From positions 23,886 to 87,885 of the forward strand of contig DASXTW010000087.1 of NCBI GenBank assembly GCA_036505215.1: DNA of 64,000 nt. Reading direction: 5' to 3'. The position numbers and the translations under genes were made by a program. Origin of the DNA: Actinomycetota bacterium. GTDB lineage: Bacteria; Actinomycetota; UBA4738. This document shows, piece by piece, positions 1 to 64,000 of this stretch; the first letter of the stretch is position 1, and the number at the start of each line of letters is the position of its first letter. The notes below the pieces were generated by a model. That model was not told where the DNA came from. It saw only the letters and a program-made list of their open reading frames with translations, and did no database searches.

Positions 1-582
1 GGCGAGAAACCCCGAGATGTGATTGCCCTGGATCCAGTTGTGGGCTTCGACCCCTGGCGGTGGGGCCATGTCGATCGCCAGGCCCGCCCGCCCGTCCTGG
101 CCGTCCAGCCACAGGTCCTCGATGCGGATGCCCTTGCGGCCCGGGGAGACGATCATCGCCTCGCCGGTCCAGCCGGGTCCGGCGAAGACCTCGCTGCCTC
201 GGCCGATCCCTCGGAGCGTCAAGTAATCGTGGGGGAGGACCAAGGGTGCGGTGACCCGATACACGCCCTGAGGGAACAGGACCAGCCCACCCCTGGTTCC
301 GACCGAGTCGATGGCCGACTGCACGGCAGCCGTGTCGTCGGCGGTCCCATCCCCAGCGGCCCCGAAAGCCCGAACGTCCGCCCACGGCCGTCCGCTCCCG
401 AAGAAGTTGTCCCCGGTGAAGGTATTGGGCGCGTCCAGGACGGCGAACTGGTCCGGTTCTGACGCGTCCGCCTCATCCCATGCGAGGAGTGACCTCCCGA
501 TGGCCATGCCCGCGGCGGCCACGGCGGACCCACCGAGGAACTGGCGGCGATCGAACGACGAGCGTTCCGGACTCTCCTTCAC
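1..582 (-). CDS. Tat-signal secreted right-handed parallel beta-helix protein (pectate-lyase-3 / GH28/55-like N-terminus), 5' end at GTG 582, runs off the window
   Basis: Manual minus-strand translation gives MKESPERSSFDRRQFLGGSAVAAAGMA (twin-arginine signal), then ...DVRAFGAAGDGTADDTAAVQSAIDS...GGLVLFPQGVYRV, the hallmark N-terminal motif of pectate-lyase-superfamily beta-helix proteins. An in-frame TAG sits 4 codons upstream of the GTG. Not in the ORF track because it is partial. Confidence 0.6.
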   Translation of the reverse strand, partial: MKESPERSSFDRRQFLGGSAVAAAGMAIGRSLLAWDEADASEPDQFAVLDAPNTFTGDNFFGSGRPWADVRAFGAAGDGTADDTAAVQSAIDSVGTRGGLVLFPQGVYRVTAPLVLPHDYLTLRGIGRGSEVFAGPGWTGEAMIVSPGRKGIRIEDLWLDGQDGRAGLAIDMAPPPGVEAHNWIQGNHISGFLA

Positions 583-692
583 GTCCGGAGACTAGGGGTC
601 GCCCGATCAGGGGAGCAATTGGTTGTTAGCCCTAGGAGAGATGGACTAAATGGCCTAGTGCGATTGGCCCCCATTGGCACCGGTGCCCAGGG

Positions 693-738
693 CCGGCCGC
701 GGTCACCGCTGATAGCCGGCCGCGGTCACCGCTGATAG
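693..738. repeat. Exact 23-bp tandem duplication (ccggccgcggtcaccgctgatag x2) spanning the stop codon of the epimerase gene
   Basis: Identical copies at 693-715 and 716-738, read directly from the sequence. Confidence 0.8.
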
Positions 739-1637
739 ACGGAGCGCATCCAGTCCACGGTCTTCGGGATTCCCACCTCGAGTGGCACGGTTGGGTCGTG
801 GTCAAGCTCGGCCCGGGCCCTCGAGCAGTCGACCACCTTGTCCCTGGTGGTCATGGGCTCGGACTCCAGGTAGCTCACGTGGGAGTCGTCCAGTGCGAGG
901 TACTCCAGGATCATGTCGTTCACCGACTTCATGTCGTGGAGCTCCTCGCCCCCCACGTTGTAGACCCGACCCGGCACGAAGCGGTCCGCGATGTTGGCCA
1001 GCGTCCGGCACGTGTCGCTCACGTACGTGGAGGTCCGTCGGTGGTCCAGGTAGATGTCCAGCGGTTGGCGGAACATGGCCCTGTAGATGAACTTGCAGAT
1101 CGCACTGCGATACTCGCTGAAGTACTCACCGGGACCGTAGGTGTTGAACAGCCGGACCCGAACGATCTGGGCGTTCCATTCCTCGGCCGCGTTGAGCGCC
1201 TGCATCTCGTTCACCCACTTGGACATGGCGTAGTCGTTGAGCTGGCGCATCGGGACGCGATCCAGCACGTCCTCGGCCATCACTCCGTCGTAGTCGCCGT
1301 ACACCTCGGAAGAGCTGAACAGGACGGAGCGGAATCCATGTCGCCGTTGCAGGGTCAGGAGGTTCTTGGTACCGACGGCGTTGGCCTTCCACATGGTCTC
1401 GTAGAAGTCCTCGCCGTTTCGCCGGCCGAACTCCGCGGCCAGGTGGTAGACGAGCTCGGGCCGGCACCGTTCGATGACGCCCTCGAACTGGCGGTACTCC
1501 CCGACGTCTCCCCGAAGGAACGTTCCCTCGTGGAAATGGCCGCGATCCATCCGCCATACCTCGTGGCCGCGCGCTTCCAGCTCCTCGACGAGATGCGTTC
1601 CCACCGCACCGCGCGACCCGGTTACCAAGATCCTCAC
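726..1637 (-). CDS. NAD-dependent epimerase/dehydratase (extended SDR family), nucleotide-sugar modifying
   Basis: N-terminal Rossmann motif MRILVTGSRGAVGTHL; YxxxK-containing SDR core; location in a glycosyltransferase cluster. Confidence 0.8.
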   Translation of the reverse strand: MRILVTGSRGAVGTHLVEELEARGHEVWRMDRGHFHEGTFLRGDVGEYRQFEGVIERCRPELVYHLAAEFGRRNGEDFYETMWKANAVGTKNLLTLQRRHGFRSVLFSSSEVYGDYDGVMAEDVLDRVPMRQLNDYAMSKWVNEMQALNAAEEWNAQIVRVRLFNTYGPGEYFSEYRSAICKFIYRAMFRQPLDIYLDHRRTSTYVSDTCRTLANIADRFVPGRVYNVGGEELHDMKSVNDMILEYLALDDSHVSYLESEPMTTRDKVVDCSRARAELDHDPTVPLEVGIPKTVDWMRSVYQR

Positions 1638-1757
1638 CGGTCACCCTCCTCCTTACGGTCTTCAGGCTGGGGAATCGACCGTTCGGCCGCGCGCTTTAGC
1701 GGATTCTAGGACCGGGTTCGTCCGGATCCGGGAGGTGCGTCGATATAGTGGCGCAGG

Positions 1758-2993
1758 ATGCGGATCCTGTTCGTCAACCAGTACTTCCCACCCGACGCGA
1801 CCAATACGGCCTATCTCCTAGGTGAGCTGTGCGAGGACCTCGCCAAGAGTCACGAGGTATGGGTGCTCGCCGGGCGTCCCAGCTACAACCCCGAGGCCAG
1901 CACGTACCAACCGCGAGGAGTTCACATACGTCGTGCCTGGTCGACGTCGTTCGGCCGAGCGGGGATGGGCGGGCGCCTCGTGAACTATGGCTCGTACCTC
2001 GCCTCGGCGCTGCTCTCGGCTCTGCGGGTCCCCCGGCCGGACGTGGTGGTGGCCCTGACCGATCCTCCGGTGATCGGCGCCATCGGGTTGATCGCTGCCC
2101 GGCGCCATCGGGCTCCCTTCGTCCAGGTGTACATGGACATCTATCCCGACGTGGGCATCGCCCTGGGCCGGGTCGATCACCCGCTCCTGGTCCGGTTGTG
2201 GCGCCGCCTGAATGAGGCGATCCGGTCGAGGACGGAGCGGGTCGTGGCCATCGGCAGGGACATGGTCGAAAAGCTCGAGGACGAGGGCGTGGAGCCGGCC
2301 AAGATCGTGCTCATTCCGAACTGGGCCGAAACGATCCCCATCGACACCGAGCGTGCCCGCCGGGCGCGAGTAGCCATGGGGTGGGAAGGCCGCTTCGTGG
2401 TCCTGCACGCGGGAAACGTCGGTCTGGCCCAGAACCTCGGCGTTCTGATCGAGGCCGCCGGCCGGCTGCAGGATCGGCCCGATGTCCTGATCACGTTCCT
2501 CGGGGACGGGGCCGCCCGGAGCCGCCTGGAGGACCAGGTCCGCGCCAGAGGCCTGCCGAACGTGGCATTCCTGCCTCACGTCCCCAAGGAGGAGGCCCAG
2601 CACCTGATCGCTGCCGCGGACGTGCACGTGGTGTCGCTGGCCCCGGGTCTGCGCGGCTGCGTCGTTCCCAGCAAGATCTACGGGATCATGGCGGCAGGCA
2701 AGCCGTTCGTGGCTGCCGTCGAGCGCGGGTCCGAACCCGCCCGCCTCCTCGAGGAGCACAGGTGCGGGATACGGGTCGATCCGGGTGACGTCGAGGAGCT
2801 GGCCCGAGCCATCCGCACGCTCCGAGACCATCCCGATCGCCGGATGGGCCGCCGGGGCCGGGCTGCGTTCGAGAGGACGTATCACCGGGAGGCCGCAACG
2901 TCCGCCTACCGGGCCATGCTGGAGGAAGTCGTACTCGATGGACGTGCGCGTTTTCCGGCGAAGTTCCACCAAAGTCGCGTACGTAAGCCATAA
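1758..2993 (+). CDS. GT4-family glycosyltransferase (WcaI-like)
   Basis: MRILFVNQYFPPD... start and the C-terminal GT-B retaining GT4 signature (…GNVGLAQNL…E…E). Confidence 0.8.
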   Translation: MRILFVNQYFPPDATNTAYLLGELCEDLAKSHEVWVLAGRPSYNPEASTYQPRGVHIRRAWSTSFGRAGMGGRLVNYGSYLASALLSALRVPRPDVVVALTDPPVIGAIGLIAARRHRAPFVQVYMDIYPDVGIALGRVDHPLLVRLWRRLNEAIRSRTERVVAIGRDMVEKLEDEGVEPAKIVLIPNWAETIPIDTERARRARVAMGWEGRFVVLHAGNVGLAQNLGVLIEAAGRLQDRPDVLITFLGDGAARSRLEDQVRARGLPNVAFLPHVPKEEAQHLIAAADVHVVSLAPGLRGCVVPSKIYGIMAAGKPFVAAVERGSEPARLLEEHRCGIRVDPGDVEELARAIRTLRDHPDRRMGRRGRAAFERTYHREAATSAYRAMLEEVVLDGRARFPAKFHQSRVRKP

Positions 2994-3059
2994 GCTTTAG
3001 CCCGCGCGGTCCGATAAACGAGAGGAAACGCTCGACATATCCGAGTAGATCGGACCAAC

Positions 3060-4175
3060 GTGACCCCGCGCCCATTCGTTTACCTGATGTGGTTCGGTGG
3101 GTCAGCCGGCATAACCGCCGCGCTCACCCCAGGTGCCCGGAGGATCGCCCATCGTTTCGGACTCGTCGACAGGCCGGGCGGTCAGAGCTACAAGTGGCAT
3201 CACACGCCCACCGCCTACCTCGGGGGCCTGGTCATCGCGCTGGCCGTCCTCGTGGTGGGCACCTTTGGGACTCGAGGACACAGTCCGGCGGATCGGGCCA
3301 CGGTGATCCTGTTGGGGGGCCTGGTCTGCGCGCTGGTCGGGGCGTGGGATGACTGGCGGTCGCTCGGAGTGGGGCCGAAGCTGCTGCCGACCCTCGTGGG
3401 TGGGGCGGCCGTATGGACGGCGGGTGTGCGGGTGGGCCTTTCCGGCAACGCCGTCGTGGACCTGGTCCTCACCATGGCCTGGATCGTGGTGGTGACCCAT
3501 GCGGTGAACGTCATCGACAACATGGACGGTGTCGCCGTCGGTCTGGCGGCCATCTCAGCGACGGGGGTCTTCGCCATCGCCATGACCAGCGGCCAGACCC
3601 GCGTGGCCGTGATGGCAGCAGCGGTCGCCGGCGCGAGCCTGGGCTTCGTCCCATTCAATTTCCGCAGAGCCACGGTGTTCCTGGGCGACGCGGGGACCCT
3701 GTTCCTCGGGTTCATGCTGGCCTCGCTGGCCCTTGCGCTGGACATTCAGGTTGGCTCGGCCGTCACCCGGGTCACCGTGCCGGTGCTTCTGATGGGGGTA
3801 CCGGTGTTCAACACGTTCCTGGTCGTCGTCTCCCGGACCCGCGGGGGGCGACGCATCACCGTCGGCGGCACCGATGGCGTGGCCCATCGCCTGGTGGCCC
3901 TTGGCCTCAGCCGGAGCCTTGCCGCCGTGGCCTTCTGGACCGCGGGAGCCCTCTGCTCTGGCTTGGCCGTCCTGGTCTCCCGGCTCGGAATGGGAGTGGC
4001 AGCCGTCGTCGCCGGCGTGGTCATGGTGTCGGGGGCGACGGGCGTATGGCTCTTCGACAGGGTCGACACGGTCACCGGGGAGAGTGGGCCGGCCGGACGT
4101 CCTCTCCTTGTTCGCTGGCCCCGCGGCTCCCGAGTCCTGGCCGGCACCGAACCCAGAGTGGAGCAGGCGCCGTGA
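3060..4175 (+). CDS. Polyprenyl-phosphate N-acetylhexosamine-1-phosphate transferase (WecA/MraY/TagO family), polymer-initiating enzyme
   Basis: Multi-transmembrane protein with the MraY/WecA motifs VNVIDNMDGVAVG and DAGTLFLGF. Confidence 0.8.
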   Translation: MTPRPFVYLMWFGGSAGITAALTPGARRIAHRFGLVDRPGGQSYKWHHTPTAYLGGLVIALAVLVVGTFGTRGHSPADRATVILLGGLVCALVGAWDDWRSLGVGPKLLPTLVGGAAVWTAGVRVGLSGNAVVDLVLTMAWIVVVTHAVNVIDNMDGVAVGLAAISATGVFAIAMTSGQTRVAVMAAAVAGASLGFVPFNFRRATVFLGDAGTLFLGFMLASLALALDIQVGSAVTRVTVPVLLMGVPVFNTFLVVVSRTRGGRRITVGGTDGVAHRLVALGLSRSLAAVAFWTAGALCSGLAVLVSRLGMGVAAVVAGVVMVSGATGVWLFDRVDTVTGESGPAGRPLLVRWPRGSRVLAGTEPRVEQAP

Positions 4176-5173
4176 GATATCTGGTCACCGGGGGAGCGGG
4201 CTTCATCGGCTCCCACCTGGCCGATGCCCTGGTCACACGAGGAGACTCGGTCCTCCTGTTCGACAACTTGTCGACCGGGAGGCTCGACAACATCCAGCAC
4301 CTCATCGGGGGGCAACACTCGGGGGCGGTGGAGTTCCGCTCGGGCACGGTCCTCGACTATCCCCTGGTCGAACGCCTGGTCCATGAAGTGGACGTCGTGG
4401 TGCATCTGGCGGCCTCCGTGGGCGTGCAGCTCATCGTCAGCCGGCCGCTGGAGACCCTGCTCAACAACGTCCGGGGCACCGAGATCCTGCTGGACGCGGC
4501 GTCCCGGCACGGTCGAAAGGTCCTGGTCGCCTCCACTTCGGAGATCTACGGGAAGAACGCGGCCGGGCCCTTGCACGAGGATTCGGATCGAATCCTCGGT
4601 TCCCCCTTCAAGGCCAGGTGGGCCTACTCCACATCCAAGGCGGTGGACGAGATCCTGGCGTACGAGTACTGGCGGGAACGAGGGCTGCCCACCATCGTGG
4701 TCCGGCTCTTCAACTGCTCGGGTCCGCGGCAGACCGGGGCGTACGGGATGGTCATACCTCGCTTCGTCCGACAGGCGCTGACCGGCGAGGACCTGACGGT
4801 CTTCGGCGACGGGACCCAGAGCCGGTGTTTCTGCCACGTCGTGGACACAGTTGACGCCCTGCTTCGGCTGCTCGATTCCCCCTGGGGCGTGGGCGACGTC
4901 TTCAACATTGGATCGCACAACGAGATCAGCATCTTGGGGCTGGCCGATCTGGTCATCCATCTGACCGGCTCCTCTTCGGGCGTTCGGATGGTGCCGTACG
5001 GCGAGGCGTACGAGCCCGGTTTCGAGGACATGGAGCGTCGCTTGCCCGACATCGGCAAGATCACGCGGGTCACGGGATGGATCCCCACCAAGTCTCTGGA
5101 AGAGATCATCCGTGACGTTGTGCAGTACGAGCTGGAGCGGGCGGTACTGATCGGATCTGGGGGAGGGAACTGA
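4172..5173 (+). CDS. NAD-dependent nucleotide-sugar epimerase/dehydratase (UDP-GlcNAc/UDP-GlcA 4-epimerase or UXS-like)
   Basis: Starts at GTG 4172, overlapping the upstream stop (GTGA). MRYLVTGGAGFIGSHL Rossmann motif and YxxxK. The 586-aa ORF in the track is an artefactual 5' extension in the same frame. Confidence 0.8.
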   Translation: MRYLVTGGAGFIGSHLADALVTRGDSVLLFDNLSTGRLDNIQHLIGGQHSGAVEFRSGTVLDYPLVERLVHEVDVVVHLAASVGVQLIVSRPLETLLNNVRGTEILLDAASRHGRKVLVASTSEIYGKNAAGPLHEDSDRILGSPFKARWAYSTSKAVDEILAYEYWRERGLPTIVVRLFNCSGPRQTGAYGMVIPRFVRQALTGEDLTVFGDGTQSRCFCHVVDTVDALLRLLDSPWGVGDVFNIGSHNEISILGLADLVIHLTGSSSGVRMVPYGEAYEPGFEDMERRLPDIGKITRVTGWIPTKSLEEIIRDVVQYELERAVLIGSGGGN

Positions 5174-5174
5174 C

Positions 5175-6908
5175 ATGACTGGTCCCGACCAGCACACGTC
5201 CGACCTCCGCGACTACGTGCGGGTGCTGATGGCCCGCAAGTACGAGATCGCCATCGTTACCGGCCTCGTGTTCATCGCAACGGCGTTCCTCACCTTCCGT
5301 CAGACCCCCATGTACCAAGGGGTGACGAAGGTGTTGGTGAAGCCGGTTCAGAACCCGGCGACGTCCCTGGCCATCGCCCAGCAGCCGAACCTGGACACCG
5401 AACGGGAGCTCGTCCTGTCCGAGGCGGTGGCCCGAAAGGTCCAGGAGAACGCCAAGGTGTCTCTTTCGGTGTCGGCGCTGCTCAGGCACGCTCGCGTCCA
5501 AGTGCTGACGGACACCGAGGTGATGGAAGTCAAGTACGTGGACCCCGACCCTGCCACGGCGGCCCGACTGGCCAATGCCTTCGCCACCGCGTACGTGGAG
5601 TTCCGGAGTGAGCAGACCCTCGATCAGTTCCAGGCCGCGGCGGTGGCCGTCCAGAGGCGGATCGACGGGATACAGGAAAGCCTCTCGTCGTTGAACCAGA
5701 AGATCCAGGAGACGAAAGATCCATCCTCCCGGGCAACGCTTCAGGCACAGCGTGACGCGCTGGTGGCGTCGCTGGGGGTCCTGCAAGAGCGCCTGCTCGA
5801 CGTGCAATCGAACGCGTCCGTCGCCCAGGGAGGGGCCCAGATCGTGCAGCGTGCAGATCAGCCGCGCTCGCCGGTCAGCCCGAACAAGCGTCGCGACGCC
5901 GCGCTCGCGCTTCTCGCCGGCCTCGCCCTGGGCATCGGGCTGGCCTTCCTCAGGGAGCGTCTGGACGATCGGGTCAAGACCCGGCAGGAGATCGAGCGAC
6001 GGCTGGGCGCGCCCGTGATCGCCGTCGTGCCCAGGATCGGAACGTGGCGGCGGAATGACGCCCCGCAGCTCGTCATGCGGTCCAACCCGAAGAGCCCGGT
6101 CAGCGAGGCCTACCGGACCCTGGGCACGAACATCTTGTACGCGGCGTCGCAACAGCCCCTCAAGGTGCTCATGGTCACCAGCTCGCTCGGCGGCGATGGG
6201 AAGTCGACGACGTCGTCGAATCTCGCGGTGGCGCTGGCGCGCGCGGGGAAGCGGGTGATCGTGGTCTCGGCGGACCTGCGTAGGCCACGACTCCACGATT
6301 TCTTCGGACTCCCCAACGACGTTGGTCTGTCGAACCTGTTGTCCGATTCGATCCGGCTGGCCAGGGCGACGAAGGACCCGGGGATCCCGAACCTCCGGGT
6401 GATCGGGGGCGGGCCGATCCCTCACGACCCCGCAGCCTTGCTCGGTGGCAGGCGGGCGGAGGAATTCGTGCGGTCGGTTCGGGAGGTCTCCGACTTCGTC
6501 ATCATCGACACTCCGCCGGTGCTTGCGGTGGCCGATGCCTCGATCCTGGCGCCACACGTGGACGGCGCGGTGTTCGTGCTGAACGCCGAGCGAAGCAGCA
6601 GATCGGCCCTCATCCAGGCCCGGGATCAGCTCGAGCAGGCGGGGGCGCACATCATCGGCGCCGTGTACAACAACTTCGATCCGAGCCAGAGCACCGCGTA
6701 CCCCTACTACTACAGCTACTACAAGGAGGACCGAGCAGCCGAACGCGGTTCGATGGGCGGGAAACGCGCGAAGTTCGGAGATCGGCGCCGCCAGTCGCGC
6801 TACCCGTCCTCGGACGTCAGGTCAGGCAACGGGAGCGGGACTGAGCCGGAAGGTCTCGCCGTGCCGCCCGCCGAGCTGGTCTCGCCGGAGGGGCGAGAGG
6901 GACTGTGA
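5175..6908 (+). CDS. Polysaccharide co-polymerase fused to bacterial tyrosine autokinase (Wzc/CapAB-like BY-kinase)
   Basis: Two transmembrane segments flank a coiled periplasmic Wzz-like domain. Walker A SSLGGDGKST, Walker A' VIVVSADLRRP, Walker B FVIIDTPP, C-terminal tyrosine cluster YPYYYSYY. Confidence 0.8.
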   Translation: MTGPDQHTSDLRDYVRVLMARKYEIAIVTGLVFIATAFLTFRQTPMYQGVTKVLVKPVQNPATSLAIAQQPNLDTERELVLSEAVARKVQENAKVSLSVSALLRHARVQVLTDTEVMEVKYVDPDPATAARLANAFATAYVEFRSEQTLDQFQAAAVAVQRRIDGIQESLSSLNQKIQETKDPSSRATLQAQRDALVASLGVLQERLLDVQSNASVAQGGAQIVQRADQPRSPVSPNKRRDAALALLAGLALGIGLAFLRERLDDRVKTRQEIERRLGAPVIAVVPRIGTWRRNDAPQLVMRSNPKSPVSEAYRTLGTNILYAASQQPLKVLMVTSSLGGDGKSTTSSNLAVALARAGKRVIVVSADLRRPRLHDFFGLPNDVGLSNLLSDSIRLARATKDPGIPNLRVIGGGPIPHDPAALLGGRRAEEFVRSVREVSDFVIIDTPPVLAVADASILAPHVDGAVFVLNAERSSRSALIQARDQLEQAGAHIIGAVYNNFDPSQSTAYPYYYSYYKEDRAAERGSMGGKRAKFGDRRRQSRYPSSDVRSGNGSGTEPEGLAVPPAELVSPEGREGL

Positions 6909-8233
6909 GCACCGAGCTGACGGCCCGCGTCACTCCGGACGTCTCGACCGGCCTGCGCCAGCGGATCGAGGAACGCAGGGCCACGGTGGCACTGGTCGGG
7001 CTGGGGTATGTGGGACTTCCGCTCCTCGTGGCGGTCTCGTCCGAAGGCTTCCCGGTGATCGGCGTCGACATCGACCGGCGCAGAGTCGCGGCGCTGGCCG
7101 AAGGACGCTCCTACGTCGTCGACGTCTCTGACCAGGAACTGAGTGCGCTCACCCGCGCGCACTTCACTACGGAAGCTGCCGCTCTACGCAGCGCCGACGT
7201 GATCATCATCGCCGTCCCGACACCGCTCTCCGACGGCGTCCCGGACCTGTCGGGCGTCAGGCAGGCTGCGGCCGACGTGGCTGGCGTCCTTCGGCCCGGG
7301 CATCTGGTGATCCTCGAATCCACGACGTACCCGGGCACCACCGAAGAGGTCGTTCGTCCGATTCTCGAGGCCTCGGGCCTGGTGGCCGGGAGGGACTTCT
7401 TCCTCGCGTACTCCCCCGAGCGGATCGACCCCGGCCGATACCACCGGTTTCGGGACACGCCGAAGATCGTCTCGGGGATCGAAAGAGCCGACACCGAGAT
7501 GGTGGAGCTCTTCTACAAGCAGCTCGTGTCGAAGGTTGTGACGACCCCCACTCCCCGAGAGGCCGAGATGGCCAAGCTGATCGAGAACACCTATCGCCAG
7601 GTGAACATCGCGCTGGTCAATGAATTGGCCACGCTGGCAGGTGACCTTGGTGTGGACATCTGGTCGGCGATCGAAGCCGCCGCGACCAAGCCCTTCGGGT
7701 ATCAGCCGTTCTGGCCAGGACCCGGCGTGGGAGGACACTGCATCGCCATAGACCCGAGCTACCTCTCCTGGCGCGTCGGCCAGCGCCTGGGATTCGGTAT
7801 CGGCTTCGTGGAGCATGCAAAGGAGGTCAACAACCGGATGCCCGCCTATGTGGCCTCTCGCATCGGCCAGGCGCTCAACGACGTGGGCAAGCCCATCCGT
7901 GAATCGCGGATCATGGGGATCGGCCTGGCGTACAAGGCCGACGTCAACGACATCCGGGAGTCGCCCTCACTGATGGTGATGGAACGCCTGGCCCGATCTG
8001 GGGCCAGCTGCACCTACCACGACCCGTACGTCCCGACCGCCCGCATCCTGGGTGAGGAGCTCACCTCGCAGCCGCTGGATCCGGAGATCCTCGAGCAGCA
8101 GGACTGCGTGGCCATCCTGACCGCCCACGAGACCGTGGACTACGCTGCCGTCGTCCTCTCGGCCCCGCTCGTCTTCGACGCTCGAGGGGTGACCCGGAAG
8201 ATGCTCAAGGCCCCCAACCTGGTGCTTCTCTAA
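6905..8233 (+). CDS. UDP-sugar 6-dehydrogenase (UDP-ManNAc / UDP-glucose dehydrogenase family, WecC/Cap5O-like)
   Basis: N-terminal NAD fold VALVGLGYVGLPL, catalytic Cys region GGHCIAIDP, C-terminal UDP-binding domain. Confidence 0.8.
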   Translation: MSTELTARVTPDVSTGLRQRIEERRATVALVGLGYVGLPLLVAVSSEGFPVIGVDIDRRRVAALAEGRSYVVDVSDQELSALTRAHFTTEAAALRSADVIIIAVPTPLSDGVPDLSGVRQAAADVAGVLRPGHLVILESTTYPGTTEEVVRPILEASGLVAGRDFFLAYSPERIDPGRYHRFRDTPKIVSGIERADTEMVELFYKQLVSKVVTTPTPREAEMAKLIENTYRQVNIALVNELATLAGDLGVDIWSAIEAAATKPFGYQPFWPGPGVGGHCIAIDPSYLSWRVGQRLGFGIGFVEHAKEVNNRMPAYVASRIGQALNDVGKPIRESRIMGIGLAYKADVNDIRESPSLMVMERLARSGASCTYHDPYVPTARILGEELTSQPLDPEILEQQDCVAILTAHETVDYAAVVLSAPLVFDARGVTRKMLKAPNLVLL

Positions 8234-8238
8234 CCCGG

Positions 8239-8631
8239 TTACTTGACCTCGACGCCCGCTCCTGCGGCCTCGAGCTTCTCCTTGGCCGCCTCAGCCTGCT
8301 CCTTGGGCACCCGTTCGAGCACCGGCTTGGGCGCGCCGTCCACCAGGTCCTTGGCCTCCTTCAGCCCCAGGTTGGTCAGGGCCCGCACTTCCTTGATGAC
8401 CTGGATCTTCTTGTCCCCGGCCGACTGAAGGATCACGTCGAACTCGGTCTGCTCCTCGACCTCCTCCTCGGCGCCGGCGGCGCCGGCACCCGGAGCAACC
8501 CCGGCCACGGCCATCGGCGCGGCCGCCTGGATGCCGAACTCCTCCTCGATCTTCTTGGAGAGATCGGCCGCCTCGATCACGGACAGTTCCTTGATCGCGT
8601 CGAGGATCTCGTCAACGGATAGCTTTGCCAT
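8239..8631 (-). CDS. rplL: 50S ribosomal protein L7/L12
   Basis: [24 protein letters not shown]...GAGVEVK, a near-canonical L7/L12 sequence. Confidence 0.95.
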
Positions 8632-8658
8632 CTTCGTTCCTCCTGTTCCTTCTCTCTC

Positions 8659-9183
8659 TCAGGTCATCTCGGTTGCCTGTCGCCCTCGCTCCGCGAGGGC
8701 ATAGGCCAGGCGCTGAAGCGGCGCCTGAAGCAGGTACGCCATCCGGGCCAGCGGAGCCTGCAGCATCCCGGCGATCTTGCCCAGGGAGACCTCCCGCGTA
8801 TCGATCGTTGCCAGCGCCCGGGCGTCCTCGGCTCCCAGCACTCTGCGATCGATGATGGCGCCTTTGACCTCCAGGGTGGGGAACCGCTTCGTCGCGTCCA
8901 GGACGGCTTTGGCTCCCGACACGGCGTCCCCGGTGATGAACGCGATGGCCGTAGGTCCCTCCAGCAGGGCGAGCACGTCCTCCAGCCCGGCATCCTTGGC
9001 CGCGAGCTTGGTCAGTGTGTTCTTCACCACGGCGAACGTGGCGTCGTGGTCACGGAGAGACCGCCGGAGCTCGGTTGCGTCCTTCACCGTGAGGCCTCGG
9101 AAGTCGGCGAACATCGCCCCCTGCGAATTCTTGAAGCGCTCGGTCAGCTCCTTGACCTTCGCTTCCTTCTCGGCCCTCGGCAT
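8659..9183 (-). CDS. rplJ: 50S ribosomal protein L10
   Basis: Typical L10 sequence. Sits immediately upstream of rplL on the same strand. Confidence 0.95.
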   Translation of the reverse strand: MPRAEKEAKVKELTERFKNSQGAMFADFRGLTVKDATELRRSLRDHDATFAVVKNTLTKLAAKDAGLEDVLALLEGPTAIAFITGDAVSGAKAVLDATKRFPTLEVKGAIIDRRVLGAEDARALATIDTREVSLGKIAGMLQAPLARMAYLLQAPLQRLAYALAERGRQATEMT

Positions 9184-9420
9184 GTCACCTCGCTCTGTCT
9201 CTACTCATCCTTGGGGAAATGAAAGGCGCCCCCGCCGAACCCAAGGCGGAGGCGAACGCGTGACGTTCTCTCGCCTCGGCAGGTACCTCGCGAAGAGGAT
9301 TACGCGCGCTCGCCCCTGCTGTCTTCGGCAGCAAGAAGACTACGGGCGGGACAGCCGCAGCGTCAACAGAGGAGCCACGGGGGATCGTCCAATGACGTCC
9401 GGTCGGTTTGTGAAGCCCTA
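9184..9420 (-). promoter_or_regulatory. Putative rplJ 5' leader (L10 leader autoregulatory region)
   Basis: About 240 nt of untranslated, structured GC-rich sequence directly upstream of rplJ. L10(L12)4 autoregulatory leaders occupy this position in most bacteria. Called from position only. Confidence 0.35.
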
Positions 9421-9440
9421 GCGACAGTCGAGTGACAGCA

Positions 9441-10130
9441 AGAGTCACTGTCCTGGTGGTACTTCGCCGAAAACTCCCGGTTCGGCCTGTCCGCGGAGCT
9501 CCCCGCGGCCCAAGGGGCGGTGGTGGCCACGGCCCTGGAGCGGCTGGCCGATCGGCTCCCGGTGATGCCCGGCGAGGATGGTGAGTGGTCCATCGATGCC
9601 CGTCGGGCCGATGCCCTGGTGGCATTGTGCTCGTCCCGGATCGCCCACCATGCCCACCCGGACCGGGCCACCGTGGTCATCCACGCCCGCCTGGACGGGC
9701 CGGGAGGCGAGCTGCACAGCTGCGAGGTCGAAGGAGGCCCGGCCATCCACCCCGAGGTGGCGAAGCGCCTGGCCTGCAACGGCCGGACCCAGGTGGTGCT
9801 GGAGGACCGGGCCGGCCAGGTGGTGCGCCTGGGACGAGTTCAGCCGAGAGCCCCCGGAGTGGATGATGCGCCAGCTCAAGTACCGGGATCGGGAGTGCAC
9901 CCTCCCCGGATGCGGGGGCAGACAGTTCACCCAGGCCCATCACGTCGTGTGGTGGGAGCAGGGGGGCCCACCGACCTGGACAACCTCGTGCTCGTGTGCA
10001 CGTTCCACCACAAGCTGGTTCACGAATACGGGTGAGGGTGAGTCGCGACCGAGACGGCACGGTCCTGTGGTTCCGGCCAGACGGGACCGGGTACCGTGCC
10101 GGGCCGGGGCCACCCGGCAAGATCCTGAAC
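9441..10130 (+). pseudogene. Degraded HNH endonuclease (DUF222 / 13E12-repeat family) remnant: 5'-truncated, at least 2 frameshifts and an internal stop
   Basis: DUF222-like text WYFAENSRFGLSAELPAAQGAVVATALERL... continues in a second frame as LKYRDRECTLPGCGGRQFTQAHHVVWWEQGG (HNH motif). It returns to the first frame (LVLVCTFHHKLVHEYG*), then carries on as WRVSRDRDGTVLWFRPDG after a stop. An in-frame TGA lies immediately upstream and there is no start codon. Confidence 0.7.
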
Positions 10131-10352
10131 GCGAACCTGCGCTGGCAGTCGCCGGCTTCTGAGCGGTCAAGACCGCGGGGTTCTGGGTTCGGGAGATCCG
10201 GCAGCGTTAAGGCGGGGGCTACTCACTGCACCTCCAACAACGCTCAGAGACGCCCCTGAGCGTTCTTGGACCTAAGGGGATGCTATTCGAACCGATCCCG
10301 GCTCGCCCCCATTCTGCTTTGGCTCCTCGAGGGGGTGAGCAGGGAACAGTAG

Positions 10353-11730
10353 TCACTCACCGTTCTGCACTGCGAAGAGCTGCCACTCGCCGGGCACGCC
10401 CTTCAGCACGTGAGTACCCCGGTCCTCGAACGCCAGTCCCGAGCCCGCGACGAGATCTCTCACGGTCCTCGAGAGGAGGACCTCTCCCGGCCCAGCGAGC
10501 GCTGCAACTCGGGCGCCGATGTGAACCGCAACTCCCCGCAACTTCTCCCCGACCACTTCACACTCGCCCGTGTGGAGCCCGGCCCTGATCTCGATGCCGA
10601 GACCCTTCATGGCATCCCGGATGGCCGACGCGCACCGGATGGCGCGGGCGGGCCCGTCAAACGTTGCGAGGAACCCGTCCCCAGCGGTATCGATCTCACG
10701 GCCCCGAAACCGCGTCAGCTCCTGGCGGACGAGCTGCTGATGGTCCTCGAGGAGCTCAGTCCAGCGTCGATCGCCCAGGTCTGCCGCGAGCTTCGTCGAG
10801 TCCACGATGTCGGTGAACATCACCGTCGTGAGCACCCGCTCCGGTTCCGAAATCTCCCTGGTTCCCGTCAGGAACTCGTTGACCTCCTGGAGTATCGACT
10901 CCGAGTCGCCGTTCCAGGGCCAATGGTCGGTACCGGGGATTTCCACGTACTTCGCGCCCGGAATCCGTTCGGCCAGGAACCGCCCCTCCTCGACGTACAC
11001 CACGCGGTCCCCTGTTCGATGCAGCACGAGAGTGGGCACGCGGATGGCGGCGAGGACGTTCCTAATATCGATCTGCGCGTTCATCCGGGCTAGCGTGATG
11101 GCTGCGCCAGGGCTCACCGACAGGCGTTCCAACTTCGCGAACCACTCCTCGTAGCGCTTGTCCCCCACCATGCTCGGAGCGAACAGCTCCAGGTACATGG
11201 CCCCGTCGCCCCAGGACTTTTTCCACCGTTCGAGGCTCCGGTCCAGCTCCGCCGGCGTCTGTCCCCAGGGATACTCGGGATCCTTCGCGGAAGCCGCGAA
11301 GCAACCGTACAGAATGAGCGCGGTCGTGCGCTCGGGATGCGTGGCGGCGAACAACGTGGCCATCCCTCCAGCATCTGAGGGAGCGAACAGCGCCGCGCGG
11401 TCCGAGCCGACGTCATCCATCACGGCCCGGACATCGTCCATGCGCTGCTCCAGGGGTGGGGAGCTCGGTGTCGGGAACCCGGTCGGAGAGTCCGGTCCCA
11501 CGCTTGTCGAAGAAGATCAGGCGTGAAAAGGAGGCCATCCGTCGGAGAAAGCGGGCGACGCCGGGATCCTCCCAGAAGTGCTCGACGTGGGAGATGAATC
11601 CTGGGACGAGGATGAGGTCGCGATCGCCGTTCCCCAGCATCTGGTACGCGATGTGGACATCGCCACTCTTTGCGTACCTCGTCTTCGGTTCCATTAGGCC
11701 CGTCGCCCCACGGGGCCCAGTCTTCGCCAC
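10353..11730 (-). CDS. Alpha/beta-hydrolase domain fused to class III adenylate/guanylate cyclase; reading frame interrupted by an apparent 1-nt frameshift near 11452-11466
   Basis: The 11413..11730 ORF encodes the hydrolase N-terminus (…FFDKRGTGLSDRV…). The 10353..11501 ORF continues as …PPLEQRMDDVRAVMD… and ends with the cyclase domain (FTDIVDSTKL…GDGFLATF…GLHTGE). The two overlap by 89 nt in different frames across a C-rich homopolymer tract. Confidence 0.7.
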
Positions 11731-11811
11731 GTTCGGAACAGGTCAAGACTTAAAGGGACCGAGCGCAATCCAACCAGCCGAATGAGGAGCAAGCCCGTGG
11801 TGGGTCTGGAG

Positions 11812-12164
11812 TGGAGGTGGCGGGAATCGAACCCGCGTCCCCGGGCGACCGGCTGGGGCTTCTACGGGCGTAGCCGCCGGCCAGATCTCACCTCGAGCCC
11901 TCCGGCGGCGGAGGGGCTCTCGGCCAGCCCGGCTGAGATGTCCGGCGGCGGCCACCAGGCCGAACTACCACCGTGAGCCTGCTCACGACGCCCGACCCGC
12001 GGGCGCAGGCGTCCCGCGGCGGACGGCTACCTAAGGTTTGTTAGGCAGCGAGCGCCATCTGAGAGTTGGCACTTGTTGTTGTCCCGGCTTTTAACGAGGC
12101 ATCCGGGGACCTCGGCCCGCTTCCCCCAGGCAGTAACCACCCAGGTCGAAGCCTGTTCACCCCC
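11812..12164 (-). ncRNA. ssrA: tmRNA (transfer-messenger RNA, ssrA); predicted tag peptide ...ANSQMALAA
   Basis: The 5' end GGGGGUGAACAGGCUUCGACC pairs with the 3' end …GGGUUCGAUUCCCGCCACCUCCA (tRNA-Ala-like acceptor and T-arm). Internal ORF GCC AAC UCU CAG AUG GCG CUC GCU GCC UAA. smpB lies immediately upstream on the same strand. Confidence 0.9.
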
Positions 12165-12238
12165 AATATTCAGTTCTCAGCACCTACGAGTATACGAGGG
12201 GGTCCAAGGGGCCAGCAGGGCGCCGATACAGCTCGGAG

Positions 12239-12379
12239 TTAGAGCCGCTTGTCGCGAAGGCCGATGGAAGCGGAGCGCTTGGCCCGGAGGATATCCGGGT
12301 CCCGGGGGTCGACCGGAAGGACAGGGGTGCGGTCGTCCTTCTCCCGCCTTGCCTTCTGCTCGATCCTGACCCGTCGCAT
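12239..12379 (-). CDS. Unannotated 46-aa basic small protein (MRRVRIEQKARREKDDRTPVLPVDPRDPDILRAKRSASIGLRDKRL) between smpB and ssrA
   Basis: ATG is preceded by a perfect AGGAGG with 7-nt spacing (plus-strand cctcct at 12387-12392). TAA stop. Below the size cutoff of the ORF track. Confidence 0.45.
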   Translation of the reverse strand: MRRVRIEQKARREKDDRTPVLPVDPRDPDILRAKRSASIGLRDKRL

Positions 12380-12492
12380 CGAAACGCCTCCTCTTTGCGT
12401 TATCGGTGAGACCGGGCGACACCTAAGGGTTTTCCCGCTTGTCTTGTGTTCTAGGACCTTCGGCGGGGTCAAAAGGTTGCCTCTGAGCGGCG

Positions 12493-12955
12493 CTATCGAG
12501 GAGTCCGCCGCCGCCGATCGGCGAAAGCGCGTTCCATCTCCCTGCGGTGCTCCCGCTCCGCGATGGCGTCCCGTTTCTCGAATCTCCTCTTCCCCCTTCC
12601 CAGCCCCAGCTCCATCTTGGCCAGGCCGCGGGTGAAGTAGATCTTGAGCGGAACGAGGGTGAGCCCCCGCTCGGCAGTCTTTCCTATCAGGCGCTTGATC
12701 TCGTCTCGGTGCAGCAGGAGCTTTCGGGGCCGCTTGGGGTCGTACCGGCGAGTGTCGGCCATCTCGTAGGGAGGGATGTGCATGTTCTCGACCCATACCT
12801 CCTCCCCCTCCACACGGGCGTATGCATCGGACAGGCTGGCCCGCCCCGCGCGGAGTGACTTGACCTCGGGGCCCGTGAGCACCATGCCGGCCTCGAACGA
12901 CTCCTCGATCGCGTAATCGTGCCGAGCCCGCCGGTTGGTCGCTACCGTGCGGTCT
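12493..12955 (-). CDS. smpB: SsrA-binding protein SmpB
   Basis: …VATNRRARHDYAIEESFEAGMVLTGPEVKSLR…LLLHRDEIKRL… is canonical SmpB. Start chosen at GTG 12955, just after the ftsX stop. The longer track ORF overlaps ftsX. Confidence 0.9.
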
Positions 12956-12965
12956 CCCTGGGGCA

Positions 12966-13844
12966 CTAGACCTCGAGGAACTGCCGCATGGCGAACAGGC
13001 TGGCGATGGCGGCCACGACCACCCCCAGACCGAGGAGCCATGGCACGGTGAAGATCACGTCCGGCGTGCCGACCAGCGGGAGGAACCCGACCTTTCCTCG
13101 GAGCGGGTCGATGAAGGCGACCTTCATGATGAACAGCCCGAGGATGGCCGCGCCGGCGCCGAGAAGGCCTTCGATGATCCCCTCGATCAGGAACGGCAGC
13201 CGGATGTGCCAGTTGGTCGCGCCGACCAGCCGCATGATCCCGATCTCCTTTCGCCGGTTGAACACGGCGAGTCGGACCGTGTTGCCGATCAGCGCCGCCG
13301 AGGAGATCAGCATGACGATGGCCACGGCCAGGACGCCGACCCGGAACACCCGGGTCACCGCGAACAGCCGCTTCAGGATGTTCCGCTGGTCGACGATCTT
13401 GTCGATCCCGGACTGACCGGTGAGCCGAGCCGCCACCACGTCGAACTTCTGTGGGTCCTTCAGCTTCACGCGGAACGAGGCCGGCAGCGAGTCCGAGGAT
13501 ACGTTCTCCACCAGGGCCTTCTGGTTCTTGAAGATCTCCTGGAAGCGCCGGTAGGCCTCATCCTTCGACTCGTAGTGGACGCTCGCCACCTCTGGCATCT
13601 GGTTGAGGACGTTCCCCAAGTTCTCCTGCTGCGAGGGGCTGACGTCGTCCCGGAGGAACACCGAGACCTCGACGTTGGCCTCCGTTCGCGCGATGAGCAG
13701 GCCGACCTCCCGTTGGACCAGCAGGGCCCCGCCAACCAGGAACAGGGCGATGAAGGCAGTCGACACCGCGGCGAAGGCCACCAGGCCATTCCGCTTCAGG
13801 CCCTGGAGGGTCTCCTTGAAGTAGTAGTCGACCCTAAGCGCCAT
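12966..13844 (-). CDS. ftsX: Cell-division ABC transporter permease FtsX
   Basis: [21 protein letters not shown]…, four transmembrane segments, large extracellular loop. Overlaps the ftsE stop. Confidence 0.85.
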
Positions 13845-14520
13845 AGCCGTACACCCCTCGGGCCTGGTCCCGCACAACCCGGCCCCCATCCAGCTCGATC
13901 ACCCGCCGGCGCATCGCGTCCACGATGGCGTTGTCGTGGGTGGCCATGATGACCGTGGTACCGGTCCGGTTGATCCGGTCCAGCAGCTTCATGATGTCCA
14001 CGGAGGTCGCCGGATCCAGGTTCCCGGTGGGCTCGTCGGCGAGGAGGATCAGCGGCCGGTTGATAAAGGAGCGGGCGATCGACACCCGCTGCTGTTCGCC
14101 TCCGGAGAGCTCGTCCGGATAGTTGTTCAGCTTGTCGCCCAGCCCCACCAGACTGAGGATCTCCGGGACCCGCTGCTCGATCACGTGGCGCGGCTTTCCG
14201 ATCACGTCCAGAGCGAAGGCCACGTTGTCGAACACCGTCTTGTCTGGCAGCAGTTTGAAGTCCTGGAAGACGGTCCCCAGGTTCCGCCGAAGGTATGGGA
14301 TCTTCCAGGGCGTGAGCCTGCCGATGTGCTTGCCCGCCACGTAGATCTCGCCCTTCGTAGGTTCCTCTTCCTTCAGGAGCAGCCGGATCAGCGTGGACTT
14401 CCCCGACCCCGAGGGTCCCACGATGAACACGAACTCGCCCTTGCCGACGTCGATCGAGACGTCCTCCAGGGCCACGACCGTGTCCTTGTAAGTCTTGGTG
14501 ACGTTGACGAGCTTTATCAT
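13834..14520 (-). CDS. ftsE: Cell-division ABC transporter ATP-binding protein FtsE
   Basis: [13 protein letters not shown]…GPSGSGKST…[13 protein letters not shown]…[11 protein letters not shown]. Confidence 0.9.
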
Positions 14521-14699
14521 GAGGTGAAATCTCCGCAGGTTGAAGGAGACGGACGCCTCTTTCGGTCTCGGCATGTTAGCAAAGCCCTTTGAGCAAGGGA
14601 ACGAAGCTTCGCCGCACGGAATCCGGGCACGCCGAGTTCGACCGGGCCAAAAATGGGAACAAGTGGAGTTCTGTAAGATCGGCCGCTGAAGGAGCTTCC

Positions 14700-16028
14700 G
14701 TGCCGGAATCGAATGTCACCGATCCAGAGCTCTCCGTCATCGTCCCGGTTTGGAATGGGGAGCACAGCCTGGGGAAACTGCTGCCCGCCCTCTCCTCCGT
14801 CCTGGAGTCGACCGTCCCTGGCCGCACGGAGGTCATCGTCGTGCTGGCCCCGGGCGATCCCGTCGACTCCCTGGCGGAGCGGTCTGGTGCTCGGGTCGTC
14901 CGGTTCGAGCAGCCCGGCTACGGAAACGCTCTGAACGCAGGCCTTGCTGCAGCGGGCGGCCGGTGGGTGATCACCATGGACGCGGACTTCTCCCACCACC
15001 CGGAGTTCATCCGGACGCTCTGGCTGCGCCGGAGGGAAGCGGACGTGCTGATCGCGTCGCGATACGTGCCGGGCGCCTACGCGGCCATGCCCCTGTCCCG
15101 ACGGATCCTCTCCCGCGCCCTGAATCGTCTCTACCGCACCGCGCTGGCGCTGCCCCACAGCGATCTGTCCAGCGCCTTTCGTATGTACAGCCGCGCCGTC
15201 CTCGACGACGTCGGCATCGTGAGCGCCGACGGACTGGACTCGCTGCAAGAGATCTTGGTGAAGGCGTACAGCCAGGGGTGGAAGATCCGCGAGGTCCCTC
15301 TGTTCTACCGGCAATCGAGGACATGGACCAGCGGGCGACTCGCCGAGCTCGGGGCCGGGTACCTGAAGACCCTGCGGCGGCTGATCGCGTTGCGGAACTC
15401 GGTGAAGTCGGCCGACTACGACCACCGGGCCTTCGACTCATGGATCCCGTTGCAGCGCTACTGGCAACGGGCGCGGTTCCGGGTGATCCGCAGCATGGTG
15501 GACGGATCGACCCGCATCCTGGACATTGGATGCGGCTCGAGCCGCATCGTCCAGAGCCTGCCCCAGTCGGTAGGACTGGACATGCAGATCCGAAAGCTTC
15601 GGTGGCTTCGGGCCCCGGGCAGGCAGCTCGTTCAGGCCTCGCTCATGGAGCTCCCCTTCGCCGACCACGCCTTCGACGCCGTGATCTGCTCCGAGGTCAT
15701 CGAGCACATCCCCAGGAACTCGATCGATCTGGGAGACATGGTCCGGGTGCTGGCGCCGGGAGGAACCCTGGTCCTGGGGACTCCGGACTACGGCCGGTGG
15801 ATCTGGCGCGCTCTGGAGGGGTTGTACAAGAAGATCTTTCCCCAGGGCTACGCCACGGAGCACATCAACCCCTACACGCGAAGAGAGCTGCGCCAGGAGA
15901 TCGAGCGGCTCGGCCTCACGGTGCTCGACGTTCAGTACGTGGGCGGCTCCGAGATGATCTTCCACGCCGAGAAGCCTGCCGCCGCCATGGCCCCGGCCCG
16001 TCCCGCCCTGCGCGTGGCGGGCTCCTAA
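14700..16028 (+). CDS. Bifunctional GT2 glycosyltransferase (polyprenol-phosphate mannosyl/glucosyl transferase, Dpm1/Ppm1-like) fused to class I SAM-dependent methyltransferase
   Basis: GTG 14700 is preceded by AAGGAG (5-nt spacer). N-terminal [11 protein letters not shown]…DAD (GT-A DxD) and a C-terminal MTase with ILDIGCGSS…LAPGGTLVL motifs. Confidence 0.75.
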
Positions 16029-17147
16029 CCCGCCTGCCCGTTTCCTTGAGTGGCGCGGCGGTGGAGCTCGGCCTCGATCAGTTGCTCGATCTCGCCGTCG
16101 AGCACCGCGTCGACGTTGCCAACCTCGACGCCGGTCCGGTGGTCCTTCACCAGCCGGTACGGGTGCAGGACATACGAACGGATCTGCGAGCCGAACTCGA
16201 TATCCATCTGGTGGCCGCGGAGCTTCTCGATCTGCTCCAGCCGCTCCCGCCGCATCCGGTCGGCCAGGCGAGCTTTCAGGATCCGCATGGCCACGGCCCG
16301 GTTCTGGATCTGTGACCGCTCGTTCTGGCACGCGGCTTGGATCCCCGTAGGGATGTGAGTGATGCGCACAGCCGAGTCGGTCACATTCACGTGCTGGCCG
16401 CCTGCGCTGGAGGAACGAAACGTCTCCACCCGCAGATCCTTGGGATCGATCTCGAAGTCCTCCTCGTCGTCCTCGGGAAGGAGTGGGATGACATCCAGGG
16501 AAGCGAACGAGGTGTGCCGTCGGTGAGCCTGGTCGTACGGCGAGAGCCGGACCAGCCGGTGGACCCCTCGTTCCGCCGACAGCAGGCCGTAGGCGTTGGT
16601 TCCCTTCACCGTGAACGTCGCGCTCTTGAGCCCGGCCTCCTCGCCCGGGAGGACCTCGTCCAGCTCGGCGTCGAAGCCCTCGCGCTCGGCCCAGCGCAGG
16701 TACATGCGGAGCAGCATCTCGGCCCAGTCCTGGGAATCGATACCCCCGGCGCCGGCGTGGAGGCTGGCCACGGCGTCGTTGGCGTCGTAGGTACCGGAGA
16801 GCAGGTTGGCCAGCTCGACCCGGTCGAGCTGGGCCTGCATGGCCTCGAGCCTGGAACGCAGCTCGCGGGCCATCTCGGAATCTTCCTCGGAGGAGAGCAA
16901 CTCGTCCATGATCCGGACGTCGTCGAGCTCCTTGAAGAGCTTGTCGTAGCGCTCGATGTCGTCGTTCAGCCGGGAGAGCTCGGTGGTCAGGCGCTGGCCC
17001 TGGGACGGATCGTCCCACACACCGGGTTCGAGGAGCTTCTCTTGCAACATGCCGGCGCGGGCGCGCTTGCGCTCGACGTCAAAGGTACTCCTTTGCGCTG
17101 GCCACCCTTCGGGCGAGATCCTCGATGCGGTCGCCGTACTCGCTCAT
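16025..17147 (-). CDS. prfB: Peptide chain release factor 2, expressed via programmed +1 ribosomal frameshift
   Basis: ORF0 gives MSEYGDRIEDLARRVASAKEYL and ends at the in-frame UGA of AAGGAG UAC CUU UGA C. The +1 frame continues DVERKRARAGMLQEKLLEPGVWDD… with an SPF loop and the GGQ motif (SAGGQHVN). Confidence 0.9.
17078..17084 (-). promoter_or_regulatory. prfB autoregulatory +1 frameshift site CUU UGA C with upstream internal SD-like AGGAG
   Basis: Exact match to the E. coli-type shift heptamer, with the SD-like element 3 nt upstream. Confidence 0.85.
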
Positions 17148-17153
17148 GCGGAC

Positions 17154-19850
17154 TCAGGCCGTCATCCCGTGGCACTTCTTGTACTTCTTGCCCGAACCGC
17201 ACGGGCAGGGGGCGTTGCGAGGAATCTTGTCCCCGACGGACTGGGCGCTGCCAACTGCGGGGCCCGCCGCGCCCTCGTCACCGTGAGAGAGCTGGACCCG
17301 TTGCGGCCGGGGTCGGGCCGGCTCATCCTGACGCACCAGCTCGACGCGGTAGATGTAGCGAACGAACTCCTCCTGGATGGCCGCCTTCATCTCCTGGAAC
17401 ATGTCGAAGGCCTCGCGCTGATATTCCACCAGGGGATCGCGCTGGCCGTAGGCGCGGAGCCCGATGCCCTCCTGCAGGTAGTCCATCTCGTACAGGTGCT
17501 CGCGCCACTTGTTGTCGATGATCGAGAGCAGGACCATCCGCTCCAGCTCCCGGAGGATCGGGTCGGCCGCGCTCTCGTCGGTTCCGAGGTCGCGCTCCTT
17601 CTGTTCGTACGCCTCGTAGGCGTCCTGAAGAGCGAGCTCCAGCACCTCCTCGGCGCTGTCGATCTCCTCCAGCGCGGCCTTGGTCAGCCGGGTCGGGTAC
17701 ACCGACGACAGCGCGGCCACCAGGCCCTCCAGGTCCCACTCCTCGGGGTAGACGTCCTTCGAGACGTACTGTCCGACCGTCTGTTCGATCACCTCGGACA
17801 CGTACTCCAGCGCCTCTTCCTTGAGGTCTCGTCCCTCCAGGATCTTCCGGCGTTCCCCGTAGATCACCTTGCGCTGGGTGTTCATGACCTCGTCGTACTT
17901 CAGAACGTTCTTGCGGATCTCGAAGTTCTGCTCCTCGACGTTCTTCTGCGCGGTCTCGATGGCCCGAGTCACCAACTTGGCCTGGATGGGCTCGTCCTCC
18001 GGCCAGTTGAATCGATCCATGATCTTTCCGATCCGGTCGGAGGCGAACAGACGCATCAGGTCGTCCCCCAACGACAGGTAGAAGCGTGACTCACCGGGGT
18101 CCCCCTGGCGGCCGGACCGGCCTCGGAGCTGGTTGTCGATCCGCCGCGACTCGTGTCGCTCGGTGCCCAGGACGTACAGGCCACCCAGCTCGACCACCTC
18201 GTCGTGCTCGGCGTCGGTCTGCTTCTTGAACTTCTCGTAGATCGGCCGGTACTCGGCCTCGTAGTCCTCGCGCTCCTCAGGATCCATCTCGAACAGCAGG
18301 TAGCGATCGTTGTCGAAGCCGCGGGCGGCCATCTCCTGGCGGGCCAGGTACTCGGGGTTGCCGCCGAGCAGGATGTCCACGCCTCGGCCGGCCATGTTCG
18401 TGGCCACGGTGACCGCGCCCCGGCGCCCGGCCTGGGCCACGATCATCGCCTCCTTCTCGTGCTGCTTGGCGTTCAGGACGTGGTGGGGAATCCCTCGTCG
18501 GTTCAAGTACCCCGACAGCCGCTCGGACTTCTCGATGGAGACCGTGCCCACAAGGATCGGCTGCCCCTGCTCGTTGCGCTCCACGATGTCCTCGGTCACG
18601 GCCCGCCACTTGGCGTCCTCGTTCTTGTAGATCAGGTCCTGCTGGTCGGTCCGGATCATGGGCCGGTTCGTGGGGACGTCGTTGACGGAGAGCTTGTAGA
18701 CCTCCTCGAACTCACGGGCCTGGGTCCTGGCGGTGCCGGTCATGCCGGCCAGCTTCTCGTACATCCGAAAGTAGTTCTGGATGGTGATGGTGGCCAGGGT
18801 CTGGTTCTCTTCCTTGACCCTGACGCTCTCCTTCGCCTCGATGGCTTGGTGCAGACCCTCCGAGTACCGACGCCCTTCCAGGACCCGCCCGGTGAACTCG
18901 TCGACGATCTTCACCTCGCCCTGGGTCACGATGTAGTCGACGTCCCGCTTGTACAGCTCCTTGGCCCGGATCGCGTTGTACAGGTAGTGGACGAGCGGGG
19001 TGTTCACGTGATCGAAGAGGTTCTCGATCCCGAGTTCCTTCTCGACCTTCTCCACCCCGGGTTCCAGGACCGAGACGGTGCGCTTCTGCTCATCGACCTC
19101 GTAGTCGACGTCACGCCGGAGACGCGGTCCCATCCGGGCGAAGGTCTGATACCACTTCGCCGAGTCGGCCACCATGCCGCTGATGATCAGGGGGGTCCTG
19201 GCCTCATCGATGAGGATGGAGTCCACCTCGTCCACGATGGCGAAGTGATGCCCCCGCTGGACCATATCCGCGGTCTGCATGGCCATGTTGTCCCTGAGGT
19301 AGTCGAACCCGAACTCACTGTTGGTGCCGTACGTGATGTCGGCGGCGTAGGCCGGGCGACGCTGCTCCGGAGACATCTGGGCCTGGATCAGGCCGACAGA
19401 GATCCCCAGCGCCCGGTAGATCGGCCCCATCCACTCCGAGTCGCGCTTGGCCAGATAGTCGTTGACCGTGACCAGGTGGACCCCGTTTCCCCCCAGGGCG
19501 TTCAGGTATGTGGGCAGGGTCGAGACCAGCGTCTTTCCTTCACCGGTCTTCATCTCGGCGATCCTGCCCTCGTGGAGGACGACACCGCCCATGAGCTGGA
19601 CGTCGAAATGACGCTGCCCGATCGTTCGCTTGGCCGCCTCCCGGACCAGGGCGAAGGCCTCGGGGATCAGGTCGTCAGGCTGCTCGCCCTCGCCCAGCCG
19701 CCGCTTGAACTCGTCGGTCTTCCCGATGATCTCGGCGTCGGACAGCTCCTCGATCTCATGCTCGAAGGAGTTGATCAGCCGAACGTATTCCTCCAGGCGC
19801 TTCCGCCTGCGCCCTTCGCCTAATTGTCCGAGCTTCTCCAGACCAACCAA
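17154..19850 (-). CDS. secA: Preprotein translocase ATPase SecA
   Basis: 898 aa with DEAD-like motor motifs and the C-terminal zinc-binding tail [14 protein letters not shown]. Confidence 0.95.
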
Positions 19851-19954
19851 TGAAAACTCCTAAGGGGTTGTTCAGGGGACCGACTCCCGATTATAGGGTC
19901 GGCCTCTGAGAGAAACGCCTGAGCACCGTCGAACCTTCCCGAAGGGTCCATGTC

Positions 19955-20063
19955 GGGGGGCTACCGCTCGGCTTCGCCTCGCTACTTGAGCCCCCCGAAC
20001 CCCCGGGCGGGGGGCTACCGCTCGGCTTCGCCTCGCTACCTTGAGCTCCCGAACCCCCCGGCG
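19955..20063. repeat. Two tandem copies of a ~54-bp GC-rich hairpin repeat (ggggggctaccgctcggcttcgcctcgctac-ttgagc-cccccg…)
   Basis: Copies at 19955-20008 and 20009-20063 differ by only a few nucleotides. Core is related to the repeats at 29831-29885 and 41876-41942. Confidence 0.7.
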
Positions 20064-20067
20064 GGGC

Positions 20068-20790
20068 TTACTTGATCTCGAGGAGCTTCTCGCGGACGGC
20101 GTACACCACCGCCTCCATCCGGGAATGGAGGTGCAGCTTCTCCAAGATGTTGCGGATGTGGTTTTTCACCGTGTTCTCGGAGATGAACAACTGCTTGGCG
20201 ATGTCCCGATTGTTCAGGCCCTGGGCCACCAGCTTGAGCACTTCCATCTCCCGCTCGGTGAGCCGGGGGGCAGGGAGCTGTTGGCGCTCATCGGCCCGCC
20301 TGGACATGGCAGCGAACTCGGCGAGCAGCTTGGCCGCCATCGAGGGAGAGATCCTGGACTGGCCCGCCCACACCGACCTGACCGCGCCGGCCACCTCGTC
20401 GATCGAGATCTCCTTGAGGAGGTAGCCGGCGGCGCCTGCCTTGATGGCGTCGTACAGATCGGCCTCCTCGTCGGAGATCGTGAGCATCAGGATCTTCACG
20501 TGGGGCAGGAGCTCCTTGATCTGCTGGGTTGCCTCGATCCCGGAGCGATGGGGCATCCGAACGTCCATCAGGATCACGTCCGGCATGGTCTCCTGGGCCT
20601 TCTGGACCGCCTCGTTCCCGTCCCCGGCCTCGCCGACCACCTCGATGTCCTTCTCCTGCTTGAGGACCATCTGGAGGCCCCGCCGGAAGAGGGCATGGTC
20701 GTCGACGATCAAGACCTTGAGCCTCTCGACGTCGGCTTTGGTAGCCGATTCCTTGGCCACGGACCCCCCGGGTCCTAGTGGGGACGGCAT
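20068..20790 (-). CDS. Two-component response regulator, NarL/LuxR family (REC + HTH)
   Basis: KVLIVDDHALFRRGL…DVILMDVRMP (receiver domain) and C-terminal LTEREMEVLKLVAQGLNNRDIAKQLFISENTVKNHIRNI (LuxR-type helix-turn-helix). Confidence 0.85.
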   Translation of the reverse strand: MPSPLGPGGSVAKESATKADVERLKVLIVDDHALFRRGLQMVLKQEKDIEVVGEAGDGNEAVQKAQETMPDVILMDVRMPHRSGIEATQQIKELLPHVKILMLTISDEEADLYDAIKAGAAGYLLKEISIDEVAGAVRSVWAGQSRISPSMAAKLLAEFAAMSRRADERQQLPAPRLTEREMEVLKLVAQGLNNRDIAKQLFISENTVKNHIRNILEKLHLHSRMEAVVYAVREKLLEIK

Positions 20791-20832
20791 GATCCGGATT
20801 GCGTGCCCCATGAGAACTAGTCTTGGGAGATT

Positions 20833-21156
20833 CTAGACCATCGGTCCAGCCTGTCGGCGATCCCGGAGCTTCCCTCGGTACCTGGTTATCTGGCGCTCCA
20901 GTCGCTGGATCACCTGGTCGAGTGCTGTGTCGACGTCCTGGCCGGAGCCCGCCGCTCGAAAGACGTGCCTGGCGGTATCGCACGCCACCTCGACCCGATG
21001 GCTGCCGTTGATCCGAGGGTTGTGCTCCTGGGTGACCTCGATCTCCAGCCGTCTGACCCTGGGTTCGAGCCGCGCGATCTTGGCCGTCTTGTGCTCGGCC
21101 GTCTTTCGGATCTGATCCGTTATGCGGACTCCTCGGCCCTTGAGGACGAGATCCAC
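20833..21156 (-). CDS. hpf: Ribosome hibernation promoting factor (short HPF/YfiA/RaiA family)
   Basis: 107-aa sigma-54-modulation/YfiA fold sequence MDLVLKGRGVRITDQIRK…. Conserved position between secA and comF. Confidence 0.85.
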   Translation of the reverse strand: MDLVLKGRGVRITDQIRKTAEHKTAKIARLEPRVRRLEIEVTQEHNPRINGSHRVEVACDTARHVFRAAGSGQDVDTALDQVIQRLERQITRYRGKLRDRRQAGPMV

Positions 21157-21401
21157 TCGTCATCCCTCCCTTTCCGGGGGTCTACGTTCGGCTTCGGGCG
21201 GAGGTGCGAAACGGCTCCCACCTGGCTGACCTGGTCTTTGGCCCCACACTCGCCTGCGGAGGGGTTCGCCGCCGAAGAGGCGGTTTAGCGCCTTCTCCCG
21301 AGCGGCAAGGCCGCGCGGGGCAGGACTTACATCTAAGCCGCACCATGCTCAGCGACCAACGGTCGCCTTACGTGGGTCGTTTCGCCTGCGACTAGCATCG
21401 A

Positions 21402-22175
21402 CTACCGGGAGGACCTCCCCCGGGCAACCACAGACCCAGGCGGGAACCTAGCCGGATTATAACAACGGCCCGGGACGCCCCCTCCCAGAGACCTCGCGGC
21501 CGTGAGGACGCCGACTTCGGCTGCGCCCGCCCTGCGCAGCACGGTGGCGCACTCGGCCGCCGTTGCTCCACTCGTGAGCACGTCGTCCACGAGCACGACT
21601 CGGACGGATTGCACCGGCCCGGCTGCGGCGAAGGCGCCTTGCAGAGCCCGGCGTCGTTCCGGCCCGGCCCTGCGGGCCTGGGGTGCCGTCTCAACAGCCC
21701 GGCGGAGGAGCGCTCGCACCGGCCACCCGGCCAGCGCCCCGACCGCGAGAGCCAGCACTTCGGCCTGGTCGTACCCGCGCTCCCGCCTGCGTCGCGCTCC
21801 AAGCGGCACCCACGTCACGACCGATGGCTCATCCTGCCCACCGGCTCCGCCGACCGGCGGCGCGCGGGCCAGGGCTTCCACCATCGAAGGTGCGAACGCC
21901 TGGGCCACGTGCGAAAGACCCGAGAACTTGAGGCGCAAGAGCGCAGACCGGACCGGCCCCTCGTAGAGGAACGCCGAGCGAGACCAGCCGATGACCGAAG
22001 GGGGGCAATCGCCGCACATCCCGATCCAGTCCTCGAGCGGCCGTCCGCATCGCCGGCAACCGGGAGGGGCCAGCAGGGCAACGCGGGCCGCGCAGCCCGG
22101 GCAGAAGGGCCAGGAGCGGTGGCCGCACCCGACGCATCGTTTGGGGAAAAGGACATCCAGCAGCCGGTCCAGCAT
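21402..22175 (-). CDS. ComF family phosphoribosyltransferase-domain protein
   Basis: N-terminal zinc-finger CVGCG…CPGC…CRRCG…CGDC and a C-terminal PRTase motif VVLVDDVLTSGAT. Confidence 0.75.
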   Translation of the reverse strand: MLDRLLDVLFPKRCVGCGHRSWPFCPGCAARVALLAPPGCRRCGRPLEDWIGMCGDCPPSVIGWSRSAFLYEGPVRSALLRLKFSGLSHVAQAFAPSMVEALARAPPVGGAGGQDEPSVVTWVPLGARRRRERGYDQAEVLALAVGALAGWPVRALLRRAVETAPQARRAGPERRRALQGAFAAAGPVQSVRVVLVDDVLTSGATAAECATVLRRAGAAEVGVLTAARSLGGGVPGRCYNPARFPPGSVVARGRSSR

Positions 22176-22244
22176 GCCCGAAGGCTAGCGGCCGCCACCG
22201 ACAACTCGCCCCGGTTGACCGACGTGTCGCTGCGGCGGAGGCGG

Positions 22245-22970
22245 TCAGGGAATCTGCAACGACAACGGATCGCCGGCCTCGCCGGACGGAATCTTCATCA
22301 CCACCTGGAGCGAATGGACGGAGCGCATCAAAGGGTACGTGACCGTGCGTCGCTCGCCAGGGCCTCGTGGCTCCGACAGCCTAGACCCCGCTTCGTCTGG
22401 AAGCCTCTCGAGCTCGGCCCCGTCGGCCATCAATACGGCCCAGGCCCCGCCGTCGGGCCCCTCCACGGCCGCCGCGTCGCCGGACCCCTTCGGCTGCCAC
22501 AACACCGCAGCGGAGTCCCACCCGAGCTCCACGCGCTCCACATGAAAGGACAGATCGCCTGCCCGAAAAAGCTTCGCGACATGGATGGTTCCCTTGCGCA
22601 CGTCGCTCCGCGGCCAGGGGATAGTGAACGGACGACCTGAGTAGGGATACGACCTGCCCCCGTCGACCCGCAGGGACGACTCGACCATGTACCAGGACGC
22701 TTCCATCTCCGACACGGCGACTTCGAACGGGACGAAGAGGTCTCGGTTGGGGGCCACGTCCAGGAGCCGGTCTTCGAGGACGATGGGCATTGCCGGGCCG
22801 GCCGGGATCCGGGCCACCCTGGCCCAGTCGAACTTGACCGCGTGGGGATCCCCGTCTCCTCCCTTGAGCACGAAGGCGCCCTTGATCGAGGCGGGGAACC
22901 GTTCGAACCGAATCTGGACGCGCACCGGCAACTCGCCCAAGCCGGTGGCGTCCCGGTCTGCGCTCTTCAC
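22245..22970 (-). CDS. Conserved hypothetical protein
   Basis: 241-aa ORF with reasonable codon usage. Overlaps the mtnA stop by 4 nt (operon). No recognisable motif. Confidence 0.5.
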   Translation of the reverse strand: MKSADRDATGLGELPVRVQIRFERFPASIKGAFVLKGGDGDPHAVKFDWARVARIPAGPAMPIVLEDRLLDVAPNRDLFVPFEVAVSEMEASWYMVESSLRVDGGRSYPYSGRPFTIPWPRSDVRKGTIHVAKLFRAGDLSFHVERVELGWDSAAVLWQPKGSGDAAAVEGPDGGAWAVLMADGAELERLPDEAGSRLSEPRGPGERRTVTYPLMRSVHSLQVVMKIPSGEAGDPLSLQIP

Positions 22971-24097
22971 GCCGGAACCTCCGTTGCGATCCCCGAGCCC
23001 TCCCCCGGCCCAGCGCCCCGGCGGGCCAGACGCTTCAAAGAGGACGGGTACGGAGGCCGGATAACCCCCCGGTCGGTGACGATGGCGGTGATGAGCGCGG
23101 CGGGAGTGACGTCGAACGCGAGGTTGAGCGCCGGTGTGCGCTCGGGGGCGAACGGGACCCCGAGGGGCTCTGTGACCTCACGCGGGTCGCGCTCCTCGAT
23201 GACGACGGCTTCGCCGGTCGGCGTGTCGAGGTCGACGCTGGAGAAGGGGGCCGCGACATAGAACGGGATCCGATGATGGGCGGCCAGCACCGCCAGCGGG
23301 TACGTGCCCACCTTGTTGACCACGTCCCCGTTCTCGGCGATCCGGTCAGCCCCGACCACGACGGCATCCACCAGTCCGCTGGCCATGAGCGACCCCGCCG
23401 CTGCGTCCGGCACCAGCGTCATCGGCACCTCGAAGCGCTGCAGCTCCCACGCGGTGAGCCGGGCCCCCTGGAGGACGGGCCTCGTCTCATCAACCCAGAC
23501 GTGGATGTGCTTGCCCATGTGGTGGGCCGCCGCAATGACCCCCTGGGCGGTTCCCCACCCTCCTGTGGCCAGCGCGCCCGTGTTGCAGTGGGTGAGGACG
23601 TTCGCCTTCTCTGGAAGCAGCTCGCCACCGAGGCGTCCGATCTCCTCGCACGAGGCTTCGTCCTCGAGGGCAATCCTGGTGGCCTCTTCCATCACCACAC
23701 GACGCACGATGCTCGCTCCCTCCCGGCCTTTCGCGACATCGGATCGGGCTGCTCGATCGGCCACCTGTGTGATCCTGTCCACCGCCCATGAGATGTTCGC
23801 AGCAGTCGGCCGGCTCGCGTTCAGCAGCTTTCCGGCTCGGGCCAGATCGCGGAGGACACCGCTCGGTCCTCGCGCCTTCGAATGACGAGCGGCGAGGGCC
23901 ATCCCGTAGGCTGCGGCGATCCCGAGGAGCGGGGCACCTCGAACCGCCATCGTCCTGATCGCCTCGGCCACGTCCTCGGGCATGCGAGCCCTGAGATATC
24001 GCTCCGCCCGAGGAAGCCTCCGCTGGTCCAGGATCCGCACGATCCCGCCGGCCCACTCCACCGGCGTCACGGGGACCTTGCCTGCGAACTCTCTCAC
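22967..24097 (-). CDS. mtnA: S-methyl-5-thioribose-1-phosphate isomerase (eIF-2B alpha/beta/delta family)
   Basis: …LGIAAAYG…TGALATGGWGTAQGVI…VGADRIAENGDVVNKVGTY… is typical MtnA. Confidence 0.8.
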   Translation of the reverse strand: MREFAGKVPVTPVEWAGGIVRILDQRRLPRAERYLRARMPEDVAEAIRTMAVRGAPLLGIAAAYGMALAARHSKARGPSGVLRDLARAGKLLNASRPTAANISWAVDRITQVADRAARSDVAKGREGASIVRRVVMEEATRIALEDEASCEEIGRLGGELLPEKANVLTHCNTGALATGGWGTAQGVIAAAHHMGKHIHVWVDETRPVLQGARLTAWELQRFEVPMTLVPDAAAGSLMASGLVDAVVVGADRIAENGDVVNKVGTYPLAVLAAHHRIPFYVAAPFSSVDLDTPTGEAVVIEERDPREVTEPLGVPFAPERTPALNLAFDVTPAALITAIVTDRGVIRPPYPSSLKRLARRGAGPGEGSGIATEVPA

Positions 24098-24522
24098 CCT
24101 CCAGCCGCTCCCTTGTCGCGGGCCTGGCGCACGGTCAGTTCGACCGCGCGCATCAGCGAGGTGGCGAACACGTAGACGCCATGCTCGCCCGAGATCACCT
24201 CTCCTCCCGGAACCGTGCCCGGCGGGTGGGCATGGACCACGGCCCCCCGGCCTCGTTCCCGATACAGGCGACGGTGCACGGCAAGATCGCTGGACGCCCC
24301 GTCCAGGGCGGCCTCCAGCGGTCCGGCCACGAGGTGCTGCATATCCAGCCCATCCAGAGGAGCTCCCGCACGCGTGATCACGATCGTCGTCCCGTCGAAC
24401 GTCGAGAGGTTTCCTTCCGTCCCCCTGACCAGCCCGAGCGAGAAGAGGGCCCGGCCGGCCGAGCGAAAGGGATCAGTCGCTGGCTCGGCGTCGGTTCGCT
24501 TCGTGCTCCTCCGCGCCGTCAC
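24094..24522 (-). CDS. Short class II aldolase/adducin-domain protein (MtnB-like, C-terminally truncated relative to the family)
   Basis: …ALFSLGLVRGTEGNLSTF… and …AVVHAHPP (zinc-ligand motifs of class II aldolases), but only about 47 aa follow HAHPP. Start set at GTG 24522; the longer track ORF runs through the ahcY 3' end. Confidence 0.5.
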   Translation of the reverse strand: MTARRSTKRTDAEPATDPFRSAGRALFSLGLVRGTEGNLSTFDGTTIVITRAGAPLDGLDMQHLVAGPLEAALDGASSDLAVHRRLYRERGRGAVVHAHPPGTVPGGEVISGEHGVYVFATSLMRAVELTVRQARDKGAAGG

Positions 24523-24530
24523 AATTCGGT

Positions 24531-26745
<2,215 letters not shown>

Positions 26746-26782
26746 GCCCGGGACCGCCGACTCGAGCTCTCCTGCGACCTCA

Positions 26783-27850
26783 TCATCGGAGCCGTTCCTT
26801 CAGCCGGGTCAAGACAGGCGCGGGCATCGGATCCACACCGCGGAGGATCGCCAGATACGTACTGGTGAAGTCCGCCAGCATGACGAAGGAACAAAGGATG
26901 CCCAGCGGGGTCGATCCTTGGACGGCGACCTCTCTGCACTCCAGGCCCGAGCCGGCAATGGCTTCCATTGTGGCTTCCACTCGCCTGGCGATCCGAGGAT
27001 GCTCGCCCGGATGCCGGAGCACGACGAGGCCGAACGGCCGGCCCGTCCGATCGGACCAACCTTCCACCTCGTTGTGATCGAGCTCGGGGAGAACGGCGTG
27101 GAAGGCGGGCACCTTCGCATTCTCGTTCAACTGCGTCTTCCATCGAAGCGCGGCCGCCTCGGCGAGGCCCTCCGAGCCCCACACGACAGGGGTCCGACCC
27201 TGCAGCCACTCGGCGAGCCATTTCGCCCGGTTTCCGTCCACCGGCCGGTCCGGGGCGAGCTCCGCAGAGAGCGGCCCGAGGACATCCGAGGCTCCGTCGA
27301 GCTCGGCACCGGCGTCGGGAAGCAGCCCGACGGCTTCGAGAGCTCCCACGGCGGCCCCGACCAGAAACCCGAGCGCGGCACGCGGTGCCGGAACATGGCC
27401 CGGGATGGAGACGTGCGGGGCCCCGTCCGATCGGGCCAGCGCGGCCAGCTGCCCGCCGGAGCTCAGCGCGATCACCCGGCAGCCCACCGCGACTGCCTGC
27501 GAGTACGCGGCCAGCGTCTCCTCGGTCTCCCCCGAGTACGAGATCGCGATGACCAGCGTGTCCTTCCCACAGAACCCCGGCAGCCCGTAGCCCTTGACGG
27601 TCATCAGGGGAACGGGCAGTCGATCGGCGAAGCAGGCTCTCAGGAAGTCTCCGACGATCCCCGATCCTCCCATCCCGCACACGGCTACCGAGCCGATGTC
27701 TCCGGCGGTGGGCAGATCAGGGGCTCGCCGGCCGAGCGCGAATCCCTCGCCGAGCTGCGTCCCCAGGTCCGCCACCAGCGCGAGCATTCCCCCGGGATCG
27801 GCCTCCCGGACTGTGGCCGGGTCGTCGAGTGTGCCCTGCCCCTTCCTCAT
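26783..27850 (-). CDS. Bifunctional phosphoglucose/phosphomannose isomerase (SIS domain, archaeal-type PGI/PMI)
   Basis: Double SIS-domain architecture (…VAVCGMGGSGIVGDF…, …ISYSGETEE…). Adjacent to the phosphomannomutase gene. Confidence 0.75.
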   Translation of the reverse strand: MRKGQGTLDDPATVREADPGGMLALVADLGTQLGEGFALGRRAPDLPTAGDIGSVAVCGMGGSGIVGDFLRACFADRLPVPLMTVKGYGLPGFCGKDTLVIAISYSGETEETLAAYSQAVAVGCRVIALSSGGQLAALARSDGAPHVSIPGHVPAPRAALGFLVGAAVGALEAVGLLPDAGAELDGASDVLGPLSAELAPDRPVDGNRAKWLAEWLQGRTPVVWGSEGLAEAAALRWKTQLNENAKVPAFHAVLPELDHNEVEGWSDRTGRPFGLVVLRHPGEHPRIARRVEATMEAIAGSGLECREVAVQGSTPLGILCSFVMLADFTSTYLAILRGVDPMPAPVLTRLKERLR

Positions 27851-28026
27851 CCGGAGCCGTCTGGCTTCTCGGCCTCGTCGATCAACATCACCGGGATGTC
27901 ATCCCGGACCGGATAGCGCAGCCCACACTTCGTGCAGATGATGTACTCGGGGTTCTCCTGGTAACGAATCTCGCCCCGACAGCTCGGGCACACCAGGATC
28001 TCCAGTAGTTCCTTGTCCACCGGCAT
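27847..28026 (-). CDS. Trm112-family (DUF343) small zinc-ribbon protein
   Basis: MPVDKELLEILVCPSCRGEIRY…CTKCGLRYPVRDDIPVML, 59 aa. SD AAGGGGGA upstream. Confidence 0.7.
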   Translation of the reverse strand: MPVDKELLEILVCPSCRGEIRYQENPEYIICTKCGLRYPVRDDIPVMLIDEAEKPDGSG

Positions 28027-28046
28027 GGTTCCCCCTTTGTATCGCG

Positions 28047-29402
28047 TCAGTTCGTGTGGTTGATGAGAGCGAGGACTTCGGCCGTCTTCTCCTTCAACAG
28101 CTCCTCCGTGGCGGCTTCCACGTTCAGCCGCAGCAACGGCTCCGTGTTCGAGGGCCGCACGTTGAACCACCAGTCGTCGTATTCCACGGTGAGCCCGTCC
28201 ATGCGATCCTGCCGCGCATCGCGGTACGCCTCCGCGATCCGCTGGATGACCGCCTCCTTGTCCTCCACCGGCGAGTTGATCTCGCCGGAGTCCGCATAGC
28301 GCCGTAGCGGATCGAGCAGCTCCGACAACGGCTTCCCCGCCTTCGACATCTGATCCATGACGACCATCGAGGCCACCAGCCCAGAGTCCGCGTTGTAGTG
28401 GGCGCGGAAGTAGTAGTGGCCAGAGTGCTCTCCACCGAACACTGCGCCGGTCTCGGCCATGACCTTCTTGATGAACGAATGGCCGACCCGGGTCTTCACC
28501 GGCGTGCCCCCGTGCTCCCGGATCACCTCCGGAACGACCCTGGAGCAGATGAGGTTGTGCAGGATAGTGGCTCCCGGCTCTCGCTCGAGCATCCCGATCG
28601 CCACCAGCGCGGTGACCAGGGACCCACCGACTCCCCTGGCGTGCTCGTCGACGAGGAACACACGGTCCGCGTCGCCGTCGAAGGCCAGGCCCAGGTCGGC
28701 CCCATGCTGGAGGACCGCCCGTTTGACGTCCTCCTGGTTCTTGGGGTCGATGGGGTCGGCCGGGTGGTTGGGGAACGTCCCGTCCAGGTCCATGTACAGG
28801 GGCACCAGCTTGCCGGGCAGGCGCTCGAAGAGTTCTGGCACGACCAGCCCCGCCATCCCATTGGCGGCGTCGGCAACGACGGTGAACGGCAGGAACCGCT
28901 CGAGGTCCACGAAGGAGAGCAGGTGCTCGATGTACTCCTGGCGCATCTCACGGGGAGTGATGAGGCCACGGGCGGGGGCGGCGCTCGCGCCGGGCGGCGA
29001 CTCCTGCTCCGCCAGGGCCCGTACCTCTTTGAGGCCGCTCTCGACGCCTACGGGCCGGGCGCCGGAGAGGCACAGCTTCAACCCGTTGTACTCGGGGGGG
29101 TTGTGGCTCGCCGTGAACATCGCCCCGGGCAACGAGAGTCTTCCGGAAGCGAAGTAGACCATGTCGGTCGTGGCCAGCCCTATGTCCACGATGCCCACGC
29201 CGGCCCCCGTCACACCAGAGGCGAAGGCCTCGGACATCGGGGGGGAGGACAGACGGCAGTCCCGGCCGAGGACGATCCGTTCGGCTTTGGCCCAGGATGC
29301 GAAGGCTCGCCCGATCCTGTATGCGGCGCCTTCGTCGAACTGCTCTGGATAGACGCCGCGGATGTCGTAGGCCTTGAAGATGCGCTCGAGGTCGGCCGCC
29401 AT
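28047..29402 (-). CDS. Phosphomannomutase / alpha-D-phosphohexomutase
   Basis: Starts at MAADLERIFKAYDIRG; active-site TASHNP; Mg loop DGDADR. The 80-codon 5' extension in the track was rejected. Confidence 0.85.
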   Translation of the reverse strand: MAADLERIFKAYDIRGVYPEQFDEGAAYRIGRAFASWAKAERIVLGRDCRLSSPPMSEAFASGVTGAGVGIVDIGLATTDMVYFASGRLSLPGAMFTASHNPPEYNGLKLCLSGARPVGVESGLKEVRALAEQESPPGASAAPARGLITPREMRQEYIEHLLSFVDLERFLPFTVVADAANGMAGLVVPELFERLPGKLVPLYMDLDGTFPNHPADPIDPKNQEDVKRAVLQHGADLGLAFDGDADRVFLVDEHARGVGGSLVTALVAIGMLEREPGATILHNLICSRVVPEVIREHGGTPVKTRVGHSFIKKVMAETGAVFGGEHSGHYYFRAHYNADSGLVASMVVMDQMSKAGKPLSELLDPLRRYADSGEINSPVEDKEAVIQRIAEAYRDARQDRMDGLTVEYDDWWFNVRPSNTEPLLRLNVEAATEELLKEKTAEVLALINHTN

Positions 29403-29479
29403 CGCGGCCGATTCTAGCCGACCGACTGTCCCCGCCCTCCTGGAACTCGGTCGCCGATGGCAGGCCGAGAGGGAGACCG

Positions 29480-29665
29480 TTAGCGGTTCGCGACCAGGTC
29501 CAGAACTGAGCCCAGGGGGACGTTCTGTCCCTCGCGCTCCCAACCTCTCCACTCGCACACGGGGCACGAGGTGAAGCACGTGGCGGAGCCTGCGAGGGTC
29601 ATGGTCACCCGGAGCGTCTCCTGCGAACCGCAAGAGGGGCACGAGTTATGAGAAACGAGAGCCAT
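29480..29665 (-). CDS. Small zinc-ribbon protein (61 aa; DUF3039-like, syntenic with the mycobacterial gene next to pmmA)
   Basis: MALVSHNSCPSCGSQETLRVTMTLAGSATCFTSCPVCEWRGW… with two CxxC pairs. AGGTG SD 3 nt upstream of the ATG. Confidence 0.55.
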   Translation of the reverse strand: MALVSHNSCPSCGSQETLRVTMTLAGSATCFTSCPVCEWRGWEREGQNVPLGSVLDLVANR

Positions 29666-29830
29666 CGCACCTGGATGCATCGGCGTAACCACGCGCCGAG
29701 CGCATAGTCCCCCGGCCCGATTTTTTGACCTCTCCACATGGACTAAGGGGCATCCCCCAGTCGGGGGATGCCCCTCTCCGTCTCCTCGTCTCCTCGGGAG
29801 CCGCCCGCCTGCGGCGGACCGCTCCGCGAG

Positions 29831-29885
29831 CCAGGGGGTCCGCAACTGCCTCGCTTCGCTCGTTGCTGCTACCCCCTGGACCCCC
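29831..29885. repeat. GC-rich hairpin repeat, family member (ccagggggt…cgcttcgctcg…accccctgg)
   Basis: Perfect 9-bp terminal inverted repeat. Its reverse complement aligns to the 41876-41942 element (gggggtccaggggg…cgagcgaagcgag…). Confidence 0.6.
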
Positions 29886-31282
29886 TACGTCATCGGCAAG
29901 CCGAGGGTTGCAGCGTATCCCGTTCGATCCGGGGAATAGGACACGGCCGCGGCCACGATCGTTCCACCCCGGGCACTCACCAGGGCGGAAACAGGGCGCC
30001 CCCCCTGGGACGGAAGCGTGATCCTGATCGTCCTTCCCGGCGGGATCGTCCGCTGGCGGATCGATGCCGGTGGAGGCCGGTCGCTCCCGATGAGCCGGAA
30101 GGACACCTCCACCCGCCCCCGGCCGGGATTCTGTAAAAGAAGGAACGAGCGGCCGCCCGACATAGGAAGAGCCGGCATGACCAGCCAACGTCCGGCCGTG
30201 ATCGTGGATCCGTTGAGCATGGCCGAGTCTCCGCCAGGCCCGGTGAGCCTCAGCCCCGCGATCATGGGGCGACCGTTCGAGGCGGCCACGAGCAGCCCGG
30301 CATCTTTCACCCGTTCCGTCTGGAAGGTCTTCACCTCGGCGGGTCCGACCGAGAAGCCCTCCGGACCCGACACCAACCGTTGAACCTTAGGCCCTTCGGC
30401 CACGGCCGAGAGGTCGGCCCTGGAGGCCCCATCGTTCAGAACCACAAGGTGCCGAGCTCCCACATCGGCGCCGGCCGGGATCAGCCACCGGGTTCCGGCA
30501 CCGGGGACGCCCGCCTCGATCCTGATCCCTCCAATCGACAGCGCGAGGCCTCCGGCCACCACCCGGCCCATCCGCTGGATCACCCGCGCCGTGAGCGATT
30601 CCTCGCCTGGACCCTGAAGGAGGAAATCGTTGACCGGGATGCCGACCGAGTGTCGTGGAGCCAGCACGAACGGGCTCAAGGGGCCCGCCGCCACCACTCG
30701 CTTCTCCGTTCGCAGGACCACGTCGAACTCGGCGGGCTCGTCGAAAGGATTCATGACCACCAGATACGAGGTCTGGCCGGCGCCGGTGGGGACATCCATG
30801 ACGAACCAGTTTCGATGGGCTGCCTGCTCGCATCGCTCGGCGGCCAGTCCGCCGGGGGCAACCGTGGCCACGATGGCAGCAGCGCCCACCACTCCGCCGA
30901 AGTACTCCACCTGCGTGGCGTCGGCCGGGTCGTCCGCGGAGACCTCGCGGTAGACCTGCCTGAGAGCGCCGACGGCGAACGTGCTCACCGACCGCGTCCC
31001 ATCCTTGCCCAGCTGGGTCAAGCGGACCCGGACTCGACGCTGCCCTGGATTCGTCACCACCACCCATCCCTGCCACCCGCTGTGCCCCCCGTGCGGGCAG
31101 AACAGAGCGCCGCTCGGGCCGGCTGAGGGAGCGCCCGCAGCCGCGCCCCTGGGCCCAACCGCGCGGTCCAGGACGAGGCCCGACCCGGTCAGGAAGGCCA
31201 CCGCGACCAGCAGAGCGACGGCTCGAACCCGGATGCCCGGCAATCGGTGGGCCTCACCCTCCACTGGTTCCATCTCAGCCAT
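29885..31282 (-). CDS. Membrane-anchored extracytoplasmic hypothetical protein (single N-terminal TM, 465 aa)
   Basis: N-terminal hydrophobic helix AVALLVAVAFLTGSGLVL followed by a large Gly/Val/Ala-rich domain. Start overlaps the stop of the upstream GT2 membrane protein. Confidence 0.55.
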   Translation of the reverse strand: MAEMEPVEGEAHRLPGIRVRAVALLVAVAFLTGSGLVLDRAVGPRGAAAGAPSAGPSGALFCPHGGHSGWQGWVVVTNPGQRRVRVRLTQLGKDGTRSVSTFAVGALRQVYREVSADDPADATQVEYFGGVVGAAAIVATVAPGGLAAERCEQAAHRNWFVMDVPTGAGQTSYLVVMNPFDEPAEFDVVLRTEKRVVAAGPLSPFVLAPRHSVGIPVNDFLLQGPGEESLTARVIQRMGRVVAGGLALSIGGIRIEAGVPGAGTRWLIPAGADVGARHLVVLNDGASRADLSAVAEGPKVQRLVSGPEGFSVGPAEVKTFQTERVKDAGLLVAASNGRPMIAGLRLTGPGGDSAMLNGSTITAGRWLVMPALPMSGGRSFLLLQNPGRGRVEVSFRLIGSDRPPPASIRQRTIPPGRTIRITLPSQGGRPVSALVSARGGTIVAAAVSYSPDRTGYAATLGLPMT

Positions 31283-34200
31283 GCCGGACCGGCCTCCTGG
31301 TCACCCACAGAGCCACCCCCCACAGCAGAACCAGAATGACGATTTCCATGGTCCTGGCCCGTTGGCCGCCGAAATGGACCCGGTAGCCGGCGGGCAGGGG
31401 ACCCGTCCGGAATCCCGTGGCCCATCCGAGGGCCCGGGTCGCTTCGACCGATCCCTTCGCCACGACTGGCTCCAAACGCCATCGCGGATCGAACTGGTCC
31501 AGGAGCAGCACGAGGGCCGGCCTGGACCGCCCCGGCCCCAGGAACCGTTGCCCCGACGGGCCCTCGACCAGCGGCCTCTCCCTCGGCGTGAGCAGTGCTT
31601 CCACGGCCTCGAGCCGCGAGGATCTCGCGGCGCGGCTCCAGGCCGGATCTCCGATATCCGAAGCCAGAGCCACGGCCTTGGCGTTTAGAAAGATGGTCAG
31701 CCCTCTGGCCGAGACCAGATCCAGATCCACCTGCCGGGTGAGCCGTCGGAGCGCCGGGTTCGGCAGGTCACCCGGCTCTGCCAGAACGAACCTGATGCCG
31801 AAGGCAGCCAGGAGAGCCCCGCCGTGCCGGGTCTCCCCGGCCAGAACCTCCACCAGGGACTGGCGGAGGCGCGCGTAGCCCGGGCCCACGTCGGGACGGC
31901 CGATGTCCAGAGCGGAGGCACCGGCGGGATCGGTCACGGCGAACCGAACCGAGGCAGCCCCGGCCGCGACCGTCCCGGTGGGGAGCCCGCCGGGCGGGGG
32001 GAACGCGTCCCCCTCCGGCGACCCGACCCAGAGCACGCGGTAGGGAGGTCCTCCGGCCTCCCCGGCTAGGGGATACGCGACGGGGACTCGCTCGGGGCCG
32101 CCGATATCCCAGGAGGCGCTTCCCGCCTGGACGAGCTGGCCGAACAGTCCCACGGCCAGGAGCGCGGCCATCAGAGCAGTCCCGAGCTGGCGAAGGCCGA
32201 ATTGCGTCCGGCCCACTCCGTGCAGGAGCGAAGCCAGCCCCAACCCAACCAGCACGGAGTAGCTGAAGCCCGCCACGCCTACGTAGGCCACCGGGTTCGA
32301 CAAGGCGGCGGGGAGATATCCCGCCGCCGCGAGCCAGGCCAGGTACACGGATAGGACGGAGGCCACGCCGGCTCGAAGCGCCGTGATGTGATGCTGTTCG
32401 GAGACGAACAAGAGAGCGACGCCTGCGGCGCCGGGAAGGAAGAAGCCGGTCACCCACGACCCCGGCCCTGGGCCGAGCGAGAGCCGGGCGAGGGCGGCGA
32501 ACGAAGCTTCGCCGGCGAGGTCCTGCATTCCCCTCAGCGACCCCCGGGCAATCTCGAGCGTGAGCGGAAACGCCAGCAACGCCGCCAGAGCCAGGGCGAC
32601 GCCCACCAACACGAGCCCTCGCACACGTCGGGCTCCGGTGGGCGGAACGATCAGCACGGCCACCACCACCACTACGGCCGCTAGGATCGCTCCGAGGTAG
32701 AACGAACCGAGGATGGCCAAGCCGAGGGCCGCCCCCACGATCCACCGCCGGACCCGGATCGCCCCCAGATGATCGAACGGCAACACCAGCTTTCCGGCCG
32801 TCCAGGGAAGGCCCGCCAGGAACACGAGGACGGGAATCCTGCCCTGCGAGATGGCCCACAAGACTGCTGAACAGAGCCCGTAGCAGGCTCCGGCCATGAC
32901 AGACGGAATCGGGTCATCCGTCGCCGCCCGCACGGATCGATAGCACCCGATGGCGGCCACGGCCGGCAACGCCACCAGCAGGATCTTCTCGAGCAGAGTC
33001 GGGTTGCCCAGGGCCAGGACACTGCCCGCCCCGAGCAGCCCGAGGGCCGGGCTGGCTGCGGTGGTCCCCCCGAGACCAGTGTGCCTGATCCCCGACACGA
33101 GCTCTGCGAAGAAGGCGGAAGGCGACGAGGGGAACGCCCCGAGGCCGCCACCCTGAACCGGCGACACGCCGGGGAGGTGCCGGTAGGCGAAGGCGGCGGC
33201 CACGGCGCCCAGAGCCCACGCGGTGGCGGCGGGATGGTCCCGGGCGAATCGGAAACCCCGGGTCGGCGCGCTGAGCGCCTCGGCCTCACCGGCGCCTTCT
33301 CGCTTGGGCAAGAGCGCCTGGCCGGCCGACTGCGCCCACCGTCGCAGCCTGATCGTGGTGGGGGCCATCGCCCTGCGGACGGCCCGATCCGGCAGGGACC
33401 GAACCGCCTGGGCCCGTACTCGCCGCCGGAGGGTCCCGGGCAGATGCGCGATGTTCCATCCCCAGGCAGCCAGAAGCTGGTAGGCGTCCTGAAACCGCCG
33501 GAAGAGGGCGAGCACCAGGAGCCGCACGAGCCCCTGGGTCAGGTACAGGGGCAGGACCCAGATGAGAGTCAGCAGCCCGTAGTTCTTGAGGATGCTGGCC
33601 AGGGCCCCACGCTCCTGGTCGTAACGGCGAACGGACGCGCCGGGCGGAGCGGCCCGCTCTCCTTTGAAGCCGGCGCTCAGGTGGCGGGCCACTGCCCTTG
33701 GAGTCATCAGGATGCGGAATCCGGCCAGCCGGGCCCTCCAACAGAAGTCGAGGTCCTGCCGGCCCGAGGCCAGGCGCTCGTCGGGAAGTCCCACCCTGGC
33801 CCAGGTCTTCCGGGAGACGAGCATCGCGCAGGACGAGACGTACATGACCTCTCGGATGCGGTCGTACTGACCCTGATCGATCTCGCCGTCCTCCAGCGGC
33901 GAGTAGGAATAAGCGAAGCGATCGGTGGCGAGGCCGATCTCCCGAAGGACCTGGGGCTGCTCCCAGTCCAACACCTTCGGCCCGACCACTCCCACCCCTT
34001 CGATCCGCTCGGCCGCTTCGACCAGCGCCGCCACGGCTTCGGGTTCGAGGAACGTGTCGTCGTGGAGGAACAGGGCATAGTCCGCTTGCTGGGCCCTCTC
34101 GGACCCCAGCGCCACCGCGATGGCAGAGCCGAATCCGGCGTTCGCGGACAAGCGGATGACCCGGCCCGGCCCCAGCGCCGTCTCCAACAGGTCCGGCGAA

Positions 34201-34388
34201 CGGTCATCCGACCCGTTGTCGACGGCGAGGACCCCGATCCGAGGATGGGTCTGTCTGGCCAGTCCCATCAGGCATTGGGGCAGCCACGCCTCCCCGTCCT
34301 TGACAACGAGGACGACCAGGACGCTCGGTGGCTTCACCTTCCCGGCGTGAGCAGGATCCCGGGGGGCGCGCGTGTCAAGTTGAGCCAT
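31275..34388 (-). CDS. Large polytopic membrane glycosyltransferase: N-terminal GT2 (GT-A) domain and a C-terminal ~700-aa multi-TM domain
   Basis: …SVLVVLVVKDGEAWLPQC…AVDNGSDD…FLHDDTF… (GT2 DxD/ED motifs) followed by more than 12 predicted TM helices. Start set at ATG 34388 (MAQLDT…). Confidence 0.75.
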   Translation of the reverse strand: MAQLDTRAPRDPAHAGKVKPPSVLVVLVVKDGEAWLPQCLMGLARQTHPRIGVLAVDNGSDDRSPDLLETALGPGRVIRLSANAGFGSAIAVALGSERAQQADYALFLHDDTFLEPEAVAALVEAAERIEGVGVVGPKVLDWEQPQVLREIGLATDRFAYSYSPLEDGEIDQGQYDRIREVMYVSSCAMLVSRKTWARVGLPDERLASGRQDLDFCWRARLAGFRILMTPRAVARHLSAGFKGERAAPPGASVRRYDQERGALASILKNYGLLTLIWVLPLYLTQGLVRLLVLALFRRFQDAYQLLAAWGWNIAHLPGTLRRRVRAQAVRSLPDRAVRRAMAPTTIRLRRWAQSAGQALLPKREGAGEAEALSAPTRGFRFARDHPAATAWALGAVAAAFAYRHLPGVSPVQGGGLGAFPSSPSAFFAELVSGIRHTGLGGTTAASPALGLLGAGSVLALGNPTLLEKILLVALPAVAAIGCYRSVRAATDDPIPSVMAGACYGLCSAVLWAISQGRIPVLVFLAGLPWTAGKLVLPFDHLGAIRVRRWIVGAALGLAILGSFYLGAILAAVVVVVAVLIVPPTGARRVRGLVLVGVALALAALLAFPLTLEIARGSLRGMQDLAGEASFAALARLSLGPGPGSWVTGFFLPGAAGVALLFVSEQHHITALRAGVASVLSVYLAWLAAAGYLPAALSNPVAYVGVAGFSYSVLVGLGLASLLHGVGRTQFGLRQLGTALMAALLAVGLFGQLVQAGSASWDIGGPERVPVAYPLAGEAGGPPYRVLWVGSPEGDAFPPPGGLPTGTVAAGAASVRFAVTDPAGASALDIGRPDVGPGYARLRQSLVEVLAGETRHGGALLAAFGIRFVLAEPGDLPNPALRRLTRQVDLDLVSARGLTIFLNAKAVALASDIGDPAWSRAARSSRLEAVEALLTPRERPLVEGPSGQRFLGPGRSRPALVLLLDQFDPRWRLEPVVAKGSVEATRALGWATGFRTGPLPAGYRVHFGGQRARTMEIVILVLLWGVALWVTRRPVRHG

Positions 34389-34504
34389 GAGTTGGATCAA
34401 CAGCAGTCGGGGAAGCGTGGTGGAGCATAGCATTCCCCCCACCGCTGCCGGACCCGGTGGCCGGCGCCGGCATTCACAGAGCTGCGTCCCTACCCGAGAA
34501 AGGG

Positions 34505-34540
34505 CTGAAGGGGGGCTACGGACCCCCCTTCAGCAGCCCG
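34505..34540 (-). terminator. Perfect stem-loop (gctgaagggggg-ctacgga-ccccccttcagc) just downstream of the Lys-rich small ORF
   Basis: 12-bp inverted repeat read from the sequence. Sits between the small ORF stop (34554) and the GT2 start (34388). Could be a terminator or attenuator. Confidence 0.4.
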
Positions 34541-34553
34541 CTCTATCAACGAG

Positions 34554-34712
34554 CTATCTCTTCCTCTTGGCCGTGGACTTCTTCGTCGACTTCTTCTTCG
34601 CCGAAGACTTCCTCTTGGCCGTGGACTTCTTCGTCGACTTCTTCGCCGACTTCTTGGCGGTCGACTTCTTGGCGGACTTCTTGGCGGTCGACTTCTTCCT
34701 GGCAGCTGGCAT
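34554..34712 (-). CDS. Unannotated 52-aa Lys/Ala/Ser/Thr tandem-repeat protein (MPAARKKSTAKKSAKKSTAKKSAKKSTKKSTAKRKSSAKKKSTKKSTAKRKR); histone-H1/HU-tail-like, extremely basic
   Basis: ATG is preceded by GGAGGTGA (4-nt spacer). Lies 25 nt downstream of the whiB stop on the same strand. Uniform AAG/AAGAAG codon repeats. Below the ORF-track cutoff. Confidence 0.55.
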   Translation of the reverse strand: MPAARKKSTAKKSAKKSTAKKSAKKSTKKSTAKRKSSAKKKSTKKSTAKRKR

Positions 34713-34737
34713 GGTCACCTCCTCTCTCACACCTCGC

Positions 34738-34971
34738 TCAGGAGGCCATGCGCTTGAGGCGCCTGCGCTCCCGTTCGCTCATGCCACCCCACACCCCATA
34801 TCGCTCGTCGCGACGAAGGGCGTAGTTGAGACACTCGATGCGGACGGGGCAGTCGGCGCAGATTCGCTTGGCCTCGCGCGACGACCCTCCCTTCTCGGGG
34901 AAGAAGATCTCCGGGTCGTAATCCCGGCAGCGTGCGCGGTCCTGCCATGGAACGAAGTGGTGCACGGCCAT
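34738..34971 (-). CDS. whiB: WhiB-family (Wbl) Fe-S transcription factor, WhiB2/WhmD-like
   Basis: CRDYDPEIFFP…ICADCPVRIECLNYAL…GVWGGMSERERRRL with four conserved Cys. Confidence 0.9.
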   Translation of the reverse strand: MAVHHFVPWQDRARCRDYDPEIFFPEKGGSSREAKRICADCPVRIECLNYALRRDERYGVWGGMSERERRRLKRMAS

Positions 34972-35142
34972 CCCCCGAAATTACATTCTTGTAATTCTGA
35001 AGGAAACGACCCCAGAAACGCAAGTCCCCGGGCAGAACTTTTTGCCCTCCTTTACACCATGCGTCGCGCCGTTCCATGTCCATTCAGAATCGTGGCGTGC
35101 TGAAGCGTCTCGTGCAAGAGATTCTTGCCACTTTTTTGATAG

Positions 35143-35199
35143 TAAAGAGGCTTTACCGTTTTGGTAAAGCTACCTGACGGAATCCGACAAAATCCGGAC
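35143..35199. promoter_or_regulatory. AT-rich element upstream of whiB with three GTAAAG/CTTTAC hexamers in alternating orientation, plus the direct repeat aatccgaca/aatccggac
   Basis: GTAAAG at 35143, CTTTAC at 35151, GTAAAG at 35164. Locally AT-rich in a ~70% GC genome. About 170-230 nt upstream of the whiB start. Confidence 0.3.
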
Positions 35200-35250
35200 C
35201 TTTGGCGGCTTTCGACGTGAGATTCGGCCCCGGCCGACCGCCCGAGTGTG

Positions 35251-37737
35251 TCAGCCCAGAGGGACTACGTTGCGCGAGCGATCGACTCGGCCGTACGTCG
35301 TGGTGCGCTCGGCGGGAACGCGACCGATCTCACGGATCGCCTGCACGAACTCATCGGGCTCCTTGCGAATCCCCCATTCCGCTCCGGCCATCCGGGAGAT
35401 GGTTTCCTCCATGAGAGTTCCTCCGAAATCGTTGGCGCCTCCCCGGAGGATCAGCTTGCAGTACTCCATGCCCATCTTCACCCACGACACCTGCACGTTT
35501 CGGATCCGTGTGTGGAGCAGGATCCGGGCCACGGCGTGCATCCGTCGATTCTCGTCCAGCGTGGGGCCGGGCCGGGCCTTTCCCGCGAGATAGATCGGCG
35601 AGTTCTGCCATACGAATGGGAGAGGAACGAACTCGGTGAAACCGCCGGACTCGTCTTGGATCCTGGCCAGACGCTTGATGTGTCCGACCCAGTGGGGCGG
35701 GGCATCCACATGGCCGAACATGATCGTCGAGGAGCTGCGGATTCCAAGCGAGTGGGCAGTCTTGACGATCTCCTCCCACGTGTCGGCGGGGAGCTTTCCC
35801 TTGGTCAGAACCCACCGGACCTCGTCATCCAGGATCTCGGCCGCTGTGCCCGGGATCGTCCCCAGCCCGCGCCGCTTGCACTCCTCCAGAAACTCCCGGA
35901 ACGAGATCCCCAGGCGCGTGGCTCCGTTCAGTACCTCCATCGGGCTGAACGCGTGGATGTGGATATCGGGGACCCGCGCCTTGATGGCGTCGAGGATGCC
36001 GAAGTAGAAGTCGCCGGGCAGGCTGGGATGCAGACCTCCCTGGATGCATACCTCGGTCGCCCCGTAGTCCCAGGCCTCCTGTGCTCGGTCTGCCACCTCC
36101 TCCAGCGACAACGTGTAGGACTCCGGATCGATCTCCCGCTGGGCGAAAGCGCAGAACCGGCAGCCCGTGTAGCACACGTTGGTGAAGTTGATGTTCCGGT
36201 TGACCACGTAGGTGATCTCGTCCCCCACCGCCTCCCGGCGCAGCTCGTCGGCCACGCGGCACAGGTCCTCCAGCGCAGGGCCAGTAGCCTGGAACAGGGC
36301 CAAGGCCTCATCGTCGGTGAGGTCTGGCCTCCCCGTCGTTGCCTTCGAGAGCGCCTTCTTGAGATCTGCCTCCAGCCGAGCGGACTGCCTCCGCCCGGCC
36401 ACCCACTCCCTGGTCACAGCGATCTGGTCGAAGTCTCCGTACACGTCGACGGCGTCATGTCGCAGGCCGGCGTGCGGGCCCTTGGCGAACGTCAGGCCGA
36501 TGGTTCGGGCCTTCCACTGGACCTCCGGGTCCTGCCACGGCGTGGGCTCGGGCTTCTGGTCCGGGCGGGCCAGGCCATCCGGACCCGTCAACCGGCCCAC
36601 CGGTTCCTGCATCTTGCCGGCGATCCAGGGGTCCGGCTTGACCGCGTACTCCGGATAGATCGCCAGCCGCTCGCGGAGCGTGTATCCCTTCTCCGCGGTG
36701 CGCCGCTCGAGGTCTCGAAGCTTCGGCCAGGGCGCCTCCGGGTTCACGTGGTCGATCGTCACCGGCGAGACCCCGCCCCAGTCGTTGATCCCGGCGTCGA
36801 TCAGCCGTGGGTAGTTCGGGTCCGAGAGGTTGGGTGGGGCCTGCACGTTCATGCGCGGGCCGAACACGACCCGGGCAGTGGCGACCGTGGCCAGGAACTC
36901 CTCTTCCTCTGGCTCGGGGGCATCATGCATGGCCGTCCCCGGCTTCGCCCTGAAGTTCTGAATGATCACTTCCTGAACGTGCCGGTATTTGCGGTGGAGG
37001 TCCCGGATCGCGAACAGCGACTCCGCCCGCTCCCGCAAGGTCTCCCCGATGCCGACCAGGATGCCGCTGGTGAATGGGATCGACAGGCGCCCCGCGTCCT
37101 CGATCGTGCGCAATCTGATCCCCGGAATCTTGTCCGGAGAACCGAAGTGCGGGCCACCCTTCTCCGATAGCCGATCCGAGGACGTCTCGAGCATGATCCC
37201 CATCGAGGCACTGACGTGCTTTAGGCGGGCCATGTCCTCCCACCCCATGACACCCGGATTGAGGTGCGGCAGCAAGCCCGTCTCTTCGATGACCTTGATC
37301 GACACTGCCCGCAGGTAGTCGAGCGTCGAGTGGTAGCCCCGTTCGGCTAGCCACTCCCGCGCGACGGGGTAGCGATCCTCGGGCTTGTCGCCCAACGTGA
37401 ACAGCGCCTCCTTGCACCCGCGCCGGCGCCCGGCCTCGGCGACAGCCACGACTTCCTCCGGGGTGAGAAACGGCCTGTCGAGCTTGGCGGGAGGCTTGGC
37501 GAACGTGCAGTAATGGCAGTGGTCCCGGCACAGCATCGTGAGCGGGATGAAGACTTTCCTGGAGTAGGTGATGATCCTCCCGTGCCCGAGATCCCGAAGT
37601 TTCGAGGCCATCTCGCACAGCGGATCCAGAGCGGGGCCTCGCGCGGAGAGAAGCGCTTCCACTTCATCGAGGGACAGCGCCTTTCCGGCGCGGACTCGCG
37701 CCATTGAACGACGGAGCAGGTGGGCCAGGTCGATCAT
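35251..37737 (-). CDS. fbiC: FO synthase, bifunctional CofG/CofH (7,8-didemethyl-8-hydroxy-5-deazariboflavin synthase) for coenzyme F420
   Basis: Two radical-SAM CxxxCxxC motifs (CRDHCHYCTF, CYTGCRFCAF) in an ~830-aa two-domain protein. Start taken at the internal MIDLAHLL…; the track start is 57 nt further upstream. Confidence 0.9.
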   Translation of the reverse strand: MIDLAHLLRRSMARVRAGKALSLDEVEALLSARGPALDPLCEMASKLRDLGHGRIITYSRKVFIPLTMLCRDHCHYCTFAKPPAKLDRPFLTPEEVVAVAEAGRRRGCKEALFTLGDKPEDRYPVAREWLAERGYHSTLDYLRAVSIKVIEETGLLPHLNPGVMGWEDMARLKHVSASMGIMLETSSDRLSEKGGPHFGSPDKIPGIRLRTIEDAGRLSIPFTSGILVGIGETLRERAESLFAIRDLHRKYRHVQEVIIQNFRAKPGTAMHDAPEPEEEEFLATVATARVVFGPRMNVQAPPNLSDPNYPRLIDAGINDWGGVSPVTIDHVNPEAPWPKLRDLERRTAEKGYTLRERLAIYPEYAVKPDPWIAGKMQEPVGRLTGPDGLARPDQKPEPTPWQDPEVQWKARTIGLTFAKGPHAGLRHDAVDVYGDFDQIAVTREWVAGRRQSARLEADLKKALSKATTGRPDLTDDEALALFQATGPALEDLCRVADELRREAVGDEITYVVNRNINFTNVCYTGCRFCAFAQREIDPESYTLSLEEVADRAQEAWDYGATEVCIQGGLHPSLPGDFYFGILDAIKARVPDIHIHAFSPMEVLNGATRLGISFREFLEECKRRGLGTIPGTAAEILDDEVRWVLTKGKLPADTWEEIVKTAHSLGIRSSSTIMFGHVDAPPHWVGHIKRLARIQDESGGFTEFVPLPFVWQNSPIYLAGKARPGPTLDENRRMHAVARILLHTRIRNVQVSWVKMGMEYCKLILRGGANDFGGTLMEETISRMAGAEWGIRKEPDEFVQAIREIGRVPAERTTTYGRVDRSRNVVPLG

Positions 37738-37796
37738 GGTCGGGCCCGAATCTACGGCCGGCGTCACGTTCAGGCAAACGGCGGCAAGATACACGG

Positions 37797-38756
37797 GTGA
37801 GAGTTACGGCACTGGCGGGCGGGGTCGGCGCGGGGAAGTTCCTGCGTGGGCTGGTGAGAGTGGTCCCGGAGGAAGACGTGACCGTCGTGGTCAACACCGG
37901 CGACGACATCACCGTCCACGGCCTGCACGTCTCGCCCGATCTGGACTCCGTCACGTACTGGCTGGGCGGGGTGGCCGATCGGGTCCGCGGATGGGGACGG
38001 GACGGAGAGTCGTTCAGGGCAACGAAGGAGCTGCGGGCATTGGGCGCCGAGGGCGCATGGTTCGGCCTGGGCGATCTCGACCTGGCCACGCACCTCTTCC
38101 GGACCCGGCTCCTGGCGGAGGGCAGAACGCTGTCCGAAGCAACCCGCGAGGTGACCAGCCGTTTCGGGATCGGGGCCCGGGTCCTGCCGATGACCGATGA
38201 CTCCGTGACTACCCGCGTCGAGGTCGTGGACGAAGCCGGCCGATCCCTCGACCTGCACTTCCAGGAGTACTGGGTTCTGCGTGGGGCGCGGGACGAGGTG
38301 AAGTCCGTTCGGTTCGAGGGCGCTGAGCGGGCCCGCCCCGCTCCCGGCATCCTCGAGGCGATCGCGACCGCGGAGGCTGTGGTGTTCTGTCCTTCGAACC
38401 CCATCGTGTCCATCGACCCGATCCTTGCGGTTCCGGGCGTGCGCGAGGCGGTGGCGGCGCGGCGGGATCGGGTGGTGGCCATCTCTCCGATCGTGGGAGG
38501 AGCCCCGCTTCGCGGCATGGCGGACAGGCTCCTTCCCGTCGCCGGGGTGGACGTGTCTGCGGCGGGAGTCGCCGAGCACTACGGAGGGCTGCTGGGAGCC
38601 TTCGTCTTCGACCACGCAGACCGCGACCTCATCGACCGAATCCTGGCATCGTGCGATCAGGGACGGGTCGCCGACACGATCATGGTGGACGACGCGGCCG
38701 CCGAACGCCTCGCCCGAGAGGCTCTCGAGGTCGCCGGAGGCCCCCGTGTCGATTGA
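37797..38756 (+). CDS. fbiA: 2-phospho-L-lactate transferase CofD
   Basis: MRVTALAGGVGAGKFLRGL… (CofD/YvcK N-terminal signature). GTG start at 37797. Confidence 0.85.
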   Translation: MRVTALAGGVGAGKFLRGLVRVVPEEDVTVVVNTGDDITVHGLHVSPDLDSVTYWLGGVADRVRGWGRDGESFRATKELRALGAEGAWFGLGDLDLATHLFRTRLLAEGRTLSEATREVTSRFGIGARVLPMTDDSVTTRVEVVDEAGRSLDLHFQEYWVLRGARDEVKSVRFEGAERARPAPGILEAIATAEAVVFCPSNPIVSIDPILAVPGVREAVAARRDRVVAISPIVGGAPLRGMADRLLPVAGVDVSAAGVAEHYGGLLGAFVFDHADRDLIDRILASCDQGRVADTIMVDDAAAERLAREALEVAGGPRVD

Positions 38757-39930
38757 GATCCTCCCGCTCCGGGGGATGCCCGAGATCGGCCCTGGCGACG
38801 ATCTCGCGGCCATCGTGGGTCGGGCTCTCTCCGACGCACGCGTCCAGCTTCGGGACGGTGACGTGGTGGTGGTGACGCAGAAGGTGGTGTCGAAGGCCGA
38901 AGACCGGGTCGTGCCCGAGGGACCGGAGGGAAAGGCGAGCTGGGTGGCGAAGGAGACCCGTCGCGTGGTGGCCCGGCGGGGAGACCTGGTGATCGCGGAG
39001 ACCCGTCACGGACTCGTCTGCGCCAACGCCGGCGTGGACGCGTCCAACGTTGCCGAGGGGTACCTCGCCCTTCTTCCGGAAGACCCCGATCGCAGCGCCG
39101 AGGGGATCCGAGCCGCCCTCAGCTCATCGAGCGGCGCCGAGGTTGCGGTGGTGATCACTGACACGTTCGGCCGGCCATGGCGCCAGGGACTGGTGAACGT
39201 GGCCATCGGCTGCGCCGGCTTCCCGTCGCTGGTGGACCTGCGGGGGACCAAGGACGCGGTCGGGCGGATCCTGGAGGCGACGATAGAGGCCCTGGCCGAC
39301 GAGGTGGCCGCGGCCAGCGGTCTGGTCATGGGCAAGGCTGACGGGGTCCCTGCCGCCGTGATCCGTGGGGTCCACGCCGAAGGACCTCCGCTTCCCGCCT
39401 CTGCGCTGGTACGGCCGGATGAAGAGGACCTGTTCAGGGAGTCCTCGCTGGAGTCGCTTCACTCCTGGAGTGAGGCGACCAGGTTCGGCCCGGGCGATGT
39501 CGGACGGGACGTCGTTCAGGAGGCCCTCCTGGCCGGAGCAACCGCCCTTCGCGCCGGCGACGAGCAGCCATGGATCCTGATGGAGGTCTCCCGTGGGCGG
39601 GCCAGGGCCCGGCTGGCGGCGGCGACGGAAAGCGAGGCGGCGCGGACCCTCGCGGTGGCGCCTGTGGTCGTGGTGGGATTCGCCGGCCCGCCCACCTCCT
39701 CCGCCGACGGCGCCAGGGGGTGGAATGAGCCGGCGTGGGACGAGGCCGCCCTCCTTTTCGCGGGGGCTGCTCTGCAGAAGGTCCTGCTCGCCTTCCATGC
39801 CCTCGGCCTCGGGTCGTGCTGGATACCTCCCAACCGCTTCAGGACGAGCGAGGTGAGAGAAGCGCTTGGCCTGGCGGCCGGCCGAGGCTTCGTGGGAGCG
39901 ATTGCCGCAGGCCCTCTCATGCCTCCATGA
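38746..39930 (+). CDS. fbiB: Bifunctional coenzyme F420:L-glutamate ligase (CofE) with a C-terminal nitroreductase-like domain
   Basis: GTG 38746 overlaps the cofD stop. The CofE domain is followed by a C-terminal domain with …ALGLGSCWIP… (FMN nitroreductase fold), typical of actinobacterial FbiB. Confidence 0.85.
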   Translation: MSIEILPLRGMPEIGPGDDLAAIVGRALSDARVQLRDGDVVVVTQKVVSKAEDRVVPEGPEGKASWVAKETRRVVARRGDLVIAETRHGLVCANAGVDASNVAEGYLALLPEDPDRSAEGIRAALSSSSGAEVAVVITDTFGRPWRQGLVNVAIGCAGFPSLVDLRGTKDAVGRILEATIEALADEVAAASGLVMGKADGVPAAVIRGVHAEGPPLPASALVRPDEEDLFRESSLESLHSWSEATRFGPGDVGRDVVQEALLAGATALRAGDEQPWILMEVSRGRARARLAAATESEAARTLAVAPVVVVGFAGPPTSSADGARGWNEPAWDEAALLFAGAALQKVLLAFHALGLGSCWIPPNRFRTSEVREALGLAAGRGFVGAIAAGPLMPP

Positions 39931-48621: not shown

Positions 48622-49563
48622 CTAGAGCTCCTCCGCGAAGTCTCCGGCCATTCGGAAGAACGACCTCCAGGAGAAGAGAAGGAGGAGCAAGGAGCCGACG
48701 GTGACCGCTCCCAGGACCATGGCCAGCCATCCCAGGCTCACCGGGAGCAGGATCGGTTGTCCCCCTGATCCCGATGGTGTCACCACCTTGTAGAGGGCGC
48801 GTTGGAATCCGAGGACGATGTCTGCCATAGGGTTCACCAGGACGAGGTGGTACACGGAGATTCCGAACAGGCTGCGGCCGGCCAGCCGTCCCGACGCCAG
48901 CAGCCCGCTCGGGTAGACGACCGGGGTGAGCCAGAACCAGAGCACCAGCCCCAGCTGTACCAGGTGCTGGGTGTCCCGGTATCGCACGTTCAGGGCGGAC
49001 ACCCACAGGGCCAGGGCGTTGGTGAATGCCAGCAGGGCAACGCAAGCCAGAGGAAGGAGGAGGAGGTTGATTCCCCAAAACCGATAGCGAAACACCAGCA
49101 TGAAGATGCCCAGGACCAGCGCCTGCAGGATGAAGTCGACCAGGGCGGTCCCTATGGAAGCCAGTGGCAGGGCTTCCCTTGGGAAGTACACCTTGGTCAC
49201 CAGGTTCCCGTTATCGACCACCGAACGGGTCGCGAAGCTCAACGAGTTGCTGAACACGTTCCAGGCCAGCAAGCCGGACAGGAGGTACACCGGGAAGTGC
49301 GGCACATCGTTGGGCAGCACTTTGGTGAACACCAAGGTGAACACGGCCAGGTACAGAATCGGGTTGAGCATGGACCAGGCCGCCCCAAGGATGGACGACT
49401 TGTACTTGACCTTGACGTCTTTGCGGACGAGGTTGGAGATGATCTCCCGGGCGCCGAGAATCTCCCCGAACCTGGAGATCGGGTGAAGGTCCGTGGGTTC
49501 AGAGGTCCTGACGAGGACCTCACCACCAGCTGCCAGGATCTTTCCTTTCGTCGAAAACTGCAT
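48622..49563 (-). CDS. wzm: Polysaccharide ABC exporter permease (ABC-2 type)
   Basis: Six-TM ABC-2 permease. Sits immediately upstream of wzt. Confidence 0.85.
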   Translation of the reverse strand: MQFSTKGKILAAGGEVLVRTSEPTDLHPISRFGEILGAREIISNLVRKDVKVKYKSSILGAAWSMLNPILYLAVFTLVFTKVLPNDVPHFPVYLLSGLLAWNVFSNSLSFATRSVVDNGNLVTKVYFPREALPLASIGTALVDFILQALVLGIFMLVFRYRFWGINLLLLPLACVALLAFTNALALWVSALNVRYRDTQHLVQLGLVLWFWLTPVVYPSGLLASGRLAGRSLFGISVYHLVLVNPMADIVLGFQRALYKVVTPSGSGGQPILLPVSLGWLAMVLGAVTVGSLLLLLFSWRSFFRMAGDFAEEL

Positions 49564-49631
49564 GAAAATGGCTCTCTGGGGTCAGTGTAGCAACGCTCGT
49601 CAGGGCTTCTTATCATCGGTCTCGACGCCGT

Positions 49632-50129
49632 GTGGAGCTTCTGAGAAGAGCCAAGCCTCCAGGTCGCTCGAGGAGACTCCCGCGGACCGTGCGCTACGCT
49701 TGGCTCGTGGCATCGATACGACGAATCCTCAAGAGGGCGCTGCCTTCTCGAGCGTTGAACGTATACCGGCGCCGGCGGGCCCTTCGGCGGTACCTCCGCC
49801 AGATCTCCTACCAGCTCTACGACCGGAACCTGACCTACCACCTGGAAGAGCTGGAAGGTGACCTATTGGCCCGACGGCCTGATATCACCAGCCGACTGAT
49901 GGAGGACCTTCTCATGAGGACCGACATCCTCATCCAGCGGCTCGACCGGCAGGTGGCGGCTCTGCGGGCTCGGCACAGCGGGGAATTCCGAGAGCTCCAC
50001 AAAGAGGTCGGTGCCCTCCGCGAGTCCATGGATGAGCTGCGGGCAGAGGTCCAGCGGAAGGGACCCCCGCCAGCGCCGGAGGAGGCCCGCCGCCAGTCCC
50101 CAGCGGGCCGCTCAGTGGCTGGAGACTAG
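49632..50129 (+). CDS. Hypothetical basic coiled-coil protein
   Basis: Arg-rich N-terminus, then heptad-like LEELEGDLL…LRESMDELRAEVQRK. Ends 8 nt before the next GT4. Coding status is uncertain. Confidence 0.4.
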   Translation: MELLRRAKPPGRSRRLPRTVRYAWLVASIRRILKRALPSRALNVYRRRRALRRYLRQISYQLYDRNLTYHLEELEGDLLARRPDITSRLMEDLLMRTDILIQRLDRQVAALRARHSGEFRELHKEVGALRESMDELRAEVQRKGPPPAPEEARRQSPAGRSVAGD

Positions 50130-50137
50130 GCCAGGCC

Positions 50138-51367
50138 ATGCGCCTGGCGTGGTTCTCCCCACTGCCTCCCATCCCCTCGGGGATCGCCGACTATTCCGCG
50201 GAGCTCTTGCCCCTCATCGCCGAGGGTGCTGACGTCCACGTGTACTCGCCGCGGCCGAGCCTGACGAAGAAGCTGCACGTGCCCCGAGGGGTCGCGGTCT
50301 ACGCGCCGCGATCGTTCCAGCGCAGAGCGAATCTCTACGACGTTCTCTTCTATCACCTCGGGAACAACCCCTACCACGAGTACGTGTATCGGGCGGCGAC
50401 GGAACGGCCTGGGATCGCCGTCTTTCATGAGATCGTCCTGCATCACCTGATCGCTTCCCTCTATGCAGAGAGAAGACCGGACTGGAGGCGATATCGCGCG
50501 ATGCTCACGGAGGAGCTTGGCGAGATCGGCTCGAACCTCGCCAAGCTCCGGATGCAGGGTATCGGCACGGGAACCGATCTCTTCATGTTCCCCCTGAATG
50601 GCCACATCGCGGCGTCGGCCCGGGCCATCGTGGTGCATAGCCAAGAGGCCCGCGAGGAGATGGCGGACGTTGCCCCCGGCGTGCCGACAACCGTGATCCC
50701 CCACCACGCCGGGACTCCTCCCGCGCAGGTCGAAGGCTTGAGCCGGGAAGCCGCCCGTGCGCAGCTCGGGCTTCCCGCCGATGTATTCATCGTGGCCCAG
50801 TTCGGCTTCATCACGAGGGCGAAGCAGCCGGCCGCGGTCGTCCGCGGCTTCGCCCGCTTTGTGGAACGTTTTCCCGATGCGCTGCTCCTGTTGGTGGGCG
50901 AGAACCAGGCTCCCGGGCAATCCCTCGAGCGCCTCATGGATTCGATGGGCGTGAGCCACCGGGTCCGGGTGATCGGGTTCGTTGACCTGTGCACGTTCTA
51001 CCGGTATCTGAAGGCTGCCGACGTGGTGGTGAACCTGCGCTACCCGAGCGCCGGCGAGGCTTCCGGGACCTTCGCTCGGGCCCTGGCCGAGGGTCGGGCC
51101 GTGATCGCCAGCAACCTGGGCTCGTTCGCCGAGGTTCCTCCCGACGTCGTGCTGAAAGTGGAGGTCGACGGCGACCAGACCGAGGAATTGAGCCACCATC
51201 TCATCCGTCTGGCCGAGGATCCGGGCTTCAAGGACTCGCTGGAGAAACGGGCCCGGCACTACGCCCTCACCGTCCTGGACCCGAGCCGGTGCGCCCGTCT
51301 CTATCTGGAAGTCGCCCGAAGCGTTGCGGGAGAGCGCATCCCCTTCCCCTCTACCCCCCGGCGATAG
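50138..51367 (+). CDS. GT4-family glycosyltransferase
   Basis: MRLAWFSPLPPIPSGIADYS… and C-terminal GT4 motifs. Confidence 0.8.
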   Translation: MRLAWFSPLPPIPSGIADYSAELLPLIAEGADVHVYSPRPSLTKKLHVPRGVAVYAPRSFQRRANLYDVLFYHLGNNPYHEYVYRAATERPGIAVFHEIVLHHLIASLYAERRPDWRRYRAMLTEELGEIGSNLAKLRMQGIGTGTDLFMFPLNGHIAASARAIVVHSQEAREEMADVAPGVPTTVIPHHAGTPPAQVEGLSREAARAQLGLPADVFIVAQFGFITRAKQPAAVVRGFARFVERFPDALLLLVGENQAPGQSLERLMDSMGVSHRVRVIGFVDLCTFYRYLKAADVVVNLRYPSAGEASGTFARALAEGRAVIASNLGSFAEVPPDVVLKVEVDGDQTEELSHHLIRLAEDPGFKDSLEKRARHYALTVLDPSRCARLYLEVARSVAGERIPFPSTPRR

Positions 51368-51878
51368 CGCTCCGCCGCTCCAGGAAGACCACGTCGCGCC
51401 ACACGCCGCGATGCTGCCCGATCCGCTCGCGGACCCCAACCTCGCGGAACCCGAGGCGCCTGTGGAGGGCGAGGCTGGCCTGGTTCTCCGGGAAGATGCC
51501 TGTCTGCAGGGTCCAGATCCCGGCTCGCTCGGAGCTTTCCACGACCGCCCGGAGGAGGGCTCGGCCGATCCCTTGGCCGCGCACGCCATCGGCGACGTAC
51601 ACGCTGACCTCGGCCACGCCACCATAGACCTGCCTGCGGGATACCGGCGCCAGCGCCACCCACCCCACGACCCGACCGCCCTGCCTGGCGACGAACCTGT
51701 GGTCGGGATGATGTGCCTGGTCCCACCCGGGCCAGTCCGGCGCTTCGGTCTCGAACGTGGCGTTGCCCGTGGCGATCCCTTCCTCGTAGATCCGGCGGAC
51801 CTCCGGCCAGTCCTCCGTCGTCATGGCCTCGATGGCCGGCTGGGCAGCTTCTGCAGCTCCGGCGATGGAAGGCCCCAC
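51351..51878 (-). CDS. GNAT-family N-acetyltransferase (phosphinothricin-acetyltransferase-like)
   Basis: …VGWVALAP…YVADGVRGQGIGRALL… is an acetyl-CoA binding motif. Confidence 0.8.
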   Translation of the reverse strand: MGPSIAGAAEAAQPAIEAMTTEDWPEVRRIYEEGIATGNATFETEAPDWPGWDQAHHPDHRFVARQGGRVVGWVALAPVSRRQVYGGVAEVSVYVADGVRGQGIGRALLRAVVESSERAGIWTLQTGIFPENQASLALHRRLGFREVGVRERIGQHRGVWRDVVFLERRSAIAGG

Positions 51879-51879
51879 C

Positions 51880-54628
<2,749 letters not shown>

Positions 54629-54685
54629 CGAAGCGAAAGGCTACACGGTCGCACCGACAGCAGAGGGGGCCTCGGTCGCGTCGCG

Positions 54686-55804
54686 CTAGCGAAGGGCCTC
54701 GCGGATGCGGCCGCCGCCCAGGACCTCGTCTCCCCGGTAGAAGGCCACACTCTGGCCTGGGGCCACCGCGCGCTCAGGCGTTCGAAACTCCACCCGGACG
54801 TCCTGTCCCAGGGGCTCGACCACCGCGGGCACGGCCTCGCCCTTGTACCGGATCCGCACATCGGCCTCGAAGGGATCGGCGGCCGGTGGCCTGCCCGCCA
54901 CCCAGGAGACCCGATCGGCGACCAGGCCTCTCCGGGCCAGGAGATCTCCCGACCCCACCACGACGCGGTTCGATCCCGCGTCCATGTCCACGACGTAAGC
55001 CCGCTCGCCTGTGGACACACCCAGGCCCCGGCGCTGTCCGATGGTGAAACGGAACGTGCCATCGTGGTGAGCCATCACCCGGCCGATCGGGTCGACCACC
55101 TCGCCCGGGCGGACCAGGTCGGGACTGTGCCGGGCCAGGAACGCCCCGTGGTCGGCGCCGGGGACGAAGCACACCTCCTGGGAATCGGGCTTACCGGCCA
55201 CGGGCAGGCCGAGGCGAGCGGCATGCGCCCGGGTCTCGGACTTGGCCTGCCCTCCCACGGGGAAAAGACTCCGGGCGAGCTGGTCCTGGCCGAGCATGTG
55301 CAGGAGGTAGGACTGGTCCTTCGACCGGTCCACGCCGCGGCCCAGATGCCACCCGCCCGACTCGTCCCTCCACGTCCGCACGTAGTGGCCCGTGGCCACG
55401 AAGTCGAACCCGAGCTGGTCCGCCCGATCCAGGAACGCGTCGAACTTGATGAACTGGTTGCATCGCACGCACGGGTTGGGCGTCCTCCCCGCGCGATGCT
55501 CGGCGAAGAAATCGGCCAGGACCGTTCGTTCGAACGAGTCGCTCATGTCGGCCACCTCGAACTCGAAGCCCACGAGCTCGGCGACCGCGGCCGCGTCGGC
55601 CTCGGCCCGAGGCCCGCAGCACCCATGGTCCACGCCGTCCAGGTGCACCAGCTTCATGTGAGAGCCCAGCACGCGAAAGCCCTGCTCGTGGAGCAGCGCG
55701 GCCGAGACGGAGGAGTCGACTCCTCCGCTCATGGCGACCAGGACCGACGGCTCCCTCTTCACGTTCGCGAGGCTAACAGGCAGCAGACGTTTCCCTTGGT
55801 TCAT
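54686..55804 (-). CDS. mnmA: tRNA-specific 2-thiouridylase
   Basis: PP-loop VAMSGGVDSSV, catalytic Cys NPCVRCN and C-terminal beta-barrel. Start taken at MNQGKRLL…. Confidence 0.9.
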   Translation of the reverse strand: MNQGKRLLPVSLANVKREPSVLVAMSGGVDSSVSAALLHEQGFRVLGSHMKLVHLDGVDHGCCGPRAEADAAAVAELVGFEFEVADMSDSFERTVLADFFAEHRAGRTPNPCVRCNQFIKFDAFLDRADQLGFDFVATGHYVRTWRDESGGWHLGRGVDRSKDQSYLLHMLGQDQLARSLFPVGGQAKSETRAHAARLGLPVAGKPDSQEVCFVPGADHGAFLARHSPDLVRPGEVVDPIGRVMAHHDGTFRFTIGQRRGLGVSTGERAYVVDMDAGSNRVVVGSGDLLARRGLVADRVSWVAGRPPAADPFEADVRIRYKGEAVPAVVEPLGQDVRVEFRTPERAVAPGQSVAFYRGDEVLGGGRIREALR

Positions 55805-55847
55805 CCGGTGGTATGTCTGACCTACCCCTCGGTAGGATAGGCGGCCC

Positions 55848-56615
55848 ATGAACATCATCGCCCTGGTCAAGTACGTACCGAACCCCGAAGGCACGCCGCA
55901 GATGGGGCCTGATCACCGTCTTGTCCGGGAGGGCGTGGAGGGAGCCCTCGATCCCGGAGACGAGCATGTGGTGGAGGCGGCTCTGCAGCTCGCCGAGCAG
56001 TCGGGCGGAGAGGTCACCGTCCTCAGCATGGGCCCGGAGCCGGCCCTTGCCGCCATCCGGCGCGCCCTGTCCATGGGCGCCCACAAGGGTGTGCTGATCA
56101 CCGATCAGGCCCTTCCCGGCGCAGACACCCTGGTGACGGCCAGGGTTCTGGCGGCCGCCATCAAGCGCGGAGAGTTCGATCTGGTGATCGGCGGCGTGGA
56201 GTCGACCGACGGATACACCGGCACACTGCCGATGGCGGTGGCCGAGTTCCTCGCCATCCCCAACGCCACGTTCGCTCGCCACGTCGAGGTGAAGGACGGG
56301 TCGATCCGGATCGAGCGGCAGACCGAGATGGGCTACGACGTGGTGGAGTGTCCGCTGCCCGCCGTGGTCACCGTGACCGCAGGTGCCAACCAGCCCCGCT
56401 ACCCCACGCTCAAGGGCATCATGCAGGCGAAGCAGAAGCCGATGGAGAACCTCACGCTGGGCGATCTTGGGATCTCGGCCGAGGAGGCCAAGGCCACGCA
56501 GGAGGTCATGGGGGTCGAACCGGTCCCGGCGAAAGAGGCGGGCGAGATCCTGGAGGACCCGGGCGAGGCTCCGGCCAAGGTCGTCGAGCTCCTGTCGAAG
56601 GCCAAGGTGATCTAA
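55848..56615 (+). CDS. etfB: Electron transfer flavoprotein beta subunit
   Basis: MNIIALVKYVPNPEG… is a canonical EtfB/FixA start. Confidence 0.9.
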   Translation: MNIIALVKYVPNPEGTPQMGPDHRLVREGVEGALDPGDEHVVEAALQLAEQSGGEVTVLSMGPEPALAAIRRALSMGAHKGVLITDQALPGADTLVTARVLAAAIKRGEFDLVIGGVESTDGYTGTLPMAVAEFLAIPNATFARHVEVKDGSIRIERQTEMGYDVVECPLPAVVTVTAGANQPRYPTLKGIMQAKQKPMENLTLGDLGISAEEAKATQEVMGVEPVPAKEAGEILEDPGEAPAKVVELLSKAKVI

Positions 56616-56617
56616 GC

Positions 56618-57583
56618 GTGGGGGTTTGGGTCTACGCGGAGGTCGCCGACGACGGCAAGGTCGAACCCGGAGCCCTGGAGAACCTCACCAAGGCGCGGGA
56701 TCTGGGCACAGAGGTGTCCGCGGTGGCGTTGGGTCCGGGAGCCACGCAGGCAGCGGCCACGGCCGGTGAGTATGGAGCGCAGACCCTGTACGCGAGCGAT
56801 GACTCCGTCTACACCGATTACATCGCTCAGCCCGCCGTCCACGCGCTGCACGAGCTCATCCAGCAGCACCAGCCGGAGCTGATCCTGTTCTCCCCGACCT
56901 ACGACTCCCGCGACGTGGCCGGCCGGCTCCAGGCCAGGACCGGCGCCACCCTCATGTCCAACGCCACCGACATCCTCGGCCCCGACTACGCCCAGACCCA
57001 GATCTTCGGCGGCCAGCAGATCGTGGACGTCACGCTCTCCGGGCCGAACCCGAAGCTGGTCATCGTCCGCCCCAAGTCCTTCGAGCCTCAGCCGAGTGGT
57101 GGCGGGCCGGCGCAGGTGGTCCCCGTCGAGGTGGAGATTCCGGACGAGCTCAAGAAGGCCAGCCGGGTGGAGCGCCACGAGCAAGCTGCCGCCGGGCCGA
57201 AGATTGAGGAGGCCAAGGTCATCATCGCCGGCGGCCGGGGCCTCCAACAGCCCGAGAACTTCAAGCTCCTGGAGGAGCTGGCCGGGGCCATCGGCAGCGC
57301 GGCCGTGGGGGCCTCCCGGGCCGTGGTCGACGCCGGGTGGGTTCCCTACGCCATGCAGATAGGTCAGACGGGAAAGACCGTGAGTCCCGAGGTCTACATC
57401 GCCGTGGGCATCTCCGGGGCAATCCAGCACCTGGTGGGGATGAAGACCTCAAAGCGGATCATCGCCATCAACAAGGACAGGGAAGCGCCCATCTTCCAGT
57501 ACGCCGATCTGGGCATCGTGGGCGATGCGTTGAAGGTCCTCCCCGAGATCACCGCGGCCATCAAGGCGAAGAAGGGCTCGTAG
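56618..57583 (+). CDS. etfA: Electron transfer flavoprotein alpha subunit
   Basis: GTG 56618, 2 nt after the etfB stop. FAD-binding C-terminal domain (…[15 protein letters not shown]…). Confidence 0.9.
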
Positions 57584-57613
57584 GCGAAAGGACTCCCCGC
57601 CTTCGCTTCCTTC

Positions 57614-58042
57614 GTGGTGCTGACGGTCATGCTGTTCGGGTGCACCAAGTCCCACAAGCCGTCCGGATCATCCCCCAGGGTCTCTGGGGCGGAGTCGCCC
57701 TCAGGTTCGTCCGCTCCTTCCACGCTCCCGGCGATCCCATCGAGCTCCGGCCGGAGCCTCGGACCGAACCAGCCACCGATCGTCTGGATCGGGGGCGAGC
57801 TCACGGAATTGAAGGCGGACCGCCTCGAGCTGAAAGAGGCGTTCGGGTCAGTCGTCACCGTGCGCCTCCTGGGCGGGAACGCCAGCACGTTCTTACGCGT
57901 CTCGGGCGGAACGTGGCAGCGCGCGGAGCCGGGCACGGACGCGAAGATCGGGACGAAGGCCTGCGTGGAGACCCTGATGAACGGGCAGACGTTGCTGGCC
58001 CTCAGGGTATTCCTGGGGGCCGACTGTGGCCCCTCGCCCTAG
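57614..58042 (+). CDS. Hypothetical lipoprotein
   Basis: Signal peptide with lipobox-like LFGC, followed by a Ser/Pro-rich linker. Confidence 0.5.
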
Positions 58043-58080
58043 ACTCGCTCGAGGCCGCCCCGGCGCGGGAGAATGGATCA

Positions 58081-58311
58081 ATGAGCCCCAACAGCGACCG
58101 GGTCACCACAGCCCATCTGGGCCAGTACACGAGGGAGACCGCCAACGAGATCGCGGGGGAGCTGGAGAAGGCGGGCATCATCTGGTGGTACAAGGAGCCG
58201 GGGTGGCTCAGCCAGGTGTGGGAGTACGGCGTCCGCCTGTTCGTCGACAACTCCCGCATGGTCGAGGCCAAGGCCATCGCCGAGCGAATCGTGGCCGCCC
58301 GTAACCCATGA
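58081..58311 (+). CDS. Small hypothetical protein (76 aa)
   Basis: MSPNSDRVTTAHLGQYTRETANEIAGELEKAGIIWWYKEPGW… has protein-like composition. The 324-aa track ORF in this frame was rejected. Confidence 0.45.
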   Translation: MSPNSDRVTTAHLGQYTRETANEIAGELEKAGIIWWYKEPGWLSQVWEYGVRLFVDNSRMVEAKAIAERIVAARNP

Positions 58312-58694
58312 CGGCGCAACCCTCTGACAAGGTCCATGTGATCCGGTCGAATGAACTGCGTCCGGGGCAGCCAACCGCCGGGATGACTCGGGATGAAGCC
58401 TTCGCCACGCGATCCATGTGGGCGGGTCTGGTTCGGACGGAGCCCGGCATGCAATCGGGCTGGCACCATCACGGAGCTCATGAGACGGCCATCTACGTCC
58501 TGTCCGGCCGCATGCAGATGGAGTCGGGGCCGGGCGGCTCGGAGGTTGTCGAAGCGGGCGCCGGCGACTTCATCTACGTGCCCCCAGAAGCAATCCACCG
58601 GGAGAGCAACCCCAGCGAGGAGCAAGCGGTCGCGGTGATCCTCCGATCCGGAACGGGCCAGGTCGTGGTGAACGTGGAAGGTCCTGAGCCCTGA
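58308..58694 (+). CDS. Cupin-domain protein
   Basis: …GWHHHGAHETAIYVLSG…GDFIYVPPEAIHRE… are cupin motifs 1 and 2. Confidence 0.7.
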   Translation: MTAQPSDKVHVIRSNELRPGQPTAGMTRDEAFATRSMWAGLVRTEPGMQSGWHHHGAHETAIYVLSGRMQMESGPGGSEVVEAGAGDFIYVPPEAIHRESNPSEEQAVAVILRSGTGQVVVNVEGPEP

Positions 58695-58713
58695 CCGGTG
58701 GGGGCTACCAGGA

Positions 58714-59688
58714 TCAGAAAGCCGCGCGCAGGTAGAAGGTGATCCCATCGCGCTCTACCGGCTCGGCCATGCCCTGATCCACGAGCAGGTCGATGTGCGC
58801 CACCACCTCGGACACGGCCAGGAAGTTGTCGAACCCCTCCAGGTGGGGGAAGAGCTCGTTGGCCAGCTGCCAGGCGGACTTGCCTCTTTCGTCGAGCATG
58901 TCCGCCAGGTCTCTAGTTCGACGCCGGTGATGCGATCGCATCTCCTCGATCACCGCCTGCGGATCCTCGATGGGCGGACCGTGTCCGGGAAACACTGTCG
59001 TCAGGGGAAGGGTGGAGAGGCGGTCCAGGCTGGCCAGGTACTCGATCAAGCTGCGGCGCCGCTCGGTCGGGTCCATGGGATCGGGCTCGATGAGCGGATT
59101 GGGGCTGATGTCCAACAGCAGGGTGTCCCCAGAGAACAGGATCCCGCTCTCCTGATGGTACAGGCAGATGTGGCCGGCCGTGTGGCCCGGCAGGTGAAGG
59201 ACCTCCAGCTCGAAACCCTCGAACGAGATGAGCTCGCCGCCGCGAAGGGCGGCCGCTTCCTCCACCTCGGGACGGATTTCGGATCCGAGCTTTCGCTCTC
59301 GCTCGCCTATCTCGACGAGCTGCTCCATCGGCATCCCGGCCTGCAGGAGCAGCCGGCCGGTGGCCACGAGCATCGATCGGTCGGCCAGGTTCGGGAGGTC
59401 TCGCTCCCCCACCAGGATCTGGGCTCCTGAGATCTCGTGAAGCCTCGGCGCCATCCCGTAGTGGTCGGGGTGGGCGTGCGAGATGACGACGCGGGCGATC
59501 TGCTCCGGCGCCAGCCCGATCGCCGCGAGTCCGAGCAGCAGGGCGTTCTCGGTCGCCGGCGTGTTGGGTCCGCAATCGAACAACGTGATCGGGTCGGCAT
59601 TGAACACGTAGACGTTGGCCGGTCCAACGGCGTACGGCGTGGGAACGACGATGCGCTCGAAGCGCAAGCCGCTCAGGTATGCAGGCAT
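58714..59688 (-). CDS. MBL-fold metallo-hydrolase
   Basis: HAHPDHYG (HxHxDH), …HLPGHTAGH…, and a C-terminal winged-helix-like extension. Confidence 0.8.
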   Translation of the reverse strand: MPAYLSGLRFERIVVPTPYAVGPANVYVFNADPITLFDCGPNTPATENALLLGLAAIGLAPEQIARVVISHAHPDHYGMAPRLHEISGAQILVGERDLPNLADRSMLVATGRLLLQAGMPMEQLVEIGERERKLGSEIRPEVEEAAALRGGELISFEGFELEVLHLPGHTAGHICLYHQESGILFSGDTLLLDISPNPLIEPDPMDPTERRRSLIEYLASLDRLSTLPLTTVFPGHGPPIEDPQAVIEEMRSHHRRRTRDLADMLDERGKSAWQLANELFPHLEGFDNFLAVSEVVAHIDLLVDQGMAEPVERDGITFYLRAAF

Positions 59689-59702
59689 GGCGAGGAAGCA
59701 GT

Positions 59703-60530
59703 CTACGGACTGGCCGTTGACCCCCCTGGAGCCTCACGTCGGGCCTCTTCGTCGAGCACCTGCTGCGGGGGTTCGCCTGGCAGCCCGGCCAGACGCCATG
59801 GGAGGACGAACGTGAAGGTCACCACGGCCGAGATGCGCCCGTCCGCGTCGAGCCCGAGCACGGTCGGATAGCGCCCGTCGCCCCAGCCCGTGGCGAAGAT
59901 CACGGTGTTAAGCGGCGGGTGATCGGTGAAGACCACCAACTCGCACGGCGGATAGGCCTTCTGCTTCTTCGCATAGTCGAGGCTGTCGAACAGCCACTGG
60001 CCGTTTCCGCCGGCGGCGATGTCGGCTCCTTCCTCCGAGATATAGCCTCCGTCGCCGCCGTCGGTGCCGAAGGAGAGCGCCCTGGATTCCACCCACCGTA
60101 CCGGCGGATCGGGGCGAACCGCGAGCTCCACGAAGGCGACGCGCTGGTCGCCGTCGTCGAACCTCGCGAGGAGGAGCGTCACGGGGTAGCGGTCGCCCGG
60201 GACACTCAGATCGACGGGGGTGAGGCCCCTGGGAAAGCCCATCTCGGCACCGCTCGCCACCTCGAGCCGGCCGGAGGGTAAGGCCAGGTCGCCCGCGTGT
60301 GCCTCTTCGGAGCTGCTGAGACCTTCTGGGACGTCGAGGTCATACACAACTTCCGGGTCCCGATCGGTGGGGTGGAAATGGGTGAGGACACCCGTACGGC
60401 CGGTTGGGCACGGAAGGTTCTCTGCCAAGAGCGAGAGCCCCGCGCTCCGGCCGAGCGAACTGGGGCTGCAGGCCGACGGAAGCAGGACCGCGCCCAGCAC
60501 GATGACGACGAGGATTCGCCTTCTGCGCAC
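59703..60530 (-). CDS. Hypothetical secreted protein / putative lipoprotein
   Basis: N-terminal signal MRRRRILVVIVLGAVLLPSAC. No confident family assignment. Confidence 0.5.
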   Translation of the reverse strand: MRRRRILVVIVLGAVLLPSACSPSSLGRSAGLSLLAENLPCPTGRTGVLTHFHPTDRDPEVVYDLDVPEGLSSSEEAHAGDLALPSGRLEVASGAEMGFPRGLTPVDLSVPGDRYPVTLLLARFDDGDQRVAFVELAVRPDPPVRWVESRALSFGTDGGDGGYISEEGADIAAGGNGQWLFDSLDYAKKQKAYPPCELVVFTDHPPLNTVIFATGWGDGRYPTVLGLDADGRISAVVTFTFVLPWRLAGLPGEPPQQVLDEEARREAPGGSTASP

Positions 60531-60604
60531 GAGAGATCCTTCTCTCTCGTAGTCGCCACCGATCGACCCGGGCTTGAGGCATCCGTCGCGGAGGCAGTCA
60601 GGCC

Positions 60605-62050
60605 CTACGGGATCGTGACCTTCGCGGTGAAGAGGTCCAGCTGGTGCAGCTCACCGTCCGGGTTGTCGCCCGTGCTGTTCGAGTTGTCGGACCAGGCCGG
60701 GTAGAACGCCTGCGACTGGAAGGCCGCGTGCGTGTAGTCCCCGTAGTCGAAGAAGCTCTCCGCGCCGTTTGCGTTCGAGGTCCCCTGGCTGACCTGGAAG
60801 TTCGGCGCGAAGGTCACTCCCCCGTCGGTCGAGAACGTCGCCCAGATCTGCACGTCGTCGTTCGGTATGCCGTCGGTGTCGCCGGGCCCGCCGTTGCCGA
60901 GGTCATTGCGAGCGTCGTACCAGGAGATCGCGACGTCGCCAGTGGCCTGGTCCACGGCGATGGCCGGGTTGACCTGGCTGTTCGTCCCCTGATCGTCGTT
61001 CAGCCTGACCGCTGCGGTCCAGGTCACGCCGCTGTCATCAGAGTACTGGAACATGATGTCCATGTTGTCGCTCTCGTTCTTCACCTCCTGGGTCCAGATC
61101 GCGTAGACCCTCCCGGAGTGAGGCCCGCCGCTCCGGTCCCAGGCCAGGCTCGCTTCGGCGTCGACCGAACGGTGAGGCTGGACCGGGAGATAGTCGAATC
61201 CCCCCACCCTGGTGCGGGCGAGGAGCTGTGGAACGGTGAACCCGGCCGGGTCGAGGCCGTCGGGATCGACAGCGGTGTAGATGTGCGCTCCCCCCTGACC
61301 GATGGTCTGGTCCTGATACGTCACCATGACCTGGCCGTCTGGCCCCACCGCAGTGTCGCCGTAGTTCCCTCTCCCGTTGGCCGTTGGGACGCTCTCCGGC
61401 TCGGTGAACGTGCCGAACTGTCCCAGCCCACTGACGGGAGCACCCGATGCCTGCACCACCGTCGAGGGGTAGCTCGTGTAGCTCACCCACACGCTGTTCG
61501 GCCCAACTGAGATCGACGGCTGGTCGGCACTCGCGGTGCCCTTGTTCCCGCCCCGCAGGCGCTTGGGAGTGGCGCCCTTGGGGGACCTGCTCCCCGTCGG
61601 GGTCGTGGGGACGATCTCGGTGACCTTCGTGAACGTCAAGCCCCCGTCCGTGGAGACCGCGATGGGGACGTTGTCGTTCGTATTGAGCAGATAGACCATC
61701 CACAGGTTGCCGTACTGGTCCCACGCCAGCTGCTGGTCGCAGCAGATCTCACCGAGAGAGTCACCGGCGCCGATGATCTGCCTGGTCCACGTGTTCCCTC
61801 CGTCGAAGGACACACCCTCGAAGAGCCCACTGACCACGTCGGGCAGCGTCGACATGGCCACGATGTTCGAAGGATTGGTGGGGTTGGCCGCGATGGCGTC
61901 CTCGGCCTCGTTTCCCGGCATCACGCTCACGTCGGCGTTGGGCGGGATGGGCTGGGCGGCCGCGCTCACCACCAGGGCCATGGTGACGAGCACAGGAACT
62001 GCCAGGGCGACCAACGACGACCTGGCGAAGACCCGGAGCGTCCTTTGCAT
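60605..62050 (-). CDS. Secreted BNR/Asp-box repeat protein (sialidase-like beta-propeller)
   Basis: Signal peptide plus four Asp-box motifs (SFDGGNTW, STDGGLTF, SDDSGVTW, STDGGVTF). Confidence 0.75.
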   Translation of the reverse strand: MQRTLRVFARSSLVALAVPVLVTMALVVSAAAQPIPPNADVSVMPGNEAEDAIAANPTNPSNIVAMSTLPDVVSGLFEGVSFDGGNTWTRQIIGAGDSLGEICCDQQLAWDQYGNLWMVYLLNTNDNVPIAVSTDGGLTFTKVTEIVPTTPTGSRSPKGATPKRLRGGNKGTASADQPSISVGPNSVWVSYTSYPSTVVQASGAPVSGLGQFGTFTEPESVPTANGRGNYGDTAVGPDGQVMVTYQDQTIGQGGAHIYTAVDPDGLDPAGFTVPQLLARTRVGGFDYLPVQPHRSVDAEASLAWDRSGGPHSGRVYAIWTQEVKNESDNMDIMFQYSDDSGVTWTAAVRLNDDQGTNSQVNPAIAVDQATGDVAISWYDARNDLGNGGPGDTDGIPNDDVQIWATFSTDGGVTFAPNFQVSQGTSNANGAESFFDYGDYTHAAFQSQAFYPAWSDNSNSTGDNPDGELHQLDLFTAKVTIP

Positions 62051-62163
62051 CTCTCCCCTCCTCCTTCCGACCCCCCCGCGAGACCCTATCGCGCCAGGCG
62101 CGAACGTGCTCCGCCTGGTGGTGCGTCAGGTGATGGAGGACTGCGGTTCCACAGAGCGGGGAC

Positions 62164-62955
62164 TTACCGGCCGGTGGCCGAGAAGTGCTGGTAGTCCTGG
62201 AACGAGCGCCAGTTCCCGCCCCAGCCCCACCTGATCGACTTGAACGCCGAGTACACGACGTCTCCCCGATGGATCATGCCTCGGGCATGCCGGGACCGAT
62301 CCGCGTACTGGGCTCCGCTCGGGGGCAGGACTCTTCCACTGGAGGAAACGTAGGGGTTCTCCACCGGATTGATGTCGATGGCCCAGCCGTACGCGTGCTC
62401 CGACCAATCGGATCCCCCAGTGACCTTGCGGCAGTTGAACGCCGAGGTGTTGTCGGCGGCCATCGACCGGTCGTCGTCCCCTTTGTAGTCGTCGACCAGC
62501 CTCATCCGACGGATCGGATACCTGGCCTTGAACATGGTGTGGAATACCTTCACCACGTCTTGGGCGACCGACCTGTGCACGATCATCGCGCCCAAGTGAG
62601 CCTCGCGGTCGAACCCGAAATAGGACATCCTGATCAGCCGAAGGTTCTTGATCGAAACCGGGCACCCCTTGTGCCAGGAGTACTTCATCCGAGCTCGTGT
62701 GGCGGGATCGATGACGGTCACGCGGGCATACCAGCCGATGGGGTGAACGTCCTCGGAGGATGGAGTGGGAGAGGGAGATGGGCCGGGGGACCGGTTGGGC
62801 AATGAGGGATTGGAACTCTCAGGAGCATCCCCCTGGACGGTTACCGATGCCGGGGTTGTCGCTGACACGACCCGCTCCTTCGCTGACGCGCGGCCATAGT
62901 TGCAGGCCGTCGCCAGGATCGCGGCAAGGACAATTCCCAGGGCCAAGCGCTTCAT
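62164..62955 (-). CDS. M15-family D-Ala-D-Ala carboxypeptidase/endopeptidase (VanY-like) lipoprotein
   Basis: Lipobox ILATAC; zinc-ligand motif SEHAYGWAIDINP; Pro/Ser-rich linker. Confidence 0.75.
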   Translation of the reverse strand: MKRLALGIVLAAILATACNYGRASAKERVVSATTPASVTVQGDAPESSNPSLPNRSPGPSPSPTPSSEDVHPIGWYARVTVIDPATRARMKYSWHKGCPVSIKNLRLIRMSYFGFDREAHLGAMIVHRSVAQDVVKVFHTMFKARYPIRRMRLVDDYKGDDDRSMAADNTSAFNCRKVTGGSDWSEHAYGWAIDINPVENPYVSSSGRVLPPSGAQYADRSRHARGMIHRGDVVYSAFKSIRWGWGGNWRSFQDYQHFSATGR

Positions 62956-63126
62956 CCGAGCCTCCTTCCTCCATCGTCCATATGTCGGGATCGTGGAGGA
63001 GCGCAGCAACGCGACCTTCACCCAAGCGTAACGATCGGGTTACCCCGATGGAAGGCATCGGCGGGGCAGCCGTTCCTCATGAGCCAAGGGCGAGGAGGCT
63101 CGATTCCGATCTTGGCTGGAGCCGGG

Positions 63127-63333
63127 TCAGGCTGCCTCGGCACGCTTCTTTCTCCCGCGCGCGATGTAGTAATGCAGCGGCTCGTGCGTCCAGCAGTATT
63201 TCGATCTGTTGTAGATGGAGAGCTTCGTGATACACCCCCCTTGGGCGCACACGCGGCCCTCACCCCACACCCGGTTCCTTCTGGGGAGCGACCGGACGGG
63301 GGCTCCCTTGAAGGACAGTGATTCCTCTCTCAT
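63127..63333 (-). CDS. Small Cys-containing hypothetical protein (68 aa)
   Basis: MREESLSF…CAQGGCITKLSIYNRSKYCWTHEPLHYYIARGRKKR. Start overlaps the stop of the upstream ORF (ATGA). Confidence 0.45.
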   Translation of the reverse strand: MREESLSFKGAPVRSLPRRNRVWGEGRVCAQGGCITKLSIYNRSKYCWTHEPLHYYIARGRKKRAEAA

Positions 63334-63722
63334 GCGGCATCCCTTTCGAGCGCCCGGTGCCCCGAGCGCCCATCGATCCACGTCACGTCGGAGCTGTTCC
63401 CTGTCTGGGCCAGCGCCTGGTGGAAGTCGATGAGGTCGTCCCACCCGATCGGGGGGCCCGACCGTTCCTCCAGCAGCTCGAAGGGGGCCCGCCCGCCGAC
63501 CGGGCGCACCTCGGCCAGAGCCAGGGCCTCCAGATCGGAGATGCTGAGGGACCGGAAATTGACGCGCTCGCATGCGGGACACAAGAACTCGAACAGGCCG
63601 ACTCCTCGGGGGCTCACGAACACGTGAAGACCCTCGTGCTCCACCGTCATCGGCCCGCACCACATGCACCGGGCCTCGAATCGCAATTCCCGTCCGGTCC
63701 CCGGACCCCTTGTCCTCGCCAT
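63330..63722 (-). CDS. Cys-rich hypothetical protein (130 aa) with CxxC…CxxC zinc-ribbon-like motif
   Basis: …CMWCGP…CPACERV…; translationally coupled to the 68-aa ORF. Confidence 0.45.
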   Translation of the reverse strand: MARTRGPGTGRELRFEARCMWCGPMTVEHEGLHVFVSPRGVGLFEFLCPACERVNFRSLSISDLEALALAEVRPVGGRAPFELLEERSGPPIGWDDLIDFHQALAQTGNSSDVTWIDGRSGHRALERDAA

Positions 63723-63831
63723 CTCCCACCCTTGTTCGAAGCGCTAGCAGTTCATACGAACGCGGACAGTGGATGGATGATTCCCAGGGGGCAGAAATCG
63801 ACTTCCTGGCGTTCCGCAAGGAATTGGCGCC

Positions 63832-64000
63832 CTAGCTCTCCGCTCGGCCCCGCGCGGGGGAGTCCACCCGCTGGAGCCGCTCGACGGGGGCTGTCAGCTG
63901 CACCATCCGGGGTTCGAAGCCCAGCCGCTGCCACGCGAGGAGCGCCTCTTCGTTCTGGGCGAACGTCTTCAATGTGATCCGTTGCACGCCGCGCTCCCGG
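63832..64000 (-). CDS. GNAT-family acetyltransferase, C-terminal fragment (gene continues beyond the window end)
   Basis: …RERGVQRITLKTFAQNEEALLAWQRLGFEPRMVQLTAPVERL… is a typical GNAT C-terminus. Confidence 0.5.
   Translation of the reverse strand, partial: RERGVQRITLKTFAQNEEALLAWQRLGFEPRMVQLTAPVERLQRVDSPARGRAES

Follow-up and report, generated by a model that had tools for sequence, protein, structure and literature searches.

The described systems closest to the sequences reported here are the REP elements and, in mycobacteria, the TRIT motif. REP termini can provide stop codons, and some REPs lie inside ORFs (PMC3733652). In E. coli, REPs located at most 15 nt from a stop codon stall ribosomes (PMC12306157). 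TRIT has been described as a conserved palindrome present 147 times in M. tuberculosis, where it is distributed very narrowly around stop codons (PMC3152330). Mycobacterial RNA polymerase requires a U tract for termination (PMC3993855), Term-seq placed TRITs at only 2-4% of the mapped 3' ends (bioRxiv 10.1101/2022.06.01.494293), and the role of TRIT as a terminator has been questioned. With regard to single strands, GCGAAGC is an extraordinarily stable DNA mini-hairpin of the G4, ssiA, and N4 initiation sites, and its RNA version is less stable (PMC13037366).

Here we describe a family of tagged, GC-rich palindromes, beginning with a tandem pair located between a response regulator gene and secA of an Actinomycetota bacterium. 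We consider this pair to be two copies of a small, non-autonomous, proliferating palindromic element of REP/MITE-like character, with TRIT, tagged REPs, and RPEs as its analogues, and assign to this reading a probability of roughly 60%.

A tandem pair between a response regulator gene and secA

The window, that is, the whole 64-kb stretch of DNA analysed here (67% GC), contains on its minus strand a gene for a NarL/LuxR-type response regulator (20068-20811; Response_reg and GerE by Pfam) and, downstream of it, secA (17154-19850; SecA by Pfam). An earlier note on this DNA had placed two near-identical units of about 54 bp between the regulator stop and the secA start, and both the units and their neighbours were borne out. 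TRF reported a tandem repeat at 19954-20066 with a period of 54, 2.1 copies, 93% matches, and a score of 196, and the 19-mer CGCTCGGCTTCGCCTCGCT has exactly two exact occurrences in the window (19965 and 20019), the chance expectation being 0.09 with up to three mismatches. Read on the minus strand, unit 1 (20009-20059) starts 8 nt past the TAA of the regulator gene (20068-20070) and consists of the tag GGGGGG, TTC, a stretch beginning GGGAGCT, the tip AGCGAGGCGAAGCCGAGCGG, and then TAGCCCCCC. A GCCC linker (20005-20008) connects it to unit 2 (19955-20004), which has the tag GGGGG, TTC, a 10-bp clamp TCGGGGGGCT/AGCCCCCCGA, and the same tip as unit 1. Both units are assigned to the subtype that we call type III. 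The regulator TAA and the tandem pair are followed about 100 nt later by a -10-like CTATAAT (the reverse complement of 19890-19896), which lies between the repeats and secA, and then by the secA start. A TAnnnT element about 40-50 nt upstream of secA is conserved in relatives (L235-L253), implying a separate secA promoter downstream of the repeats.

A search of the window against Rfam (4227 models, gathering threshold) matched only raiA and tmRNA, and nothing was found on the tandem pair at E<=10. The raiA motif (RF03072, 145 bits; 21217-21444, minus strand) is located upstream of secA, with a ComF-like gene (21402-22175) on one side and the response regulator gene on the other. The tmRNA gene (11809-12164, minus strand) encodes the tag peptide ANSQMALAA and is adjoined by a weak tag-like sequence, GGGGGTCCAAGGGG (12198-12210, plus strand). 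No description of the tagged hairpin family was found in Rfam or in the searchable literature, and full-text searches with the tip and tag strings gave nothing relevant.

Related copies in the window

In total, five copies of the family are present in the window, one of them decayed; the four intact ones represent three subtypes. The pattern search aligned the four copies in one register: 41876-41942 (plus strand), 29831-29885 (minus strand), and the two tandem units (minus strand). The related copies suspected at the first two places are real, aligning with the pair over tag, clamp, and tip. The core of the pair had been described as the reverse complement of the motif in both; this is true of the copy at 41876, but the copy at 29831 has the same orientation as the pair.

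The type I copy (hairpin 1, 41876-41942, plus strand) is composed of a G6 tag, T, CCAGGGGGG-CAGCAGCC, the tip AGCGAGCGAAGCGAGCGG, an ATCA bulge, GGCTGCTG, and CCCCCTGG, and starts 5 nt past the TAG (41868-41870) of a DUF3105 gene. Its second hairpin (41943-41986, plus strand; CGATGAG...CTCATCG) ends in the Shine-Dalgarno (SD)-like tail GGGAAGAGGGGG. This copy lies between convergent genes, with no same-strand gene after it, and the tail is still present; the tail therefore belongs to the element. The type II copy (hairpin 1, 29831-29887, minus strand) contains a G5 tag followed by TCCAGGGGG ... GAGCGAAGCGAG ... CCCCCTGG, and its tag is overlapped by the TAG stop (29885-29887) of a DUF5719 gene. 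The second hairpin of this copy (29768-29830, minus strand) has a GCA triloop and the purine-rich SD-like tail GAGGAGACGAGGAGACGGAGAGGGG. The decayed copy (44290-44344, minus strand; GGGGTCCAGGGCCTCAAGCAGCGAAGCG...) is type III-like and overlaps the 3' end of a WecG-family ORF (44313-45194), for which it provides the last codons and the TAG stop. The assignment of the copies to gene 3' ends was confirmed: the three intact loci start 0-8 nt past the stop codon of a same-strand upstream gene.

A separate 12-bp perfect G6/C6 hairpin at 34505-34540 (minus strand; GCTGAAGGGGGG TCCGTAG CCCCCCTTCAGC) had been linked to the pair through a common start. The link holds in that GGGGGGCTAC is found at 34510 (three matches in the window, 0.11 expected), but the hairpin has neither the tip nor the second G run, and no relative of it occurs among any of the fetched loci. 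Judged by its sequence, which has only one 10-mer in common with type III, its membership in the family is not demonstrable. The hairpin is followed by a weak T-rich tail and is the best candidate for an ordinary terminator in the region. The gene for a Lys-rich protein located 5' of it (34553-34700, minus strand) contains coding tandem repeats of 12, 18, and 27 bp (TRF, 34572-34698) and ends with TAG. A different repeat, a 23-bp tandem (2.2 copies, 96%) at 692-742, forms a strong hairpin directly after an epimerase gene (726-1640, minus strand).

Conserved anatomy and covariation

On its own strand, each copy consists of a tag (G5-6 and T) and a hairpin of 45-65 nt based on a clamp, YC(R)G5-6 ... 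C5-6(Y)GR, with a variable middle stem and the tip AGCGAG(G)CGAAGC(C)GAGCGG. In its folded form, the tip has GC pairs around tandem G.A mismatches and is closed by a C-GAA-G triloop. One base pair is gained in the tandem copies through an additional G and C in the tip, so that the type III insertion is compensatory. In types I and II, a short linker, mostly CCGA in type I, leads to a second hairpin with a C-GNA-G triloop, which is followed by the tail (T)GAGGAGG. With regard to G-quadruplexes, each unit possesses only two G runs.

Covariation was examined with an alignment of 19 type I copies (A1). In this alignment, 86% of the cells are paired and compensatory changes occur in 17 of the 37 pairs; none of 500 shuffles reached any of the measures, and no slid register approached the observed values. 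Ten of the 11 pairs of the second hairpin covary. The clamp and the tip are nearly invariant in these copies, and sequence conservation is also seen in the 3' bulges ATCA and CAKT.

RNA folding of the tandem units, which had been proposed as a check, was not significant in energy alone (z = -1.7 and +0.4), the weakness of the single-unit scores being due to the very GC-rich composition. When the stop-proximal folds of 44 genes of the window were compared, the three family loci and the 34505 hairpin were the four most stable (-35 to -38 kcal/mol versus -24 +/- 5 kcal/mol in random windows). The structure is thus supported by its recurrence, by the compensatory gain of G..C in the type III tip, and by the covariation of the sister subtype, and not by the folding energy. 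Chance similarity of ordinary GC-rich hairpins in a 67% GC genome, to which we give practically no weight, would agree with the unremarkable single-unit z-scores, but not with the exact 19-mer repeats, with a tag, clamp, tip, and bulges common to many genomes, or with covariation above all shuffled and slid controls. RNA and DNA folding of both strands was equally good and gave no discrimination, and the asymmetry between G.T and A.C, obtained from non-independent copies, did not separate selection at the RNA level from that at the DNA level.

Some tagged clamp hairpins have quite different interiors and no GCGAAGC tip (L173 3596 and L198 4633), one example lying between the genes of S8 and L6. 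The tag and the clamp are the most conserved feature of the superfamily. A TTC tip on the tag strand was seen in none of 17 additional tagged hairpins.

Distribution and probable proliferation

The genome-wide pattern search that the earlier note had called for did find further copies. A scan of species-representative genomes with the pattern of tag, GCGAAGC, and C5 gave at least 112 loci, part of which lie inside genes and are chance matches. Among the matches listed, members of the family occur in at least six phyla, namely Actinomycetota, Acidobacteriota, Myxococcota, Binatota, Chloroflexota, and Clostridia. All three subtypes of the window are found in many Actinomycetota MAGs (e.g., type I in L146, L183, and L221; type II in L199; type III in L193 and L204). 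The other carriers among the matches listed are Holophagaceae and the isolate Geothrix paludis, Anaeromyxobacter, Binatota-like MAGs, a Dehalococcoidia MAG, Clostridia/Lawsonibacter MAGs, and a 'delta proteobacterium' MAG with more than 40 loci. The matches form clear, lineage-specific subfamilies with dozens of near-identical copies per MAG. The family as a whole had been thought to be specific to the lineage of the window, a view refuted by the same architecture in MAGs and genomes of at least six phyla. The tag was found in none of the 80 closest metagenome secA loci (56-76% identity), and the element is absent from the syntenic regulator-secA spacers of L235, L238, L239, L240, and L250. 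Its absence from the 80 loci indicates that the distribution is patchy rather than bound to a lineage. A plasmid BLAST search with the type I copy gave no real match.

The delta proteobacterium MAG (G04_MAG_00019) contains an 84-bp unit in 36 near-identical aligned copies, often in tandem, which consists of a 13-bp perfect hairpin followed by a tag and clamp hairpin. The arms of the 13-bp hairpin change in step, from GGACCC/GGGTCC to GGAACC/GGTTCC. The 36 aligned copies extend from AAGGACC... to ...CGGTGCAA, and no terminal inverted repeats or target-site duplications were found at these ends. Some of the units lie in frame inside AFOR_C, YjeF_N, and Aminotran_5 (L136 2764, L149 4494, and L172), with the Pfam domains continuing across the insert, and the unit also occurs next to an MGMT domain (loci L136, L149, L172, and L141). 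Depending on the frame, the units encode ...PSGFAARVRGGPGGGEARSAEQPPG... or ...LAALPRGSAGVRGAVRREAPNSPPAQ.... In-frame insertion is known from this subfamily and not from the copies of the window; the unit lengths of both, 84 bp and 54 bp, are divisible by 3. The empty orthologous sites, the near-identical multi-copy units, and the in-frame copies in coding sequence suggest that the family proliferates.

All-against-all clustering of ORFs detected no transposase and no recurrent neighbour gene beside the 112 listed loci, the only recurrent ORFs there being those of ribosomal proteins and those of low complexity; a parent IS was likewise not found beside these loci. Pfam analysis of about 40 ORFs detected no transposase in the 64-kb window, only housekeeping genes. 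RAYT was found neither in the window nor beside the 112 listed loci. A candidate RAYT flanked by inverted copies in L149 was rejected, the intervening genes being trmB/pdxJ-like.

Position relative to stop codons

For 16 Actinomycetota copies, a same-strand ORF supported by GC3 ends 0-26 nt upstream. About 22 of the 26 resolvable copies (about 85% sense) lie on the strand of the upstream gene, counts that are noisy owing to the crude GC3-based gene calling; the positional claims made here rest on explicit stop-adjacent ORFs and Pfam-verified neighbours and not on global orientation counts. According to Pfam, Actinomycetota copies lie between the genes of EF-G and EF-Tu, S10 and L3, S17 and L14, and L5 and S14, and before that of L15, in five MAGs. 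The copies at the ribosomal-protein junctions are sense-oriented. The polarity is reversed in Holophagaceae/Geothrix and in the Binatota-like genomes, where the non-tag end is 5-13 nt from an opposite-strand stop in 14 of 21 copies. A partly conserved spacer (YTGAT...TTCC) leads from the stop to the hairpin in the Holophagaceae copies; the Actinomycetota copies have no fixed flank. In both polarities the base of the hairpin is 5-14 nt from the stop, and the clamp starts within about 6-14 nt of it. Since copies of both polarities abut stops, abutment on the stop codon is general and the polarity is lineage-specific.

The position past the stop codon had led to the proposal of an intrinsic terminator. 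In this reading, the units would be factor-independent ('I-shaped') terminators that end the regulator transcript before the secA promoter, which would suit very stable hairpins directly past stop codons, the -10-like element of secA downstream of the repeats, and the history of TRIT, which was first proposed as a terminator (PMC3152330) and at which some M. tuberculosis mRNA 3' ends are located. We nevertheless regard it as improbable. A canonical intrinsic terminator has a U-rich tract (7-9 nt) and lies at the end of a transcription unit, and the copies show neither feature. A T tract follows none of them (the post-clamp sequences include GACATGG, GCCCGGG, TGGCTCG, and TGGCGAT), and a terminator scan of the window called no copy of the family. 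Sense copies lie inside the str, S10, and spc operons and inside ORFs. These ribosomal-protein operons are co-transcribed in known bacteria, and an efficient terminator at their junctions is therefore implausible. The need of the mycobacterial polymerase for a U tract (PMC3993855) and the small overlap of TRITs with Term-seq ends (2-4%) also argue against termination.

The same positions invite the idea of a selected, cis-acting RNA module of operons, composed of the clamp hairpin, the second hairpin, and its own Shine-Dalgarno sequence, with mobility as a secondary matter. Such a module would adjust termination and ribosome stalling, the stability of mRNA segments, and independent re-initiation at the following cistron. 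The sense orientation of about 22 of the 26 resolvable Actinomycetota copies, the covariation in 10 of the 11 pairs of the second hairpin, and the recurrence at ribosomal-protein junctions in five MAGs are consistent with this idea, as are the 5-14 nt between the hairpin base and the stop in both polarities and the (T)GAGGAGG tail, which lies 5-10 nt before downstream starts and is kept even where no gene follows. It is opposed by the reversed polarity in the Holophagaceae and Binatota-like lineages, the in-frame copies within coding sequence, the empty orthologous junctions, and the near-identity of copies within a genome, and also by the GNA triloops, which stabilise DNA far more than RNA (PMC13037366). 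On balance, we think a selected RNA module rather unlikely to be the primary nature of the element.

Occurrences in viral genomes

The exact 18-mer tip of the type I copy, AGCGAGCGAAGCGAGCGG, was found in more than 120 IMG/VR contigs (28-66% GC) and in at least 10 unrelated contexts (L003-L122, e.g., L006 882 and 1181, L014 2995, and L041 6562). It mostly caps hairpins in long non-coding regions and shows no orientation bias; in many cases, a CCCC-N3-4-GGGGG hairpin comes 20-30 nt after it. The mirror-flank control, an 18-mer with the same core and the flanking bases swapped, was found in only five contigs. Rfam gave nothing on 16 of the viral motif loci, and no paper matching the viral 18-mer was found. 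A tRNA-like reading of the viral contexts was rejected, ARAGORN being negative.

The tag and clamp design itself occurs at 27 viral loci. A complete circovirus genome of 2063 nt (L323; Viral_Rep and Circo_capsid) carries at 975-1040, in the intergenic region between the 3' ends of rep and cap, a hairpin whose tip is GAA and whose ATCAGG bulge resembles that of type I. This hairpin is part of a segment of about 250 nt with a GC-rich centre and 22-nt direct repeats at both ends. Intergenic tagged clamp hairpins are also present in two CRESS-like genomes (L335 1925-1975 and L342 1290-1328) and two Microviridae genomes (L330 1095-1135 and L338 9-54). In the Microviridae and the circovirus, they lie on the coding strand, which is the virion strand in these families. 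The mirror pattern gave 18 viral loci, mostly from an unrelated GTCCCCC iteron family, and the excess is about 3-fold; because of this contamination of the control, we claim the presence of the design in viruses but not its enrichment in ssDNA viruses. The control contigs L356 and L360-L366 contain GTCCCCC(A/C)AG iteron arrays in inverted orientation around an AT-richer core, which probably represent an origin or a regulatory region of a phage and have no relation to the hairpin family.

Given the stability of the GCGAAGC hairpin in DNA, the elements could have a function at the level of single-stranded DNA or could reflect convergence on nuclease- or SSB-resistant hairpins. A tagged mini-hairpin of this kind might serve in ssi-like priming or HUH-type recognition, its position in transcripts being incidental. 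The C-GNA-G triloops of both hairpins and the occurrence of GCGAAGC in primase/ssi sites and N4 promoters (PMC13037366) point in this direction, together with the tag and clamp in the intergenic coding strand of the Microviridae and the circovirus and in the CRESS genomes, and with the lack of a TTC tip on the tag strand of the 17 additional tagged hairpins. However, the bacterial copies have no linked HUH gene (112 listed loci and the 64-kb window), the DNA and RNA folds are equally good on both strands, the viral excess over the mirror pattern is only about 3-fold, and abutment on stop codons is not a prediction of such a signal. We accordingly consider a primary role as an ssDNA signal doubtful.

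A broader and equally tentative view is that the G5-T-tagged clamp hairpin, with a GNA or GCGAGCGAAGCGAGC tip, would be one module in bacteria of at least six phyla, dsDNA phages, Microviridae, CRESS viruses, and a circovirus. Its site of action would be single-stranded nucleic acid, and the chromosomal families would be its mobilised, stop-targeted derivatives. The module might be an SSB- or nuclease-resistant signal for complementary-strand priming or for widespread structure-specific enzymes. If this were true, it would represent a previously unrecognised, near-universal class of mobile or functional hairpin rather than lineage-specific sets of REPs.

Discussion

The reading that we prefer is that of a proliferating palindromic element, two copies of which form the tandem pair upstream of secA. 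The element would be co-transcribed with the upstream gene and would fold into a very stable 3' or intercistronic stem-loop. By analogy, this stem-loop may act as a barrier to 3'->5' exonucleases and protect the upstream mRNA. The base of the hairpin is within the ribosome footprint, so that the terminating ribosome could be hindered, and the stem-loop may also damp the termination and the expression of the upstream gene, as with the stop-proximal REPs of E. coli. It would not terminate transcription efficiently. Its spread would depend on an enzyme acting in trans, for which the tagged hairpin, probably as single-stranded DNA, would be the recognition site.

Several observations go against this explanation. 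Neither a transposase nor a recurrent neighbour gene was found beside the 112 listed loci, the 64-kb window has no transposase, and terminal inverted repeats and target-site duplications were not seen. The covariation of the second hairpin, the sense bias of about 85% in Actinomycetota, and the SD-like tail suit an RNA function under selection at least as well as a purely selfish element. No known insertion rule accounts for the narrow distance from the stop codon. The same design in a vertebrate-type circovirus and in CRESS viruses is beyond what a bacterial transposase can explain.

If a proliferating element is the right reading, hundreds of genes in many soil and sediment bacteria, ribosomal-protein operons included, possess an extremely stable hairpin in the footprint of the terminating ribosome. 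For annotation, this means that terminator predictors will call the elements terminators and that the elements can add peptide insertions to proteins; for models of expression, the elements may affect the stability of mRNA segments, ribosome stalling, and the load on tmRNA. The occurrence of one tagged architecture in distant phyla and in ssDNA viruses requires that they share either a recognising enzyme or a physical function. The family also offers a handle on a long-standing question, the purpose of TRIT-like, U-less hairpins at actinobacterial gene ends.

The family can be placed among the known systems as follows. Classical MITEs have terminal inverted repeats, target-site duplications, and a related autonomous IS, and this combination was not found. 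PATEs derived from IS200/IS605 have subterminal hairpins, insert 3' of a fixed target of 4-5 nt, show a strand bias with replication, and occur in genomes with tnpA/tnpB; of the flanks seen here, the Holophagaceae copies have the conserved YTGAT...TTCC, and the Actinomycetota copies have none that is fixed. Like the RPEs of Rickettsia, palindromic repeats that lie in frame in protein genes and are tolerated as peptide insertions, the delta proteobacterium subfamily has in-frame copies within conserved domains; RPEs, however, are AT-rich, 100-150 bp long, and confined to Rickettsia, with no G-run tag and no association with stop codons. MIRUs are tandem units of 50-100 bp in the intercistronic spacers of operons, oriented with transcription. 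They are not known to be strong hairpins, however, and are defined by small ORFs that overlap the flanking stop and start, a feature unseen here. The ssDNA initiation mini-hairpins (G4 ori, ssiA, and N4 vRNAP promoters) resemble the family in the identical tip, the C-GNA-G triloops, and the intergenic regions of ssDNA viruses, but those are single functional sites of replicons and not dispersed chromosomal repeats, with no tag or clamp described. TRIT, by its published description alone, is similar as an actinobacterial palindromic hairpin of about 150 copies, centred on stop codons and devoid of a canonical U tract. The present family is likewise palindromic, multi-copy, and narrowly distributed at stops, but with a different offset: TRIT is reported to be restricted to Mycobacterium and centred at -8 in the coding sequence, whereas the family here starts at +0 to +8 and occurs in several phyla.

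With REP/BIME elements, the family has in common a short terminal tag joined to an imperfect palindrome, a high copy number, head-to-tail dimers, and a location mostly downstream of ORFs, between unidirectional or convergent genes. REPs are palindromes of 20-40 nt with a terminal GTAG/CGTC and are mobilised by RAYT Y1 transposases, in contrast to the 45-65 nt and the G5-6T tag found here. GTAG is incidental in this family, occurring at the stop codon of type II and inside the 3' arm of type III. The family further differs from REPs in its longer hairpin, its clamp of G and C runs, its conserved 3' bulges, and a module kept across phyla. Its many extragenic copies, mostly downstream of ORFs, are those expected of REPs and support the earlier proposal of a REP-like, dispersed hairpin family at gene 3' ends.

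Follow-up and report, generated by a model that had tools for sequence, protein, structure and literature searches.

A short lysine-rich repeat protein encoded directly downstream of whiB in one uncultured lineage of Actinomycetota

Directly after the whiB gene of this 64-kb stretch of DNA (the window, analysed at its whole length), we describe a 52-codon open reading frame (ORF) that, judged by what its relatives keep and what they change, is a genuine coding gene. The window copy (the 45-52 aa form) is the shortest of a lineage-specific family of 43-154 aa, whose members are, by composition and repeat design, stand-alone disordered polycations of the H1/Hc2 type. Taking the explanation as a whole, we consider it probable that the gene is the second cistron of whiB and encodes a real, disordered, basic repeat protein, which would be nucleoid-associated and act as a non-specific coat of nucleic acid. 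In this explanation, what selection maintains is the charge, the composition and the reading frame rather than the exact sequence, and slippage freely alters the length.

The features of the locus, given in the direction of transcription, are the following:

35251-37794, minus strand: fbiC, upstream of whiB.
35150-35170, minus strand: terminator-like hairpin with a T-run after fbiC, the upstream boundary of the whiB unit.
34738-34971, minus strand: whiB, 77 aa (Pfam Whib, 9.4e-29, 100 bits), with its TGA stop at 34740-34738.
34713-34737, minus strand: 25-nt spacer between whiB and the polycation gene, holding the Shine-Dalgarno sequence GGAGGTGA at 34715-34722.
34554-34712, minus strand: polycation gene, a 52-codon ORF of Lys/Ser/Thr/Ala repeats with a net charge of about +25.
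34560-34644, minus strand: two perfect 37-nt direct repeats inside the ORF (copies at 34560-34596 and 34608-34644).
34504-34534, minus strand: perfect 12-bp G/C-rich hairpin with arms GCTGAAGGGGGG / CCCCCCTTCAGC (34504-34515 and 34523-34534) and a 7-nt loop.
34422-34436, minus strand: TGCTATGCT, a conserved motif resembling an extended -10 element, between the hairpin and the GT2 gene.
31275-34442, minus strand: GT2 glycosyltransferase gene, 1055 aa, downstream of the hairpin.
29885-31282, minus strand: DUF5719 gene, after the GT2 gene.
28047-29642, minus strand: phosphomannomutase/phosphoglucomutase gene, after the DUF5719 gene and followed by genes for a PGI-type isomerase and a phosphorylase.

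The ORF starts with an ATG at 34712 and ends with a TAG at 34556-34554, on the same minus strand as whiB, the spacer and the hairpin. Its product, MPAARKKSTAKKSAKKSTAKKSAKKSTKKSTAKRKSSAKKKSTKKSTAKRKR, is exactly the 52-aa peptide quoted in the preliminary description; it contains 21 Lys, 4 Arg, 10 Ser, 6 Thr, 9 Ala and no acidic residue, and its computed pI is ~12. The Shine-Dalgarno sequence GGAGGTGA lies 2 nt from the ATG, and its GGAGG core 5 nt from it. Inside the ORF, the 37-nt copies are 100% identical, lie 48 nt (16 codons) apart and represent a recent internal duplication. Tandem-repeat periods of 12, 18 and 27 nt were detected, the last one at 92% identity, and the repeat units other than the 37-nt duplication are short and degenerate (60-76% identity). 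The hairpin begins 19 nt past the stop and its arms are 100% complementary. What had been noticed at first –a strong Shine-Dalgarno sequence and an ATG 25 nt after the whiB stop on the same strand, near-perfect DNA repeats within the ORF, and a perfect 12-bp stem-loop after it– was confirmed on all three points.

Within the 64-kb window, this Lys-rich, AAG-repeat stretch occurs a single time, as the ORF, and no RNA family was found at the locus in Rfam. The lysine frame has a GC3 of 0.92 and encodes Lys exclusively by AAG (41 AAG and 4 AAA in the reference genes). However, the antisense frame also has a GC3 of 0.92 and the frames are open on both strands, so codon usage and GC3 were rejected as a means of choosing the strand. 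Since codon usage alone cannot pick it, the strand and frame were called from the conserved ribosome-binding site, ATG, stop and hairpin, and from gene order.

whiB is an essential cell-division regulator gene. By its Pfam match and its best structure match, the gene upstream of the ORF can be assigned to the Wbl Fe-S transcription factors of the WhiB/WhiB2/WhmD class. The best PDB match of its product was the WhiB of Streptomyces venezuelae (8DY7/8DY9 chain H, 4e-31), from the RNAP-WhiA-WhiB complexes of that species (PMC10243135). Other Wbl structures matched at 1e-18 (WhiB1), 3e-14 (WhiB4), 8e-11 (WhiB3) and 8e-10 (WhiB7). The cofD and fbiB genes are on the plus strand, divergent from the fbiC/whiB series. 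The whiB/whiB2 (whmD) locus of Streptomyces and Mycobacterium is alike in having a WhiB-class Wbl gene near cofD/fbiB and upstream of phosphomannomutase-type genes. The placement of whiB beside cofD/fbiB presumably resembles the whiB2-fbiA-fbiB neighbourhood of M. tuberculosis.

At the transcript level, the arrangement of the locus suggests that whiB and the polycation gene are likely co-transcribed. They are on the same strand, the 25-nt spacer has no room for a terminator or a full promoter, of the two genes only the second is followed by a hairpin, and a terminator-like site lies past fbiC. The terminator-like hairpin after fbiC and the -10-like motif after the G6/C6 hairpin together bracket a two-gene unit formed by whiB and the polycation gene. 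The fbiC-whiB intergenic region (34972-35250, 279 nt) has 53% GC vs. 67% for the window, and a scan that is not tuned to actinobacteria found no sigma-70-type promoter.

The G6/C6 hairpin is the probable terminator of this unit. Its pattern occurs once in the 64-kb window, where 0.01 would be expected by chance, and a GAAGGGGG...CCCCCTTC hairpin is located 17-31 nt past the stop in 56 of the 61 family loci. The 70 nt 3' of the stop have a folding energy of -29 to -48 kcal/mol in almost every intact copy. The tail of the window hairpin, CCTTTCTC, is T-poor (the family median is 3 T in 10 nt) and failed the T-run rule of our terminator scan, which missed the hairpin because of this weak T-run. 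Further downstream, the -10-like motif, which also appears as TGCTAGGCT and in the relatives stands in the contexts ...AATGCTATGCTCC... or ...GTGCTAGGCT..., is a putative promoter and probably marks the start of the next transcription unit. A sequence related to it is present in the sister group that has no polycation gene.

The two genes had been called translationally linked, a term that we do not retain: there is no overlap between them, a ribosome-binding site of its own precedes the ORF, the spacer ranges from 19 to 80 nt among the relatives, and the frame of the ORF with respect to whiB varies. Read-through into the ORF or a fusion with WhiB was rejected as well, given the different frame, the in-frame stops in the spacer and the same range of spacer lengths.

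Regarding conservation, we scanned one genome per species with WhiB and obtained 67 species-level loci with a WhiB 81-96% identical to that of the window, all of them from uncultured Actinomycetota or 'Actinomycetes' MAGs of soil and groundwater. An intact ORF rich in Lys, Arg, Ala, Thr, Ser and Pro, of 43-154 aa and starting 19-80 nt after the whiB stop, was found in 50 of the 67 loci. At five further loci the ORF runs off the contig end. The same coding sequence is interrupted by a frame break, a premature stop or an N-gap at nine, downstream DNA is missing at two, and only one locus, on an oddly binned contig (L074), has no such ORF after whiB. Counting the 65 related genomes with downstream DNA, the ORF is intact in 50 and cut off or frame-broken in 14. 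It was also present in all ten metagenome contigs with a WhiB protein identical to that of the window (nine complete, one cut by the contig end), and one copy (L002) is identical to the window copy. Gene callers had annotated the ORF in related metagenome contigs, as proteins of 47-61 aa with no Pfam match and in one case with the strand wrong.

The copies of the close relatives all begin with MPAA[R/K][K/R]KS and end with AKRKR-stop, and they share the ribosome-binding site and have a hairpin. Nearly every relative listed presents a GGAGG or AAGGGGG motif just 5' of the ATG. The complete copies in the contigs with identical WhiB measure 47-52 aa, and the copy beside a 96% identical WhiB (L014) measures 45 aa. 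Close relatives differ in length by whole codons only (-6, -9, -12, -15 and -21 nt), which bears out the earlier suggestion that the repeats could make the length variable: repeats are gained and lost in frame. In six of the contigs with identical WhiB, whiB differs from that of the window at 10-26 of its 234 nt, always synonymously. In the small ORF of close relatives, synonymous and non-synonymous codon differences are about equally frequent, and the non-synonymous ones are conservative (S/T/A, K/R). The pooled composition of the family is 28% K, 26% A, 18% R, 14% T, 7% S and 4% P; over about 6000 residues, acidic, aromatic and aliphatic residues are practically absent, and Lys is encoded by AAG 1762 times and by AAA 12 times.

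We regard the ORF as a real gene because the relatives preserve its start, stop, frame and composition but not the nucleotides of its repeats; a non-coding minisatellite would be expected to display the opposite pattern. The preliminary description had set beforehand, as the result that would speak against a gene, the conservation of mere nucleotide repeats. What the relatives keep is the ORF with its start and stop, and it is the repeat nucleotides that diverge. An intergenic minisatellite of the MIRU/VNTR type was rejected, with a single locus in 64 kb, degenerate units, and peptide features conserved rather than nucleotides.

Broken frames were found in 6 of the 20 long-read 'MFD' MAGs vs. 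3 of the 45 others. This concentration in long-read MAGs fits assembly error in a repeat, and we read most of the broken copies in this way. Some of the nine frame-broken copies (of 64) could be true pseudogenes; two of the loci, L059 and L063, have a common frame-break position.

At the protein level, the histone-H1-like label given to the product stands for most of the family and lacks a profile match for the window copy. The 52-aa protein has no match in Pfam even at E<=10, HC2 included, nor to any NCBIfam model, whereas 37 of 57 family members match Pfam HC2 (PF07382, histone H1-like nucleoprotein) at E<=1e-3, the best at 7.8e-18, a similarity that in low-complexity sequence reflects composition and repeat design and is no proof of common descent. 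Two relatives run singly against HC2 reached 42.9 and 43.7 bits (gathering score, 40). The long relatives scored 32.5-40.7 bits against the NCBIfam models histone_lik_HC2 (NF038052) and hist_H1_lk_Burk (NF038053), whose cut-offs are 135 and 80. Neither the ORF nor its relatives presented any Pfam domain beyond HC2 and Extensin-type low-complexity matches, with no HU (Bac_DNA_binding) fold. An HU gene, looked for within the window to see whether the HU of this lineage lacks a tail that the polycation might supply in trans, was not found. AlphaFold, run on the single sequence of the 52-aa protein, predicted no secondary structure (pTM 0.14).

Searches with the peptide itself retrieved nothing. 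phmmer gave 0 matches in 5.8 billion and 1.84 billion proteins, an empty result to be expected for low-complexity queries, which the composition correction removes. Exact-sequence look-ups of the peptide, its 58-aa GTG-start version and eight relatives were all empty. Standard homology searches are thus blind to this family, and such genes are systematically under-described.

Among known systems, chlamydial Hc2 (hctB) is similar in being a stand-alone protein made almost wholly of short Lys/Ala/Arg/Thr-rich repeats. Hc2 binds DNA, and its 165-237 aa vary in length by lysine-rich repeats (PMC2848022). The whiB-linked family varies by in-frame repeats too, from 45 to 52 aa among near-identical strains and from 43 to 154 aa lineage-wide. 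However, the window copy is far shorter, Ser-rich and without an HC2 score, and Hc2 belongs to another phylum and its gene is not beside a Wbl regulator.

HupB/MDP1, Streptomyces HupS, the tails of TopA and Ku, and the N-terminal domain of DdbA share with the family both the phylum and repeats of the AKK/PAKK/TAKK type. HupB ends in a lysine-rich H1-like tail module (PMC5676037), the DNA-binding domain of DdbA is H1-like (PMC3643593), and actinobacterial lysine-repeat modules are thought to give non-specific DNA affinity (PMC5676037, PMC11229371, PMC5714199, PMC3553676, PMC3643593). In HupB/HupS, TopA, Ku and DdbA, the module is fused to a folded domain (HU, topoisomerase, Ku, DksA-like), whereas here the tail is the whole protein. 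AlgP and the H1-like proteins of Bordetella and Burkholderia are bacterial Lys/Ala/Pro repeat polycations as well, and the long relatives match NF038053 weakly (33-38 bits, well below the 80-bit cut-off). They differ in being much longer and in having no whiB linkage, and AlgP acts at polyphosphate granules (PMC9239181).

Such an ORF downstream of whiB is confined to one uncultured lineage and is not a general trait of actinobacteria. Among 13 loci with a WhiB 68-76% identical to that of the window, including Brevibacterium, Gordonia, Streptosporangiaceae and Nanopelagicales, none has a polycation ORF after whiB. The nearest outside WhiB group (labelled Euzebyales and Egibacteraceae, 69-73% identical) keeps the order whiB, GT2 (1054-1139 aa) and DUF5719, with whiB and GT2 separated by just 100-290 nt of non-coding DNA. 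This absence from all the loci examined in these six groups is the difference from other whiB loci. Because the sister lineages keep whiB-GT2-DUF5719 without the ORF, the polycation gene is a lineage-specific addition at that spot. It may have arisen de novo out of the 3' region of whiB or have been copied from a Lys-rich tail located elsewhere. The N-terminal motif types MPAAKK, MSPAKKRSTAKRK and MAAAKKTAARK, judged by eye, appear grouped by WhiB identity level, which suggests that the gene has been inherited vertically since its insertion.

A bolder version of this history, possible but rather unlikely in our view, is that an H1-like polycation gene was born or captured 3' of whiB in an uncultured, order-level lineage of Actinomycetota. 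There it would have become part of a fixed two-gene operon that doses nucleoid compaction along with WhiB-driven septation or dormancy, under charge-only selection and with rapid repeat expansion and contraction. If true, nature would here have produced a bacterial 'linker histone' de novo and wired it to a developmental Fe-S regulator.

Regarding function, the explanation that we favour would proceed as follows. In one uncultured lineage of Actinomycetota, the gene would have been inserted between whiB and the GT2 gene. The whiB promoter would give a two-gene transcript, with the polycation as its second cistron, ending at the conserved G6/C6 hairpin, and the polycation would be translated efficiently from its own strong ribosome-binding site. 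Its Lys/Arg side chains would coat nucleic acid electrostatically and non-specifically, as do the histone H1 C-terminal domain, Hc2, the HupB/HupS tails and the H1-like domain of DdbA. The product would be a nucleoid-associated protein that compacts or shields DNA, and its amount would follow the expression of whiB, i.e., cell division and developmental state. Co-transcription, translation, DNA binding and any physiological coupling to WhiB are the steps that we infer. A charge-driven function fits the pattern of an invariant WhiB beside a polycation whose length and sequence are hypervariable and whose composition is fixed.

The protein may be real and bind mainly something other than chromosomal DNA, such as RNA and ribosomes or polyphosphate granules, with a role in dormancy or starvation; we think this possible, with the odds clearly on the other side. 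Polyanions in general would bind the same disordered polycation, nothing in the locus specifies DNA as the ligand, and the histone-H1-like AlgP acts on the spacing of polyphosphate granules in Pseudomonas (PMC9239181). However, the best-characterised compositional relatives –Hc2, the HupB/HupS tails and DdbA– are DNA binders (PMC2848022, PMC5676037, PMC3643593). Moreover, the flanking genes examined (25873-39930) include no recognised polyphosphate kinase or ribosomal gene, and no NCBIfam model matched, a search that would include small basic ribosomal-protein models if they are in the library.

The strictly kept position directly after whiB, across the whole lineage, would also be expected if the polycation were a dedicated partner of WhiB, either giving it DNA affinity in trans (cf. 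the AT-hook of WhiB7 in cis) or acting as its chaperone or stabiliser. WhiB4, which condenses the mycobacterial nucleoid (PMC6111044), is an earlier link between a Wbl protein and the nucleoid, and the nearest conceptual one in the literature. Nevertheless, a WhiB under extreme purifying selection beside a freely variable polycation is unexpected for a specific protein-protein interface, and apart from the short N- and C-termini there is no conserved non-repeat docking motif. WhiB in the window is itself net basic (17 K+R vs. 12 D+E, pI 9.4), which does not favour direct binding by a +25 polycation, and in the sister lineages, Streptomyces and Mycobacterium, WhiB has no such gene beside it. 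The chaperone or partner role proposed in the preliminary description thus found no support, and we consider it improbable.

Lastly, it is very unlikely that the ORF is non-functional –a repeat expansion or minisatellite in the 3' untranslated region of whiB whose frame is open by chance, or a de novo ORF of very recent origin with no selected function–, for although the sequence is low-complexity and repeat-driven with both strands open, no homolog of the peptide is detectable by sequence search, nine copies have broken frames and the sister lineages have no such gene, the ATG, ribosome-binding site, stop and terminal peptides persist while the repeat nucleotides diverge, the indels of close relatives are whole codons in all cases, Asp, Glu and hydrophobic residues are kept out over some 6000 residues, the broken frames come mostly from long-read MAGs as assembly error would have it, and the repeat is confined to a single locus, unlike dispersed MIRU elements.

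In full-text literature searches, no paper was found linking whiB with an H1-like gene; as far as these searches show, the pairing of whiB with a nucleoid-type polycation is undescribed, as had been proposed. Bacterial H1-like polycations and actinobacterial lysine-repeat modules are already known, and what is new here is the fixed pairing with whiB. This pairing and the minimal 45-52-aa form are mildly surprising, whereas neither the class of protein nor its variable length is unexpected. Actinobacteria repeatedly gain DNA affinity through Lys-rich H1-like modules, usually as tails of folded proteins; here we find the tail alone, down to 45-52 residues, fixed behind whiB in >60 species-level genomes. 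Were it co-expressed with WhiB, it would provide a simple link between a regulator of division and development and chromosome packaging. The family would also offer a clean example of how a lineage-specific gene evolves by repeat slippage under purely compositional selection.

Finally, the stem of the hairpin is conserved as sequence (GAAGGGGGG / CCCCCCTTC, 56 of 61 loci) and not just as pairing, despite the hypervariable ORF that adjoins it. Covariation is minimal, with double changes at only one pair, because the core stem is invariant. We considered an autoregulatory switch in which the 3' arm would pair with the ribosome-binding site of the ORF, and rejected it: the subgroup of the window has GGAGGTGA as its site and still has GAAGGGGGG in the hairpin, with no co-variation between them. 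The conserved hairpin may simply be an optimal terminator, and a role of its sequence in recognition by a protein or an RNA is possible.

The gene order whiB, GT2 (a glycosyltransferase of ~1050-1140 aa), DUF5719 is kept from the window's lineage to genomes labelled Euzebyales or Egibacteraceae, as seen when positions 25873-39930 of the window were compared with the sister-lineage loci L091-L094 and L096. Upstream of whiB, the neighbours are F420 genes in the window's lineage and a RuvB-like AAA protein, a nucleotidyl transferase or ABC/GT genes in the Euzebyales- and Egibacteraceae-labelled genomes. Three features lie around the whiB unit, that is, whiB and the polycation gene, which are presumably co-transcribed:

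35150-35170, minus strand: terminator-like hairpin with a T-run, immediately 3' of fbiC
34504-34534: hairpin after the polycation gene, stem GAAGGGGGG/CCCCCCTTC
34422-34436: extended -10-like motif, TGCTATGCT / TGCTAGGCT, between the hairpin and GT2

Ahead of whiB, the spacer at 34972-35250 (279 nt) is unusually AT-rich (53% GC vs. 67%), and it likely represents the whiB promoter and leader region. Behind the polycation gene, the stem GAAGGGGGG/CCCCCCTTC occurs only once within the 64-kb window and has equivalent sites in 56 of the 61 related loci. Its conservation is lineage-wide and concerns the sequence itself, beyond mere pairing, next to a polycation ORF that is hypervariable.

The -10-like motif is conserved in the window, in the metagenome contigs with identical WhiB (L001-L010), in many of the related genome loci (L011-L077) and in L091, and a related sequence is present in sister lineages without the polycation gene. 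This motif probably serves as the promoter of GT2, and GT2 would then lie outside the whiB unit.

In nine relatives (L019, L022, L024, L025, L026, L040, L047, L059, and L063), a single frameshift, an N-gap or an early stop codon breaks the Lys-rich coding sequence of the polycation gene. Since six of these nine copies come from long-read 'MFD' MAGs, assembly error is suggested. L059 and L063 share their break position, and thus that interruption could be genuine.

Among the close loci, only L074 (CAZOQX010000007.1) lacks the polycation gene. It encodes an actinobacterial-type WhiB (83% identical) in a bin labelled Candidatus Saccharibacteria, and L027 (JBLMXP010000168.1) encodes another (93% identical) in a bin labelled Planctomycetaceae. 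Both are probably mis-binned contigs.

Elsewhere in the window, the minus strand carries a full-length raiA RNA motif at 21217-21444 (Rfam RF03072, 145 bits vs. a gathering score of 101) and a tmRNA gene at 11809-12164 (RF00023, 142 bits).
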